Assembly: GCA_963699755.1 (NCBI GenBank)
Contig: CAVOVB010000003.1
Coordinates: forward strand, 480,001 to 544,000
Direction of reading: 5' to 3'
DNA from: an uncultured delta proteobacterium
Lineage (GTDB): Bacteria > Myxococcota_A > Polyangia > Polyangiales > Houyiibacteriaceae
DNA: 64,000 nucleotides
Shown piece after piece: positions 1 to 64,000 of this stretch. The notes beneath the pieces are model-generated. The model was not told the origin of the DNA. It saw nothing but the letters and a program-made list of their open reading frames with translations, and ran no database searches. A program made the position numbers and the translations under genes. The stretch's first letter is position 1, and each line of letters starts with the position of its first letter.

Positions 1-576
1 ATCGGCGTTTCGGCCGGGGCGCTTCCGGCGATTCAGTTTGCGATCCGTCACCCAAACCGCTGTTCGGCGCTTGTGGCGGTTGTTCCCGCCACCTACGTGC
101 CCGGCCGCGCGCCCGTCCGGCCGAACGCGCTGGGCGCGGCGATCATGGAATACGGGCTGCAATCGGATTTCCTGTTCTGGGCGGGCCTGCAGCTCGCCGA
201 GGACACGATGATCCGCACACTCTTGGCTACGGACCCGGCGCTTGTGCATCAGGCCGCCTCCGCTGAGCAGGACCGGGCACGCTCCATTCTGCACGACATC
301 CTGCCGGTAAGTATGCGAAGCAAGGGCCTCCTGAACGATGCCCAACTGGCGGGAACCCCGGCGCCGATGGATCTGGCGGCGATCACCGTGCCCACGCTGG
401 CGATTTCGCTGCAGGACGACCGGTTCGGCACCTATTCCGCTGCCCGCCATATCGCGGCGTCCGTGACTGGCGCGAAGTTTGTGAGCTACCCAGTTGGCGG
501 CCACGTCTTCGTCGGCCACGGACCGGAGCTCTTTGAGGAGATCAGCGCATTCCTGTCCGGGGTTCAGGGCAGTTGA
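1..576 (+). CDS. alpha/beta-fold hydrolase (5' truncated by window edge)
   Basis: Frame +1 is open from base 1: IGVSAGA nucleophile elbow (G-x-S-x-G), 'LAAITVPTLAISLQDD' acid region, C-terminal 'GGH' His motif. Confidence 0.8.
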   Translation: MGVSAGALPAIQFAIRHPNRCSALVAVVPATYVPGRAPVRPNALGAAIMEYGLQSDFLFWAGLQLAEDTMIRTLLATDPALVHQAASAEQDRARSILHDILPVSMRSKGLLNDAQLAGTPAPMDLAAITVPTLAISLQDDRFGTYSAARHIAASVTGAKFVSYPVGGHVFVGHGPELFEEISAFLSGVQGS

Positions 577-612
577 GTTGGGTCAGGCTCCTGTGGAATT
601 ATTCGGCCGCTC

Positions 613-1363
613 ATGACACCGAGACCCTCACTCGCCGAGCTTTGGGAGTCGACCACGCCGAGTCGCCACACATTCGACCCCAACGGCCTCGCCGGCTTGC
701 CGGTGGCTGCGCAGCGTTTCCTGCGTCATGCCATTTCCCCCGGGGAGCCCTCTGGCGACGGCCGTGCGGCTCGACATGCACGGCGAGATCAAGCTCAGGC
801 GATGGCTGCCGTTCAAGGCAGAAGAGATCATCCACCGGGAGCGCGGCATGATTTGGACGGCTACCGTTCGGAGCACCGGCTTGCTGTCCATCCACGGCTA
901 CGACCGCTTCGTCGACGGCCAGGGCGCGATGTGTTGGAAGCTCCTGAAGATGATTCAAGTCATGCGTGCCTCTGGTCCTGACATCACTCGATCGGCGGCG
1001 GGACGATTCGCAGCGGAGCTGATCTGGTTGCCTTCCGCGCTCGCTCGCAGCGGCTTGTCTTGGTCTGACGAAGGATCCAACGAGGCGGTGGCGCGTATCA
1101 GCCTCCGACCTGAGGACATTGAGCTTCACTTGCACGTCGATGCCACGGGCGAACTTCAACGCGTCCAGCTCTCTAGGTGGGGCAATCCCGACGAAGCAGA
1201 GTATCGCCACGTCAGCTTTGGGGCCATCGTCGAGGAGCGGGGTACCTTCTCAGGTGTTACCATTCCGACCCGGATGCGGGTCGGCTGGTACTTCGGGACG
1301 GAACGGTTCGAGTCGGAGGGCGAGTTCTTCCGAGTCACGATTGACCACGCGACCTGGCGATAG
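613..1363 (+). pseudogene. DUF6544-like protein split by a +1 frameshift near 737-745
   Basis: N-terminus (LAGLPVAAQRFLRHAISPG) is in the 613 frame and the remainder (SPLATAVRLDMHGEIKL...GVTIPTRMRVGW) is in the 728 frame; the junction is CCCCCGGGG. A sequencing indel cannot be excluded. Confidence 0.65.
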
Positions 1364-1433
1364 CGCACCCCTGAATCCTCACACGACATGCACTCGACCT
1401 GCTTGCGCTCATTCAGCTTCCGAATTGCATGGT

Positions 1434-1461
1434 TCAACCGCCCCGGCTTCACCGGAGGCTC
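1434..1461 (+). mobile_element. solo IS3-family (IS51/IS6110-like) terminal inverted repeat remnant
   Basis: TCAACCGCCCCGGCTTCACCGGAGGCTC matches the IS6110 terminal IR as recalled (TGAACCGCCCCGGCATGTCCGGAGACTC) at 23/28 positions; no transposase adjacent. Confidence 0.55.
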
Positions 1462-1496
1462 TATCTGCTCGGCGACCTGCCACCAAGCTATATCGC

Positions 1497-2423
1497 TCAG
1501 ATCGTGATGACGACCTTGCCTTTGGAGTGCCCGGCGCCCACGTATCTGATGGCTTCCGCCGTTTCGCTCAGCGGATAGCGTCGATCGATCGTGGTTGCGA
1601 CCTGGCCGGCTTCGGTGAGCTCGATGATGGTGAGCAGGTCCTGCCGGTTGGGTTTCACGGTCAACATTCCGATGCTCTTGCTGCTTGTGCCGGAGACCCA
1701 TCCTCCAAAGAGCAGCGTCCGCGCGATCTGAGGGACGGACCCTCCGGCCGCCAGATAAGTTCCCCCGTCGCTCAGCGCGCGCTTCCAGGTGTACACCGAG
1801 CGGACTCCCACCACGTCGAGAATCAGGTCGTAACGCCCTCCGCGCTGGGCGAAATCCTCCTGCGTGTAGTCGACGACGTGGTCGGCACCCAGCGCGCGCA
1901 TCCAGTCGAGCTTCTCCGTCTTGTCCACGCCCGTCACTTCCGCTCCGAGTGACTTGGCGAGCTGCACCGCGAAGGAGCCTGCTCCGCCCCCCGCACCGTT
2001 GATGAGAACCTTCTGACCGGACTTCAGCCGCCCTTTGTCGCGGAGCGCCTGAACGGCGATGAAACCCGATTCCGGCAAGCTCGCAGCTTCCTCGAACGTC
2101 AGCCACGCAGGCTTGCGGACCAGCGGTGCGCGCTGCGGTACGCAAACGTACTCGGCGAAGGCGCCCAAACCACACTCGAGAATGTCTCCGAAGACCTCGT
2201 CGTCCATTTCAAACTCCGTGACCTTCCGGCCGACCGCTTCAATTCGTCCTGCAAGGTTGCAACCGAGGATCCGAACCTTGGGTCTCAGGAGCCCAAAATC
2301 GACGAGCCGGACCCAGGCCGGCTTGCCTCGCAGGATTTCCGTGTCGCCTTTGTTGACCGAGGCCGCACGCACCCTCACCAACACTTCATCCTCTGCTGGT
2401 GTCGGTCTCGGGATTTCCTCCAC
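1497..2423 (-). CDS. NAD(P)-dependent MDR-family (quinone oxidoreductase / alcohol dehydrogenase-like) protein; 5' end uncertain
   Basis: 'VLVRVRAASVN', 'VLINGAGGGAGSFAVQLAK', 'GADHVVDY', 'GHSKGKVVI'; homologous-looking codons (VVRDEYGSPDVL) continue upstream to ~2462 with no in-frame ATG/GTG/TTG. Confidence 0.85.
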   Translation of the reverse strand: MEEIPRPTPAEDEVLVRVRAASVNKGDTEILRGKPAWVRLVDFGLLRPKVRILGCNLAGRIEAVGRKVTEFEMDDEVFGDILECGLGAFAEYVCVPQRAPLVRKPAWLTFEEAASLPESGFIAVQALRDKGRLKSGQKVLINGAGGGAGSFAVQLAKSLGAEVTGVDKTEKLDWMRALGADHVVDYTQEDFAQRGGRYDLILDVVGVRSVYTWKRALSDGGTYLAAGGSVPQIARTLLFGGWVSGTSSKSIGMLTVKPNRQDLLTIIELTEAGQVATTIDRRYPLSETAEAIRYVGAGHSKGKVVITI

Positions 2424-2714
2424 CCGTAGAACGTCGGGCGATCCATACTCGTCGCGGACAACACGCTCACCCGCGACGCGCTTCAGATGACATTCATTCC
2501 AGCGGCCGATGCCGCCGTAGCAATGGCACGCAGCCTCATCGAACTGAAGGTCGTGTAGCGCCCTTCAGGCTGTCGCCCTCACTCGACGAAGTGCGTTACA
2601 GTCACGCAGGAGGACAACCGAGGTATTCCGACTTCGCATCCTTGGGGTCACCAGGATCAGAGTCCCCGCCTTGGCCGAGCTTCTTCTTTGCGGGATCTCT
2701 TTTGGGGGTGCGAG

Positions 2715-4202
2715 TCAAACCCGGGCGCGGAGGGCTGCCTCGAGCGCGTCGCACACGGTCTCGAACACCTGAATGCGAGCGCTGCGTTTGTCGTTGGCGG
2801 GAACCAAATGCCACGGTGCCAAATCGGTGCTGGTGCGCGCCACCATCTCCTCCACGGCCGCTTCGTACTGGGGCCACTTCTCGCGATTGCGATGGTCTTC
2901 GGGCGTGAGCTTGTACCGTTTGAAGGGCGTCTGCGCGCGGGCCGAGAAGCGCTCGAGCTGGGTCTCCGGATCGATGTGCATCCAGAACTTGAGGACCGGC
3001 ATGCCGTGCTCTACGAGCTGCTCCTCGAAGTCGTTGATCTCCGCGTAGGCGCGGCGCCACTCGTGCTCCTGCGCCAAGCGCTCGACGCGCTCCACCAGCA
3101 CCCGCCCGTACCAGCTCCGGTCGCAGATCAGCATGCGCCCCGCCGCGGGCAGCCGCCGCCAGAAGCGCCACAGATAGTGGTGCGCCAGCTCCTCGGACGT
3201 CGGCGCGGCCACCGGCATCACCCGATAGTCCTGCACGTCCATGGCGCGGGTCATCCGCCGGATCACGCCTCCCTTGCCGGAGGCGTCCCAACCTTCGAAG
3301 AGCACGGCGCTCCCCACGCCGTGCTCGCGGCAGCGACGGCTGAGCTCCCACAGCCGGCCCTGGAGCTCGCGCAATCGTTCCTTGTATTCCTCGGGCGGTA
3401 GCTCGGAGCCGAGATCGAGGGAAGCGAGGACTCCTGCGTGATTCCGCTGCTTGCCCTGGGCCAGCTCGCCCGTCGCCACCGGGGGTAGCCAAGACGGTTC
3501 GGCGAGGCGCGCGACCAGCGCGTCGCGGATGACGCGAGCGACGACGAGGTTGCGGTGGCGCGCATCGCTGCTCTCCACCAAGTGCCAGGGCGAGGCCGCC
3601 GTGCTGGTCCGCCGCAACAGGGCTTCGATGAGGGGCTTGGCCTCGTCGTAGCGCTCATAGAGCTCTAGATCGATGTCGTCGAGCCGCACGCTATTCGGCG
3701 ACTTCCTGGCCTTCGCCAGTCGCTTGCGGCGCTTGTCCGGTGGCAGATGCAGCCAAATCTTGAGCAGCAGCACGCCGTCGTCTACGAGCGTCTGTTCGAT
3801 ACGGCGCGCATGCTCCAGGCGCTGCGCCGCCTCCTCAGCGTCGCTCTCGCAGGTGAGTCGGTCGGCCAGCAGGCCGAGGCCGTAGCCGCCGGCAAACACA
3901 CCGATTTCGCCCCGCGCCGGCAGGACCTGCCAGTATCGCCAAAAGCGAGGGTAGTGGCGTTCGTACACCCTGCGTCGGCCGAAGAAATGAGCGTCCAAGT
4001 AGCGCGCGTCCATCCACTGGTGCAGGAGGTTCAGCACCTCCCTCAAGGCCTCGCGGTCGTCCCCCGAGAGCACGATCATCACGGGGACATCGCTCGTGCG
4101 CAGCTCGAACTGGGCGTTCAGCAGATCGACCCGCAGCCGCGGCAGGGACTCCTCGTACTCCTCCTTGGAGACCTTCGCTCCCACCTCTGCGACTTCTAGC
4201 AT
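2715..4202 (-). CDS. pap: polyphosphate:AMP phosphotransferase (tandem PPK2 domains)
   Basis: Two PPK2 domains; C-terminal one has FEGWDASGKGG, 'HHYLWRFWRRLP', 'DRSWYGRVLVERV', 'APWHLVPANDKR'; N-terminal domain degenerate. Confidence 0.9.
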   Translation of the reverse strand: MLEVAEVGAKVSKEEYEESLPRLRVDLLNAQFELRTSDVPVMIVLSGDDREALREVLNLLHQWMDARYLDAHFFGRRRVYERHYPRFWRYWQVLPARGEIGVFAGGYGLGLLADRLTCESDAEEAAQRLEHARRIEQTLVDDGVLLLKIWLHLPPDKRRKRLAKARKSPNSVRLDDIDLELYERYDEAKPLIEALLRRTSTAASPWHLVESSDARHRNLVVARVIRDALVARLAEPSWLPPVATGELAQGKQRNHAGVLASLDLGSELPPEEYKERLRELQGRLWELSRRCREHGVGSAVLFEGWDASGKGGVIRRMTRAMDVQDYRVMPVAAPTSEELAHHYLWRFWRRLPAAGRMLICDRSWYGRVLVERVERLAQEHEWRRAYAEINDFEEQLVEHGMPVLKFWMHIDPETQLERFSARAQTPFKRYKLTPEDHRNREKWPQYEAAVEEMVARTSTDLAPWHLVPANDKRSARIQVFETVCDALEAALRARV

Positions 4203-4272
4203 TGCGTTGCGAGCATACACCGAGGTCGCGGCCGGGGTCACCACCGTGAGAGCCTGGGTCAGGTCTTTGTTG

Positions 4273-5874
4273 CTATTCGGTGACGAGCGGCGTGCAACCG
4301 ACGATGCCCAGGTCGCTAGCCGCGTTCTCGTAGCTCAGTAGCCTCCGATCATCTGTCTGGAGCGGGGCATCATAGCCTTCGGCGGACAAGCCCCGTATGT
4401 CGAAGGTGTCGGGGGCATCCCAGTCGGTGCACCAGACCCCATCCGCCTCCAAGAGAGCACTCGTGAATCCACTTTCGCGATCGCCGAGATCGTAGAGAGC
4501 GCCTAGGTCATCCTCTGAGGCTCCGAGTAGACTCGCCACTCCCGTCGTGAAGCCACCGATCCCGTCGCGCCGATTGACCAGCACGATACGACGACAGCCG
4601 ATCGCTCGGAGGACTTGCGCGGGTACCGGATCGGTCCATCCGCCCGCGGATACGCGTCCGTCCGGAAGCCGTACTGCGCGCGAGAGCCCTGGTTCGGCAG
4701 GGGAGCGCGTCAAGATGTCGCGCCATCGTGCGCTGCCGAGCCTGGAGAACTTTGCGCTCTTGGCGTCGGTAAATCTAAATCCGAGAACCAGCTCTGCGAT
4801 GAGCAGATCGATCGACCTTCCCCAATAGCCGAAGCGCACGTCGTTGAAGTCGACGTCGAACGTGATTGGTAGCGCCGCGAAGTAGTTCTCGAGTGCGGTT
4901 TCGAACACCGGAACAGCGTCGCCCTGCAAGACCGAGGTCGTGACGAGCGATCGCATGTATCGACCGATGGGATCGTCGAGTCGGGATCGGTCGCCATCAG
5001 TGCGAGCCGCGCGAAATCGTTCGAACAGCTCCGAGAAAAGCTCGCCGCACGTACTATTCCCAGCGGGTAGGTCCGCAATCTCAGGCCAATCGACGCCGAG
5101 TCCGGCCATCGCGCAGTCGGAGAAAAACGCCTCAAAACCCGACCGATCGAAAGGCGCATACCCGGCGTAGAAGCTGGCGAGTCGATCGACAAGCTCGACG
5201 AAGGCCTCGAAATTGATCAGTCCGGGTCGAACGAAGACGGTCGGATCATCGACCTCGAAGCTGGCCGCGGCGGCAAGGCTGTTGGCGAGATCGGTCGCGT
5301 GAAAGACAGGGTCCGGTGAATTGAGCAAAAGCTCGAAGATCTCCGGATTGATGATCTGCTGCAGCGCGGGATCGCCGAGAATGTCGAGGAGCGCCTCCAC
5401 GCCGGCGAAGGGGTCGGGGCCCTGAAGAAGTGCAAGCACACCCTCCTCTTGAACACCGGCAATCACGTCTGCAAGCGTGATGAAGTCCTCGATGAGCCCT
5501 GCCTCCTGGAGCCCTTGAAGAGACTTGAGGAGCAGGGCGATGCGCGCGCGAGACTCGAGCGGAGCGCACCGCTCGTGGCCACATTGCCTCACGAGTGGAT
5601 TGGCTTGAATGCTTTCAGTCACGAAAATCGTGATGCTGCCGGAGCTTCCACCGGCTGCGGCCGCGATCGGTCCGAACTCTTCGACGATTCGTGCGAGCGA
5701 AGTGAAGTGAGCCCAAAGCCTCGGCCCGTTTCCTCGAATGCCGGCGCAGACCGGGGTCGATGGTCCGAAACCGGACGAAAAGCCGCTCTGTTGGGCTTGC
5801 ACCGCCGGCGCAGCGACGTGGAAGAGCAAAACCGAGGCACCGACGGCTGAAAGGATGGACTTGCACCGAAGCAT
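4273..5874 (-). CDS. secreted protein, possible divergent patatin-like lipase
   Basis: Signal peptide ending AVQA, GAGGAG RBS upstream of ATG 5874; 'GIRGNG' and 'AGGSSGSIT' (G-x-S-x-G) near the N-terminus. Confidence 0.6.
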   Translation of the reverse strand: MLRCKSILSAVGASVLLFHVAAPAVQAQQSGFSSGFGPSTPVCAGIRGNGPRLWAHFTSLARIVEEFGPIAAAAGGSSGSITIFVTESIQANPLVRQCGHERCAPLESRARIALLLKSLQGLQEAGLIEDFITLADVIAGVQEEGVLALLQGPDPFAGVEALLDILGDPALQQIINPEIFELLLNSPDPVFHATDLANSLAAAASFEVDDPTVFVRPGLINFEAFVELVDRLASFYAGYAPFDRSGFEAFFSDCAMAGLGVDWPEIADLPAGNSTCGELFSELFERFRAARTDGDRSRLDDPIGRYMRSLVTTSVLQGDAVPVFETALENYFAALPITFDVDFNDVRFGYWGRSIDLLIAELVLGFRFTDAKSAKFSRLGSARWRDILTRSPAEPGLSRAVRLPDGRVSAGGWTDPVPAQVLRAIGCRRIVLVNRRDGIGGFTTGVASLLGASEDDLGALYDLGDRESGFTSALLEADGVWCTDWDAPDTFDIRGLSAEGYDAPLQTDDRRLLSYENAASDLGIVGCTPLVTE

Positions 5875-5966
5875 GGAGGAGCTCCTCGATGGGAAGGGCG
5901 GAAACGGAGGATGTCGAAACTCGGAGGCTACTCGAAGCGGTCCTGTCATGGCAACGCCTCTTCGCT

Positions 5967-6707
5967 TCACCTTGTCCAGCCGCACCCCCGAGCGAAGTAG
6001 TCCCATCCTGCATCCTCTTGTGCCTGAAACCAAGACGGCCAGAAGTCCCGGGTTCGTCTGACGAAGTCGGCGATTTCGGGGTCTTCGCTCGCGGCGCGCT
6101 GCATCGCCTCGGAGTCGATGTCGATGAGTCCGGTGGCATTGCCCAGACCCGGAAGCTTCGTCGACAAGCGGGGGACGTTGGCACCTTCGGCCCAGCGATC
6201 GCTTGGATCGGAGGTAGGCAACAGTCCTGGTTGGTCGGACCATGCCTCGATGAATGTCATCTCGCCCTGGTCGTTGAACACGAACTCCTCATAGATTGGG
6301 CAGGAGCCAGCTTCGTACTCGAAGGAGACGTAGCAGCGGGCGAAAGGTTGCACGGAGAACGCGCGGCAATCACGCGTGGGGACCGTCGAGGGATCGAAAA
6401 AGAGCGCGATCTCCGTCGTTTCGACCATGTTGTCTCGACCGTACCCCGTCAGCAAGAGCCAGGGCGGCAACTCCCACCTTGCGACGAGCGTCGAATAGTT
6501 GGGAACACCGTTCGGATCGGCACTCGTGTCGAGAGTGTCGAAGTACTTGTTGGCCTGCTGGACGTAGTACTCGGGCGGCTGCTGCGGCCTCAGGGCAGTC
6601 GCCAGCGCATCGGACGAGCGCTCCGAGGACGAGTCCGACCCGCAGGCCATGGCAACCATCGCGAGGATGGTGACCGCAATCGAAAGTGAGATTGGTCGCA
6701 CCGTCAT
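5967..6707 (-). CDS. hypothetical lipoprotein
   Basis: Hydrophobic leader with lipobox AMAC followed by GSDSSS linker; protein-like composition. Confidence 0.7.
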   Translation of the reverse strand: MTVRPISLSIAVTILAMVAMACGSDSSSERSSDALATALRPQQPPEYYVQQANKYFDTLDTSADPNGVPNYSTLVARWELPPWLLLTGYGRDNMVETTEIALFFDPSTVPTRDCRAFSVQPFARCYVSFEYEAGSCPIYEEFVFNDQGEMTFIEAWSDQPGLLPTSDPSDRWAEGANVPRLSTKLPGLGNATGLIDIDSEAMQRAASEDPEIADFVRRTRDFWPSWFQAQEDAGWDYFARGCGWTR

Positions 6708-6884
6708 CGTCCGTTTCCTTCGAACCGTCGCGAACCCGCAGCCCTTGAATCGGTGGCGCCAACCTTACCGAATGGTCTCCGCGCACGCCAGCTGCGGCCA
6801 CGATGTGACCGCGCCGCTTTTCTTGGCGCCTCCGTCGGGGACCGATAACCCCGCCTTGGTATGACTAGGGGGCCGGACAGAGCG

Positions 6885-8164
6885 ATGCGCTTGATGGCTG
6901 TTGCCGTTGTCTCGGTGGGCGCGGTGTTTTTCTGCGCACCCCATTGAGGGGGCGCTCAGGCCGCGCAGCTTGGCAAGCCCTCGGTGGACGGTGTCGAGCC
7001 CAAAACGGAGTTGGTCGACGAGCCGCCGCCCGCGGACCCCACGGATCTCTGTGATGAGGGCGTGCCCGACGAGGCAGCCCAGGCGGAGGAAGGCGTCGCC
7101 GAGGTCGAAAAAAGCAATGGAGGACGTGGAGGAGGAACCCGAAGAGGACCTCCCCGCGGAGTTCACCATCAAGTTTGGCGACACCTACGACTGGATTCGA
7201 CTGACCTCGCGCGAGTGGCTCAAGGCCGAGCTGCACTGGATGCGGGACAAGGACATCGAATTCGACAGCGACAAGCTCGATCTCCTGAATTTCGCATGGA
7301 GCAAGGTCAGCCGGTTTCATTCCCCTCCGATCAACACCTATGTCTTCGAAGGGAAGATCGATGTCGTAGGGCGGGCCGTCATCACGAAGGACAAGGTCAT
7401 CATCGAGATGGCGGACGGCGTCGTGAGCTACCCGAGCGATCAACTCCTGGTGATTCTCGAAGGGGCGAAGAGAGAGCGCAACTGGTAGTCGACTCGGCTG
7501 TTGGCCGGCTTCAGCGGAAATTCAGGTAACATGAATCAGCCCCAGTTGAACCTGCACTGGGATCTGGCGCGCACCGAGCTGCGCACGCGCTCGCAGCGGA
7601 GTTACGACGGGAGCTTTGCGTACGCCAACGGATCTCAGAACGTGAATCGCCACCTCGGAAGCGCTGACGTGACGGTCTACTACTCGCGGCGATTGCTTTT
7701 TTTTCACCGCGAGGGTCGAGTTTCTCAACGACCGGTTTCAAAACCTCGAGCTTCGTGCAACGCCGGCGGCCGGCGTCGGTGTTCACCTCTTTGATACGAA
7801 GAAGGTCGAATGGGATTTGGGAGGGGCGCTTGGCTACCAGTACACTCGATTCTTGAGCACCGCGGCGGGCTTGGAGAATCCAAGAAATGACTGGTTCATT
7901 GGCTTTCGGACCTACGCGGATATCGACTTCACTGACGACGTCGAGCTCATCATGGAGTGGACCAGCAACGTGGTTTATACCAAGATCGGGCTTACCAACC
8001 ACGTCGGTAGCACGAAGTTCAGCGTCGAGATCACCGACATCTTCGACCTCGAAATGACATTCAAGTTCTTCCGAACCGAACGACCGCCACCGCGAGCCGA
8101 TGGCACAGTCCCCAAAAGAAACGACTACCAGCTAATCGTCGGCCTCGCCCTCGAGATCGGCTAG
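6885..8164 (+). pseudogene. DUF481/YdiY-like outer-membrane beta-barrel protein, four lesions
   Basis: One reading can be rebuilt across in-frame TGA 6945-6947, +1 shift in A6 7108-7113, in-frame TAG 7486-7488 and +1 shift in T8 7697-7704; motifs 'DWIRLTSREWLK', 'NDRFQNLELR', C-terminal strand 'DYQLIVGLALEI'. Confidence 0.75.
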
Positions 8165-8173
8165 ACTTCCCCC

Positions 8174-8779
8174 GTGCCGGGCCGAATGCTCCCTCGCCAG
8201 TTCTATGCACGCGACGCCCTCGACGTCGCACGCGATCTCCTCGGCCAAGAGCTCTGGCACGAGGGCGTCGGTCTCCGCATCACCGAGGTCGAGGCCTATC
8301 GCTACCCCGATGACAGCGCCAATCACTGCCGGGCAGGCCTCACGGAGCGGAATGCGCCTATGTGGGGTCCGCCGGGGCACGCTTACGTGTATTTGTGTTA
8401 CGGCATTCATCAGATGCTGAATCTCGTAACCAATTGCGTCGGGGAGGGCGCCGCCGTTTTGATCCGCTCCTGCGAGCCCATCGCGGGGCAGCGCACGATT
8501 CGACGCCGTCGCGGTGGCAAGGACGGCCCGGTGCTGCTTACCGGGCCAGGCAAGGTCGGTCAGGCCTTGGGCCTCGACGCGAGCTTCAGTGGCCAGCCTC
8601 TCTATCGCCGCGGCGGGCTCGAAGTGCGGGAAGGCGAGCGCGCAACTGAGATCATCGTCGGCTCGCGGATCGGCATCGGCTACGCAGAGCCCGAGCATCA
8701 GCGCGCCGAGTGGCGTTTGGCGATCGCGGGCTCGCCCTGGGTGAGCCATGCGCGTGACCTTCGAGGCGCGCCGCGATGA
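8174..8779 (+). CDS. mpg: DNA-3-methyladenine glycosylase (AAG/MPG family)
   Basis: 'RITEVEAY', 'PGHAYVYLCYGIHQMLN', 'AAVLIRS', 'GPGKVGQALG', 'RIGI'. Confidence 0.92.
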   Translation: MPGRMLPRQFYARDALDVARDLLGQELWHEGVGLRITEVEAYRYPDDSANHCRAGLTERNAPMWGPPGHAYVYLCYGIHQMLNLVTNCVGEGAAVLIRSCEPIAGQRTIRRRRGGKDGPVLLTGPGKVGQALGLDASFSGQPLYRRGGLEVREGERATEIIVGSRIGIGYAEPEHQRAEWRLAIAGSPWVSHARDLRGAPR

Positions 8780-9177
8780 GCCCGCTGACCACCAGCTCGA
8801 GCGCAGAAACCAGCGGCATCTTGGTCGAGGTGCAGAGCTTCTACCTCGAAGAACGGTCCCACCCAGCGCAGCGACGCTTCGTCTTCGCCTACACCATCAC
8901 GATCACCAACAACGGGCGCGACACCGTCCAGCTTCGAACGCGCCACTGGATCATCAGCGATGGCCACGGCGATATAGATGAGGTGAAAGGCCCCGGCGTC
9001 GTGGGTGAGCAGCCGGTGCTCAGGCCGGGGGAAAGCTTCCGCTACAGCAGCGGCGCGGTGCTACCCACCGAGCGAGGCACGATGCACGGCACCTATCAGA
9101 TGTATCGCGCGAACGGCTCTCAATTCGACGCCGAGATCGCACCCTTCCTTCTAGAGCGGCCGTACTCGCTGAACTAG
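8776..9177 (+). CDS. apaG: ApaG protein
   Basis: 'FAYTITITN', 'QLRTRHWII', 'GPGVVGEQPVL', 'GTMHGTYQM'; ATGA overlap with mpg. Confidence 0.95.
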   Translation: MSPLTTSSSAETSGILVEVQSFYLEERSHPAQRRFVFAYTITITNNGRDTVQLRTRHWIISDGHGDIDEVKGPGVVGEQPVLRPGESFRYSSGAVLPTERGTMHGTYQMYRANGSQFDAEIAPFLLERPYSLN

Positions 9178-9674
9178 TTGCCGCTATCCCAGGCGGTTTT
9201 GATCGCCTTGTAGGTTTCGATGCCGCTTGGGCTGAGGTCTAGGGCGCCTTCGCCGATCAGGTGTTGATGGATGTCCTTCGGATCGGTCTTCCAACCTTTG
9301 GGCACCTCGAGCTTCACGTTCACCGGGACGCCGCCGAGGAGGCCTTGCTCCTCCATCGTCCAGAGCGCCTCGGCCGCGAGGAACTGCCCGGCGATTTTTC
9401 GGAACTCAGGTTTGAGATGGCTCGCCAGAGGGAAGACGTCGTAAAGACCTACCGCGTCCCCGGGCACGGCAAGCGGCTGGCGGAGAGCCTTGAACACCGG
9501 CGCGGCAATTGGAAGCTCGACCAGCTCGAGCCCCGCGATTTCTTGACCCCGACTTGCGTTCAACGAACGTTCGTAGGCGTCCCCGTGGCTGCGGCTGATT
9601 TCGGCAGGGCGTGCCGAGCTGTCTAGAAGCACCGTAATCACGAGATACGGGCGTGGGTCTCGCTCATCGTTCAT
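9174..9674 (-). CDS. hypothetical protein
   Basis: 166-aa globular-looking ORF from ATG 9674 (MNDERDPRPYLVITVLL); the longer extension overlaps the Sua5-family gene and was dropped. Confidence 0.7.
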   Translation of the reverse strand: MNDERDPRPYLVITVLLDSSARPAEISRSHGDAYERSLNASRGQEIAGLELVELPIAAPVFKALRQPLAVPGDAVGLYDVFPLASHLKPEFRKIAGQFLAAEALWTMEEQGLLGGVPVNVKLEVPKGWKTDPKDIHQHLIGEGALDLSPSGIETYKAIKTAWDSGN

Positions 9675-9767
9675 TGGCGGGCGACTAGTTAGCGCATTTG
9701 CGACGGCTTGGGTAGTGCTCGTCGCCTTGACCCCTGCTCGGCCCGTCGCTACCTGGAGCGGCGCCAG

Positions 9768-10367
9768 ATGCGCATCGAGATTCACCCCACGCACCCGCAG
9801 CCCCGACGGATCCAACAAGCGGTGGAAGTTCTCCGGCGTGGCGGGGTGATCGTGTATCCGACCGGCACTGTCTACGGGCTCGGCTGCGACATCCATCAGA
9901 AGAAGGCCATCGAACGCATCTATCAGATTCGGCAGCTCAAGAAGGACCACCCCCTGAGCTTCATGTGCCCGGACCTGAGCAATATCGCCCGATACGCGCA
10001 CGTCGACGATTTCGCCTACCGGATCATGAAGCGCCTCGTGCCGGGGCCGTATACCTTTGTGCTTCAGGCCAGCCGTGAGGTACCGAAGCTTCTGGTGCGC
10101 AAACAGAAGACCGTCGGGATTCGCGTGCCCGACGACAAAATCGCGCTGGCGCTCCTAAACGAGCTTGGAAGCCCGATCGTCTCGAGCTCCGCCAGCATCG
10201 GCGGCCAGATTCTCAACGACCCGGACGAGTTGAGCGCACGGTTCTCGCATGTCGATGTCGTCATCGATGGCGGCTGGGGCGGCATCGAGCCCTCGACCGT
10301 GATCGACCTCAGTGGCGACGAGGCCCAGGTCTTGCGCCAAGGCGCCGGGCCGGTCGACCTCCTCTAA
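9768..10367 (+). CDS. Sua5/YciO/YrdC family threonylcarbamoyl-AMP synthase-like protein
   Basis: 'IHPTHPQPR', 'VIVYPTGTVYGLGCD', 'PGPYTFVL', 'KTVGIRVPD', 'PSTVIDL', 'RQGAG'. Confidence 0.92.
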   Translation: MRIEIHPTHPQPRRIQQAVEVLRRGGVIVYPTGTVYGLGCDIHQKKAIERIYQIRQLKKDHPLSFMCPDLSNIARYAHVDDFAYRIMKRLVPGPYTFVLQASREVPKLLVRKQKTVGIRVPDDKIALALLNELGSPIVSSSASIGGQILNDPDELSARFSHVDVVIDGGWGGIEPSTVIDLSGDEAQVLRQGAGPVDLL

Positions 10368-10919
10368 CTAGGTCCGAATTGCGGTGTCGCGCGCTTCCGC
10401 GATGAGGCTCCGGAGAAGCTTCGTCCATTCCCTATATCGCGGAGCTTCACGCATCTGTTCGACGAGACGGTCCGCCGTCCAATCGTCGCGACCCTTGTAC
10501 TGCTTCACCGCTGCCCAGTTGGCGAGGTGCTGATCCCACTGCTCCGCGGTCCAAGAGCCCACTTCACCCGAGCTGAAAATGAAGAGATGATCGTGTGCGA
10601 GATCGGCGCCGGCGATCCAAAGGCCGGTGTTGGAAATGAAAGGTCCGAGCGACCGGATGATGAGTTTGCGCTCAGCACCACGCCCCAACGGTTCGAGGGC
10701 GCGATCGAACTGCTCCCAGCTTCGCGTCAGGGTCCGGACCCGTTCTTCGGAGATGGGCATGTGCGGCTTGAACGCGCCCGGCGCCACACGGGCGTCGTGA
10801 TCGTTGTGGATACGAACGCCGTGCCTCTCTTCGGCCTCGCGATACGCCTGGAGAGCCACTTCACGTGACGCCTCGCCGTCGAGGTGACTGAGGAAGGAGG
10901 CGATGAGGGGGCGAGTCAA
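10368..10919 (-). CDS. hypothetical protein
   Basis: 183-aa ORF filling the gap directly downstream of coaBC on the same strand; no motif recognised. Confidence 0.6.
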   Translation of the reverse strand: MTRPLIASFLSHLDGEASREVALQAYREAEERHGVRIHNDHDARVAPGAFKPHMPISEERVRTLTRSWEQFDRALEPLGRGAERKLIIRSLGPFISNTGLWIAGADLAHDHLFIFSSGEVGSWTAEQWDQHLANWAAVKQYKGRDDWTADRLVEQMREAPRYREWTKLLRSLIAEARDTAIRT

Positions 10920-10931
10920 TGTCCGTTCCAG

Positions 10932-12164
10932 TCAGTTGGGGGCTCCCCGCTCGGCCTCGTGTCGAGACTTCCGCGAGGGGTTCTTCAACAGCGTTCGCAC
11001 GCGGTCGAGGATCTGATCCGCTAGGGCGCGCTTGCTCATCTCGGGGAGCGGGGTGGCGGACGTCTCATCGACGAGCGTCGCGCGGTTGCTGTTCCCACCA
11101 AGCCCCGCGGCCGCTTCGTTGGCGACGATCAGGTCGGCAGCCTTTCGCTCGAGCTTGTTTCGCGCCGCTTGCTCGAGGTTCTCGGTTTCGAGGGCGAACC
11201 CGACCAAGACGAGAGGTCGTTGAACCCGCTTGGCGCCGACGTCAGCCAGGATGTCTGGGTTACGCACCAGCTCGAGCTTCAAGCCGCCGCCCTTCTTGAT
11301 CTTCTGCGTAGCGCGTTGCGCCGGGCGATAATCGGCGACCGCTGCGGCCATGATGGCGACGTCGAATCGATCGAAGCGGGACATCACGGCCGCGTGCATC
11401 TCCTCGGCGGAGCGCACGCGAACGACCTCCGCACCAGACGGGACGGGCAGCTCCACGGGCCCGCTCACGATCGTGACCTCGGCTCCGCGGCGAAGCGCCT
11501 GGGCGGCAATCGCGTAGCCCATGCGCCCGCTCGAACGGTTTCCGAGAAAGCGAACGGGGTCGAGGTCTTCATGGGTGGGGCCGGCGGTGATCAAGACGCG
11601 GACGCCCTCGAGATCATTCAAGTGCGTCAGGTGGGACTCGAGCGCTTCGGCGATGTCCTCGGGCTCCATCATACGGCCTTCGCCCAGCTCTCCATTGGCG
11701 AGCGGGCCGGTCACTGGGCCGAGGATGATGGCGCCGCGCTCAGTGAGCGACCGGACGTTTGACTGGGTGGCTGCGTGCGACCACATGCGCTGGTGCATCG
11801 CCGGTGCGAAAAAGACATCGCCGCGGGCGCAGGCCAAGGTCGCGAGGACCACATCGTTGGCTTGTCCGATGGCTGCGCGCGCCATGAGGTTCATCGTGGC
11901 CGGAGCAATGACGATGGCGTCGGCCCAGTCGCCGAGCTCGACGTGCACCTCACCGGCGTAGTCTTCGGCCCAGAGGTCGGTCACCGCTGGCTTTCCGGTC
12001 AAGCCCGCAAATGTAATCGGCCCTACAAACCGGCGGGACGCATCGGTCATCACCACCCGAACTTCGGCGCCGCGTCGCATGAGCTCACGAACGAGCCCCA
12101 CCGCCTTGAAGGCGGCGATTCCGCCTCCCAAGCCGACGACGATGTGCTTTCCCTGAAGGGACAT
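10932..12164 (-). CDS. coaBC: bifunctional phosphopantothenoylcysteine decarboxylase/synthetase
   Basis: 'GGIAAFK', 'IAPAT', 'PAMHQRM', 'ITAGPTHEDLDPVRFLGNRSSGRMG', 'AAAVADY', 'VGFALET'. Confidence 0.97.
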   Translation of the reverse strand: MSLQGKHIVVGLGGGIAAFKAVGLVRELMRRGAEVRVVMTDASRRFVGPITFAGLTGKPAVTDLWAEDYAGEVHVELGDWADAIVIAPATMNLMARAAIGQANDVVLATLACARGDVFFAPAMHQRMWSHAATQSNVRSLTERGAIILGPVTGPLANGELGEGRMMEPEDIAEALESHLTHLNDLEGVRVLITAGPTHEDLDPVRFLGNRSSGRMGYAIAAQALRRGAEVTIVSGPVELPVPSGAEVVRVRSAEEMHAAVMSRFDRFDVAIMAAAVADYRPAQRATQKIKKGGGLKLELVRNPDILADVGAKRVQRPLVLVGFALETENLEQAARNKLERKAADLIVANEAAAGLGGNSNRATLVDETSATPLPEMSKRALADQILDRVRTLLKNPSRKSRHEAERGAPN

Positions 12165-12258
12165 CTTCGGAGCAGTCTAGCAGGGGTGGACCTGTTTGGG
12201 CGGCCCATCTGTGGCTTTCCGGACTGAACGGAAGAGGGGTGCTGCGCAGCTCGAAAGC

Positions 12259-13512
12259 TCAGTGAATCGGCACGCCAGGGGCCGGGAACTGGTCGCAGAG
12301 CTCTTTGATCTCGCCGGCCACGCGCGAGATGAGCGCTTCGTTCTCCACGTCGTCCACGACGTCAGCCATCCAGTTGCCCAGGCGCTTCATCTCATCGGCG
12401 CCCATGCCCCGGCTGGTGATCGCCGGCGTGCCGAGGCGAATGCCACTCGGGTCGAAGGGCTTGCGGGTGTCGAATGGTACCGAGTTGTAGTTGGCCACCA
12501 TGCCAGCGCGGTCGAGGGCTTGTGCAGCCACCTTGCCTGGCACGTCCTTGCCGGTAAGGTCGATCAAGATCAGGTGATTGTCGCTCCCGCCAGTCACGAG
12601 GTCGAAGCCCCGCGAGAGCAACGCGTCCGCGAGCACGCGGGAGTTGTCGACGATCGCCCGGGCGTAGGTCTTGAACTCTTCGGTCATCGCCAGCTTGGCC
12701 GCGATGGCGATGCCAGCGGTCGTTCCGTTGTGCGGCCCACCCTGAAGGCCGGGGAAAACGGCGCGGTCGATCGCCTTCTTGTGCTCGTCGTTGCAGAGGA
12801 TCATGCCGCCCCGTGGGCCGCGAAACGTCTTGTGCGTCGTGCTGCTGATCACCTCGGCATATCCGACCGGGGAAGGGTGCGCGCCGCCAGCGACGAGCCC
12901 GGAGATGTGGGCGATGTCGGCCACGAGAATCGCCCCGACCTCTTGCGCAATCTCAGCGAACCTTCCGAAGTCGACCATTCGCGGGTACGCCGTCGCCCCA
13001 CAGAAGAGGAGCTTCGGCTTGTGCTCTCGCGCGAGGGACGCCACCTGGTCGAAATCGATGAGATGGTCTTCGCGCCGCACGCCGTACTGAATGGCGTTGA
13101 AATACTTGCCGGAAATCGAGACCTTCCAGCCGTGGGTGAGGTGGCCGCCGCTCGGCAGCCCCATGCCCATGATCGTGTCGCCCGGGTCGCAGAACGCGAA
13201 GTAGACGGCTAGGTTCGCAGGCGAGCCGGAGTAGGGCTGCACGTTCGCGTGGTCTACGCCGAACAGCGCCTTGAGGCGCTCAATCGCGAGCGTCTCGACG
13301 GCGTCGATGTTCTGTTGGCCTTCGTAGTAGCGCTTGCCGGCGTACCCCTCGGAATACTTGTTGTTGAGGACGCTGCCACAGGCCTCCATGACGGCGGTGC
13401 TCGCGTAATTCTCGCTCGGAATGAGCCGGAGCTTTTGGTGCTGGCGCCGCTCTTCATCGGCGATGCACTGGGCGATTTCGGGGTCTGCTTCCTGCAGCGG
13501 TAGGTCGGCCAT
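12259..13512 (-). CDS. glyA: serine hydroxymethyltransferase
   Basis: 'LIPSENY', 'NKYSEGYAGKRYY', 'GGHLTHG', PLP-lysine motif 'STTHKTFRGPRGG'. Confidence 0.98.
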   Translation of the reverse strand: MADLPLQEADPEIAQCIADEERRQHQKLRLIPSENYASTAVMEACGSVLNNKYSEGYAGKRYYEGQQNIDAVETLAIERLKALFGVDHANVQPYSGSPANLAVYFAFCDPGDTIMGMGLPSGGHLTHGWKVSISGKYFNAIQYGVRREDHLIDFDQVASLAREHKPKLLFCGATAYPRMVDFGRFAEIAQEVGAILVADIAHISGLVAGGAHPSPVGYAEVISSTTHKTFRGPRGGMILCNDEHKKAIDRAVFPGLQGGPHNGTTAGIAIAAKLAMTEEFKTYARAIVDNSRVLADALLSRGFDLVTGGSDNHLILIDLTGKDVPGKVAAQALDRAGMVANYNSVPFDTRKPFDPSGIRLGTPAITSRGMGADEMKRLGNWMADVVDDVENEALISRVAGEIKELCDQFPAPGVPIH

Positions 13513-13580
13513 GTTTGCTCCGTGTTGTCCTCTAAGCGGGGCCTTAGCACGTTTGTCCTATCGGTGTTATTCGGACTGCC

Positions 13581-15062
13581 GTGAGCGAGTATTTTCCGAG
13601 CCCTGAAGAGTTCGAACACCTCGGCCAGGGCGCCACGGTGGTTCCCGTGTACCGCGAGGTCATCGCCGATCGGCTCACACCTGTTCTTGCGCACGCCACC
13701 CTGGGCCAAGACGCTGGCAGCTATCTGCTCGAGAGCGTCGTCGGCGGCGAAAAGTGGGCACGCTACAGTTTCGTCGGCTTTGCACCCGAGCTGATCGTGC
13801 GGGGCGTCGCGGACAAGTTCGAACGTGTCCAGGACGGCGACGTGCACGAAGAGCTCGACGTGGACCCCTGGCAGCGGCTCCGCGAAACGCTCGCCGAATG
13901 GAAGCCACCCGAGGTCGATTGGCTTCCACGATTTTGGGGCGGTGCAGTTGGTTACGTGAGCTACGATTCGGTGCGAACCTTCGAGCCGACGGTCGGCGCG
14001 CCGCTCGAGCGCGACGACGACTGGGAGTTCTGCTTTGCAATCGGCGGGACGGTTCTGGTCTTCGACAACGTGCGTGGCACCTTACGCGTCGTCGTGCCCG
14101 CGCGCGGAGACGGTGACGCCAAGGTCGCCTATGAGCAGGCCGTCGCTCGAATCGAGGCAACGCTTGCAGCGCTCGACCATCCGATTCTGCCGCGCCGATT
14201 GCATCCGCCGAGCTCGATCGGCGAGCTGGAGCTTCCGGCGTCGTCTTTTGATCGTCCGGGCTTCTGCGCAGCGGTCGAGAAGGCCAAGGAGCACATCCGC
14301 GCCGGCGACATCTTTCAAGTCGTCCTCTCGCAACGCTTCAGAGTACCGCTCGGCGACACCGACGTCTTCGACGTCTACCGCGCCATGCGGATCATCAACC
14401 CGAGCCCGTACATGTACTTCCTTCGCTTGCCCGATCGCATCGTTGCGGGTGCGAGCCCCGAGACCCTCGTCCGCCTTGAAGACGATCAGGTTCACGTGCG
14501 CCCGATCGCAGGAACCCGACATCGCGGCCGCACCGAGGACGAGGACCGCGAAATCGAGGAAGACCTCCTCGCCGATCCCAAGGAGCGCGCGGAGCACATC
14601 ATGCTCGTTGACCTTGGCCGGAACGACGTCGGCCGGATCAGCCGGCCAGGCACCGTCCGCGTGACCGATCGAATGGTCGTTGAGCGCTACTCCCACGTCA
14701 TGCACATCGTTTCCAATGTCGTCGGCGACCTAGCCCCCGGCCGCGACGCCCTCGACGTACTCCGCGCCACCTTTCCCGCCGGCACGCTGAGCGGCGCACC
14801 GAAGGTACGCGCCATGCAGATCATCGAAGAGCTCGAGCCCGAACGCCGCGGCGTGTACGGCGGCGCCGTCGGCTACATCGGCTTTGACGGCAACATGGAC
14901 GTAGCCATCGCCATCCGGACCATCGTCGCACACCAAAACGAAATGTGGCTCCAAGCCGGCGCCGGCATCGTGGAAGCGAGCGACCCGGACAAAGAGTACG
15001 AAGAGACCGTCAACAAAGCACGGGCAGGGCTCGTTGCGGTGAAGGCGGGCCAGACGGCGTAG
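13581..15062 (+). CDS. trpE: anthranilate synthase component I
   Basis: 'YLLESV', 'GDIFQVVLSQR', 'NPSPYM', 'KERAEHIMLVDLGRND', 'TFPAGTLSGAPKVRAM'. Confidence 0.93.
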   Translation: MSEYFPSPEEFEHLGQGATVVPVYREVIADRLTPVLAHATLGQDAGSYLLESVVGGEKWARYSFVGFAPELIVRGVADKFERVQDGDVHEELDVDPWQRLRETLAEWKPPEVDWLPRFWGGAVGYVSYDSVRTFEPTVGAPLERDDDWEFCFAIGGTVLVFDNVRGTLRVVVPARGDGDAKVAYEQAVARIEATLAALDHPILPRRLHPPSSIGELELPASSFDRPGFCAAVEKAKEHIRAGDIFQVVLSQRFRVPLGDTDVFDVYRAMRIINPSPYMYFLRLPDRIVAGASPETLVRLEDDQVHVRPIAGTRHRGRTEDEDREIEEDLLADPKERAEHIMLVDLGRNDVGRISRPGTVRVTDRMVVERYSHVMHIVSNVVGDLAPGRDALDVLRATFPAGTLSGAPKVRAMQIIEELEPERRGVYGGAVGYIGFDGNMDVAIAIRTIVAHQNEMWLQAGAGIVEASDPDKEYEETVNKARAGLVAVKAGQTA

Positions 15063-15150
15063 AACTCAGTCCGCGGCGAGGCTTGGGCGGCGGTCCCTGC
15101 TCGGAAGCGCATCTGGCCAACTCGCTGCCGCGTTGCGCGGGGGGTCTGCT

Positions 15151-15363
15151 CTAGGTGCTTGGCCCTGAGGGTTTGTCTCCCTCACCCGGGCAGTAGGTGC
15201 TTGGCCCTGAGGGCTTGTCTCCCTCACCCGGGCAGTAGGTGCTTGGCTCTGAGGGCTTGTCTCCCTCACCAGGGCAGTATGCAGATGCCTCAGCGCTTCC
15301 GACAGCCGCGAATGCGAAGACGGCAGCGAGAGCGAGGGCGCGAATCAAGGTTTGTCTGGGCAT
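15151..15363 (-). CDS. small secreted Cys-containing repeat peptide
   Basis: Signal peptide ending AEASA, followed by exactly three YCPGEGDKPS(E/G)PST units; stop falls right after unit 3. Confidence 0.75.
   Translation of the reverse strand: MPRQTLIRALALAAVFAFAAVGSAEASAYCPGEGDKPSEPSTYCPGEGDKPSGPSTYCPGEGDKPSGPST
15152..15277. repeat. 3 x 42-bp tandem repeat (coding)
   Basis: Unit taggtgcttggccctgagggYttgtctccctcacccgggcag starting at 15152, 15194 and 15236. Confidence 0.95.
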
Positions 15364-15514
15364 GGGTAAAAGCTAGAGCCCTCCGCCGAGATGCACAAGC
15401 GGCATCCGGATTTGATCCTGGGCAATGCTGGGGGTTCGTCGTTTTGCGGCGCCGCAGGTCCGTTTGGGGAGCCCGGAGCTCAGGACGACATCCGAAACAA
15501 GACCCGAACCCCCA

Positions 15515-15550
15515 AAACGAAGAAACCCGGCAGCTGCAAACTACCGGGAA
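15515..15550 (-). terminator. probable intrinsic terminator after tRNA-Asp
   Basis: Minus strand: CCCGGTAG-loop-CTGCCGGG followed by TTTCTTCGTTTT. Confidence 0.6.
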
Positions 15551-15554
15551 TCAT

Positions 15555-15631
<77 letters not shown>

Positions 15632-15766
15632 AATTCCCTCAGAGCATCACCCTAGGAGTCCGGCCTTGTAGCCTGGGGGGTCAGGGCTGTCAAAGACCTG
15701 ATGTTTCAATCCATTTCGCCCGAGTCCGGGAGGCTTCTCCTATGCATTGGCACTGGCCTCCGGTCC

Positions 15767-16795
15767 TCAGATCGCCTGCGTGTTCCAGGTCGGGCGTGGG
15801 ACGCGGCGATGGCAGAGCTCATCGATGGCTCGGGGAACGACCTCGGAAGCGGGCGGCATGGCGCGGATGCGCGCGGCGAGCGCGCCGCGTGGCTTGTCGA
15901 ATTCGGCTTCGAAGCGTCGAATGACTCCGGGGGTGCAGCGATCGACTTGGGCTGCGATGCCAATGCCGGCAGCTTCCACCAGGCGTGCGTTCATTTCGTG
16001 CTCCCCGTCGTTTTCGGGGTGAAGCGCGAGCATGGGAATGCCGAGCATTGCGCACTCGGCGGGCAAATGATTACCGGCCGACCCGACTACTGCGCGACAG
16101 CGACTGAGCGCTTCGCCGAACGCGACGACGTCGGGCGAAAAAAGCTCGACCCCTGGCGGCGCGCTCCGCGGCTGACCGAAGAGCAGCACGCGGTGGCCGC
16201 GGCGAGCGAGTTGCTCGAGCGCGAGCGTTCCGTTGCCGTCGCGGAAGTAGGCGAGGATGAAGTCTTCGCGCGCACGCAGCGAGTCGGTTTCGCTGCGCAG
16301 GTCTGGGCGTGCCACGTAGGTGCCCTCAGTTCTTGGCTCCACCGGTGCAAAGTGGACGGCCACCCGCCGGCGCGCCGGCCAAGAGGAGCTCGCCACATTG
16401 GCGACTTCGCGCAGGTGTCTGTGAAAGGACAAGGCTGCCGGCAGACGCGTGTGACGCAGAACCAGACCGTGTCCCACCGCAACCACGGGGATTCCGAGTG
16501 ACTTCGCCGCGTTCACCGAAGGGCCGTCGCCGTCACTGACGACGAGATCTGGCGGCCAGCGACGAAAGCGTTCTCGGTCAGCCCGAAACCGGAGGGTAAA
16601 CGAGCGGAACATCCCCTCACCAGGCATGCAGGGCGGGATGGGCTGGACGCAGGGGAGGTCGTAGAGGGTGTTCCAGGCCTCGCCGGCGCAGAAAACCCGG
16701 GCTTCGTAGCTCCCGCCCAGAGCCTCCATGACGGCCCTCGTCCGTATCGCGTGACCCTTGCCTCGACCGTGCACGAAATATGCGATGCGAATCAT
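15767..16795 (-). CDS. GT-B fold glycosyltransferase (MJ1255/GT28-like)
   Basis: 'RIAYFVHGRGKGHAIR', 'PDLVVSDG', 'GSAGNHLPAECAMLGIP', 'EHEMNA'. Confidence 0.82.
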   Translation of the reverse strand: MIRIAYFVHGRGKGHAIRTRAVMEALGGSYEARVFCAGEAWNTLYDLPCVQPIPPCMPGEGMFRSFTLRFRADRERFRRWPPDLVVSDGDGPSVNAAKSLGIPVVAVGHGLVLRHTRLPAALSFHRHLREVANVASSSWPARRRVAVHFAPVEPRTEGTYVARPDLRSETDSLRAREDFILAYFRDGNGTLALEQLARRGHRVLLFGQPRSAPPGVELFSPDVVAFGEALSRCRAVVGSAGNHLPAECAMLGIPMLALHPENDGEHEMNARLVEAAGIGIAAQVDRCTPGVIRRFEAEFDKPRGALAARIRAMPPASEVVPRAIDELCHRRVPRPTWNTQAI

Positions 16796-17112
16796 GATGT
16801 CTGTCCACACGTACGACTGGCCGGCGGCTTCGTGACGCCCGGATCCCGCCGGAGGCTAAGTCGACGACAAGACTACAAAATTCCTGTTTGGAGGACGGAG
16901 CCTGCAGGGTTGGCCCGGTTTTCGCAAGGAGAGATGGCGGAGCGGGAGAATGTCTCCGAAAAGCCAGGGAAGGAGCCCAGAATCATGGCCAAAACGGCTG
17001 CGAGTCTGGGTTGATGTGAGGGGTTGTAGTCATCGGACGACAGCTTTTTTCACAGTGTGTGAATCTGGTTCACGGTTGACAGTCTCATCGGTGAGACAGA
17101 TGGAGGGCCTCG

Positions 17113-18498
17113 ATGTACTCGCATGAGCGACAGTGGCTACGGAAACTAGCGATTCTCAATGATTACGTACGGATCCCGTACGCAAACGGCTCGTCTTATG
17201 CTTCGCAGTTCCTGTATAGGGAAATGTCGGCCCGTGGCCACGAGGTCACGATCGTCGGCCCTGATGATCCCAACGCGCAGCCGAGCGAGCTGCCGCCGCG
17301 TCACATTTCGCTGCCAAGCATCCCGCTTCGCAACCACCCCGGCTTCTACCTCGCGATGCCGTCCCGGTCTTCGCTCGAGGCCCTCAAGGATGCCAACTTC
17401 GACATGCTGCTCGCCCAGAGTCCGAGCGGCTTGCTCTACGCCGGCGGCTGGCTTCGTCAGCAGCACGGGGTTCCGCTGGTTTGTGTCAACACGGTTCACA
17501 TGCCGAGCGTGTACAACGTCGTCCTTCCGGACGCGCTCCATCAGGTGGCCACGGTCAACCGCCTCTTCGAAGAGCGGGTCATGCCCTGGGTCGAATCGAA
17601 TACGACCGACGCCTACAACGCCGGTGACGCACTCGTCTGTCTGAGCCCCGGCCTCAAGCGCTACTGGCAAGAGCGTGGCGTAGAGGTTCCGATCCACGTG
17701 ATTCCGCGCGCCATCGAAAAGCGCATCTTCGACCAGACCGGCCAGGACGATCCCTTTGCACCCGAGACCAAGTCCGGCGCCCGGCTCCTCGTCGTCTGCC
17801 GTCATGCACGCGAGAAGGAAGTCGATCGCTTGCTTCGGATCTTCGCGCGGTACGTGTACCCACGCATTGAAGGCGCCACGCTCACCCTCGTCGGTGACGG
17901 GCCCGAGAGCGAGGCGCTCAAGGAGCTCGCGAAGGAGCTCGGCATCGACCACCGAACTTACTTCGTGGGCGAGCAGTCGCTTCTGCGGATGCCAGCCTGG
18001 TTCCGTCACGCTGACCTCTTCGTCTACACCTCCCTTTCGGAGACCTACGGGCAGGTCATCAGCGAGGCGCTCTGGTGCGGCCTCCCGGTCGTCGCGATGG
18101 ACGATGGGATGGGCGTCGCCGGCCAGGTGACCGACGGTGAAGACGGCTTCCTGATCGATCCCAGAGCCGAGGACGCAGACCGCCAGTTCGGCGGCTACGT
18201 CGAGCTGCTGCTCAGCAAGGCCACGCTTCGCCGCCAAATGTCGGAGCAGGCAACGCGAAACGCCAAGGATCGCTCCGACCCCGAGGCTTGTGTCCAGCGC
18301 TATCTCGAGGTCTTCGAGGTCGCCAAAGACCACGCCAAGCGCCATCCGGGCGGTTCGCAGCTCATCGCGTACCGAAGCCTTGCCCGCTGGGCCGGGATGC
18401 ACTCGACAGTGGCCGCGATGGGCCTGATGCGGAAGCCTGTCGAGCTCAACCGCAACCACGCGCCGACCGGCACCTGGACGTTCTCCGCGGCGTCGTGA
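17113..18498 (+). CDS. glycosyltransferase family 4 (glycolipid synthase-like)
   Basis: 'RGHEVTIVGP', 'LTLVGDGP', 'ADLFVYTSLSETYGQVISEALWCGLPVV' (E-x7-E motif). Confidence 0.9.
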   Translation: MYSHERQWLRKLAILNDYVRIPYANGSSYASQFLYREMSARGHEVTIVGPDDPNAQPSELPPRHISLPSIPLRNHPGFYLAMPSRSSLEALKDANFDMLLAQSPSGLLYAGGWLRQQHGVPLVCVNTVHMPSVYNVVLPDALHQVATVNRLFEERVMPWVESNTTDAYNAGDALVCLSPGLKRYWQERGVEVPIHVIPRAIEKRIFDQTGQDDPFAPETKSGARLLVVCRHAREKEVDRLLRIFARYVYPRIEGATLTLVGDGPESEALKELAKELGIDHRTYFVGEQSLLRMPAWFRHADLFVYTSLSETYGQVISEALWCGLPVVAMDDGMGVAGQVTDGEDGFLIDPRAEDADRQFGGYVELLLSKATLRRQMSEQATRNAKDRSDPEACVQRYLEVFEVAKDHAKRHPGGSQLIAYRSLARWAGMHSTVAAMGLMRKPVELNRNHAPTGTWTFSAAS

Positions 18499-18510
18499 CG
18501 GAAAGCACGA

Positions 18511-21500
18511 TCACTCGGCCGTCAGCAGCTCGACCTCCGCATCCGAAGGCGTGATGGGCTCGGGCGGGGGCATCGTCGGCCGGCCGCGCAGGCGCGCCCC
18601 GAAGTTACTTCCGAGGCGCTGCGCATCTTCGAGGATGATGTAGGCGCAGGGCACGATGAGCAGCATGATCATCGTGGCCGCCAACACACCGAAGCCGAGC
18701 GATACGGCCATCGGTACGAGGAAGCGCGCCTGTACCGAGGTCTCGAGAATCATTGGCGCGAGGCCGAAGAACGTCGTGAGCGACGTCAATAGAATCGGAC
18801 GGAAGCGTCGAGCGGCGCCTGCGACGACCGCTTCCCAGGTGCTCATTCCGTCTTCACGGAAGCGGTTGATCGCGTCGATGAGGATCAGCGAGTCATTGAC
18901 GACGACGCCGGAGAGCGCGACCAGGCCCATCATGCTCATCAGGCTCAGCGAGAAGCCCATCACGACGTGACCCCAAACGGCGCCGACCATCCCGAACGGA
19001 ATCGCCGACATCACGAGGATCGGTTGCGTGTAGCTGCGGAACACGACCGCGAGCATCGAAAACATGACGATCAAAGCCAGGATGAAACCAAGGCCGAGGG
19101 CACCCATGGTCTCGGCCTGCCGCTCCTGCTCACCACCGAGACTGTATGAGAGGCCGGGGATGTCGGCGAGCAGCTGCGGGAGCTCGCGCTGAACGATCTG
19201 CGCGTTGATGTCGTTGGCGTTGGCGTCTTCGTCGGCGACGTCGGCGGTGACGCTGATGTTGCGGCGTCCGTCGGTCCGCTTGATGACCGTGTAGGCCTGT
19301 CCCCTCTTGACCACCGCGGCCTGCGAGAGAGGCATCTCGCCGCCCACGGGCGTGCGAATAATCAGCTCTTCCACGTTGTAGAGAGATTGCCGCTCGTCGA
19401 GGGGCAAGCGGACGTAGACCCGAACCTCGTCACGACCGCGCTGCTGACGAACGGCCTCCGCGCCAAAGAACGCGGCGCGGACCTGCCGCGCGAGCTCGAA
19501 CTCGGTCATGCCTTGCGCCAAGGCGGCGTCCGTGAGCCGGAAGTCGAGCTGATCCTTGCCTTTGGTGACGCCGCTGTCGATGTCGCGAAGGCCGCTGTAC
19601 GCGGAGATCTCGGTCGCCAGCCGCTCGGCGGCGGCTTCGAGGGTGGGCACGTCGTCGTGGATCAGCTGCACCTCGATCGGTTTGCCCGGCTCGACGCCGA
19701 CCTCGAATGAAAAGGTGAGCGAATCCGCCCCGGGGATTTCGCCGATCCCGTCGCGCCAACGCTGGACGAACCGCTGGGTGGTCAGCTCGCGGTCGCCGGC
19801 GTCGATGAGGTACATCATCACGGTGGCGTAGTGGCTTCCCTCGGTCAAAAGGGAGCCCTCCGGGCTCGCCTCGAGCGCGCTCATTGCGCCCACTTCCTCG
19901 TACAGGCCTCGGGACATCGTGGGGCCCTCGGACGCTGCGTCCTGCTCGTCGACGATCGATTGGGCGACCGCGGCGATCCCGTCGGCGATTCGCTCGGTCT
20001 CCGGGAACGGGGTGCCCACCGGCATCTTCAGGTGCGCCGTGATCAGGTCGCCCTCGACCTTGGGCAGAAAGGTGAAGGGGATCCGACCGGCCACGTATCC
20101 AAGCGTGCCGATCAAGAGCGCGACGCCCGTTGCGATGGTGAAGTAGCGCCACCGAAGCGCCCTGTTCAAGATCGGAAGGTAGGTGTGCTGGATGTGGTGC
20201 TGGAGGCGGTGCGGCATGTCGATCTTCGAGACGAGGCGCATGAACCAGAGGTAGGGCGAGAGTACGACCCTGAGCCACCAGGGCATCGTGTGCGAGAGGT
20301 GGGCCGGCAAGATGAGGAGCGATTCGACGAGGGAGATCATCAGGACCGCAATGACGACGATCGGGACGACGCGGAAGAACTTCCCCATGGGCCCAGGGAC
20401 CATGAGCATCGGCGCGAACGCCACGCAGCTGGTGAGAATCGCGAAGATCACCGGTTGGGCGACCTCTTTGGCGCCCGCGATTGCGGCTTCGAGCCGCCCC
20501 TTGCCGTCCATCCGCTGCTTGTAGATCGATTCCCCGACGACAATGGCGTCGTCGACGACCATGCCGAGCGTGATGATGAACGCAAAGAGCGAGATCATGT
20601 TGATCGAGATGTCGGTCACCGGGAAGAAGAGCAGGGAACCTGCGAACGAGATTGGAATGCCGAGCGTCACCCAAAATGCCAACCGCGCTTCGAGAAACAA
20701 TCCAAGCGTCAGAAGAACCAGGAGCAAACCGATGCGAGCATTGCGGACGAGCAGCGAGAGCCGCCCCTCGTACATCTCGGCCGTGTCGAACCAGTTCGCC
20801 GCGTAGAGGCCTTCGGGCAAGGTCTCTTGAAGCTCGGCGACGTACTCTTTGGCGGCAGCCGAGACGGTCAGCGGGGTCTCTGAACCGACGCGGAAGACGT
20901 TGATCATCACGGCCGGTTTGCCGTTGTAGGTCGCCTCTTTGTCGATTTCCCGGAAGCCGTCGCGCACGGTGGCGATGTCGCGGACGCGCACCTGCGAGCC
21001 ATCGGGTTGGCTGAGCAGAATGATGTTGCCGAACTCGTTGCCGCGGTCACGCCGCTCGGTCGTGCGCAGCAGGACTTCGCCCGCCGTCGTCTTCACGCCG
21101 CCCCCGGGGAGCTCGACCGAGGCGGCGCGGACACGCGCTGCGACCTCATCGAGGGTCAATCCGTGCTTTCGAAGCTCGGCTTGCGGAACTTCGATGCTGA
21201 TTTCGAGGGGGCGAATCCCCGAGAGCTCCACGTAGGTGATGCGCGGGTCTTGGAGCAGTGTTCGACGGCTGTTTTCTGCCACGGACCGCAGCGTGGATTC
21301 GTCGACGTCGCCATAGAGAACGATCGAGATGACCTGCTGCCGGTTCGAAAGAAGGCTGACGGTTGGGCGCTCCACGTCCTCGGGAAACGAGGTGATGCGA
21401 TCGATGGCGCTCTTTACGTCGTTGAGCGCCCGGTCTTTGTCGGTGTTGAGCAGGAGCTCGACCAAGGTGCTCGCCTGCCCCTCCATCGCTGAGGAAGTGA

Positions 21501-21777
21501 CCTTCTTGACACCATCGATGCCCCGCACCGCTTCTTCGACCGCAAGGACGACCGCTTGCTCGACTTCCGCAGGGCTCGCGCCGGGATAGATGACGCCAAT
21601 CGAGACGACATCGAGCTCGACCTCCGGAAACACTTCCTGCTTGATGCCGGACGCGAAGGTGACGATGCCTCCGACGATGAGGATCAGCATCAAGACGTTG
21701 GCCGCGACGGAGTTCTTCGCGGCCCAGGCGATGACACCGCGCTCCTTGTCTGGATCGAAGTGGTTGGCGTCGGTCAT
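18511..21777 (-). CDS. RND efflux permease (AcrB/AcrD/AcrF family)
   Basis: 1088 aa; 'GMVVDDAIVVGE', 'GVVVNDSLILID', 'RRFRPILLTSLTTFFGLAP'. Confidence 0.95.
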   Translation of the reverse strand: MTDANHFDPDKERGVIAWAAKNSVAANVLMLILIVGGIVTFASGIKQEVFPEVELDVVSIGVIYPGASPAEVEQAVVLAVEEAVRGIDGVKKVTSSAMEGQASTLVELLLNTDKDRALNDVKSAIDRITSFPEDVERPTVSLLSNRQQVISIVLYGDVDESTLRSVAENSRRTLLQDPRITYVELSGIRPLEISIEVPQAELRKHGLTLDEVAARVRAASVELPGGGVKTTAGEVLLRTTERRDRGNEFGNIILLSQPDGSQVRVRDIATVRDGFREIDKEATYNGKPAVMINVFRVGSETPLTVSAAAKEYVAELQETLPEGLYAANWFDTAEMYEGRLSLLVRNARIGLLLVLLTLGLFLEARLAFWVTLGIPISFAGSLLFFPVTDISINMISLFAFIITLGMVVDDAIVVGESIYKQRMDGKGRLEAAIAGAKEVAQPVIFAILTSCVAFAPMLMVPGPMGKFFRVVPIVVIAVLMISLVESLLILPAHLSHTMPWWLRVVLSPYLWFMRLVSKIDMPHRLQHHIQHTYLPILNRALRWRYFTIATGVALLIGTLGYVAGRIPFTFLPKVEGDLITAHLKMPVGTPFPETERIADGIAAVAQSIVDEQDAASEGPTMSRGLYEEVGAMSALEASPEGSLLTEGSHYATVMMYLIDAGDRELTTQRFVQRWRDGIGEIPGADSLTFSFEVGVEPGKPIEVQLIHDDVPTLEAAAERLATEISAYSGLRDIDSGVTKGKDQLDFRLTDAALAQGMTEFELARQVRAAFFGAEAVRQQRGRDEVRVYVRLPLDERQSLYNVEELIIRTPVGGEMPLSQAAVVKRGQAYTVIKRTDGRRNISVTADVADEDANANDINAQIVQRELPQLLADIPGLSYSLGGEQERQAETMGALGLGFILALIVMFSMLAVVFRSYTQPILVMSAIPFGMVGAVWGHVVMGFSLSLMSMMGLVALSGVVVNDSLILIDAINRFREDGMSTWEAVVAGAARRFRPILLTSLTTFFGLAPMILETSVQARFLVPMAVSLGFGVLAATMIMLLIVPCAYIILEDAQRLGSNFGARLRGRPTMPPPEPITPSDAEVELLTAE

Positions 21778-22988
21778 GGGGTGACTCGGGCAGCGGGCAT
21801 GCTCGGCTTGCTGGGCGCAGCCTTGGGGTTCTCCGCCAGTGTTCGCAGGAGCATGTTGGGCACCGGGGTGGGGATACGGCTGGTGACGACGCGCTCGTTG
21901 GCTTCCAAGCCGTCGGTGACGAGCACCGCGTCCGGTTCGGTCCAGGCGATTTGAACGTCGCGAATCTCGAGCTCGTCTTGGTCGTTCATCACGTACACGC
22001 TTCGCCCGTTTCTCAGCGCGACCCGAGGGACGCGGATGGCGTCGTCGATCGGTTGCGCGCCAACCTCGACGTCCACGAACGAGCCCAGCAGCAAGGGCAG
22101 GTCACCGGGCTTCCCGAGGGGGTCTTCGATGCGGACCAGGATGCGCGCCATCGCCCCGCCTGGATCGAGGTCGGGAAGCTGCCGGATCACTTCGCCTCTA
22201 CGTACGATGGTCTCTTGGCCGACGCGCTGGATGATCTTCGTTTCGGAGCCAGGGGTGTCGTCCAGGCGGGCTCGGACGGTTCGCAAAGCCGCGACCGGGA
22301 CCGACACCTGCACGTGGTACTCGTCGGTGCCAACCAGCCGCGCGACCGTGGACTGCGGGCTGATGAGTTGGCCGGTGTCGACACTCTCGGCGACCACCAT
22401 CGCGTTGAACGGCGCGCGAAGGATGGTGCGCGTCAAATCGAGCTCTGCCTTTTTGAGCGCGCTCTGTGCGGCCTTGAGCGCCAGCCTGGTCGATTCGAGC
22501 TGCGGCTCCCGCTGGGCAAGGGCGCGCTGCTCCTCGGAGACATCCATCTCGCCAAAAGAGCTCCACTCGCGCTTGGCCACTTCACCACGACGCCTCTCGA
22601 GCGCGAGGTCGAGCTTGGCGCGGTTGACCTGGGAGCGATAGGACTCGGCCGCGAGCTCGTAGTCGCGTGGGTCGATCTTGACGATGGGCTGTCCTTCCTT
22701 GAACCGACCTCCTGCGACGAGCTCGGGGCTCTGCCAGACGACGCGCCCGCCGAGCTCCGGCTGAAGCACGATTTCTCGGGCGGGCACGACGGTGCCCTTG
22801 GCGTGAAGGTCGACTTCGTGCCGCCCGCTGCTGATCTGAATCACATCCACCAGGGTGCCTTCGAGCACCTTCTCGGCGCGCGGAGGCTCCGGCTTGGTGA
22901 TCACCAGAACATATGCCGCTATAGCCGCGGCGACGAGCACGCCGATCGACAGAGTCCATTTCAGGCGCCGCTCGCTTCGCTTACCCAT
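21774..22988 (-). CDS. RND efflux periplasmic adaptor (MFP)
   Basis: N-terminal TM anchor, lipoyl-type 'GGRV...GQPIVKIDPRDY', 'LTRTILRAPFN'; lies between OM factor and permease. Confidence 0.92.
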   Translation of the reverse strand: MGKRSERRLKWTLSIGVLVAAAIAAYVLVITKPEPPRAEKVLEGTLVDVIQISSGRHEVDLHAKGTVVPAREIVLQPELGGRVVWQSPELVAGGRFKEGQPIVKIDPRDYELAAESYRSQVNRAKLDLALERRRGEVAKREWSSFGEMDVSEEQRALAQREPQLESTRLALKAAQSALKKAELDLTRTILRAPFNAMVVAESVDTGQLISPQSTVARLVGTDEYHVQVSVPVAALRTVRARLDDTPGSETKIIQRVGQETIVRRGEVIRQLPDLDPGGAMARILVRIEDPLGKPGDLPLLLGSFVDVEVGAQPIDDAIRVPRVALRNGRSVYVMNDQDELEIRDVQIAWTEPDAVLVTDGLEANERVVTSRIPTPVPNMLLRTLAENPKAAPSKPSMPAARVTP

Positions 22989-24483
22989 CTTCGGGCTCTC
23001 CAAATTCTTCCGGCCATGCGCCACCAAGCGCTCGATAGAGCTGGACGCGATAGGAAACCAGTTGTCGGCGCGCCGCGACGAGCTGAAGCTCGGAGATCTG
23101 CCGGGTCGCGAGCGCCGTCAGGACGGGCAGGAAGTCGCTGAGGCCGGCTCGGTAGCGATCGCGGGTGGCTTCGAGCGTGATGTTCGCCAAGCGGAACTCC
23201 TCTTCGAGGAACTGAATGCGGAGGCGCTCTTGACGCTCGAGGACGAGCGAGCTCTCGACTTCGATCAAGCCGGTGAGAATCGTCTCGGCGTACAGCTCCA
23301 AGGCCTGGTCCACCAGGGCGCGCTGCGCACCGATCTGCGATCTGCCGGCGATGCCGTCGAACAGCGGCACGGCGAAGCTTGCGCCCGCGTTCCAGGTGAA
23401 GCCTTTGGCCGTGATTGCAGGCGTTGTTTCACCTGGGGCACCGCCGAAAGCGCCTGTGGAGGTGATCTTGGATCTGAGCCAGGTGTAGGAGGGGGTGAAA
23501 TCGATGACAACCTGGGGGAGCCGCGCGCCAATTGCGGCGGCGACCCGGCGATCCTGCGCTTCGACTCGCTTCTGGACAGCGCGGATGTCCGGGCGGGCAT
23601 TCAGCAACGAGGCGGGGACCTCAATGGTCGGCGTCGGACCGATCTCGGGCAGTGTTTTGCCGTCCACGGGAAACTCGCGACCAGGAGCCTCGCCCAAGAG
23701 CACCGAAAGCCGTTGATCGGTGAGCTCAGTCAAGGAATCCGCCACGGTAAGGAGCGCGCGTTGGCTGGCCACGCGCTGCCGTTGTTGGTGCACGTCGACC
23801 GCGGAGTTGAGACCCTCTCGGTAGCGAAGCTCGACCAGCTCGAGGAACTTCAGGTCCGTGTTCAGCTGCTCGGTGACCACGGCGTTTTCGATCCGCGCGT
23901 TGATCGAATCAAACCAGGCCTCGGCCACTTCGGCCGAAATAGCGATCGCGAGGGCCTCTTGATCGAGGCGGGCGGCCTCCGCGTCGAGCTTGGCCCCTTG
24001 GTGCTCTCGCGCGCGGCGCGCGAAGAGATCGACCTCGTACGATACCGGGAGCGACCCACTCGCGTCTAGCGATGTCGTCTCAGCGAACGGCGTAATGTTC
24101 TTGGCCGCGTTGAACGAGCCAACCGCGCCGATCTGAGGCATGCGCGCGGCGCGAACCTGGTTGGCGACGTACTTCGCTTGCTGCACCCTCGCCCAGCCGG
24201 CACGTACGCTCTGGTTTCGGCGAAGCGCTTCTTCGACGAGCGCCGTCAGCGTAGGGTCACCCATCTGCCGCCACCAGCGCACATCGCGGATGACCTCGGC
24301 CTTGGTCGTCGTCTCCATCTTGGGCAGGGCTTCAGTGTCCGGCTCCGAAGCCGGAGGGACCTCGGCTCCCTCCGTGTACCTGTCTGGTACGTCGAGGGGG
24401 GGCGGAATGTCGGTCTGCTTCTTGTAGTTGCAGCCCGCAGCTAGCGTTGACGCCGACAAGATCAGAATCAGAGCACGCATCAT
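22981..24483 (-). CDS. outer-membrane efflux lipoprotein (TolC/OprM family)
   Basis: Lipobox LAAGC, 'WWRQMGDPTLTALV', 'LLNARPDIRA', 'QLYRALGG'. Confidence 0.93.
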   Translation of the reverse strand: MMRALILILSASTLAAGCNYKKQTDIPPPLDVPDRYTEGAEVPPASEPDTEALPKMETTTKAEVIRDVRWWRQMGDPTLTALVEEALRRNQSVRAGWARVQQAKYVANQVRAARMPQIGAVGSFNAAKNITPFAETTSLDASGSLPVSYEVDLFARRAREHQGAKLDAEAARLDQEALAIAISAEVAEAWFDSINARIENAVVTEQLNTDLKFLELVELRYREGLNSAVDVHQQRQRVASQRALLTVADSLTELTDQRLSVLLGEAPGREFPVDGKTLPEIGPTPTIEVPASLLNARPDIRAVQKRVEAQDRRVAAAIGARLPQVVIDFTPSYTWLRSKITSTGAFGGAPGETTPAITAKGFTWNAGASFAVPLFDGIAGRSQIGAQRALVDQALELYAETILTGLIEVESSLVLERQERLRIQFLEEEFRLANITLEATRDRYRAGLSDFLPVLTALATRQISELQLVAARRQLVSYRVQLYRALGGAWPEEFGEPEDG

Positions 24484-25130
24484 GAAGTTCCTTCACTCGA
24501 AAGGGCCCGCACCATCGCGTCCAGGTGTAGAGGCACCAGCTCATCTAAATCTACGGGAGCGGGAATTCGCTGCGCCATTGCTTCTTTGTTGAGCCCGACC
24601 AAGATGATGCCCAAGAAGCTTGTCCAAAGCTGCATGGCTTGTGGCAGCGGGGCGATGTCTGCTCGGACGCTTCCGTCGGCCTGGCCGCGTTGAAGCGATG
24701 CGACCACGAGCGACAGGAGCTGTCCGACCCGCCCGCGGTAAGTCTGAAACGCCTCGGTCGAATCATCCATGCGCTCGCCCGCGCTGAGCCACGCGAGCGC
24801 GAAGCGGAAGTGGTGTGGGTTCGCTTGGGTGTGCTCATAATAGGCCTGGAAGAGGGCAAGGACGGCATCGAGACCCGTCTCGGAATTGCTGACTGCGTTT
24901 TCGATGAATGGAGTGAAAGCGTCGATCAGCCGAGTGGCCACCGCAGCGCAAAGGGCGTCTTTATTCTCGAAGTAGAGATACAGCGTCCCCTTGCTGAGCT
25001 CCGCCGCATCGGCAACGGCATCCATCCGAACTCCGAAGTACCCCTCCGCCGCGATGAGCTCCTGCGCCGCATCGAGAATCGCCTCCCGACGAGCCGTTCG
25101 CTCCCGCTCCCTGCGTGCCGCTACAGCCAA
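24480..25130 (-). CDS. TetR/AcrR family regulator
   Basis: 'REAILDAAQELI', HTH 'MDAVADAAELSKGTLYLYFENKDAL'; first gene of the efflux operon. Confidence 0.93.
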   Translation of the reverse strand: MAVAARRERERTARREAILDAAQELIAAEGYFGVRMDAVADAAELSKGTLYLYFENKDALCAAVATRLIDAFTPFIENAVSNSETGLDAVLALFQAYYEHTQANPHHFRFALAWLSAGERMDDSTEAFQTYRGRVGQLLSLVVASLQRGQADGSVRADIAPLPQAMQLWTSFLGIILVGLNKEAMAQRIPAPVDLDELVPLHLDAMVRALSSEGTS

Positions 25131-25147
25131 TCCCTGCTCTCCAGTGA

Positions 25148-25270
25148 GCTGACCGACAGTCAGTCACTGACTACTGGTTAGCAAATCTAGGGCCGCAAGT
25201 CGCAGCTTCCAGTGGAAAAATGCTTCAAGGGCTTGGTTCTTTGGAGCCAATAAGTGACTAGAAAGTCACT
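25148..25270. promoter_or_regulatory. candidate TetR operators (TGAC-N5/6-GTCA palindromes)
   Basis: TGACcgacaGTCA and TGACtactgGTTA around AGTCAGT-c-ACTGACT (~25150-25180), plus AGTGACT-agaa-AGTCACT (25253-25270), upstream of tetR. Confidence 0.6.
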
Positions 25271-25301
25271 CTAAGACCAGCCCTCCCCGCCGGGGGAGAA
25301 G

Positions 25302-25335
25302 CCCCGTGGAGACACAGCGCGTCGTCTCTACGGGG
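25302..25335 (-). terminator. hairpin immediately 3' of tRNA-Val
   Basis: CCCCGTGGAGAC...GTCTCTACGGGG inverted repeat (11 of 12 positions complementary); short U-tract. Confidence 0.5.
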
Positions 25336-25408
25336 TGGGAGATCTCGGATTCGAACCGAGGACCGTCGCCGTGTAAAGACGCTGCGCTAACCACTGCGCC
25401 AATCTCCC
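25336..25408 (-). tRNA. tRNA-Val (TAC), CCA not encoded
   Basis: Acceptor GGGAGAT/ATCTCCC, D-arm GCGC-AGTGGTTA-GCGC, anticodon loop TTTACAC, T-loop GGTTCGAATCC. Confidence 0.93.
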
Positions 25409-25482
25409 CAATCTTGTCGAAGAGCGAGCTTTTAGCACGCCTGGCAAAGATCGCAGCGATTTAGAGAGGTGGCCGCGGTCCG

Positions 25483-27987
<2,505 letters not shown>

Positions 27988-28035
27988 CAGTCTACTCTGC
28001 TCCGCACGCGGCGGGGATGGATGGAGGGGGCCGCA

Positions 28036-29295
28036 CTAGGCGAGCTCCGCCTCTTCCTTTTCGTAGACGATCAGCGGCTTCTCGCCGGAGACGATGACTT
28101 CCTCGCTGACGGCGACCTCGCGGATGTCTGCCTGGGAAGGGACTTCGTACATGATGTCGAGCATCGACTTCTCCATGATGGCGCGAAGGCCTCGAGCGCC
28201 GGCGTTTCTCTTCAGAGCCTCGCGTGCGACGGCATGGAGCGCACCCTGAGCGAACTTGAGCTTGACACCGTCCATCTCGAAGAGCTTCTGGTACTGCTTG
28301 ACCAGGGCGTTCTTGGGCTTGGTCAGGATGTCCACCAGCGCTTCTTCATTGAGCTCGTGCAAGGTAGCGATGACCGGCAAACGACCGATGAATTCGGGAA
28401 TCAGCCCTGCCCGCAGCAAGTCCTCGGGCTCGACGCGCTCCAGAAGCTCGCCGATTTTTTTGTCCTTGCGCGATGGAATGTCCGCGCCGAAGCCTAGCTT
28501 TCGCTCGCCGATGCGCCGCTCGATGACGTCGTCGAGGCCGACGAAGGCGCCACCGCAAATGAACAGGATGTTTCCCGTATCGATTTGGAGGAAGTCTTGT
28601 TGCGGGTGCTTACGTCCACCCTTTGGAGGCACGTTGGCGACAGTGCCTTCTATGATCTTCAACAGAGCTTGCTGCACGCCTTCGCCGCTGACGTCGCGGG
28701 TGATCGACGGATTGTCGCCCTTGCGTGCAATCTTGTCGATCTCATCGATGTACACGATGCCGCGCTGCGCGCGTTCGACGTCGTGGTCGGCGTTTTGCAG
28801 AAGCTGGACGATGATGTTCTCGACATCTTCCCCTACGTAGCCGGCTTCGGTCAGAGTCGTCGCGTCGGCAATCGCAAACGGCACGTTCAGAATCCGCGCG
28901 AGCGTCTGGGCGAGGAGGGTTTTGCCCGAACCGGTCGGACCAAGCAAAAGGATGTTGGACTTCTGAAGCTCGACATCATCGGAGTTGATTTTCGAATCGA
29001 TGCGCTTGTAGTGATTGTGGACCGCAACCGAGAGGATCTTCTTCGCGCGCTCTTGCCCAATGACATACTCATCGAGGATGTCTTTGATCTCGGCGGGCTT
29101 TGGAAGGGGCGTCGAGGTCGTGAGTGATTCCTCGCGCTCAACCTCCTCTGCGATGATGTCGTTACAGAGCCCGATGCATTCGTCACAAATGTAGACCGTC
29201 GGCCCCGCGATGAGCTTCTTCACTTCTTTCTGAGACTTCCCACAGAAGGAGCATTGAAGATTGCCGTGCCCATCATCTCGTCTGCGATCCACCAT
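28036..29295 (-). CDS. clpX: ClpX ATPase
   Basis: Zn finger 'CSFCGK...ICDEC', 'GPTGSGKT', '[14 protein letters not shown]'. Confidence 0.99.
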
Positions 29296-29377
29296 ATACC
29301 TGCTTCGGAGAGTCTAGCCTCCTGCCTCTTTCACGGCAAGGACTAGACCGCGCGCGTTCGCAGTGTTTTCCGAGGTC

Positions 29378-29989
29378 TTAGACTTCGAGCTTCGGCTTGA
29401 TCACCTCGTCGATGAGCCCGTACTCTTTGGCCTCTTCGGCGGACAGATAGCGATCGCGTTCGGTGTCTTCCTTAATACGCTCGGTGGTCTGGCCTGTATG
29501 CTTGGCCAGGATCGTGTTCATTTGTTCACGAAGTTTCAGAATCTCTCGCGCATGGATTTCGATGTCGGTCGCCTGACCGCGAATCCCACCGAGCGGCTGA
29601 TGAATCATGATGCGGCTATTGGGTAGGCACTTGCGCAATCCAGTCGTGCCAGAGGCGAGAATCCAGGCAGCCATCGATGCGGCCTGGCCCAGGCAGACCG
29701 TCGAGACCGGTGATCGAACGTACTGCATCGTGTCGTAAATCGCGAGCCCCGCTGTAATCGAGCCACCGGGGCTGTTGATGTACAAGGTGATCTCCTTGTC
29801 GGGGTCGTCGCTCTCCAAGAAGAGCATTTGGGCGATGATCCCGTTGGCGACGTCGTCGTTGACCTCGGTCCCGAGAAAGATGATCCGATCCTTGAGCAGG
29901 CGGCTGAAGATGTCCCATTGGCGTTCGCCGCGATGTGTCGTCTCCACGACCCAAGGCATGTACATCTGTGCGGTCGTCGGCTCGCTCAT
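29378..29989 (-). CDS. clpP: ClpP proteolytic subunit
   Basis: '[15 protein letters not shown]', 'YINSPGG', 'GQAASM', 'IMIHQP'. Confidence 0.99.
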
Positions 29990-31332
29990 TGCTCCTCCCC
30001 TTCGTCTTCTTCAGTCGGCTCGGCCTTTTCGATTTCAGGCGCGACTTCGGGCTCGGGTCGCTCCCCTTCGATGATTTTGGCACGCTTGGTGAGGAGCGCC
30101 ATCACCTTCTCTTCGAGGAGCTGGGATTCGAGCTGGTCGCGCTGGGCTTCTTGAAAGTCTGCGCGGACTTTGGCGATGTGCTTCCCGGTCCGCTCGGCGA
30201 TCTCCTCGAACTTCGCATCCAGGTCGGCCTCGGTGACCTCGATGCCTTCCTGACGGGCCAGCGACCCGAGCAGGATGCCCGCTTGCACGCGGCGGCGTGC
30301 ACGCTCTTCGATCCCCGAGAAAAAGTCCGCGCCTGGGGCGCCTTGCTGCCCAGCCATCTGCATGAACTGAGCCATTTCGTACATCATCATCTGCTGCTGC
30401 TGCTGCACCATCGACGGCGGAACCGGAATCTCGTTGTGTTCGATCAAGCTGTCGATGAGCTGGTCCTTGAGGCGGGCTTCGCTTTGCTGCTTGGCGTTGT
30501 TCTCGAGTCCCTCTCGAATCTTGAGGCGTAGCTCGAGCAGTGTTTCGTAGTCGCCGCAGTCTTTGGCGAACTCGTCATCGAGCTCGGGCAGGAGCTTTTC
30601 GTGAAGCTGCTTGGCCTTGATAGCGAACTGGGCGGTCTTGCCCCGGAGGTCCGGGTTTGGGTGGTCTTCCTCGAACGCGACGTCAATGGTCTTCTCTTGG
30701 TCGGGCAGCATTCCGACAAGCCCATCTTTGAGGGCAGGCAGAAGGTGCTCGTCGTTGATCTCGACCTGGCGGTCTTTTGCGCCGAGCTCGTCTTTCGTCT
30801 CGTCGTCGACCGAGACTGAATAGTCGATGGTGATCAGGTCGCCTTCCCTCGCCCCGCGCATCGGGTCGGGGGTTTGAATGGCCGCGTGCTGGTTGCGGAG
30901 CCCTTCTACTTCGGCGTCGATGTCTTGGTTCGGAATCTCGATCGGCGACCGCCAGGCTTCGAGCTCATCGATCGCGACCTTGTCGATCTTCGGTCGGACC
31001 TCGACCTTTGCCTTGAACGTGAGCGGCTTGCCCTTCTCGAGCTCCGGCGCCTCGTCCATCTGAGGCTGGGCCACGATGTGGAGCTCGTGCTCCTGTACCG
31101 CATGCATCAAACCCTGCTCGACCAAGGTGCCGGTCACCTGAGCAGCGGCCTCGCGGCCGTACATCTGCTTGAGCACATCCCTCGGCACCTTGCCCGGACG
31201 GAAGCCGCGAACGCGGGCGGTCTTGCCGATCTCTTTGTAGGTGTCATTGAGGTCCTTCTGGACGCGGTCCCACGGCACTTCGACCGTGACCTCCACAAGG
31301 ACGGGGCTGATCTCACGAATTTCAGATTGCAT
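29986..31332 (-). CDS. tig: trigger factor
   Basis: Ribosome-binding 'GFRPGKVP', FKBP-like middle, 'PELDDEFAK'; tig-clpP-clpX-lon order; ATG at 31332. Confidence 0.96.
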
Positions 31333-31385
31333 TGGGTTTTTGGCGGCTAGACAGGCGCGGTTCGTACAGCCGCGGCGCAGAGCCG

Positions 31386-31835
31386 TCAAGGTGCAGGCGC
31401 AGAGGCGGCTTTCTCGCGGTGGAGCTCCACCAGCTCGATGCCGAGGGCCTGTGACACCTCGAATATGCGCTCGTCTCGGTAGAACTCTTCGAAGATGATC
31501 CGCTTGATCCCGACGTTGCAGATCGCCTTGAAGCAGTTCCAGCATGGGGACGCGGTGACGTAGATCGCGGCGCCGTCGATGCGAGAGCCGTTTTTGGCGG
31601 CCTGGATAATCGCGTTGACCTCCGCGTGGATGGTCCGCACACAGTGGCCGTCGACCATCATGTGGCCGACCTCATCGCAATGGGGCAGGCCACGGACCGA
31701 GCCGTTGTAGCCGGTGGAAAGGATTGTCTTGTCGCGGACGATGACCGAGCCGACGTGCTTGCGGGGGCAGGTCGAACGCCTGGCCACCACCACCGCGATA
31801 TCCATGAAGTATTCGTCCCAGGAGGCGCGTCCCAT
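31386..31835 (-). CDS. dCMP deaminase / ComEB family
   Basis: 'WDEYFM', 'RSTC', 'TGYNG', 'HAEVNAI', 'PCWNC'. Confidence 0.93.
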   Translation of the reverse strand: MGRASWDEYFMDIAVVVARRSTCPRKHVGSVIVRDKTILSTGYNGSVRGLPHCDEVGHMMVDGHCVRTIHAEVNAIIQAAKNGSRIDGAAIYVTASPCWNCFKAICNVGIKRIIFEEFYRDERIFEVSQALGIELVELHREKAASAPAP

Positions 31836-31872
31836 CGGCCGTTCCTAGCTTGGGGCGTCCCGAGCGACAACC

Positions 31873-33252
31873 TCAATAGACGAGGCTCGGACGGGACTTT
31901 GGAGGTGCTGGCTCATCCCTAAGGGCGCGTGCGAAGGCGGCGAAGTCGGTCCGAACGGCCCGATGGAGACGGTGCGGCAAGCCTCTCACGATGAGGACGG
32001 CGCGCCCCTTTCGCTCGACGCTCGCGTCCGAATCCTTGGGCGAGACCTTGCGCGCCGCCGAAAGGGCCTCTTGGGCGTCCGAATCGCTGTCCCAGCTCGT
32101 CCACCAGACGACGGCGATCTCTTGTTTGCGCCGGTAGACCACCAGCCGGTCGCCTCCCCAGCCGGCCGCGGCTTGCTCGTCCGTGCCCGAGGGGCGTCCT
32201 TGGCCGAGGTAGACGCTGAGCTCCAGCTCGCCGAGCGTATCTTCTGCCATGCGATCGAACCCTGCGGTGAGGAGCGCTTCGTTGTCGGGAATCCGAATAT
32301 CTTCGGCCGGCTCACGGGCGAAGTATTTGTCGGGATGTAGGATCTGCTCGCTCGTCGGCGGGGGGCGGCGATGGGCGTTGTTCACCGCAGGCCAGCCGCC
32401 GCGACCTTGCACGGCAGCCACGAACTGGAGCCCTCTGAGGTAGGGCGCGACCAGCGTTACCCTGAGAATTGCCGGAGCATCATCGAGCTTGTCTCCGCGC
32501 ACGAGGGCGTTGAGGTCGACGTAGTCACCCATCTGCTGAATGCCGGCGGTGGCCGCCGACAAGGGAATGCCCTGTTGCCGTAGAGCCTGCGCGAGCATGG
32601 CCAGGGTGGCGTCTCCCTCGACGACCGCGCGGAAGGCATTGTCGGCATCCGCAGTGCGCTCCTTTTCATAGGATTCGCCTAGCCCGAGGCGTTGATCCTG
32701 AAGCGCATGGACCAGCTCGTGGACGAGCACCAGGCGTGCCTCCTGAGTTTGCTCGGGACCGAACGATCCGAGCAGGCCCGCCATCACGTCGTCGCGGATG
32801 ACCAGGCGTCCGCTCTCCGGATCGTAGTAACCGATGACCTGCTCGCCTAATATGTCGGCGAACATGCTCTGCAGGTCCGCTTCCGCATCGAGTAGACCGA
32901 GCCCGCCATAGAGGAGCCTTGCCCGCTCGATCTCTTCTTCTTTGATTTGGGACCGCAGGCTGCGCGCGATCGCATCGCCGTCTTCGATTTCAATCGTGAC
33001 CTGACGTCGCAACCTCAGTTGCCGAACGGACTCCGCCGCGCGGATGAGTTTTTCCACCGCGGCCCGCTCCTTCGCGGTCGCGCGTCGCGCGACGCCAACC
33101 TGTGGCTCGGCAGGGCGATCCGACAAAGGCCTGGTCAGTGTCGGGCCCTGGGGCTCGGTGGAGGCGAGCGGCAGGCTCGTCTCCGGTCTGGCCTGCCGAT
33201 GGCAGCTACTCAGGAAGAGAGCAGCGGCCAAGCAGGCGACCCATCGACTCAT
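31873..33252 (-). CDS. lipoprotein with HExxH zinc-metallopeptidase motif
   Basis: Lipobox LSSC; 'GYYDP', 'VHELVHALQDQ', 'VVEGDA', 'TSEQILHP', 'AAAGWGGD'. Confidence 0.8.
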   Translation of the reverse strand: MSRWVACLAAALFLSSCHRQARPETSLPLASTEPQGPTLTRPLSDRPAEPQVGVARRATAKERAAVEKLIRAAESVRQLRLRRQVTIEIEDGDAIARSLRSQIKEEEIERARLLYGGLGLLDAEADLQSMFADILGEQVIGYYDPESGRLVIRDDVMAGLLGSFGPEQTQEARLVLVHELVHALQDQRLGLGESYEKERTADADNAFRAVVEGDATLAMLAQALRQQGIPLSAATAGIQQMGDYVDLNALVRGDKLDDAPAILRVTLVAPYLRGLQFVAAVQGRGGWPAVNNAHRRPPPTSEQILHPDKYFAREPAEDIRIPDNEALLTAGFDRMAEDTLGELELSVYLGQGRPSGTDEQAAAGWGGDRLVVYRRKQEIAVVWWTSWDSDSDAQEALSAARKVSPKDSDASVERKGRAVLIVRGLPHRLHRAVRTDFAAFARALRDEPAPPKSRPSLVY

Positions 33253-34922
33253 GGTGCACCGTTCACGTCCACCGTGATGAGCGGGCGCTTTCGGTGACTG
33301 TGTACCAGGAAGCGTCGAGCGGCTTCAATTGCGGCTTCTTCGAGCTCCGCCGGGCCGGTGAATCGCCGCCCTCTGAGCTGGTTGCGGACTTGCTCTGCGA
33401 TCTTGCGTTCAATTTGGGCGCGGTCCGCGGCATCGAAGACACCTCGGGAAAGCACTCGCGGGAACCTGTGACTCCGTCCATCTCTGAGTGAGAGAAGGAC
33501 CGTGATCAGGCCTGCCGAGCCCATCGCGCGCCGCTCGGCGATGACCTCGGAGCTCAAGGACTGCATGCCGGCGATGTACACGCGCGCCGTTGGGATGGTG
33601 TCGACGATGCGCATCGCGTCTTTGGTGACCTCGAGCACGCTGCCGTTTTCGACCAGCTGTGTTTGCGCGATTCCCTCTTCAACCGCGAGCTCGAGATGGC
33701 GGCGCTGGTGATGGTGCGTCCCGTGCACCGGAACGAAGGCGTTGGGCCGCAGAAGTCGAATCATGCTCCGTTGCTCTTCACGGCAACCATGCCCACTCGC
33801 ATGAATGTCCGGGTGCCGGTCGCGAGTGATGACCTCAAGGCCGCGTCGCTCGAAGCGGTTGACGAGATCGAAGACGCTCAGCTCGTTGCCGGGAATGGCG
33901 CGCGAAGAGAAGATCACGGTGTCACCAGCTTCGAGGTGCACGCGCGCGTGCTCGTCGCGTGCCAATCGCGTCAGCGCCGAGGCTGCCTCGCCCTGAGTCC
34001 CGCCGGCGAGGATCAGAACCTTGTCGCGGCGCAGACTGTCGACCTCTTCGGGCGCGACCAAGAGGTCGTCGACCGATGGGATCAAGCCCAATGCGCGAGC
34101 GGTCTCGGTGTGCTTGCGCGCCGACATCCCGAGTAGGCATACCTTGCGGCCTCTTTCTCGCGCGATCCGCAGGGCCGCCCTCAAACGGAAGGCGTTCGAC
34201 GAGAAGGTTGCCACAACGACGCGGTGAGGGGAGCGAGCAATCCATTGTTCGAGGGCTGCCTCGGCATCGCGCTCGAGCCGCGCGCGCCCTTCGACATCGG
34301 CTCCAGTCGAATCACTCAAGAGGAGGCGCACCCCCTTGCTTCCCAATTGCTCCAGCCTTGTCCGGTCGAAGCGCTGGCCCTCGCAAGGGTCCGATTCGAT
34401 TTTGAAGTCGCCGGTGTGCACGACTGTGCCCACCGGTGTATCTATGATGAGTCCCGTCGCGTCCGCGATCGAGTGGTGCACGGCAAAGCGCTCCACCGAG
34501 ATCGAGCCGATTTGCGCGCGACTCCCTGCGGGGCTCACCCGCAGGTCGACGTTCTTGAGGCGGTGCTCCTTGAGGCGATCCTCGATCAAGGCGGCGGCGT
34601 AGGGTGGCGCGAAGACCGGCACCCGGAGCTTCTTCAGGAAGTAGGGAAGGGCGCCGATGTGATCTTCGTGCCCGTGGGTGATGACGATCGACTCGAGGCT
34701 CTTGCGCTGCTGCAGCAGCCAGTCGAAATCAGCGTGGACCAGCTCGGCACCTTCCTCATCGGTGAAACCGATCCCGCAGTCGATCGCGATCGTGGTGTCA
34801 CCGCAGACCATCGCGGCGCAGTTCATTCCGACCTCGTTGAGCCCACCAAGGGGTATGAACTGCAAACTATCCGTCACGGAGCTCCTCGCTGCGGGGCTAA
34901 AGGCCGCGCTCGCTTTGGTCAA
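33249..34922 (-). CDS. rnj: ribonuclease J (start may be GTG ~34877)
   Basis: 'IPLGGLNEVGMN', 'THGHEDHIG', 'HTGDFK', 'LLSDST', 'GTQGE', 'HASGH', 'PVHG'. Confidence 0.94.
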   Translation of the reverse strand: MTKASAAFSPAARSSVTDSLQFIPLGGLNEVGMNCAAMVCGDTTIAIDCGIGFTDEEGAELVHADFDWLLQQRKSLESIVITHGHEDHIGALPYFLKKLRVPVFAPPYAAALIEDRLKEHRLKNVDLRVSPAGSRAQIGSISVERFAVHHSIADATGLIIDTPVGTVVHTGDFKIESDPCEGQRFDRTRLEQLGSKGVRLLLSDSTGADVEGRARLERDAEAALEQWIARSPHRVVVATFSSNAFRLRAALRIARERGRKVCLLGMSARKHTETARALGLIPSVDDLLVAPEEVDSLRRDKVLILAGGTQGEAASALTRLARDEHARVHLEAGDTVIFSSRAIPGNELSVFDLVNRFERRGLEVITRDRHPDIHASGHGCREEQRSMIRLLRPNAFVPVHGTHHHQRRHLELAVEEGIAQTQLVENGSVLEVTKDAMRIVDTIPTARVYIAGMQSLSSEVIAERRAMGSAGLITVLLSLRDGRSHRFPRVLSRGVFDAADRAQIERKIAEQVRNQLRGRRFTGPAELEEAAIEAARRFLVHSHRKRPLITVDVNGAP

Positions 34923-34986
34923 GGCAACAATTGCCCCGTTGACCCTGGTGATCCCTGCGTGCTACGCCCCGGACCGCACGGGTTCA

Positions 34987-37044
34987 ATGCGCCGTTTCTT
35001 AGCGATTATCTGGGTAGTTTCTTTGGGGGCAACGTCGGCCGCGGCGCAGGGGCCGACGTCCGACGCCACAGCCCCGGGGGCGCGTGCGAATGCGGCGACC
35101 GCTGAAGAAGAGGCGATCGAGAACGAGGAGGAAGCCGCCCCTGAGCCTAGCCGAGAAGAGGAGCTCCCTCCCCAGCTCAGGGCTCCTAGCATCGAGGGCC
35201 TCGAGCTCCCGACGGCGCCAAGCTCGGATGCGGATGGGGAGCTCGAGGAGTACGAAGAAGACGAATTCGACGAGGACGCGATGGCAGCTGACGACGCGAA
35301 GCTCCTCGGCATGGCCGAGCCGCCTGCCGCCGATCCGACCCTCGCCAACTGGACCAACCCCCGCCCGGTGTTCTCTCTCAATGGCTATTTCCGCGTGCGC
35401 GGCGAGTACTATGACAACTTTGCCCTCGGCCGCGTCCCGGTCAGTCGGCTCAACGAAGATCCTTTTGCGCGTTGGATCCAGCTCGACAACGCCCCATCCA
35501 CCACAGAGGGCGGCGTGCTGCCGGCCGGCAACTGCAAGGGCGCGCCCTCGTCCGTGCCCGACGCGGCGCTACGTTGTGATGGCAGCGCGACGACACGCTT
35601 TGCGAATATGCGGCTTCGGCTGCAGCCGACGCTATCGCTCAGTGATAACATTCGCGTCCACATGATGGTCGATGCATTCGACAACCTCGTGCTCGGGTCC
35701 ACACCCGAAGTGAAGTCGGTCGATCAGTTTGGTCAAATCACCGGCCGTGCGCCGGGGGTTCCACTCGACAGCCTGACCCGGACCTCACCGCCGCCCGAGT
35801 CTTTTCGAAATACCGTCGGCGATACCATCCTCGTCCGAAGGGTCTGGGGCGAAGTGACGAACAGCACGATCGGTCAGCTCCGGTTCGGCCGGATGGGCAA
35901 CCAATGGGGCCTCGGCATGCTCTGGAATGCGGGCGAGGGGACCAACGTGCTCGGCACCGAGCTCGATGCCGACTTCCAGTCGGAGGTCGATCGGATTCAA
36001 CTGATCGGCAAGTTCAAAGGGATCTTCTTCGGGGTTTCCTGGGACTTTGCCAGCAAGGGCTACATCGCCGATCCCGTCGCGAACATCCAAGCCATTCCCC
36101 GCGATGCCAGCCGCCTGGACGACGTCAAGCAATGGAGCTTTCTCTTCGCGCGCCGGCTCGATCCACTCGCGCGCGACAAGCGCCTTGCCCGTGGCAAATG
36201 GGTGATCAACGGTGGCGCTTACTTCATCTACCGTTCGCAGTTCCTTTCGACTTCGGGCGCGCCGCTGCTCGGAACCCCGAGCGTCGTCGAGAACAGCTTC
36301 GTTCGGCGTGATGCAAAGGTCTACATACCAGACGGCTGGCTGCAGGTCCTTTGGAAGGATCTCCGCCTCGAGCTGGAGTTCGCGGGATTCTTCGGACAGA
36401 TTCAAAACGTCGAGGCTACGGAGTTCCCCAGCACGGCCGAAGGGAATAGGTTCAAGCTCCGTCAGTGGGGCTTCGCATTCGAAGGCGAGTATCGCTTCCT
36501 GCAAAAGAAGCTCGGCGTCTTTCTCAAAGGCGGTGCTGCTTCGGGCGACCCCGACGTCGTCGGGCTCTCGCAGTATGAGAACCTCATCGCTCAACCGGTT
36601 GGGCAGAAGGTCATCTCCAACTTCTCGTTTCACCCCAACTACGAGATCGATCTGATTCTTTGGCGAAACATCCTGGGTGCCATCAGCGGAGCCTATTATC
36701 TCGCGCCGGCAATCAGCTACGATATCATTCGTAGCGACTTCGGGCGGGTGCTCGGCGCGCGTATGGACTTCATTTACAGCCGCGCGATGTACGAGCAGCA
36801 GACCTACTCATCCGAGCCGAACTTGGGCGCCGAAATCGACCTGTCGATTTACTATCGGACCGAGGACGGGCCCAAGATTAGCGACGGTTTCTTTGCAGCG
36901 TTTCAGTTCGGGATCCTGTTTCCGCTGAACGGGCTCCGGTACCTGGAGGTGAACGGCAACCGCGAGCCGCTGGATGCTGGCACCGATGTGGGTGGAATTC
37001 GTCGCGCGATGGCGCTCCGCCTGGTCTTGGGCATCGCGTTCTGA
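34987..37044 (+). CDS. TIGR04551-like myxobacterial outer-membrane beta-barrel protein
   Basis: Signal peptide, acidic linker, 'ANMRLRLQP', 'DNLVLGSTP', 'LRFGRMGNQWGLGM', 'NFSFHPNYEIDLILWR', terminal Phe. Confidence 0.8.
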   Translation: MRRFLAIIWVVSLGATSAAAQGPTSDATAPGARANAATAEEEAIENEEEAAPEPSREEELPPQLRAPSIEGLELPTAPSSDADGELEEYEEDEFDEDAMAADDAKLLGMAEPPAADPTLANWTNPRPVFSLNGYFRVRGEYYDNFALGRVPVSRLNEDPFARWIQLDNAPSTTEGGVLPAGNCKGAPSSVPDAALRCDGSATTRFANMRLRLQPTLSLSDNIRVHMMVDAFDNLVLGSTPEVKSVDQFGQITGRAPGVPLDSLTRTSPPPESFRNTVGDTILVRRVWGEVTNSTIGQLRFGRMGNQWGLGMLWNAGEGTNVLGTELDADFQSEVDRIQLIGKFKGIFFGVSWDFASKGYIADPVANIQAIPRDASRLDDVKQWSFLFARRLDPLARDKRLARGKWVINGGAYFIYRSQFLSTSGAPLLGTPSVVENSFVRRDAKVYIPDGWLQVLWKDLRLELEFAGFFGQIQNVEATEFPSTAEGNRFKLRQWGFAFEGEYRFLQKKLGVFLKGGAASGDPDVVGLSQYENLIAQPVGQKVISNFSFHPNYEIDLILWRNILGAISGAYYLAPAISYDIIRSDFGRVLGARMDFIYSRAMYEQQTYSSEPNLGAEIDLSIYYRTEDGPKISDGFFAAFQFGILFPLNGLRYLEVNGNREPLDAGTDVGGIRRAMALRLVLGIAF

Positions 37045-37056
37045 GCCGAGCGGGGC

Positions 37057-37686
37057 TCACTCTTGCAGCAGGGCTTCCGCTTTTGCAGCAAGCCGCCGGC
37101 GCCTGCACCCTTCGGCAAGGACGATGCCCCGGAGCTGGGCGAGCGCACGCTGAAGCTCGTCGTTGACGATCATGTAATCGAAGAACGGGTAGTGTCCGAT
37201 CTCCTCGCGGGCCTTGTCGAAGCGGCGTTGCCGTGTTTCGGCGTCGTCGGAGCCACGTCCGTCGAGTCGGCGGCGCAGCTCGGCCATCGAGGGCGGCAAA
37301 ATGAAGACCCCGACGGCGTCCGGGTACTTCTCTTTGATCTGACGAGCGCCCTGATAGTCGACGTCGAACAGCACGCCGAGTTTTCGCGCGGCCCTCGCGA
37401 TGTTGATTTCGCTCACGCTGGTGCCGTAGAGATTGCCGTGAACCTCGGCCCACTCCGCGAAGCCGTTCTCGGCGATGATATCGTGGAAGGCGTCTTCGCT
37501 CACGAAGTGGTAGTCCTGACCGTCTACTTCGTTTGCGCGGGGTTGGCGTGTCGTGTGCGAGACGCTGAACCTCAGCTCCGGAAACTCCTGCAGCAGCCGT
37601 CGGGTGAGGGTCGTCTTTCCCGCGCCCGACGGCGAGCTGATGATCAACAAGATGAGATCCGGATCGGTCGACGGAGCGACACTCAT
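37057..37686 (-). CDS. gmk: guanylate kinase
   Basis: 'SSPSGAGKTT', 'SVSHTTRQPR', 'DGQDYHF', 'VHGNLYGT', 'FILPPS'. Confidence 0.97.
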   Translation of the reverse strand: MSVAPSTDPDLILLIISSPSGAGKTTLTRRLLQEFPELRFSVSHTTRQPRANEVDGQDYHFVSEDAFHDIIAENGFAEWAEVHGNLYGTSVSEINIARAARKLGVLFDVDYQGARQIKEKYPDAVGVFILPPSMAELRRRLDGRGSDDAETRQRRFDKAREEIGHYPFFDYMIVNDELQRALAQLRGIVLAEGCRRRRLAAKAEALLQE

Positions 37687-37731
37687 TGCACTACCCTTTC
37701 GATGCGACCAGTATTGCTTCACAGCGCTCGG

Positions 37732-38607
37732 TCAAAGCACATTCTGCGACTGTTCTCTCATTTGCTCGATGCAGGCCTTCAGCGCAATCACGTGCGCGGT
37801 CATGGTTGCATCCTGCACTTTCGATCCGATCGTGTTGGCTTCGCGCGCCATCTCTTGAAGTAGAAAGTCGATGCGCTTCCCGACCGCTGCGCTCGAATTC
37901 TCGACTAGCTCCAACATTTGGTCACGGTGGCTTTCGAGACGTACCAGCTCCTCCGTGACGTCGGAGCGATCTGCGAGGACTGCGATCTCCTGCTCGAACC
38001 GAGAGGGGTCGAGCTCGGTATCGACCACGGAAAGCAGGGTCTCGAGTCGATCGCGAAGCCGGGACCTGCGGCTCTCGACGAGATCGGAAGCTCCAGCCTT
38101 GAACGCCCCGACGATCTCGCTCAGCGTCGCAAGTTGGCAGCTGAGCTCCGAGGCTAAGGCATCGCCCTCCTTGTCACGCATGGCGATCACCGCTTCGCAC
38201 GCTTCTTTGGTCGCCTGCTCGAGTGAGCGTTCGAGCGCCTCTTCATCGATGGCACGATCGATGACGAACAAGTCGGGCACCGAAGAGAGCAGACCGAGCG
38301 GAACAGGCTCAGTAGGGTTGAGAGCATCCCGCAGCGCCGCGAGCTCCTTGTAGACCGCGCGCGCGCGATCGAGATCTAGCGTGGGTTGCGGAAGCGTCTG
38401 GCCCTCGAAGCGCGCGCTCACATCGACACGCCCGCGCTCCAGGCGCTCTCGAATCACGCGCTCGACGGTCGACGTGCGGCTTTGAATCCGAGATGGAAGT
38501 TGCACACGCACGTCTAGGAAGCGATGGTTGACGGTGCGAACCTCGAGCACGATCTGTCCTTCGCCGAGCGCTGCCCGCCCGCTTCCGTATCCAGTCATGC
38601 TCCGCAT
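37732..38607 (-). CDS. yicC: YicC/YloC family endoribonuclease
   Basis: 'SMTGYG', 'VNHRFLD', 'EELVRLESH', 'GKRIDFLLQEMAREANTIGSK', 'EQMREQSQN'; upstream of gmk. Confidence 0.95.
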   Translation of the reverse strand: MRSMTGYGSGRAALGEGQIVLEVRTVNHRFLDVRVQLPSRIQSRTSTVERVIRERLERGRVDVSARFEGQTLPQPTLDLDRARAVYKELAALRDALNPTEPVPLGLLSSVPDLFVIDRAIDEEALERSLEQATKEACEAVIAMRDKEGDALASELSCQLATLSEIVGAFKAGASDLVESRRSRLRDRLETLLSVVDTELDPSRFEQEIAVLADRSDVTEELVRLESHRDQMLELVENSSAAVGKRIDFLLQEMAREANTIGSKVQDATMTAHVIALKACIEQMREQSQNVL

Positions 38608-38614
38608 GAAACGA

Positions 38615-39127
38615 CTACTCGAGCCCGCGCTTGTGCTTGATCAGATCCATGACTTTGGCGTACTCGACCTCGAAAGCGGAGGTGCCTTCTTGGAGGTTTT
38701 TGATCTTCGAGCGCACCTCGGCATCTAGCCCGGTGTCGACTTCCATGTGCCGGCGCAAGATGGGCGTCATCTTCTTTCGAAGCGTGGCGTCATCCGCGTA
38801 GATCTCGATGACATTGCTACTGTGGAAGAGCATGTTGAGCAGTTGATCGACGAGGTAGGGAAGGACTTCATCTTGCTGCGGGAACCCCATCTCCTTTGCG
38901 ACGCGCTGTCGCATCTGGCCGAGCTTGGAGTAGCCCAGGCCTTCTCGCTCCATGCGATCTTTCGACTCGTCGATCAGCTGGCGTTCCCGCCGGACGTATT
39001 CCTTGAGCACGGCTTCGAGATCGAGCCGAACCTCGGCTACCTCCTCGACTTCGATGTCGTCGCCGGCGCTGAGAGCCCGTACCAGGTCGTCGACAATCGG
39101 GCCAATTTTTCCTGAATAAAGTCGCAT
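38615..39127 (-). CDS. DUF507-like protein
   Basis: 'MRLYSGKI', duplicated helical unit, 'LDAEVRSKIKNLQEGT...EY'. Confidence 0.7.
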   Translation of the reverse strand: MRLYSGKIGPIVDDLVRALSAGDDIEVEEVAEVRLDLEAVLKEYVRRERQLIDESKDRMEREGLGYSKLGQMRQRVAKEMGFPQQDEVLPYLVDQLLNMLFHSSNVIEIYADDATLRKKMTPILRRHMEVDTGLDAEVRSKIKNLQEGTSAFEVEYAKVMDLIKHKRGLE

Positions 39128-39266
39128 GCTTATGATGTCGGCCCTCGACCTGGAGCGACTCCCTCCTGAATGCGGCGACACTAGCTAAGGCCAGGCTGCA
39201 GGTCAATACGAAGGAGAAAACGCGCTTTTTAGTGATTTTGGCAAACTATGCCTTGACGGTAATCCT

Positions 39267-40028
39267 TTGGTCATGCAACATACCGTTAAGGCTGTAACTA
39301 TGGATTCTAATGCTCCTGCACTGCAAAACGGCTCCGGCGCGCGTCGACTGCGTACCACGGAGGAACGCCGTGCGAGGATTCTCGCTCGCTGCAGGGTTTT
39401 CGAGACATTGGCACCCGTGCTGCGGGAGCAGGTCTTGAACGGAAGCGCATTGGTGGATGCCGATCGCCGCGAGTCCCTTTGCATGCCTAGCGACCCTGCG
39501 ATCTTCGCGATTGGCAGCGGTCGAGTTCGGCGCGTGCGCCGCGCACCGGAACGAGAATTGACGCTCGGCTACTACGGCCCTGGCGATCTGGTTGGCGAGA
39601 TGTCGCTGGTCGATCCCGAAGCGCGGCTCGAAACGGTGGTTTTGGATTATGTGGAAGCGCTACGCATTCCGCCTCGGCTCATCAAAATGGTGATGGAAGA
39701 GGACCTCGGATTCGCTTCCGCTATGCATCGATTGATGGGGGAACGCCGCCTGCTCGCAGAACGGCGAATCGATGCACTGCTCACGCGAAGCGTAGAATCG
39801 CGTGTTGCAGAGTTTCTACTCGATGCGTCTTCGAGGCACGGTATTCCCGATTCACGGGGAATCCTGATCGGTGTGAAGTTCACTCATCAGGAGATTGCGA
39901 GCTATGTAGGCTCGACACGGGAAACCGTCACACTGGTGCTCGGCGCCTTCAAGAGGGCTGGCCTGATCGATACCGATCACCGCCGCGTCGTCATCAGAGA
40001 CATCGCAGGACTGCGCAAGAGGGTCTAA
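39267..40028 (+). CDS. Crp/Fnr family transcriptional regulator (start uncertain; ATG 39273 or 39300 possible)
   Basis: cNMP-like 'SGRVR...GPGDLVGE' and HTH 'FTHQEIASYVGSTRETVT'. Confidence 0.9.
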   Translation: MVMQHTVKAVTMDSNAPALQNGSGARRLRTTEERRARILARCRVFETLAPVLREQVLNGSALVDADRRESLCMPSDPAIFAIGSGRVRRVRRAPERELTLGYYGPGDLVGEMSLVDPEARLETVVLDYVEALRIPPRLIKMVMEEDLGFASAMHRLMGERRLLAERRIDALLTRSVESRVAEFLLDASSRHGIPDSRGILIGVKFTHQEIASYVGSTRETVTLVLGAFKRAGLIDTDHRRVVIRDIAGLRKRV

Positions 40029-40098
40029 CAGCAAAAGGGGAGCGTCCGAACGGTGCGCGGCCTGGGGGGGCCGCTGCCGGGCGGACGGTTTTGTCTAC

Positions 40099-40509
40099 CG
40101 TACGACGGGGCGCGGAACAAACCCGTCACGCGGCTGCATCGAACGGCTCGGCGTGCAGATGTGGTTGGAAGCACCTGGGGCCTGGACCACGCACGCCGAG
40201 CCTCGGAACTCGCGCCAATCGGGGGTGGTTGCTGTCTTGCCGATTGTCACTCGTTACGTCGACTCCACCCCATGACGGGCTTTTTCCGCCCCCTCCACAC
40301 GAAGACAGGACCCACCACCTTTCCCAACGGCAGGCGGCAGCGCGAGCCCGACGGGCGAAGCCCGGCGCGAATGCGCCGGCAAGGCAGAGCGAAGCAAATG
40401 CCGCCCCAGGGAGGACTACGGGCTGGGGTGGGCGGGCGGTGTAACAAAACCAAACCAGCTCTCACACCTAGCAACCATCCAAGCTCAGATCTCCGCCGCT
40501 GTTACCGCG
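40099..40509. repeat. structured intergenic repeat, copy 1 (homologous to 51628-51919)
   Basis: Colinear similarity to copy 2 including a 56-nt block with 54 identities; several hairpins; boundaries approximate. Confidence 0.85.
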
Positions 40510-40533
40510 TCTGAGAAAGGGGACCGTCCCCTC

Positions 40534-41184
40534 TTAAATCAGCTCGTCCTTGTCGTTCAGCTTCTTTTCCATCCGGTCGATCAAGCCGCTCCAGCCCTCT
40601 TCCTTGATCACCCGGCGAAACTGCCGCTTGTAGTTCATCACGAGGCTCACGTCGTCGGTGAAGATGTCGAAGACTTTCCACTCTGTACCGGCGGGGCTCA
40701 TGCTGTAGTCGATGGTGATAGCGGGTTGGCGCCTCTTCTTCGTGGACTTGGCCGACGACTTCACTTTGACGCCGGTTTCGATTGGTTCGGTGCCGACCCA
40801 GGTCACTTTGTACTCGAGCGTCGACTCCATGTTGCGTTGGTACTGACGCTCGACCAGCTGCCTTAGGAGGCTCACGAAGCGATCGCGCTCTTTCGGGGAG
40901 CGCTTTGCCCATTCTTTGTCGAGGGAGAGTCTTGCGAGCCGGTCGTAGTCGAGGAACTCGCCGAGGAGCACCGTGAGCTCTGCGGCGCGTACAGGAGTGT
41001 CGGGTTTCCGAAGAACCGCGCGTACCTTGTTATGCTTGGTGCGGATGAAACCCTCGGCCTCTGCCGCCTGGGCATCGGAAACCACGAGCTCGGATGCGTT
41101 GCTGGCGGCTTCCTCTGCGGCTGCGGGACCTGCAAGCCACAAAGAAGCAAGAGCCAGGCCTGTGATGATGAATAGTCGAGTCAT
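40534..41184 (-). CDS. MlaC/Ttg2D-like periplasmic lipid-binding protein
   Basis: Signal peptide; 'LDYDRLARLSL', 'WKVFDIFTDDVSLVMNYKRQF...GWSGLIDRM'. Confidence 0.85.
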   Translation of the reverse strand: MTRLFIITGLALASLWLAGPAAAEEAASNASELVVSDAQAAEAEGFIRTKHNKVRAVLRKPDTPVRAAELTVLLGEFLDYDRLARLSLDKEWAKRSPKERDRFVSLLRQLVERQYQRNMESTLEYKVTWVGTEPIETGVKVKSSAKSTKKRRQPAITIDYSMSPAGTEWKVFDIFTDDVSLVMNYKRQFRRVIKEEGWSGLIDRMEKKLNDKDELI

Positions 41185-41215
41185 ATCTTTCCCGTAGACG
41201 AGCTTCGTGCCCGGT

Positions 41216-42634
41216 TTATTCCTCGCAGTCGACCGGCCGCCAGCCTTTTTCCGTGACGATTGGCATGTTCGTCGCTTTCTCGAGGCCGGCGATGGCGAGG
41301 TTGTATTCGGCGGTGGCCATCAGATGTTTCGAGCGCGCGCCGAAGTAGGCGGAGACCGCATCCACCAGCTCTCTCGCGGTCGTCGTGCCGACCTCGTACC
41401 CCTGGCCCGCGGAGACGTACCATTTTCGGGATTCCTTCTCCGAACGCGACCAACTGGCGACGCGCCGCTTTGCATCCTGGAGCTGCTCGTAGAGGTCGGT
41501 CACTTCGAGCCCGATGCCAAGCTCCGCTTCTTCGGTCTTGCTTTTCAGGGATTCGATCTCCGCCTTCGCCGCTTTGACCCGCGCGTAGGTTCCGCCGAAG
41601 TCGAGCTTCCATCGGGCGACGAGACCGGCGAAGGCGCCGGCGAAGTTGCCCCGGTCGATGATGAACGGGTTGTTGACGTCGGTGATGCCGGGCGTTCTCG
41701 CGAAGGTGGCGCGCAAGGCGAGGATGATGTCGGGAAGGTAGCCGGCTCGCTTGACCACGAGGTTGGCATCTCTCGCGGAACGCGCCGCTTCGAGCTGATG
41801 CATCTCTGGGCGACTCTCGATGGCCCGCTCGACTTGCTCGCTCAACTCGAGGACCTCGCTCTGTACGGTTTGCAGTGGGCACTCGGGAACGATGGCCGGT
41901 TTGATGCCCGAAAGGATCTCGAGCGCGGCACGAGCCGAGGCTTCCAGGCGCAGGGCTTCCGACTCCCGCGACTCGATTTCGGAAAGGGCCGAGACCAGAC
42001 GCCAATAGTCGGTTTGTTTCACCCGTGGGTCGTCGGCTTCGAGGCGCGCGCGGAGCTTGTCGACAGCAGTCCGGAGCTTGTTCTTGCCCTCGGAGAGCAT
42101 TGCCTGGAGGTCGAGCGATAGCTGGGTGCCGAAGTAGGCGCGGCGCACGTCGAACACCACGCGCGAGAGCGTTCGGTCTCGTTCGTATTCGGCTGCGCTG
42201 ATGCCCGCCCTCGCGGCCTTCTTACCGGCGCGATACTTGCCAAAAGTGTAGATCGGAATGCCGCCCTCGATCCCTACCTCGCCGCCAGGACCCCAACGGT
42301 TCGCCCAGGGGATCTGAGGGTCGGGGCTGAATGCGGCCGTGCCCCGGGCGCCCGGAGCCACGAAGAACCTCGCCTGCCCTTCGAACTGCATAAACGGTGA
42401 GAGCTTCGCCTCACTCAATCGGGCTTGCGCCGCGTCGATGTCGGATGAGGCCGCCTTGAGGCCCGGATAGCGAAGGATCGCCGCTCGTGTGAACTCATCG
42501 ACGTGATACACTCGAGCAGGCGTCGATTGATCGACGAGAAGCCCCTGGTCACCTGGGGGCATTTCTTGCGCGACCAATTCCGCTGCGACACAGAGCGTCG
42601 ACGCCGTCACCGCGAGCGCGCAGAACCTGACCAT
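41216..42634 (-). CDS. TolC family outer-membrane protein
   Basis: Signal peptide, two OEP-type repeats, 'RPEMHQLE', 'GYEVGTTT..ELVDA', 'YNLAIAGLEKA'. Confidence 0.85.
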   Translation of the reverse strand: MVRFCALAVTASTLCVAAELVAQEMPPGDQGLLVDQSTPARVYHVDEFTRAAILRYPGLKAASSDIDAAQARLSEAKLSPFMQFEGQARFFVAPGARGTAAFSPDPQIPWANRWGPGGEVGIEGGIPIYTFGKYRAGKKAARAGISAAEYERDRTLSRVVFDVRRAYFGTQLSLDLQAMLSEGKNKLRTAVDKLRARLEADDPRVKQTDYWRLVSALSEIESRESEALRLEASARAALEILSGIKPAIVPECPLQTVQSEVLELSEQVERAIESRPEMHQLEAARSARDANLVVKRAGYLPDIILALRATFARTPGITDVNNPFIIDRGNFAGAFAGLVARWKLDFGGTYARVKAAKAEIESLKSKTEEAELGIGLEVTDLYEQLQDAKRRVASWSRSEKESRKWYVSAGQGYEVGTTTARELVDAVSAYFGARSKHLMATAEYNLAIAGLEKATNMPIVTEKGWRPVDCEE

Positions 42635-42679
42635 GCGCTTTTGTAGCTGGAAACGCGCGCCTGGGCCACGAATGGGCAG

Positions 42680-43267
42680 TTACTTGGGCTTCTTGGCCCC
42701 GCCGCCTTGCTTGGCGCCGCTGCCCTGCTTGGCGCCGCCGCCTGACTTGGCCTGCTGGTTGTAGCGCTGGATCAGAATGTCTGTGAGATCGAGGTTCGCG
42801 GGAACCCAAACGACGCCACCCTCGTTGGCTTCGATGATCATCGTGTAGCCGTCGGTCTGTCCAATGCGTCGAAGAATCTCCTGCATCTTCTCGAGGATCT
42901 TCTGAGTGAGCTCGCCCTCCTTCGTCGAGAGCTCCTGCTGATACTGCACGTACTCGTTCTGCAGCTCCATCAGGTCGGCCTGGTACTTCTCGACCTTCTT
43001 CTTGAGCGCATCCTGGCTGAGGACGTCCTGCTGACGTTCGAGGCTTTCCTTCTGTGCCTTCAGGGCTTCCTGCTTCTCGTTGAGCGATTGCTGCCGCTCG
43101 TCGAAGACCTTCTTCAAGCGGCGCTTGGCCTGGCGGCCGTCTTCGGTTTCGTTGATCGCGCGTTGGAGGTCGACCACGCCGATTTTGGTCTGTGCGTCGA
43201 CGGTGATCGCCGATCCGGCGAGAACGACGGTTGCCAAAGCGAAAACGACGATTCTACAAAAGCGCAT
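42680..43267 (-). CDS. skp: OmpH/Skp periplasmic chaperone
   Basis: 'KIGVVDLQRAI', long coiled coil, 'DLTDILIQRYN'; downstream of bamA. Confidence 0.92.
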   Translation of the reverse strand: MRFCRIVVFALATVVLAGSAITVDAQTKIGVVDLQRAINETEDGRQAKRRLKKVFDERQQSLNEKQEALKAQKESLERQQDVLSQDALKKKVEKYQADLMELQNEYVQYQQELSTKEGELTQKILEKMQEILRRIGQTDGYTMIIEANEGGVVWVPANLDLTDILIQRYNQQAKSGGGAKQGSGAKQGGGAKKPK

Positions 43268-43360
43268 TGGAGCATCCTTTCAAGCCCGGCCTAGCTAGCT
43301 GTTTGGCGCGAGGCGGTCAAGCCGCAGGACTTGTACGCCCGTGCAGAGGGTTTGATTCGG

Positions 43361-45955
43361 TCAGAACGACTGGCCGATGGTGAACTCGAAGCGAATCGGG
43401 CTGTCCTGGGGACGGCGCCGAATCGGGATACCCCATTCGAAGCGGAGTGGACCCAGCGGAGAGAACCATCTGAGCCCAAAACCGACTGAGTACCGCAAGA
43501 AGCCGCTGATGCCGCAGGGGGTCGAGGAACGATCGGCCTCGGGCGCCACGGGCGCCTGGCAGTTGCCGAACTGATCCCTGAACGAAAAGACGTTCCATGC
43601 GTTGCCGCCGTCGGAAAAAATCACGGCCCGAATGCCCACCGCCTCGATGAGCGGGAATTCGAACTCGATGTTGTAGAAGGCCTGGAAGTCGCCTCCGATG
43701 GGGCGGCCTTCGAAGGCGATCGGGAGATTCGGGTCACCAGCCGACGCCACGCCAGCCTGCGGGCCCACCGATTGAAGTCGGTAGCCTCGAATCGTGTAGA
43801 TACCGCCGAGGTAGAAGCGCTCGAAGACCGGAACCTCCTTGCGCGAAGTGATCAAGCCCAGCTCGGCGTTCACCTTGAAGACCACTGGGCCGAACACCTT
43901 CTTGTAGTATCGCGCGAACGCTGTTTGTCGGACGAAGGTGTTGTCGGAGCCGAGGTATTGGTCCGCGAGCTGAACCGCATAGTTTGCGAAGACACCGCCG
44001 GTCGTCGAAATGCGGTTGTCACGGTTGTCCCAGTTGAGGGTGAACCGCAGAGAGCTCGTGATGCCGTCACGGAAAGCGTTGGCGATGAAGATATTCGAGA
44101 ACGTGTTCGCGAGCTGGCCGCCGAGGCCGAGAAGGTTTCCTCGGGGCTGCGAAATCTTCACGTTCTCGAACTCGTACCGCAGGAAGATTCGGAATCGCGG
44201 ATTGAAGAGGGGATGGCCGGTGGTGATGTTGGCACCGGTCGAGTCCTGACGGAAGTCCCGGAAGTCCCTGATGCGCTTGAAAATGCCGAAGCCGAGACTC
44301 CATTCGGAGCCGAGGAACCAGGGCTCGACGAAGTCCAGGTCGATCTGTTGCCGAATGCCCGAAACCTGCAAGTTCAAGCCAAGTGACTGACCGCGGCCGA
44401 AGAGGTTCTGCTGCTGGATTTGCGCCGTGACGATGAAGCTTTCGAGCGACGAAAAGCCAGCGCCGACCTGGAACGTACCGGTTGGCTTCTCGGCGACTTC
44501 CACGTTGATCACCATTTGGTCGCGCGCCGTTCCTTCTTCCTCAGAGACGTCGACCCGTTCGAAGTAGCCGAGCTGATTCACCAGCGCGCGCCCATCCTCG
44601 AGCTTGGTCTGGTTGTAGAGATCGCCCTCGCTGATCCGAAACTCGCGGCGAATTACGGCGTCGCGGGTCTTGGTGTTGCCGCGCACATGGAGGCGCTCGA
44701 TGTAGACGAGTGGCCCTCGCAAGATGTTGATCGTCACGTCGACCAGGTGATTGGCCTCGTCGAGGTCAGTGCCCGGGACCATCTCGACCAGGGCATATCC
44801 CGAGTCGCGATAGGCCCGGCTGATGCCTTCGATGCCTTCGGCGATCTTGCTCCGGCTGAACCAGTCTCCGGATTGAAGCTTCACCATCTCGCGGAGCTCT
44901 GCCTTGGGGGCGATGGTCTCCACTTCGTTGCCCGCGCCGTCGGTCTCCATGACGTCGAATTCCCGAATCCGGAAGCGTGGGCCTTCCTCGACCGGAATCG
45001 TGATGTCGACGAAGGCGCGGTCTGCGGTGAGCTCCACCGTGGGGCGGCCTGGACGCATCATTAGGTAGCCCTTGTCGTAGTACCAGGCCTGGATGCGGGT
45101 CAGGTCCTCGTCGAAAGCGGAGCGGCTGAACTTGTTGCGGTCGCTCAAGAACGAGAACATGCCGGTTTCGTTCGTCTGCATGATCTTCAGCAACTCCGCG
45201 GAAGGGATCTCCTTGTTGCCCACGAAGCTGATGCGCCGGACCTCGACCTCGGCGCCTTCGTCGATTTTGAAGATCACGTCGACCTGGTTGGTGTCGCCGG
45301 AAACTCGTTTGAGCTCGTACTCGACGTCCGCGAGAAAGAAGCCTTCCTCGCTGTAGAGCTGGCGTACCGCATCGGCCTGCGATTCGACATCGGGCACCGA
45401 TAGAATCGTTCCGGGCTCGAGCGTAACGGCCTCGTCGATGTCGTCCTTGTCGACTTCGTCGTTGCCCTTATAAATGACGCTGCGAATCGCGGGACGCTCG
45501 ACGAGACGAACAGTGAGCTTGATGCCTGCGCCGAGCGGGTCGGACTCGAACTGCAGGTCGTCGAAGTAAGCCATGTTCCAGAGCGCCTTGGCGTCTCGGG
45601 TGACAGCCGGGTCGGTGCAGATCGAGCCTCTCCGAAGTTTCATCGTGACTCGAACGTCATCGGGATCGACGCGCCGCGCGCCGATGATGACGATGCGTCG
45701 AATCTCTTTGCCGTGACAGCTCGTTCGTGGAACCCGAATCGCTGCATCCGGATCCTCGACCGGCTCGTAGTCCTCGCCTTCTTCCGGATCCTCCTCTTCG
45801 GGAATCGGTTCAGGCGGTCGCTGCGGGGTCGGGGAGGTCCGAATAGGACGGGTCGCCGGAGGCGGTGGCTCCGGGATGCTGTCCCCACTCTGAGCGCCCG
45901 CCACAGAAGCGAGCCCTGCGAGCATCAGGGCTATGGCAGGGGCGGATGGGCGCAT
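43361..45955 (-). CDS. bamA: outer-membrane protein assembly factor BamA
   Basis: POTRA repeats ('GNTKTRDAVIRRE'), 'NLFGRGQ', 'ERFYLGG..IRGY', 'WFSPLGPLRFEWG', terminal Phe. Confidence 0.97.
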   Translation of the reverse strand: MRPSAPAIALMLAGLASVAGAQSGDSIPEPPPPATRPIRTSPTPQRPPEPIPEEEDPEEGEDYEPVEDPDAAIRVPRTSCHGKEIRRIVIIGARRVDPDDVRVTMKLRRGSICTDPAVTRDAKALWNMAYFDDLQFESDPLGAGIKLTVRLVERPAIRSVIYKGNDEVDKDDIDEAVTLEPGTILSVPDVESQADAVRQLYSEEGFFLADVEYELKRVSGDTNQVDVIFKIDEGAEVEVRRISFVGNKEIPSAELLKIMQTNETGMFSFLSDRNKFSRSAFDEDLTRIQAWYYDKGYLMMRPGRPTVELTADRAFVDITIPVEEGPRFRIREFDVMETDGAGNEVETIAPKAELREMVKLQSGDWFSRSKIAEGIEGISRAYRDSGYALVEMVPGTDLDEANHLVDVTINILRGPLVYIERLHVRGNTKTRDAVIRREFRISEGDLYNQTKLEDGRALVNQLGYFERVDVSEEEGTARDQMVINVEVAEKPTGTFQVGAGFSSLESFIVTAQIQQQNLFGRGQSLGLNLQVSGIRQQIDLDFVEPWFLGSEWSLGFGIFKRIRDFRDFRQDSTGANITTGHPLFNPRFRIFLRYEFENVKISQPRGNLLGLGGQLANTFSNIFIANAFRDGITSSLRFTLNWDNRDNRISTTGGVFANYAVQLADQYLGSDNTFVRQTAFARYYKKVFGPVVFKVNAELGLITSRKEVPVFERFYLGGIYTIRGYRLQSVGPQAGVASAGDPNLPIAFEGRPIGGDFQAFYNIEFEFPLIEAVGIRAVIFSDGGNAWNVFSFRDQFGNCQAPVAPEADRSSTPCGISGFLRYSVGFGLRWFSPLGPLRFEWGIPIRRRPQDSPIRFEFTIGQSF

Positions 45956-46003
45956 CGTTCGGACTAGCGATCCGGGCGGCTATAGCCGCGGCCTAAGAGG
46001 GGG

Positions 46004-46720
46004 TCAAGCAGGTTTTCCTTGGTTTTCAAGGGTTTGAGAGCGGCGCTCGTCCGAATCGATGCGCCCGTCTTTCATCGAAACCCGCCTCGGCATCATGTCG
46101 GCGAAGTCGCGGCTGTGGGTCACGATCAGGAAGGTGATCCCATGTCTTCGATTCAAATCGAAGAACAGCGAATGCACCGATTCGCTGGTTTGGCTGTCGA
46201 GGTTGCCGGTAGGCTCATCGGCGAGCACGAGCTTGGGCTCCATCAAAAGCGCCCGTGCGAGTGCCACGCGCTGCTGCTCCCCGCCTGAGAGCTCGCCGGG
46301 CCGGTGTGTGAGGCGATCGCTCAAGCCGACCTCGTCCAAAAGGAGCCGGGCGCGATCTTCAAAGCGTCGCCCTCCCTGTATCAAGCCCGGCATCATCACG
46401 TTCTCCAATGCGGTGAACTCCGGGAGCAGATGGTGAAATTGAAAGACAAAGCCAATGCTTCGGTTTCTAAACTGTGCGAGATCCGAGCTTCCTAGCTGGG
46501 TGACGTCCTCTCCGGCATAGAGAATTCGGCCCTGCGTCGGGAGGTCGAGCGTGCCGATCAAATGCAACAGGGTGCTCTTGCCGGCGCCAGAAGGGCCGAC
46601 GATCGTGACCATCTCGCCGCGGCCGATGTCGAGATCGATCCCCTTGAGAACTTGTAGCGACCGGCCTTCGTGCTCGAAGGTCTTGGTCACGTTTTGAACG
46701 GAAACGAGAGGATCGGTCAT
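46004..46720 (-). CDS. lolD: lipoprotein-releasing ABC ATPase LolD
   Basis: '[11 protein letters not shown]', '[19 protein letters not shown]', 'LSGGEQQRV', 'ADEPTGNLD'. Confidence 0.93.
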
Positions 46721-46735
46721 CGAAACTCGGAGGCG

Positions 46736-48799
46736 TTAGTCGTAGCGGAGCGCGTCGACGGGCCGTACCCGACTCGCTTGATACGCGGGAAAGAGGGTGG
46801 CCGCCAGGCATACCAGCACGGTCGCGCTACCCACCAGGGCGAACTCTGTCGGATCGAGGTGCACCGGGAGCTTGTCGATGTAGTAGACCTCTGGATTCAT
46901 CCGAATTCCAAAGTGTTCCGCTGCGAATGTGAGGACGAAGCCCAGCCCCAGACCCATCAAGCCGCCTGCCGCTCCGATCAGCAGACCCTCGACCACGAAA
47001 ATCCGAATCACGCTGCGCGCCGAGGTCCCCATGGCTTTGAGGATTCCGACCTCCCGTCGCTTCTCCTGGACCAAAAGGGTGAGGGTGCCGAAGACCGAGA
47101 AGCCCGCGATGAGGATGGCGATGCCAAGGGTGATGAACATCGCGAGCTTCTCGAGGGCTAGGGCGCCGAAGAGCTGCTGGTTCATCATCTTCCAGTCACG
47201 CACGCGGAGGCCATCAAACCCCATCGCGGCGGCGAGGTCTGCGGCGAGGGCGGGCGCGCGTTCGACTTCCTCGACCTTGACTTCGACGCCGCTGATGCGG
47301 CCCTCGGACCGAAGGAAGCGCTGGGCCACCTCCAGGTCGATGTAGGCGTGCTTCATGTCGTACTCGTACATGCCGCTGTAGAAGATAGCGGCGATCCGGA
47401 AGGGGCGAGTCCTGGGGATGGGGCCGGTAGGGCCAAGATCGCCACGCGGGGAGACGACGGTGACGCGATCGCCGACGACGAGCCGGAGCGCCCGGGCGAG
47501 CTCTTGGCCGACGATGAGGCCGGGCATGCTCTCTTCGCCTTTCTCTTCCTTGGCCTCTTCGGGGAGGCCGCGGGCGGCTGTACGCTCCGCGCTCTGAATC
47601 ATCGCGTCGAGGGGACCGGCGTCGGTCGTGTCGAGCGATGAGTCGAGGATGCGCTCAGGGTGCTGCAGGTATTCGAGCTTGCCGTGCGTGAGGTTCTGTG
47701 CGAGGTCGGTGACCTCCGACACCGTTTCGGGATCGATGCCGCGAAGGATCGCGCCGGCGCGGTTCGACAGGCTCGAAACCATCACCTCGACCTGAAGAAA
47801 GGGAGTCGCCCCAACCACTCCCTCGGTGTCGCGGATCCGCTTCAGGAGCGGTTGCCAGTCATCGAGCTCCTCGTATGCCTTGTCGATCACGATGTGCGCG
47901 TGGTTGCCGAGGATCTTTTTCTTGAGGTCGGCCCGAAACCCGCCCATCACGCTGAGCACCGAGATCAACATGCATGAGGAGACGGCGACCGCGAGAATCG
48001 AGAGCGTGCTACTCGCGGCGAGGAAGCCCGTCTTCTTGGCGCGAAGGTGGCGTGCGGCGACCATCGAACGGAAGCCGATTCGTTCGAAGAGCGAAAGGAG
48101 CGGGCCGACCAGACGCAGGATGACCCGGATGGCGAAGATGGTGGTGACCGTGACGCGAACGACCGCGCGGAGCAGACCGGTCTCGTCGGCGTCGGAAGGC
48201 GATATCGGAAACAAGGAGGTGACGAGGAGGAAGGCGATGACGAGCGCGGCGTCGAAGACCCACCAGAAGCGGCGGCGGCGCGCGGCCGGCACGAGAAACC
48301 AACAGGACATGCTCAGGACGACGAGTAGCGGCGAGCTGATGCTCTGAAGCGTCGTCGCAGTCTGATGGAGCGTGGGCACCCAGGAGAGATCGAGGTCGGA
48401 GTAAGCGAGGTGGGTCAGGCCGAAGAGCAGGCTCGGGACCGTGCCGCCCAGTACGTGGCCGACCGAGACCTTCGCGGCCCAGACCAGAACCCCGACCGCG
48501 GCGCTCGTGATCACGGCATGCAGGGCCACGGTGATCGCCAGAGCCACGGTGCGGGCACGTCCGCGTGTGCCGCGTGGCAACCAGGCCGCGCGCTGAAACA
48601 CGCCCAAGCTCAGCAGCAGCAAGCTGAGTTGCACGGTGGCCCAGCCGATGGCGAGCCGCGCCCAGAGGAAATCGTTCTCGAGCGAGGCTTGAAACCATTG
48701 ACTGCTCGTCGCGCCGAACGCCAGAACGGCTGCGACATGCAAGACCCCGAAACTGCAGAGGACGGCTGTCCAGAAGCCAAGCGGCCGGGCTCGGCTCAC
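46736..48799 (-). CDS. LolC/E-family permease with a long N-terminal membrane extension
   Basis: Core from 'ARHLRAKKTGF': 'LSVMGGF', 'FYSGMYEYD', 'EKRREVGILKAMG', 'VYYIDKLP', 'PVDALRYD'. Confidence 0.9.
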   Translation of the reverse strand: MSRARPLGFWTAVLCSFGVLHVAAVLAFGATSSQWFQASLENDFLWARLAIGWATVQLSLLLLSLGVFQRAAWLPRGTRGRARTVALAITVALHAVITSAAVGVLVWAAKVSVGHVLGGTVPSLLFGLTHLAYSDLDLSWVPTLHQTATTLQSISSPLLVVLSMSCWFLVPAARRRRFWWVFDAALVIAFLLVTSLFPISPSDADETGLLRAVVRVTVTTIFAIRVILRLVGPLLSLFERIGFRSMVAARHLRAKKTGFLAASSTLSILAVAVSSCMLISVLSVMGGFRADLKKKILGNHAHIVIDKAYEELDDWQPLLKRIRDTEGVVGATPFLQVEVMVSSLSNRAGAILRGIDPETVSEVTDLAQNLTHGKLEYLQHPERILDSSLDTTDAGPLDAMIQSAERTAARGLPEEAKEEKGEESMPGLIVGQELARALRLVVGDRVTVVSPRGDLGPTGPIPRTRPFRIAAIFYSGMYEYDMKHAYIDLEVAQRFLRSEGRISGVEVKVEEVERAPALAADLAAAMGFDGLRVRDWKMMNQQLFGALALEKLAMFITLGIAILIAGFSVFGTLTLLVQEKRREVGILKAMGTSARSVIRIFVVEGLLIGAAGGLMGLGLGFVLTFAAEHFGIRMNPEVYYIDKLPVHLDPTEFALVGSATVLVCLAATLFPAYQASRVRPVDALRYD

Positions 48800-50403
48800 T
48801 CGGCCTCCGGGCGGAGCAATGGAAAGAGCAACACGTCTCGAATCGACGGCTGGTTGCAGAGGAGCATCACTAAGCGATCTACACCGAGGCCGAAGCCGGC
48901 CGCTGGCGGCATACCGTGCGAGAGTGCCCGAATGTAGTCGGCATCGAAGTCCATGGCTTCGTCGTCGCCGCGCTCCCGGTTGCGGAGCTGTGAATCGAAG
49001 CGATCAGCCTGCTCGTTCGGATCGTTGAGCTCGCTGAAGGCGTTGCTCAGCTCGCGCCCGTCGATGAAGAGCTCGAAGCGGTCGACGTAGGCCGGGTCGT
49101 CGTCGTTGCGACGCGCGAGGGGCGACACTTCCCAGGGGAACTCGGTAATGAAGACGGGAACCGACTGGGCGCCGTTGGGCGTCCGGTACATCGCGGTGAG
49201 ATCCGGCTCGACGAGAAGCTCGAAGACCGCGAACACGCGCTCGCCATGCGTCTCGCAATCGCGGAGCTGCTTCTGCGCTGCAAGGTCGAGCTTGGGCGAA
49301 ATGGCACTGCACGCCGCTGCGAAAGCCTCTTCGTCGTCGATAGCGTCACGAGAGAGCACTTCAGCCCAGGGCGTCTCGGGAACCTCATCCTGTCCTGCGC
49401 GGGCAAGGCGGTCTCCGATCGCCTGGCGCATGCGGACCCGCCTCCAATCGGCTTGGAGATCGAAGCTCCGCTCACCGACGAGGCCTGGAAACTTGGCCCG
49501 TAGGTCCGCGTCGACCGCGCGGAGCATGTCGACGACTAGATCCATCAGGTCCTCGAAGGTGGCGTAGGCCATGTAGAACTCGAGGATGGTGAACTCAGGG
49601 TTGTGCTTGGTGCTGATGCCCTCGTTGCGAAACGTGCGGCCGATTTCGTAGACGCGGTCGAAGCCACCGACGAGCAGTCGCTTGAGATAAAGCTCCGGAG
49701 CGATGCGCAGGATCAGCTCCAGGTCGAGGGCATTGTGGTGCGTGTGGAACGGCTTGGCCGTGGCGCCTCCACGAATCACATGCAGGAGGGGCGTTTCGAC
49801 CTCGAGGAAGCCCAGGCAGTCGAGGAAACGTCGAAGCGAGTGCACGATGACGCTGCGCGCGCGGAACACTTCGGCAACGGCCGGGTTTGCGAACAGATCG
49901 ACGTAGCGCTCGCGGTAGCGCTTCTCCACGTCTTTGAGGCCGTGCCATTTGGCGGGTGGCGGCAAGAGCGCTTTGCCCAGATGCTCGTAGCAGCGGGCAC
50001 TCACCGCGAGGGCGCCGGTCTTGGTCCGGATGGTCGGACCCTCAACCAGGACGTGGTCGGCAAGGTCGAGAAGCTTGAGCAGGGCCGCATCGCGGTCGCT
50101 GAGGCTCTCGGGCCGCACCAGCGCCTGCGCGTCGCCGTGCGGGGTACGGATCACGAGGAAGGGGCCGCGCTTAGCGACCACGCGGCCGAAGAGCGCAACG
50201 TGTGGCGCGTCGTCGACGAGCTCGTCTTCGAGTGGCAGCTTGGCGCAGGCCTCTTCGTCTGCGGCGAGTAGGACGAGGCGGCGGCGCTGGTCTTCGAGGG
50301 CAGGGTTGCTTCGCCAGGTGTTCGGGTAGGGCAGGATCCCCAACTCGCGCAGGCGTTCCGCTTTGTTCAACCGCGTTTGTCGCAGCTCGTCTTCGGTGGC
50401 CAC
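48796..50403 (-). CDS. lysS: lysine--tRNA ligase (class II)
   Basis: 'RYRERYVDL', 'GGATAKPFHTHHN', 'LRIAPELYLKRL', 'FRNEG', 'HNPEFT', 'GMPPAAGFGLGVDRL'. Confidence 0.98.
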   Translation of the reverse strand: MATEDELRQTRLNKAERLRELGILPYPNTWRSNPALEDQRRRLVLLAADEEACAKLPLEDELVDDAPHVALFGRVVAKRGPFLVIRTPHGDAQALVRPESLSDRDAALLKLLDLADHVLVEGPTIRTKTGALAVSARCYEHLGKALLPPPAKWHGLKDVEKRYRERYVDLFANPAVAEVFRARSVIVHSLRRFLDCLGFLEVETPLLHVIRGGATAKPFHTHHNALDLELILRIAPELYLKRLLVGGFDRVYEIGRTFRNEGISTKHNPEFTILEFYMAYATFEDLMDLVVDMLRAVDADLRAKFPGLVGERSFDLQADWRRVRMRQAIGDRLARAGQDEVPETPWAEVLSRDAIDDEEAFAAACSAISPKLDLAAQKQLRDCETHGERVFAVFELLVEPDLTAMYRTPNGAQSVPVFITEFPWEVSPLARRNDDDPAYVDRFELFIDGRELSNAFSELNDPNEQADRFDSQLRNRERGDDEAMDFDADYIRALSHGMPPAAGFGLGVDRLVMLLCNQPSIRDVLLFPLLRPEAE

Positions 50404-50417
50404 TTGCTAGTCCTCTG

Positions 50418-51564
50418 CTACTCGTCTCGGGGGTCGCCCGCCTTCTTCTTTTTCTTTGCGGCGTTCATCAGGAGATAGGTTTCGATGAACTCGTCGAGGT
50501 CGCCATCGAGGACGGCTTCGGCGTTATTGACCTTGTGATCGGTGCGCTCGTCTTTGACCATCGTGTAGGGCTGCAAGGTGTAGGTGCGCACCTGTGAGCC
50601 AAACGCGATGTCGGAGCGGTCGCTGAGAAACGCCTCTTCGAAAGCCTCTTCACGCTCCCGCCGGGCCTTCTCGAAGAGCAAGCCGCGGAGCATCTTCAAG
50701 GCGGTTTCGCGGTTCTGATGTTGGGAGCGCTCCGCTTCGCAGCGGACGGTGAAGCCCGAGGGGACGTGCTTCATTCGCACCGCGGACTCGGTTCGATTGA
50801 CGTGCTGGCCGCCGGCGCCGCCCGAGCGCATCGTGCTGACCTCGAGGTCTTCGTCGCGGATTTCGATCTCGCCCTCGCTGAGCTCGTCGCCGAGGTCGGG
50901 CACGACACTCACGCTGGCAAACGAGGTGTGCCGGCGCTTGTTGGCGTCGAAGGGGCTGATGCGGATCAGCCGGTGGACCCCGTTCTCGGCGCGGAGGTAG
51001 CCGTAGGCGTTGGGCCCGCGCGCGACGAAGCTTGCGTCTTTGATCCCGGCTTCGTCGCCGGCCTGCTTGCTCAGAAGCTCCGTTTTGAACCCGCGGCGCT
51101 CGCACCAGCGCAGGTACATCCGCAAAAGAATGTCGGCCCAGTCCTGCGCCTCGGTCCCGCCGGCACCGGGATTGATGGTGACGATCGCGTCGGTGTCGTC
51201 GTCCTTGGTGAGCATCCGCTTGAGCTCGAGGCTCCGGACTTCGGCCTCGATCGAAGGGAGCTGACTGGCGACATCGGCCACCACGCCTTCGTCGCCCTCG
51301 CTCGCCGCGAGGTCCAAAAGCTCGAGCAGGTCATTCGCTTCGCTATCTACCTTTTCGAATTCATTGAGGGTTTCCTCGGCAGATGCGCGCTCCCGCATCA
51401 GTTTCTGAGCCCGCTTCTGATCGCCCCAGAAACCCTCCGCGCCGCTCAAATTGCTCAGGCGGTCGATTTCGTGGCGAAGACCATCGAGGTCAAAGATACC
51501 TCCCCAGCGCCTGCATGCGCTGTACGAGGTCGTGGAGCTTTTCGCGGCATTCCCCTGGAGTCAT
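50418..51564 (-). CDS. prfB: peptide chain release factor 2 with programmed +1 frameshift; join(51564..51493, 51491..50418)
   Basis: SPF and GGQ motifs; 24-codon leader ending GGG AGG TAT CTT TGA C. Confidence 0.97.
51489..51505 (-). promoter_or_regulatory. prfB +1 ribosomal frameshift signal
   Basis: Internal SD GGGAGG, 3-nt spacer, then CTT TGA C. Confidence 0.95.
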
Positions 51565-51627
51565 CGGTCTGCGCGCGGACGTACCGCGGTGGCATGGTGC
51601 TGTCAAAGGGGTCGCGGATATACAGGG

Positions 51628-51919
51628 CGTACCGGGGCGCGGAAAAAAACGCGTCACGGGGTTGCGTCGAACGGGGCGCCTTGCAGAGGTGGCCGGAGGG
51701 GCTGGGGGCCTGAGGCCACGCAAGGCGCCCCTCCATAAGGTGACAGGCCGAACCAGGCTCCCCAACAGCAGGCGGCAGCGCGAGCCCGCAGGGCGAAGCC
51801 CGGCGCGAATGCGCCGGCAAGGCGCAGCGAAGCGACCGCCGCGCCAGGTGGGGGTGGACGGGCGGTGTAACTAAACCTCACCACGCACCCAACTCAAGAT
51901 CCGCCCCCCCAAAACCGCG
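51628..51919. repeat. structured intergenic repeat, copy 2
   Basis: Homologous to 40099-40509 but lacks ~85 nt of its interior; boundaries approximate. Confidence 0.85.
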
Positions 51920-52006
51920 GCGGCCCACGTCGCTCGCGCGTCGCGCTCTTCACACCCGCACGATTTGCCTTGTCTTTGCGGGGGCTTTCCGGTTCACTTG
52001 CCGGCC

Positions 52007-52939
52007 ATGCGCGCTTGTAGACGTCTCGGCATCGCTGTGTTCGCCGTCGGCCTCGTGGCACTGACGGCTTGTGATACCGAGAAGCTCGCGGCGGATTCGA
52101 CCGCGGCGCTCTTCGGGCGAGCGGCTCCGGGCGTCGAGCAGCACTGGGACTACGAGCTCGTCGGCAAGTCGTTTCCAGCGAGCATCATCCAGCTCGAAGG
52201 CCTGCTGCGCGTCGTACCCGACAACGAGACGATCGGCCTGTCCTTGGTCGGCGCGTACATCGGTTACGGCACCGGGTGGATCGAAGACCGGGTCGAGGTT
52301 GCGGACATCGAGGACGACTGGGAAGAGGCCGACTACCTTCGACGCCGGGCTCTGGTCATGTACACCCGCGCATGGGATCTATCGAAGCACTTCCTGCGCC
52401 TCCGCGATCCGGGCTTTGACGAGGCGCTCAGGGGCGGGGTCGACACCCTCGAATCCTGGCTAAACGCGGTATTCGTCGAAAAAGCAGACGCGGCGATCTT
52501 GCTTTGGGCGGGGGCGTCGCTTGGCGCGCGAATCAACATGGGCATGGAGGACATGGACACCGTGGCGGACCTTCCGCTCGCGAAGGTGATTCTCAATCGC
52601 TCGGTCGAGCTAGACCCCGATTTCATGTTCATGATTGGTAAGATGACCATGGGCGTGTTGGCGGCTTCGGAGTTCCCACCCAACATGGATCGCGCCAAGC
52701 TGATCCTCGGCGAGGTGCTCGAACAGACGGAGCACCGCAATCTGATGGTCCAGCTGAACATGGCCCGCCACTACGCGGTGAACATCGGCGACCACGAGCT
52801 CTTCAAGGAGCTGCTGCAAGAGGTTCTCGATGCCGGCGACGTCCTTCCCGAGGCGCGCCTGTCGAACACGATCGCCCGGCGTCGCGCGGAGCGTTATCTC
52901 GGTCAAATCGAATTCTTCTTCAGCGACTTGAGCGAGTGA
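52007..52939 (+). CDS. TRAP transporter TatT-like lipoprotein
   Basis: Lipobox LTAC, 'LEGLLRVVPDN', helical TPR-like body, 'LSNTIARRRAERYL'. Confidence 0.75.
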   Translation: MRACRRLGIAVFAVGLVALTACDTEKLAADSTAALFGRAAPGVEQHWDYELVGKSFPASIIQLEGLLRVVPDNETIGLSLVGAYIGYGTGWIEDRVEVADIEDDWEEADYLRRRALVMYTRAWDLSKHFLRLRDPGFDEALRGGVDTLESWLNAVFVEKADAAILLWAGASLGARINMGMEDMDTVADLPLAKVILNRSVELDPDFMFMIGKMTMGVLAASEFPPNMDRAKLILGEVLEQTEHRNLMVQLNMARHYAVNIGDHELFKELLQEVLDAGDVLPEARLSNTIARRRAERYLGQIEFFFSDLSE

Positions 52940-52958
52940 TTCTGAGCGGCGGGTAGCC

Positions 52959-53291
52959 ATGTTCATCGTCCTGAACACGCTCGTATCGGCGCTCGTCATC
53001 GGCGTCGCGGCGTGGCTTTCGCGGCGGTACCCAGCGGGTGCGGGCTTCCTCATCGCATTGCCCCTGGCGACGATGCTCGTCTTGCCGATGGCGTATCTGC
53101 AACACAGGGATCCGGGGAGCGCGTTTCAAACGGCACGGAGCATTCTGGTCGCGCTTCCGATCACGCTCCTGTTCTTCGTCCCGTTTCTGATGCGGGACCG
53201 CTTCTCGTTTTGGGGCGCGTACGCCCTGGGCTGCGCCCTCTTGCCCGTTGGTTACATCGTGCATCGCGCGATCATGCGGGCCCTCGGCTGA
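52959..53291 (+). CDS. small membrane protein (DUF3147-like)
   Basis: Four hydrophobic segments; 'AGFLIALPL'. Confidence 0.65.
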   Translation: MFIVLNTLVSALVIGVAAWLSRRYPAGAGFLIALPLATMLVLPMAYLQHRDPGSAFQTARSILVALPITLLFFVPFLMRDRFSFWGAYALGCALLPVGYIVHRAIMRALG

Positions 53292-54035
53292 CTAGAGCGC
53301 CGCGCCGCCGTGAACGTCGATGGTCTCGCCGGTGAAGTAGTCGCAGTCGAAGATGAACTTCACGGCCCGCCAGATGTCCTCGGGCTGACCCATCCGGCCG
53401 AGCGGCACCGAGGCCTTGATCATGTCGAGCGCCTTCTGGTTCATGTTGGCGGTCATCGAGGTTTCGGTGGCGCCCGGTGCGACCGCCCCAACACGAATGC
53501 CGTAGGGCGCGAACTCTTTCATCCAGGTGCGGGTGTTTGCGGCCAGGGCGGCCTTGGCCGCGACGTAATTAGTTTGACCGCGGTTTCCGTGACGGGCGAT
53601 CGACGAGATGTTCACGATGACGCCGGGCTCGTCGCGCGCGATCATGTGCGCCACGACCTCTTGGACCATCAGGGCAGCGCCGGTGAGGTTGATCGCGATG
53701 ACCAGGTCCCAGTCTTCCCGGGACATGCGTCGGATCTCTCCGGTCGTGCGGCTCTTGCCGACCCAGAGGCCATCGCGGATGATGCCAGCGTTGTTGATCA
53801 GGGCATTGAGCCCGCCCATCTGTTCCGCAGCCCAAGGAACGAAGCTCGCGATCTCCTCCTGGTTGGCGACGTTGAGCGTTCGACGGTGGATGCCTTCGGG
53901 GAGGGCGGCCAGGCCTTCCTCGTTGACGTCGCCCACGGCGACCTCGGCGCCCGCAGCGAGAAGTTGTTTGGCAAAGTGCTCTCCGAGCCCGGAGGCGCCG
54001 CCGGTGACGATGACTTTGAGTTTCTCGAGCTCCAT
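53292..54035 (-). CDS. SDR oxidoreductase (FabG-like)
   Basis: 'TGGASGLG', 'INNAGIIRDG', 'GQTNYVAAK'. Confidence 0.92.
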   Translation of the reverse strand: MELEKLKVIVTGGASGLGEHFAKQLLAAGAEVAVGDVNEEGLAALPEGIHRRTLNVANQEEIASFVPWAAEQMGGLNALINNAGIIRDGLWVGKSRTTGEIRRMSREDWDLVIAINLTGAALMVQEVVAHMIARDEPGVIVNISSIARHGNRGQTNYVAAKAALAANTRTWMKEFAPYGIRVGAVAPGATETSMTANMNQKALDMIKASVPLGRMGQPEDIWRAVKFIFDCDYFTGETIDVHGGAAL

Positions 54036-54084
54036 GGAGGCGCTTCCTACTCGCTGAGGCCGCTCGGGTGCAAGCCGGTCGGCC

Positions 54085-54909
54085 CTAGAAACGACCGCCG
54101 AAGGACAAACCAGCGCCCTTCCTCGACACCGACGGGGCGAGCCTCCAGCTGAACTCGTGCCTCGGCATGGGCATCTTGCGGCTGTTGTAGTCGCTCCAGG
54201 CCTTCTCGCTCGGTGTGTTGCGGAATGACGCTGCAAAGGTGCCGAGCCCGACGAAGATGAAGAGGCCGCCCGAGACGTAGCCCGCCGCCCGATCGGCTCT
54301 GGCCCCGGAGTCGGGAATCGGCGTAAACGCGATCACCAAAACGCCGGCAAGCGCATTGGTCAAACCGCCCCAACGAACCAAGAGCCGCTCTCCTTCACGA
54401 AGCTCGCGTGCGGCCTGGAGCTCGCCTTCGAAATGGGCGAGCTCGACCGCGGTGATGCCCTCTTTGCGCGCCTCCTCCCAACGTTCGAGTCGGCGCTTTT
54501 CATGGGGGATACGGGTGAGGGCGTAGATGCCGGTGGTCAGATTGGCCATGCCGAGGGTCATGAACATGACGCCCAGGCCGCGAGAGTGCTGGCTCGGGGG
54601 CTCGTCTTCGATGAGGCGCCACGCGCTGAGGCCCAGCATGATCATGCCTCCGGTGATTCCCGCCGCGCCGGCAAACTTCTGTTCGCGGGCCGTCTGCTCG
54701 GTCGATCGCGCCAGCAGCTCGTCTAGAAGCTCTGCGTTGTATGCAAGGGCGTCGCGGTCGAAGAGATCGGGCTCTTGCGTGATCACGTCGGCGCCGGCTG
54801 GGACGTCCGCGTTGGCGTCCTGATTTTCGTCTTGCCCGGCTACCGTCGCCGGGGATAGCGCGAGGGCAAGCAACGCGAGAGCTGGAATCGAGGCCAGGGT
54901 TGGTCGCAT
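54085..54909 (-). CDS. hypothetical exported/membrane protein
   Basis: Signal peptide, two Gly-rich hydrophobic hairpins, C-terminal 'LAPSV...GLSFGGRF'. Confidence 0.7.
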   Translation of the reverse strand: MRPTLASIPALALLALALSPATVAGQDENQDANADVPAGADVITQEPDLFDRDALAYNAELLDELLARSTEQTAREQKFAGAAGITGGMIMLGLSAWRLIEDEPPSQHSRGLGVMFMTLGMANLTTGIYALTRIPHEKRRLERWEEARKEGITAVELAHFEGELQAARELREGERLLVRWGGLTNALAGVLVIAFTPIPDSGARADRAAGYVSGGLFIFVGLGTFAASFRNTPSEKAWSDYNSRKMPMPRHEFSWRLAPSVSRKGAGLSFGGRF

Positions 54910-54952
54910 GAGCGTCGGCCCTGGATAGCAGTGAGGGTCTGCCGCCGCCAAC

Positions 54953-55780
54953 TCAGCGCTTCTTGCGGTTTTGAAGGAACTGCTTGTGAGCCTGACTCAG
55001 CGAGTCATAGAAGCGCTGCGGGGCCGTTCGCTTGAGGCGCCAGGCCATCCGGCCTTCACGCATCGGCTGCACGTAGAGCTTCCCATCGCGCACCGAATCG
55101 ATGGCTGCCTTTGCGACGCCCGGCGCTTGCACTTTGGAGCGCTCCATCCAGCGGATCACCTGCGCATCTTCTTTCTTCGTGGTGGCCCCCCGTATCGCGC
55201 CGATGATGTTCGTTCGGAAGAACGTTGGGCATACGACCGCGACGCGGATACCTCGAGTCTTGTACTCCGCGTACAGGGTTTCGCTGAGCGAAACGACGCC
55301 CGCCTTCGTCACGTTGTAAGCGGACATGCTGGGCGGGGCCAAAAGGCCTGCTGCGGAGGCGATGTTGACCACGTATCCGTGCCCCTGCGCGCGCATCTTG
55401 GGAATCGCGGCCTGGCAACCATAGATCACGCCCCAAAGATTGATGTCGACCGCCCAGCGCCAGTCCTCGATCGAGATCTCGTCGAAGGGTCCGCCGACCG
55501 CAACCCCGGCGTTGTTGGCGATCAGGTCGATTCCGCCGAGCCGCATCTCGGTCTCCTCGACGAGGGAGAACACCGAGTCCCGATCGGTGACGTCGCATCG
55601 AATCGCTTCGGCCTGCGCCCCTTGGCCCCGCACGAGCGCGGCGGTCTCTTGTGCCGAAGACTCGACGATGTCGGAGATCATCAGAGAGGCGCCCCGGCCG
55701 GCGAGGTCGAGCGCCAATGCGCGGCCGAGGCCACTTCCGGCACCAGTGATGACCGCACGCAGCGGTTTCGGGAAAGACAT
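54953..55780 (-). CDS. SDR oxidoreductase
   Basis: 'ITGAGSGLG', 'NNAGV', 'YNVTKAGV'. Confidence 0.92.
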   Translation of the reverse strand: MSFPKPLRAVITGAGSGLGRALALDLAGRGASLMISDIVESSAQETAALVRGQGAQAEAIRCDVTDRDSVFSLVEETEMRLGGIDLIANNAGVAVGGPFDEISIEDWRWAVDINLWGVIYGCQAAIPKMRAQGHGYVVNIASAAGLLAPPSMSAYNVTKAGVVSLSETLYAEYKTRGIRVAVVCPTFFRTNIIGAIRGATTKKEDAQVIRWMERSKVQAPGVAKAAIDSVRDGKLYVQPMREGRMAWRLKRTAPQRFYDSLSQAHKQFLQNRKKR

Positions 55781-55901
55781 GAGTGGAGGGAAGCGCCGAA
55801 CCCTAGCTGCGTCAAGGTGCTTGCCAAAGGCCCGTCCGGTCGCCGCGCGCAAACCCTTCTGATCATGCGGTCGACTCGGTCCCTCGTCCCTGGGTTAAAT
55901 G

Positions 55902-55930
55902 AAAAGGGCGCCCCGAAGGACGCCCTTTTT
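55902..55930. terminator. intrinsic terminator (potentially bidirectional)
   Basis: AAAAGGGCG-ccccgaagga-CGCCCTTTTT, just downstream of the minus-strand Gly/Asp/Ser gene. Confidence 0.8.
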
Positions 55931-55958
55931 GCCTATGCAACAGTCGACCGGACTACTA

Positions 55959-56450
55959 CTACTTCTTCTTCTTCTTTCCGTTGTCCGTGCTGTTGCTCGC
56001 CTCGTCGTCGATACACGTGCCGCCTTCTGGGCAGGACGCGTCGGCTTCGCCGTTCGGGCCACCCTTGCCCTGGCCTGGGTTGCTAGAGTCAACACCATCC
56101 TCGTTGTTGCCGTGGCCATTGTTGCTCTTGCCCGAGTCGCCACCGGAGTCCCCGCCGCCAGCAGAGGCCCCTCCACCGGAGTCCCCAGCGGCGTCCCCGC
56201 CTCCGGAGTCGTCATTGGAGTCTCCCCCACCGGAGTCCCCTTTGGAGTCCCCGCCACCGGAGTCCCCTTTGGAGTCCCCGCCACCGTCGTTCTCCCATTC
56301 GCTCGCCTCTGGGGCTGCCGAATGGACGCGGTTTCCGAGATCGTCGGCGAGTAAGAACATAGAAAATGGGCTCGCGTTGGCCTCGATGAGCCCCAAAAAG
56401 CTCACCACCGCTGCGAGTCCAAGACCGATTGTCAAACGCGAGATTTTCAT
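55959..56450 (-). CDS. secreted Gly/Asp/Ser-rich repeat protein with an NNGHGNN motif
   Basis: Signal peptide ending ANA, GAGG RBS; (GGGDSKGDS)n; 'KSNNGHGNNEDGVDSSNPGQG'; C-x5-C; KKKKK tail. Confidence 0.75.
   Translation of the reverse strand: MKISRLTIGLGLAAVVSFLGLIEANASPFSMFLLADDLGNRVHSAAPEASEWENDGGGDSKGDSGGGDSKGDSGGGDSNDDSGGGDAAGDSGGGASAGGGDSGGDSGKSNNGHGNNEDGVDSSNPGQGKGGPNGEADASCPEGGTCIDDEASNSTDNGKKKKK
56142..56285. repeat. degenerate ~27-bp coding tandem repeat (GGGDSxxDS)
   Basis: Recurring ccggagtcccc units. Confidence 0.8.
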
Positions 56451-56527
56451 CTTTGGCACCTCTTTCGAATTCCAGTATAAGAAAAAAATTACAGTCCTCA
56501 AGTGGGGTATGTTACTGATTCTTCGTT

Positions 56528-56935
56528 TTATCGCGGGCTACTGGCTCCAATGATGTCCTTGAAGGCGTCGCCATCGATGTTGCCGGATGCGATGCAGTAC
56601 CAGGAGCGCGGACCGTCGTCCTGGATGAGTCGGAAGTTGTACCGACGTCCTTGGATCTCGGTTGCAGAGATGCGCTGGCCACCTTCGACCCGAAAGCCAA
56701 GTGCATCGAAGGTGCCGGCATACTTGCCTCGCGTCAGCAAGTGCTCGCGCTGAGCCGCCGCGAGCGCTCGAAACGTCATCACCGCTTCGGGACGCTTCGC
56801 GCGGGCCACGTACTGCTGATACCGATTGAGGCCAACGGATGCCAGGACCGAGATGATCACGGTCACGATCATCACGTCGAGCAAGGTATAGCCGCTTCGC
56901 CGCGCCCGCACTTGTGTTGCTTGCTTTCCGCTCAT
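56528..56935 (-). CDS. type IV pilin-like protein (PilE/PilA-like)
   Basis: Basic leader then [18 protein letters not shown] hydrophobic helix, '[13 protein letters not shown]', 'ASGNIDGD'. Confidence 0.85.
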
Positions 56936-58176
56936 TTTCGCTCCTCCCCGTGGAGCCCTCCGTAAACGATGGTCTTGTCTTCCCAGTGCTGCGCGACGAC
57001 AGCGTCCCCCCGATGAAGGAAGCCGTCGCGGGCTCCCCAGCGCTTCTCCGCCGCCGAGAACAAAGTCTCCACTTCTTCGCGACGGCGCTCTTCCGACAGG
57101 AGCTCCCAGGACTCCTCCACCTGAGCGAATAGTACCGGCGGCTTGGACTCCGAAACCGAGGCTTCGGTGATGAAGCTCGAGAGGTCGCTTACGTCCTCCC
57201 GGCTGAGCGCCCGAAGCCCTCCTGAGTTGCCGAGATGCTCGCTGGCGAGAAAGAAGAGGCCAGCCAGCGCGACCGCGACACCAATCCCACGAGACAAGCG
57301 TTTCGCGCGCATTGGATCCACGACGAAGGTGGGCTTTGGCGCCGGAGTTTTCGGGACGACGGTTTCGGGCGCGGCCATGCGTTCCGGTTCCGTTGGCGCA
57401 TCGGGAACAACGCTTAGCAGGCCCGTGTTCCGATCCACGACGTCCGGATGCTCCATACCGACCTTGAGGTGCTCACGGTACTGACTCAGATCGAATAGCA
57501 GCTCGTCGATGAACTGGTATCGACTCGAGGGATCGTGGCAGGTCGCCTTGCGGACGATGCGGACGATGCCGGCAGGATAACTCCCGAGCTCTTCGAGCTT
57601 TGGAATGTCGCGTGCTTCCCGCGGTGGATCCCCGCCGGCGACCACGAAGTAGAGGAGGCGTCCAAGTGAGTAGATGTCCGAGCGCGTGTCGATGAGTCGC
57701 TGACTCGCGGTTTCAGGCGGTACGTACGGACCGCTTCGGGGAGCGATCCGGGGGCCCAAGAAGAACGGCTTGAGCTGGTCGTCGACCGGGATGTACTTCG
57801 GCGAAATCGTGCCCACCGGAACGTCGGTCGCATGGAAGCGCGCGACGATGCCTGCGACCGCAGTGAAATGCCGTAGCCGCTCATCGAGACGCCACGAGCT
57901 CCACGGCAAATCGCGGAAGATACCCTTGGGCGCCGGTGTCGCGAGAATCACGTAGGCGTCTTGCTTGACGATTTCGATTCCGGACGCGTCGGCGTAGCGC
58001 GGGATGTTTTGGAAATTGAGCTTCTGCCCGTCGGTGGTGACCGCTTGCAGGACGATGACCGAGACCTCCCGGTCCTCGCGATCCAGACCGCTATGCACGA
58101 CGATACCAGGCGCGCGGAAGATGGGCTTCCCCACCAGCACACCTGCCACGAAGGCATTGGTTGCAGTTTCTTGCAT
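56932..58176 (-). CDS. membrane-anchored Ser/Thr kinase-like protein, catalytically degenerate
   Basis: Kinase C-lobe 'YVPPE', '[17 protein letters not shown]', '[14 protein letters not shown]'; no VAIK lysine, HRD or DFG; Pro-rich linker and one TM; start uncertain (58176 or 58245). Confidence 0.75.
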
Positions 58177-58286
58177 GACTTGCAGTATAGGTGCGGAAAT
58201 ACAGTTTAGCCACACTTCAAGTGCCGAGATGGAAAGTTCGACCATGCTGTAACTCCGGGGCGAAGGTGTCGTATCCTCCGCGGGTC

Positions 58287-59651
58287 ATGCGGATCGTCAT
58301 CATCGGCAACGGCGTCGCGGGCATGGAGGCGGCCCTGGCGGTCCGCGCCAGGGAGCCGAGCTGGGAGCTCTGCCTGGTTTCCGAGGAGAGCGACCACTTC
58401 TTTTCGCGCACGGCGTTGATGTGGGTGTTCAGCGGCCAGATGAGTCATCGGGACATCGAGCCCTTGGAGCGAGATGCGTACGAGAGACTTGGGTTTCGAA
58501 GGGTCCGAGCGCGGGTGATTGGAATCGATACAGTCAAACGGCTCGTCTCCTTGGCTGGGAATCACGAGCCAGTCCCCTACGACCGTTTGCTGATCTGTTC
58601 GGGCTCCGCTCCGCGCCCTGGGCCCTGGCCTGGAAGTGACGCAGCCGGTGTGGGCCATTTCGTCACCTTGCAGGACCTCGCCTGGTATGAGCGCGAGGTC
58701 CACGGCGGGACCTCTCATGGCGGCGGGCCCCCGAGGCCCGAAGAGCATCTGGCCGCGACGGCGAACGATTCGCCTTATCGGTTTCGTGAGGTCGCAGCGG
58801 AGCGTCGCGGCCGGCCCGCCCAACGGCCAGCGGTCATCGGCGGGGGGCTCATCGGAATCGAGGCGGTGGAGGTCGCCCTGACTGCCGGCCTTCGGCCCCG
58901 GTTCTTCATCCGCGAGGAGTGGTTCTGGCCGATCGCGTTGGAGCCTCGCGAAGCGGCATGGATCGCCGACCGCATGAGGCAGCACGGGATCGAGGTGCAC
59001 CTCGAGCACGAGGTGGAAGCGCTCGAGGTCCAAGCCGACGGCAACGTCGCGGCAGTGCGCACCAACGAGGGGCGATACGAAGCCGACTGCGCCGTGATCG
59101 CGATTGGAGTCGTCCCGAACACGTCCTGGTTGGCCAACTCGGCGATCGAGCTCGACGAGCACGGCGGCATCGTGGTCGACGAAGGTTTACAGACGAGCGC
59201 AGTGGACGTGTTCGCCGCCGGCGACTGCGCGTCGGTACGCTGGTTCGACGGCACCCGCCGGCCCGAGCAGCTCTGGTACACCGCGCGCGATCAAGGCCGT
59301 GTGGCGGGGCGACGGCTCTTGGGTGACTCGCTGCGCTACGAGCGGGGAGCCTGGTACAACTCCGCCAAGCTGATGGACATCGAGTACACGACCGCGGGCC
59401 TGGTGAACTGGAATCTCGATGACGAGAAGAACTGGTTTTTCGAGGAAGACGGCAAGGTGCGCAGCACCACCCGGGTCGTCACGCAGAACGACCGTGTCGT
59501 CGGGTTCAACATGTTGGGTCGGCGCTGGGATCACAGCGTGCTCATTCGATGGATTGAAGAGAAGCGAAGCCTCGACTGGGTGCTTGGTCACCTTACCGAA
59601 GCCGCGTTCGATACGGAGCTCGTGCCGCCGCTGCGCATTCGGGGAGCATGA
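58287..59651 (+). CDS. FAD/NAD(P)-dependent pyridine nucleotide-disulfide family oxidoreductase
   Basis: 'IVIIGNGVAG', 'YDRLLICSG', 'VIGGGLIGIE', 'AIGVVPN', 'TSAVDVFAAGDC'. Confidence 0.9.
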   Translation: MRIVIIGNGVAGMEAALAVRAREPSWELCLVSEESDHFFSRTALMWVFSGQMSHRDIEPLERDAYERLGFRRVRARVIGIDTVKRLVSLAGNHEPVPYDRLLICSGSAPRPGPWPGSDAAGVGHFVTLQDLAWYEREVHGGTSHGGGPPRPEEHLAATANDSPYRFREVAAERRGRPAQRPAVIGGGLIGIEAVEVALTAGLRPRFFIREEWFWPIALEPREAAWIADRMRQHGIEVHLEHEVEALEVQADGNVAAVRTNEGRYEADCAVIAIGVVPNTSWLANSAIELDEHGGIVVDEGLQTSAVDVFAAGDCASVRWFDGTRRPEQLWYTARDQGRVAGRRLLGDSLRYERGAWYNSAKLMDIEYTTAGLVNWNLDDEKNWFFEEDGKVRSTTRVVTQNDRVVGFNMLGRRWDHSVLIRWIEEKRSLDWVLGHLTEAAFDTELVPPLRIRGA

Positions 59652-59652
59652 C

Positions 59653-60783
59653 ATGGACCAGCAAGGGCAAAACGGACTCCTGACGACCTATCGCGAGGGC
59701 TGGCGCAATCGGAACGTCGTCGGGCTCGTAGTCTCCCTGCTGCTGGTCGCGTTTTACGTCGTTTTGTACTGGGAGCACAAGGTCGAAGAGAAGCTCGGCG
59801 TCGCTCCGTTGACTGCGTTGTCCGAAGCGCTCGGCTTGCGCAATCGCTGGTACCTCTACGGCTTCCTCTATGCGGTCGCGATGATCGCGGGCGCCATCTA
59901 CTACCTTCGGCGCCACGGCAACAGCCGCTACAACCGATTTCGAATCACGGTGAACGTCGCGATTCAAGTTGCGCTGGGGTTCACGCTTCCGTTCATCATG
60001 CCCCTCTTTGGCGGCGAGGAAGTCTATTTGTCGTACTTCTGGCCGCTCAAGTACGACTACCTGTATCCGCAAACGCTCGCCGATCTTCCTTTGTATTTCT
60101 CTCTTTACACCGTCGTGGGCTCCCTCATCGCCGCGCCGGTCTTGGCCGTGCTTTACGGCAAACGTTGGTACTGCTCCTGGGTCTGCGGTTGTGGGGGCCT
60201 CGCCAATACGTTTGGTGACCCATGGAGACATTTGACGAGCAAATCGACCAAGTCCTGGCGCTTCGAGCACCTGAGCATTCACCTGGTGTTGCTCCTTGCG
60301 ATCGCGACGACCTTGCTGATCGGCCTGGACTGGCTGATCGGCAGCGAGCACCCGACGTTTCATCGGATCGTTTCGGGGAACGACTGGAGGGATTGGTCGA
60401 TCAAGAGCTTCTACGGATTCGCGGTCGGCTCGATCTTGGCCGGCGTGATCGGGACTGGCCTCTATCCGCTTTTTGGTCCGCGAGTCTGGTGCCGTAACTT
60501 CTGCCCGATGGCTGCCATTCTCGGCTGGGTTCAGAAAGTGGGACGGTATCGAATCAAGGTAAAGCCGGGGATGTGCATCTCCTGCGGCAACTGCAGCACC
60601 TATTGCGAGATGGGTATCGATGTTCGCTCCTATGCGCAGGCCGACCAGAGCTTCACTCGTGCATCTTGTGTGGGCTGCGGAATGTGCGCGCACATGTGTC
60701 CACGCGGCGTCCTCAAGCTCGAGAACAGCTGGGACCGGGCGGAGGACAAGGAGCGTCAACGACTTGCCGTCGTCGATTTCTAG
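59653..60783 (+). CDS. membrane 4Fe-4S protein (NapH/YccM-like)
   Basis: Several TMs, 'RWYCSWVCGCG', 'RVWCRNFCP', 'CISCGNCSTYCE', 'CVGCGMCAHMCP'. Confidence 0.9.
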   Translation: MDQQGQNGLLTTYREGWRNRNVVGLVVSLLLVAFYVVLYWEHKVEEKLGVAPLTALSEALGLRNRWYLYGFLYAVAMIAGAIYYLRRHGNSRYNRFRITVNVAIQVALGFTLPFIMPLFGGEEVYLSYFWPLKYDYLYPQTLADLPLYFSLYTVVGSLIAAPVLAVLYGKRWYCSWVCGCGGLANTFGDPWRHLTSKSTKSWRFEHLSIHLVLLLAIATTLLIGLDWLIGSEHPTFHRIVSGNDWRDWSIKSFYGFAVGSILAGVIGTGLYPLFGPRVWCRNFCPMAAILGWVQKVGRYRIKVKPGMCISCGNCSTYCEMGIDVRSYAQADQSFTRASCVGCGMCAHMCPRGVLKLENSWDRAEDKERQRLAVVDF

Positions 60784-60786
60784 CGC

Positions 60787-61299
60787 TCAGCCGAACGCGC
60801 GGGTCCAGGCGCGGAAGACCTCATCCGAGAAGAGCACGAAACGGATTCGCTCGAGGCCCCAGGCTCGCTCTCCTACGACCTCGGCCGCGATCGCCGCGGC
60901 GTCTCCGACGGGGTAACCGTAGACACCGCAGGAGATGGCGGGAAAGGCAATCGTTCGGAGCCCATGCGCGACGGCCAAGCCGAGCGACGAGCGGAACGCG
61001 GCCGCCAAGAGCTCGGCATCGCGAGGTCGTCCAGCGTACACAGGACCCACCGTGTGAATGACATGGCGCGCCGGAAGCTCGAATCCGGCAGTGATCCTCG
61101 CTTCGCCCGCGGGACAGCGGACACCTGGCTGGACTTCGGGAATGGCGCGGCACGCTTCGCGGAGCGCGGGGCCTGCGGCTCGATGAATCGCGCCATCGAC
61201 GCCACCGCCACCGAGCAACTTCTGATTGGCGGCGTTGACGATCGCATCGACCGCTTCTCGAGTGAGATCGCCCTGAAGGATCTGGACTCTGGAGGTCAT
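60787..61299 (-). CDS. macro-domain O-acetyl-ADP-ribose deacetylase (YmdB-like)
   Basis: 'GDLT', 'IVNAAN', 'GGGGVDGAIHRAAG', 'VIHTVGP', 'FPAISCGVYGYP'. Confidence 0.95.
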   Translation of the reverse strand: MTSRVQILQGDLTREAVDAIVNAANQKLLGGGGVDGAIHRAAGPALREACRAIPEVQPGVRCPAGEARITAGFELPARHVIHTVGPVYAGRPRDAELLAAAFRSSLGLAVAHGLRTIAFPAISCGVYGYPVGDAAAIAAEVVGERAWGLERIRFVLFSDEVFRAWTRAFG

Positions 61300-61727
61300 C
61301 AGGGACCGTCCTCTGGGCGGAGCGAGGGAGCGGGCCTGCCCATGAGCTTCTCGAAGGTGGCGGCTCCGAGCGCGTCGGCCATGAGCCCGTCCAGGCGCAG
61401 CTCCACTGCCTCCTTTTCCTGGGGCGAATCATACACGAAAGCGATTCCCATCCCCGCAGGGCGGTCGCTACCGGCCTGCTTGGCATCCACGACCCATCGG
61501 ACGACGCCCCGGAGCAGGATCGGGGGTTCGAGCTGTGGCGCCCGAATCGTGAAGCAGATCGCCGTTCCGACCTGCAGGGGACGGTCGGTTCGGATGAAGG
61601 TCCCACCTTGGCTGATGTTGTGGGTGTAGTCGGACAGGAGGGTGTTGAGGCGCTCGTATTCCACGGGCAATTCGAGCGGAGCCCGACCCGATTCCCGACG
61701 CTCGCTGCTTTCCTCAGGCATACCCAT
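61299..61727 (-). CDS. PilZ-domain protein (TIGR02266 type); start uncertain
   Basis: 'ERRESGR' (RxxxR), 'NISQGGTFI', 'GVVRW', 'PAGMGIAF'. Confidence 0.85.
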   Translation of the reverse strand: MGMPEESSERRESGRAPLELPVEYERLNTLLSDYTHNISQGGTFIRTDRPLQVGTAICFTIRAPQLEPPILLRGVVRWVVDAKQAGSDRPAGMGIAFVYDSPQEKEAVELRLDGLMADALGAATFEKLMGRPAPSLRPEDGP

Positions 61728-61866
61728 GCCGAGGTTAGATGGCCCGGGCGCCAGCGGCAACAACAGGTCGCTTGACGGCGAATCGGCCACTGCCTAATCT
61801 ACCATCCCTTTTTAACTCGGACGTTCCGCACCTGCGTCGAGCGTCTTTCGCGCGCGAGGATTGCGC

Positions 61867-64000
61867 ATGACTGATAACGATTCCAAAACAAGTGAGACCT
61901 CAACGGGAGAGGTGGCGCCTGTGGAATCGCAAGGCCCCCGTGAGACAGGCACCGAGACCGTGGCCGAGGACGTCGCGGCGAGTCAGTCCGTGGATCTGCA
62001 GGTGATCGAGTCCGTGGCGGACGCCGGGCCCGGGAGCGTGCCTGGGCACGTGACGCCCGCGGAGGCGGATACGATCTCTGGTGAGATGGCCGCGGCAGAG
62101 GCGCAGGGCGACACGGTGAGTGGGGAGGCCGCGCCCGATGGAGAGGAGACGTCTTCGGGGGAGGTGGGCGCCGCGGGCTCGGACAGGAAGAAGCGTCGTC
62201 GCCGTCGCAAGAAGAAGGGTGCACAGTCAGGCGCGAGTGAGGCGCCGCAGGATGGGAAGTCCGGGCACCACCACGCACCGTTCATTCATCTGTTCTCCGG
62301 AGGCGGGCCTCGAAAGCACGCGTTTGCGCCCGGGGAGGAAATTGCGGGACGCGTGGAGCGCGTGGAGCGCGGAACGGTCATCATCGACGTGTTCGGAAAG
62401 GCGACCGCGATCGCGGACGTTGATGAGCCCCGCGAGATTCCCGTCATCGCGCATGGCGCGGACGTGCCCGAGCAGGAAGCCGAAGCGGTCCCCGACGCGC
62501 CTCCAGCGGAGTCTCCGGTCGTCGAGGCGGCCGCCGCCGACGCAGCCGCGGTGGCGGCACCCGCCGTCGTGGCACCGATAGCCGAAGTAGCCCTCGCCGT
62601 GGAGCGCGACACCTTGGATTGGCAGTTCTCGGCGACCGGCGTGACGGACATCGACGAACTGGCGGAAGCGGACACCGTCGTAGCCGCTCAGGCCTTCGAT
62701 CCAACCAGCATGGTCGACGTGCCGGCGGCCCCGCCGTTGCCGACGACGGCACTTGGAACCGTTGCGGGGACCGTAGCGGTCGACGAGTCCGTGGCGGAGG
62801 CCGAGTCTGTGAGCGAGCCCGGGACCAGTTCAGAGGCAGACGCCGTGGCTCTGACCGAGCCTGCGGAGCCTGCCGAGGATCCCGCGGACGCCGATCTCAG
62901 CCTCCTCGATCCCTTGCCCGAGCTCGAGACTCCGGAGCTGGGCGCGATTTTCCGAGGGCGCATCAATGGGGTTGCCGAGAGCGGACACATCGTGCTCGTG
63001 AACCGAGTCATCGACAAGGCCGCGGTTCGCAAAGCGCTGCGCGCCGCCCGAGATTTGCACCATCGTGTGCAGGGCGTCGTCTACGGCTACAATCGCGGCG
63101 GCTTCGACGTGCTCGTCGGCGGCGTTCGGGCGTTCTGCCCGGCGAGCGCCATGTCGCTCACGCCCATCGAGGATCCCAACGCGTTCGTCGGGCAGCGCTG
63201 CGAGTTCTCGTTGCCGCAGGACAAGGGCAGCAAAAAGAGCATCATCGTCAGCCGACGGAGCATCCTCGAGAAGGAAGCTAGAAAGAAGGCCCGCGAACGG
63301 ATGGCCGAGCTCGAGGTCGGAACCAGGCTCCAGGGCAAGGTGCTCGAGGTGCGCGACTACGGCGTGCTCGTCGACCTCGGCGATGGCCTCGACGGCCTTG
63401 TTCACATGAGCGAGGTCTCCTGGGGCCGCGGCGTTCGACCGCAAGACGCCGCGAAGGTCGGTGATGAGGTCGAAGTCGAGGTTCTGAAAGTTCAGCAGGC
63501 ATCTCGCAAAGACCGCTTCGGTCGCGTGTCGCTCTCGATGCGCGCCTGTCAACCGGACCCCTTGGAGGCCGCCGGCGACACGATCCGGCCCGGAATGCCG
63601 ATCAAAGGGAAGGTCGTCCGGACGACGGAGTTTGGCGCTTTCGTCCAGCTCCAAGAGAACATCGAAGGGCTGCTCCACATCTCGGAGCTGGGCGGGAGCA
63701 GAGAGCTCACGCACGCCAAGCAGGCGGTCACCGAAGGCGACGAAATTCACGTCGTCGTCGAGCGAGTTGATCGTCAGCAAAGGCGCATTTCGCTCTCGAA
63801 GCTGTCGGATGCAGACGCTGCTGCGATCGAAGCGGGAGAAATTGAAGTCGGTAAGGCTCCACGCTCGCTCAAGCCCGGCTCGATCGTTCCGGTACTCGTC
63901 AAACGGGTCGACCACAGCGGTGTCCAGGTCCAGGTCGAAGGCATGCTAGGAAAGCGCGGCCGCGGCTTCATTCGCAGTCGTGAGCTTCAAGACGCGCACG
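61867..64000 (+). CDS. S1-domain RNA-binding protein (RpsA-like), 3' truncated by window edge
   Basis: Frame open from ATG 61867 to the end (absent from the ORF track because it has no stop); S1 repeats 'GYNRGGFDV..RAFCPAS', 'DYGVLVDLGDGLDGLVHMSEVSW', 'EFGAFVQL..IEGLLHISEL'. Confidence 0.88.
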   Translation, partial: MTDNDSKTSETSTGEVAPVESQGPRETGTETVAEDVAASQSVDLQVIESVADAGPGSVPGHVTPAEADTISGEMAAAEAQGDTVSGEAAPDGEETSSGEVGAAGSDRKKRRRRRKKKGAQSGASEAPQDGKSGHHHAPFIHLFSGGGPRKHAFAPGEEIAGRVERVERGTVIIDVFGKATAIADVDEPREIPVIAHGADVPEQEAEAVPDAPPAESPVVEAAAADAAAVAAPAVVAPIAEVALAVERDTLDWQFSATGVTDIDELAEADTVVAAQAFDPTSMVDVPAAPPLPTTALGTVAGTVAVDESVAEAESVSEPGTSSEADAVALTEPAEPAEDPADADLSLLDPLPELETPELGAIFRGRINGVAESGHIVLVNRVIDKAAVRKALRAARDLHHRVQGVVYGYNRGGFDVLVGGVRAFCPASAMSLTPIEDPNAFVGQRCEFSLPQDKGSKKSIIVSRRSILEKEARKKARERMAELEVGTRLQGKVLEVRDYGVLVDLGDGLDGLVHMSEVSWGRGVRPQDAAKVGDEVEVEVLKVQQASRKDRFGRVSLSMRACQPDPLEAAGDTIRPGMPIKGKVVRTTEFGAFVQLQENIEGLLHISELGGSRELTHAKQAVTEGDEIHVVVERVDRQQRRISLSKLSDADAAAIEAGEIEVGKAPRSLKPGSIVPVLVKRVDHSGVQVQVEGMLGKRGRGFIRSRELQDAH

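Follow-up and report, generated by a model that had tools for sequence, protein, structure and literature searches.

Two related intergenic sequences in the window, a 64,000-nucleotide stretch of an uncultured delta proteobacterial genome, belong to a dispersed family of modular repeats whose core keeps a three-way junction on one strand. An earlier note on this DNA had proposed an undescribed element whose structure is under selection, and we hold this proposal strongly, given the covariation within the family and the absence of an Rfam match. We lean, by a little, toward viewing the family as a non-autonomous structured repeat of the Polyangiales that is spread and rewritten as DNA, with its folded strand selected through a putative reader. 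Under this model, non-coding mosaic repeats would spread as DNA by copying between sites, landing in spacers behind stop codons and terminators. Gene conversion between copies would replace and shuffle their modules, and recombination between copies may delete neighboring genes. The fold would be kept because a putative trans-acting protein reads the folded single strand. Some observations stand against the model: RNA shows G-U wobble, tandem G-A pairs and invariant junctions just as typically, and no mobilizing gene (at the loci tested), target-site duplication or fixed end was found.

Copy 1 lies between the convergent genes crp (plus strand) and mlaC (minus strand), and copy 2 between the divergent genes prfB (minus strand) and a TAtT gene (plus strand); Pfam matches agree with the earlier description here. 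The parts of both copies, in window coordinates, are these:

40037–40092, plus strand: intrinsic-terminator-like hairpin after crp, with an A-run before it and a T-run after it; context, likely bidirectional.
40107–40142, minus strand: 3′ arm of the outer helix P1 of the core (the T end), which usually faces an opposite-strand stop codon.
40145–40202, minus strand: helix P2, the stem first noticed, with 12 bp, a 4-nt bulge, 6 bp and a loop; target of an IS1111-type element at locus L029.
40204–40258, minus strand: helix P3, which contains tandem G-A pairs, an almost invariant U-G pair and a loop rich in A and C.
40259–40293, minus strand: 5′ arm of P1, with a 3×3 purine-rich internal loop.
40329–40410, plus strand: module C, three short GNA-triloop hairpins with G-A-rich internal loops.
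40411–40436, plus strand: IS1111 target segment, then a four-tract G-quadruplex motif (40420–40436).
40437–40509, plus strand: module D, a variable C/A-rich tail partly complementary to the G tract.
40516–40535, no strand assigned: separate short GGGGAC...GTCCCC palindrome outside the core, resembling those that border a Y1 transposase gene (L034).
51629–51670, minus strand: T arm of copy 2, starting 22 nt from TTGACA.
51673–51734, minus strand: helix P2 of copy 2 and deletion junction (P3 and the other P1 arm lost).
51771–51924, plus strand: module C and D tail of copy 2; a 12-nt deletion removes the IS1111 target, and the G motif is broken.

The hairpin after crp is conserved in filled and empty relatives. 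Copy 1 begins directly past it, and copy 2 lies directly upstream of a TTGACA hexamer (51601–51606, minus strand) that is conserved upstream of prfB. Within 51449–51564 (minus strand), prfB shows the usual programmed frameshift: its short first frame starts near 51564 and ends in CTT TGA C at about 51489–51498.

On the minus strand of the window, the core (40107–40293, about 190 bases) forms a three-way junction. Both 12-bp stems reported earlier can be read in the sequence (40145–40156/40191–40202 in copy 1 and 51673–51684/51720–51731 in copy 2), and all four differences between them are compensated. That stem is real, although it is one arm of the larger junction and belongs to the opposite strand. 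Both copies also have the bulge of 4 nt and the inner helix of 6 bp. The AGAK motif ascribed to the bulge does not hold for the family, where AGAT or AGAG occurs in 26 of 112 copies, AAAG is commonest (38), and length alone is fixed. These 112 copies, taken from 118 distinct full-length ones after exclusion of six truncated, interrupted or duplicate rows, were aligned with MAFFT without fitting to a model. From them RNAalifold predicts the three-way junction, with two-sided change in 30 of 51 pairs. A 50-pair model has two-sided change in 29 pairs and 96.8% of its cells paired. Covariation as high arose in 0 of 500 shuffles, and slid controls were 30–42% paired. The copies include kin that are not independent, and because they were chosen largely through a P3 sequence pattern, the conservation of P3 is inflated; 8 of 122 matches to that pattern came without a core.

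The choice of strand is clear. For copy 1, the minus-strand fold of 40100–40298 has z = −4.96 (0 of 200 shuffles), against −2.65 for the plus strand on which the stem was first read, and the model scores 192 bits on the minus strand against 15 on the plus. Across the 112 copies, G-U cells outnumber A-C cells by 369 to 11 on the minus strand, which is therefore the folded one. Some variants seem to break the pairing when read on the plus strand; on the minus strand they prove to be tandem G-A pairs, present in 45–47 of 112 copies in P2 and in 109 of 112 in P3. The U-G pair of P3 is kept in 110 of 112 copies, the junction bases vary little or not at all, and the P2 loop measures 19 nt in 101 of 112. 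Copy 1 departs from its relatives in two places: the T-G pair of its inner helix becomes A-C, a mismatch, when read on the folded strand, unique among the 112 copies, and only 1 of 112 has G-C at stem position 9. In distant copies the topology persists along with a few junction and bulge-flanking bases, while the sequence of the outer stem is free. In alignments fitted to the model, the fold is supported by 42 of the 50 pairs for 22 distant copies and by 40 of the 50 for 38 matches that belong to five other genera, one row of the latter being a reverse-strand duplicate.

Matching arms need not in principle reflect selection. Template-switch repair could copy one palindrome arm onto the other, and strand-biased C-to-T change could supply the excess of G-T pairs. 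Outer stems that are near-perfect and copy-specific in distant families fit such a process, as does the double change in copy 1 (1 of 112 copies). However, arm copying would erase mismatches, whereas the tandem G-A pairs, the U-G pair, the 4-nt bulge and the helix spacing all persist, and several families share the topology. Since the mismatches are retained, this explanation is largely refuted, and we consider it highly improbable.

Contrary to the earlier description, the two copies are not colinear: copy 2 is a deletion derivative that has lost 91 nt comprising P3 and one P1 arm. In related copies a short direct repeat stands at both ends of the lost segment. Because the junction of copy 2 falls within this repeat, the deletion probably arose through microhomology.

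Module C has a different character. Its first hairpin carries a GNA triloop, read on the plus strand, in 82 of 87 scored copies (93 aligned). GNA triloops and sheared G-A pairs are favored in DNA. Folding energies do not separate the strands of module C, whose strand assignment comes from the loop sequence only. The core and module C thus appear from their sequences to fold on opposite strands, so that one transcript could not hold both. A four-tract G-quadruplex motif ends module C in 76 of 96 copies; in the source genome, 14 of 24 such motifs lie within module-C matches, and a fifteenth is a half split off by an insertion sequence. Like the Neisseria pilE G4 (PMC13463697, PMC3547852), the motif has four tracts and short loops and sits at a locus with apparent gene conversion. 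Here, by contrast, the motif is predicted from sequence, and module-C breakpoints do not cluster at it. We rejected the G-quadruplex as a point of breakage on the same grounds, as only 8 of 116 module-C matches are partial and two of those are insertions of transposable elements. Two more hairpin modules, E and F, occur in the same spacers (source-genome loci G000:C3:295812-295950 and G000:C6:69070-69215; L203, L207, L217 and L222), and in some copies module E takes the place of the inner part of the core.

The family is far larger than the pair of copies first described. BLAST with both copies finds 35 loci in the source genome, where the covariance model finds 15 core matches and the second module has 21 hits. 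Scans with R1, the covariance model of the core, give matches in 50 of 55 genomes of the genus, from 0 to at least 47 in each; the five without a core match are G008 (100% complete), G013, G021, G049 and G068. In the order Polyangiales, 32 of 151 genomes match, tallied as six families besides that of the source (f2, f3, f14, f18, f19 and a second genus of f1). A phylum sample of low sensitivity, in which just 16 candidates per genome were scored, has matches solely in the source family (7 of 151 genomes). In Rfam 15 no family matches the element at its gathering score and nothing rises above noise at E 10; the two hits in the window are tRNAs elsewhere. Copies in a Gemmatimonadales record (L134) and a Bacteroidales record (L136) likely lie on misbinned contigs, because their flanking proteins are 78–89% identical to syntenic genes of the source genome. 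In the source assembly, contigs C5–C11 (1.5 Mb) have zero core or module-C matches, and C7 repeats genes of C1–C3; the assembly is recorded with 9% contamination, and part of this set may belong to a different organism.

The placement of the core relative to genes is polar. Gene ends were taken from a simple codon-usage caller that had been checked on the window. By these calls, 59 of 66 copies have the T end behind the stop codon of an opposite-strand gene, 25 of them within 11 nt. Flanking pairs are convergent for 31 of 50 copies, compared with 37 of 311 background gaps. Where the neighbors are co-directional, the folded strand is antisense in 13 cases and sense in 4, which argues against a plain stabilizer of mRNA 3′ untranslated regions. 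Outward-facing inverted doublets of cores, at variable spacing, are frequent in three genomes (G084, G093 and G111), whereas the source genus has mostly single cores. The G084 doublets (L335, L339, L343, L351 and L354) enclose GGGGAC...GTCCCC palindromes, and their outer ends stutter in tandem. As to replichore bias, orientations are mixed within the contigs of relatives, and the GC skew of the source genome is flat.

Such polarity could reflect a function in RNA. The core might be a polar 3′-end terminator or exonuclease block that halts transcripts coming in from downstream, before they can read antisense into the gene next to whose stop codon it lies; doublets would then shield both genes of a convergent pair, ordinary recombination would spread the element, and the host would select the fold. 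The stop-codon placement, the enrichment between convergent genes, the outward-facing doublets and the RNA-like G-U and G-A pairs all suit this idea. So does the genome G071, all seven of whose cores lie inside one 1.09-kb IS5-family element (L332, L336, L338, L340, L342, L344 and L346), on the sense strand of the transposase gene between its stop codon and the right end; the ends of that element differ from those of the core. Family members are also present in RNA-library contigs, though these are unstranded, multi-copy pile-ups from metatranscriptomes (24 runs with small shares, five of which we examined). On the other side, there is no U-tract past the outer stem, the co-directional counts tell against a plain mRNA stabilizer, and copy 2 and its intact orthologues (L218) sit between divergent promoters. 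Moreover, the crp–mlaC spacer has its own terminator whether the element is present or absent, and no core was found in five of 55 genomes. We regard an RNA barrier as the main rival, possible and somewhat unlikely. It is compatible with spread at the DNA level, and neither excludes the other.

Strong covariation would likewise be expected of a riboswitch, a leader or an independent small RNA that has a fixed role, and multi-copy structured RNAs tied to REP arrays are on record (TwoAYGGAY). Yet the 117 flanking proteins share no function, no sigma-70-like promoter was found around copy 1, and presence is patchy across genomes. The earlier note had set aside a riboswitch or leader, and we agree because the flanking genes are functionally random. 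It had left two readings, a structured ncRNA family and a non-autonomous mobile element. A non-autonomous dispersed DNA element fits better than a stand-alone ncRNA gene, because copy number is variable and orthologous sites are empty or differently filled, and a fixed RNA role strikes us as barely credible.

Orthologous spacers differ in whether, and with what, they are filled. We examined the best 30 of 51 genomes for the crp–mlaC site and the best 30 of 48 for the prfB–tatT site. The core or module C is present in 14 of 30 spacers at the former (4 of the rest being only partly readable) and in 7 of 30 at the latter (5 of the rest only partly readable). Filled sites have differing module sets, tandem duplications and inversions, and L193, L219 and L223 carry module C at the same site in the opposite orientation. 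The other spacers are short or carry other repeats. A contig from an RNA library joins 40092 to 40541 and so represents the empty site in a relative. Neither a target-site duplication nor fixed ends were seen, and junctions vary at orthologous sites.

Filled sites also appear to be rewritten. Eight of nine crp–mlaC copies are closer to a copy from another locus (87–99% identity) than to copies at the same site (67–92%), and the ninth ties. Core identity between same-site copies is 72–86%, which is not below the 77–86% measured for mlaC next to it, and therefore divergence alone is no proof of replacement. Within the core, the two arms of one helix are linked, with normalized mutual information of 0.83–0.92 in five of six helices and 0.60 in the sixth; for different helices, all four combinations occur among the copies. 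Together, the empty and mosaic orthologous spacers and the reassortment of helices point to spread and conversion at the level of DNA. Gene conversion is, we infer, the route of same-site replacement. Recombination between modules may also remove genes. Two relatives (L189 and L192) have extra genes between repeat modules at the crp–mlaC site, and the right end of copy 1, part of module D, matches DNA beyond the extra gene in L192, which suggests loss of neighboring genes by this means. At the same site (L189, L190, L192, L196 and L213), some relatives carry a cysteine-rich lipoprotein gene and a 153-aa gene without a family assignment, and others have lost them or retain decayed forms.

The ends of the element have some features of a transposable unit. 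The P1 arms are terminal inverted repeats of the kind that MITEs have, and T ends lie at both edges of composites such as L008 and L270. Tandem direct copies (G062, L333 and L119) and junction bases that are invariant across families could also indicate a self-cleaving ribozyme or an element copied through RNA in the manner of msDNA, RIMEs or SINEs. Partial matches retain the T end somewhat more often, in 19 cases against 11, though many of these partials are simply divergent copies. Against this, no Rfam ribozyme matches even at E 10, reverse transcriptases were found in 8 of 55 genomes, with no match in G005, G010, G011, G020 or G023, and zero cores lie beside the reverse transcriptase loci tested. 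An origin of this sort is very unlikely.

No partner gene emerged at the loci tested, whether transposase, HUH nuclease or reverse transcriptase. Y1 transposase genes occur in 42 of 55 genomes. A core was found beside none of 52 Y1-transposase, reverse transcriptase or integrase loci and none of 15 further Y1 loci. Among the Y1 loci tested, the repeat flanked a RAYT gene in 0 of 31 by BLAST (E < 1e-4), and model R2 matched at 0 of 46. A RAYT or TIRYT partner was rejected, as the Y1 genes have their own inverted ends and those tested have no core beside them. The counts given above led us to reject a retron or other reverse transcriptase partner as well. An integron origin was set aside on two findings: TIGR02249 falls below its cut-off in the source genome, and the alignment holds no RYYYAAC...GTTRRRY cores. 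One genome (G061) has 30 copies with no Y1, reverse transcriptase or four-helix-bundle match, and no autonomous element with the same ends is found among the 117 flanking proteins. For the four-helix-bundle protein (IVP, PF05635), 11 of 31 loci have a module no more than about 400 bp away. Its numbers correlate weakly with core copy number (rho 0.26, p 0.055, 55 genomes), and four core-rich genomes (G019, G048, G061 and G062; 23–39 cores) have zero matches; because of these two facts, shared hotspots fit better than a partnership, which we rejected. The PF05635 genes themselves (L266–L296) number as many as 20 in one genome. Most form convergent pairs, their hairpin leaders lying within tracts of six-base repeats, and they are often joined to or truncated by repeat modules. 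A 688-aa reverse transcriptase-domain protein on contig C1 of the source genome (L026, 520–2586, minus strand), with a long C-terminal region and downstream of a methyltransferase-like frame, is possibly a defense reverse transcriptase.

It is useful to set this family beside known repeats, a comparison that also draws on bioRxiv 10.64898/2026.09.22.753630. As described in PMC3733652 and PMC3116915, REP, BIME and REPIN sequences are extragenic, multi-copy, mostly downstream of genes and enriched between convergent genes; they have G-T pairs in their stems, form mosaics, tandem arrays and inverted doublets, and are targeted by IS110/IS1111 elements, and the present family resembles them in these respects, though inverted doublets are common only in G084, G093 and G111. 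REP units, however, are hairpins of 20–40 bp with a GTAG or CGTC tag in those same accounts, whereas the unit here is branched and 190 nt long. No such constant tag is present, as the flank past the outer stem varies (alignment columns 200–204). No tested RAYT locus is flanked by the repeat, in contrast to REP–RAYT systems, and the pairing is kept while the sequence is free. BOX elements are modular, as is the repeat described here. ERIC, YPAL, BOX, RUP and NEMIS elements are also structured, intergenic, 100–200 nt long and lineage-restricted, and some act as RNA hairpins (PMC2267715). What sets our family apart is a three-way junction confined strictly to one strand, whose non-canonical pairs are conserved from family to family; no TA target duplication was seen. 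Integron attC sites come after stop codons, use the strand opposite that of the gene for their fold and conserve structure and bulges over sequence, and the same holds here. Both are targeted by IS1111-family elements (PMC11187229). Unlike attC, the repeat has no GTTRRRY core, a branched topology and core-gene neighbors, and the integron integrase falls below cut-off. The family thus works like REP/BIME/REPIN and ERIC/BOX repeats, with a polarity like that of attC, and falls outside REP–RAYT, MITE, attC, RIME and Rfam membership. In the literature, Minerva preprint supplements aside, we found no description of it.

The family may matter for several reasons. Some 150 aligned copies provide helix-by-helix covariation, non-canonical pairs and a clear strand, and the fold is therefore unusually well defined. 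Because natural variation fixes both fold and strand so well, the long-standing question for REP- and ERIC-like repeats, whether they are selected as DNA, as RNA or as neither, becomes directly testable. The family also appears to remodel genomes through gene loss and inversion at filled sites. A more ambitious and rather doubtful proposition is that the junction represents a novel kind of polar signal in nucleic acid, conserved among Polyangiales families and read by a host or other protein, either an RNA barrier to convergent and antisense read-through where genes end or a single-stranded DNA recombination site free of RAYT, integrase and reverse transcriptase. If so, the junction and its opposite-strand GNA-triloop and G-quadruplex module would constitute a self-rewriting repeat system that deletes and shuffles neighboring genes, and IS1111 transposons would have been reprogrammed twice to exploit it.

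Insertions of this last type are found in the repeat itself. The IS110-family protein of L001 has seven matches, four of them inside the repeat: three at one site in module C (L001, L028 and L031) and one in P2 (L029). According to PMC11187229, IS1111 elements are defined by subterminal repeats 7 bp and 3 bp from their ends and a downstream non-coding region. All of these features are present in L001, L029 and L031; L001 encodes a DEDD transposase and belongs to the IS1111 group, with a subterminal repeat of 10 bp where that source gives 11–13, and L028 retains only the left end and the transposase gene. The L001 element (441–1826; G000:C3:606740-608125) is intact and single-copy, with relatives at the same target in G004 and G005 and a retargeted one in G051 (L029). 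Candidate guide segments match their own sites at 8/9 and 6/7 positions in L001, 9/9 and 6–7/7 in L031, and 7/7 and 7/7 in L029. They match both target strands, the top-strand complement coming first, which is the order published in the same source (PMC11187229). ISPa11 and ISKpn4, IS1111 elements guided to REP or attC, are similar in having subterminal repeats and two target-matching segments (PMC11187229), whereas here two related elements (52% protein identity) are aimed at two modules of one family. Judged from these candidate guides, two IS1111-type elements have been retargeted to different modules of a single repeat family, and this natural pair of putative guides could be useful for work on RNA-guided recombinases. 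A further element, L030, is inserted elsewhere; it has other guide letters, and only one of its segments matches its own site.
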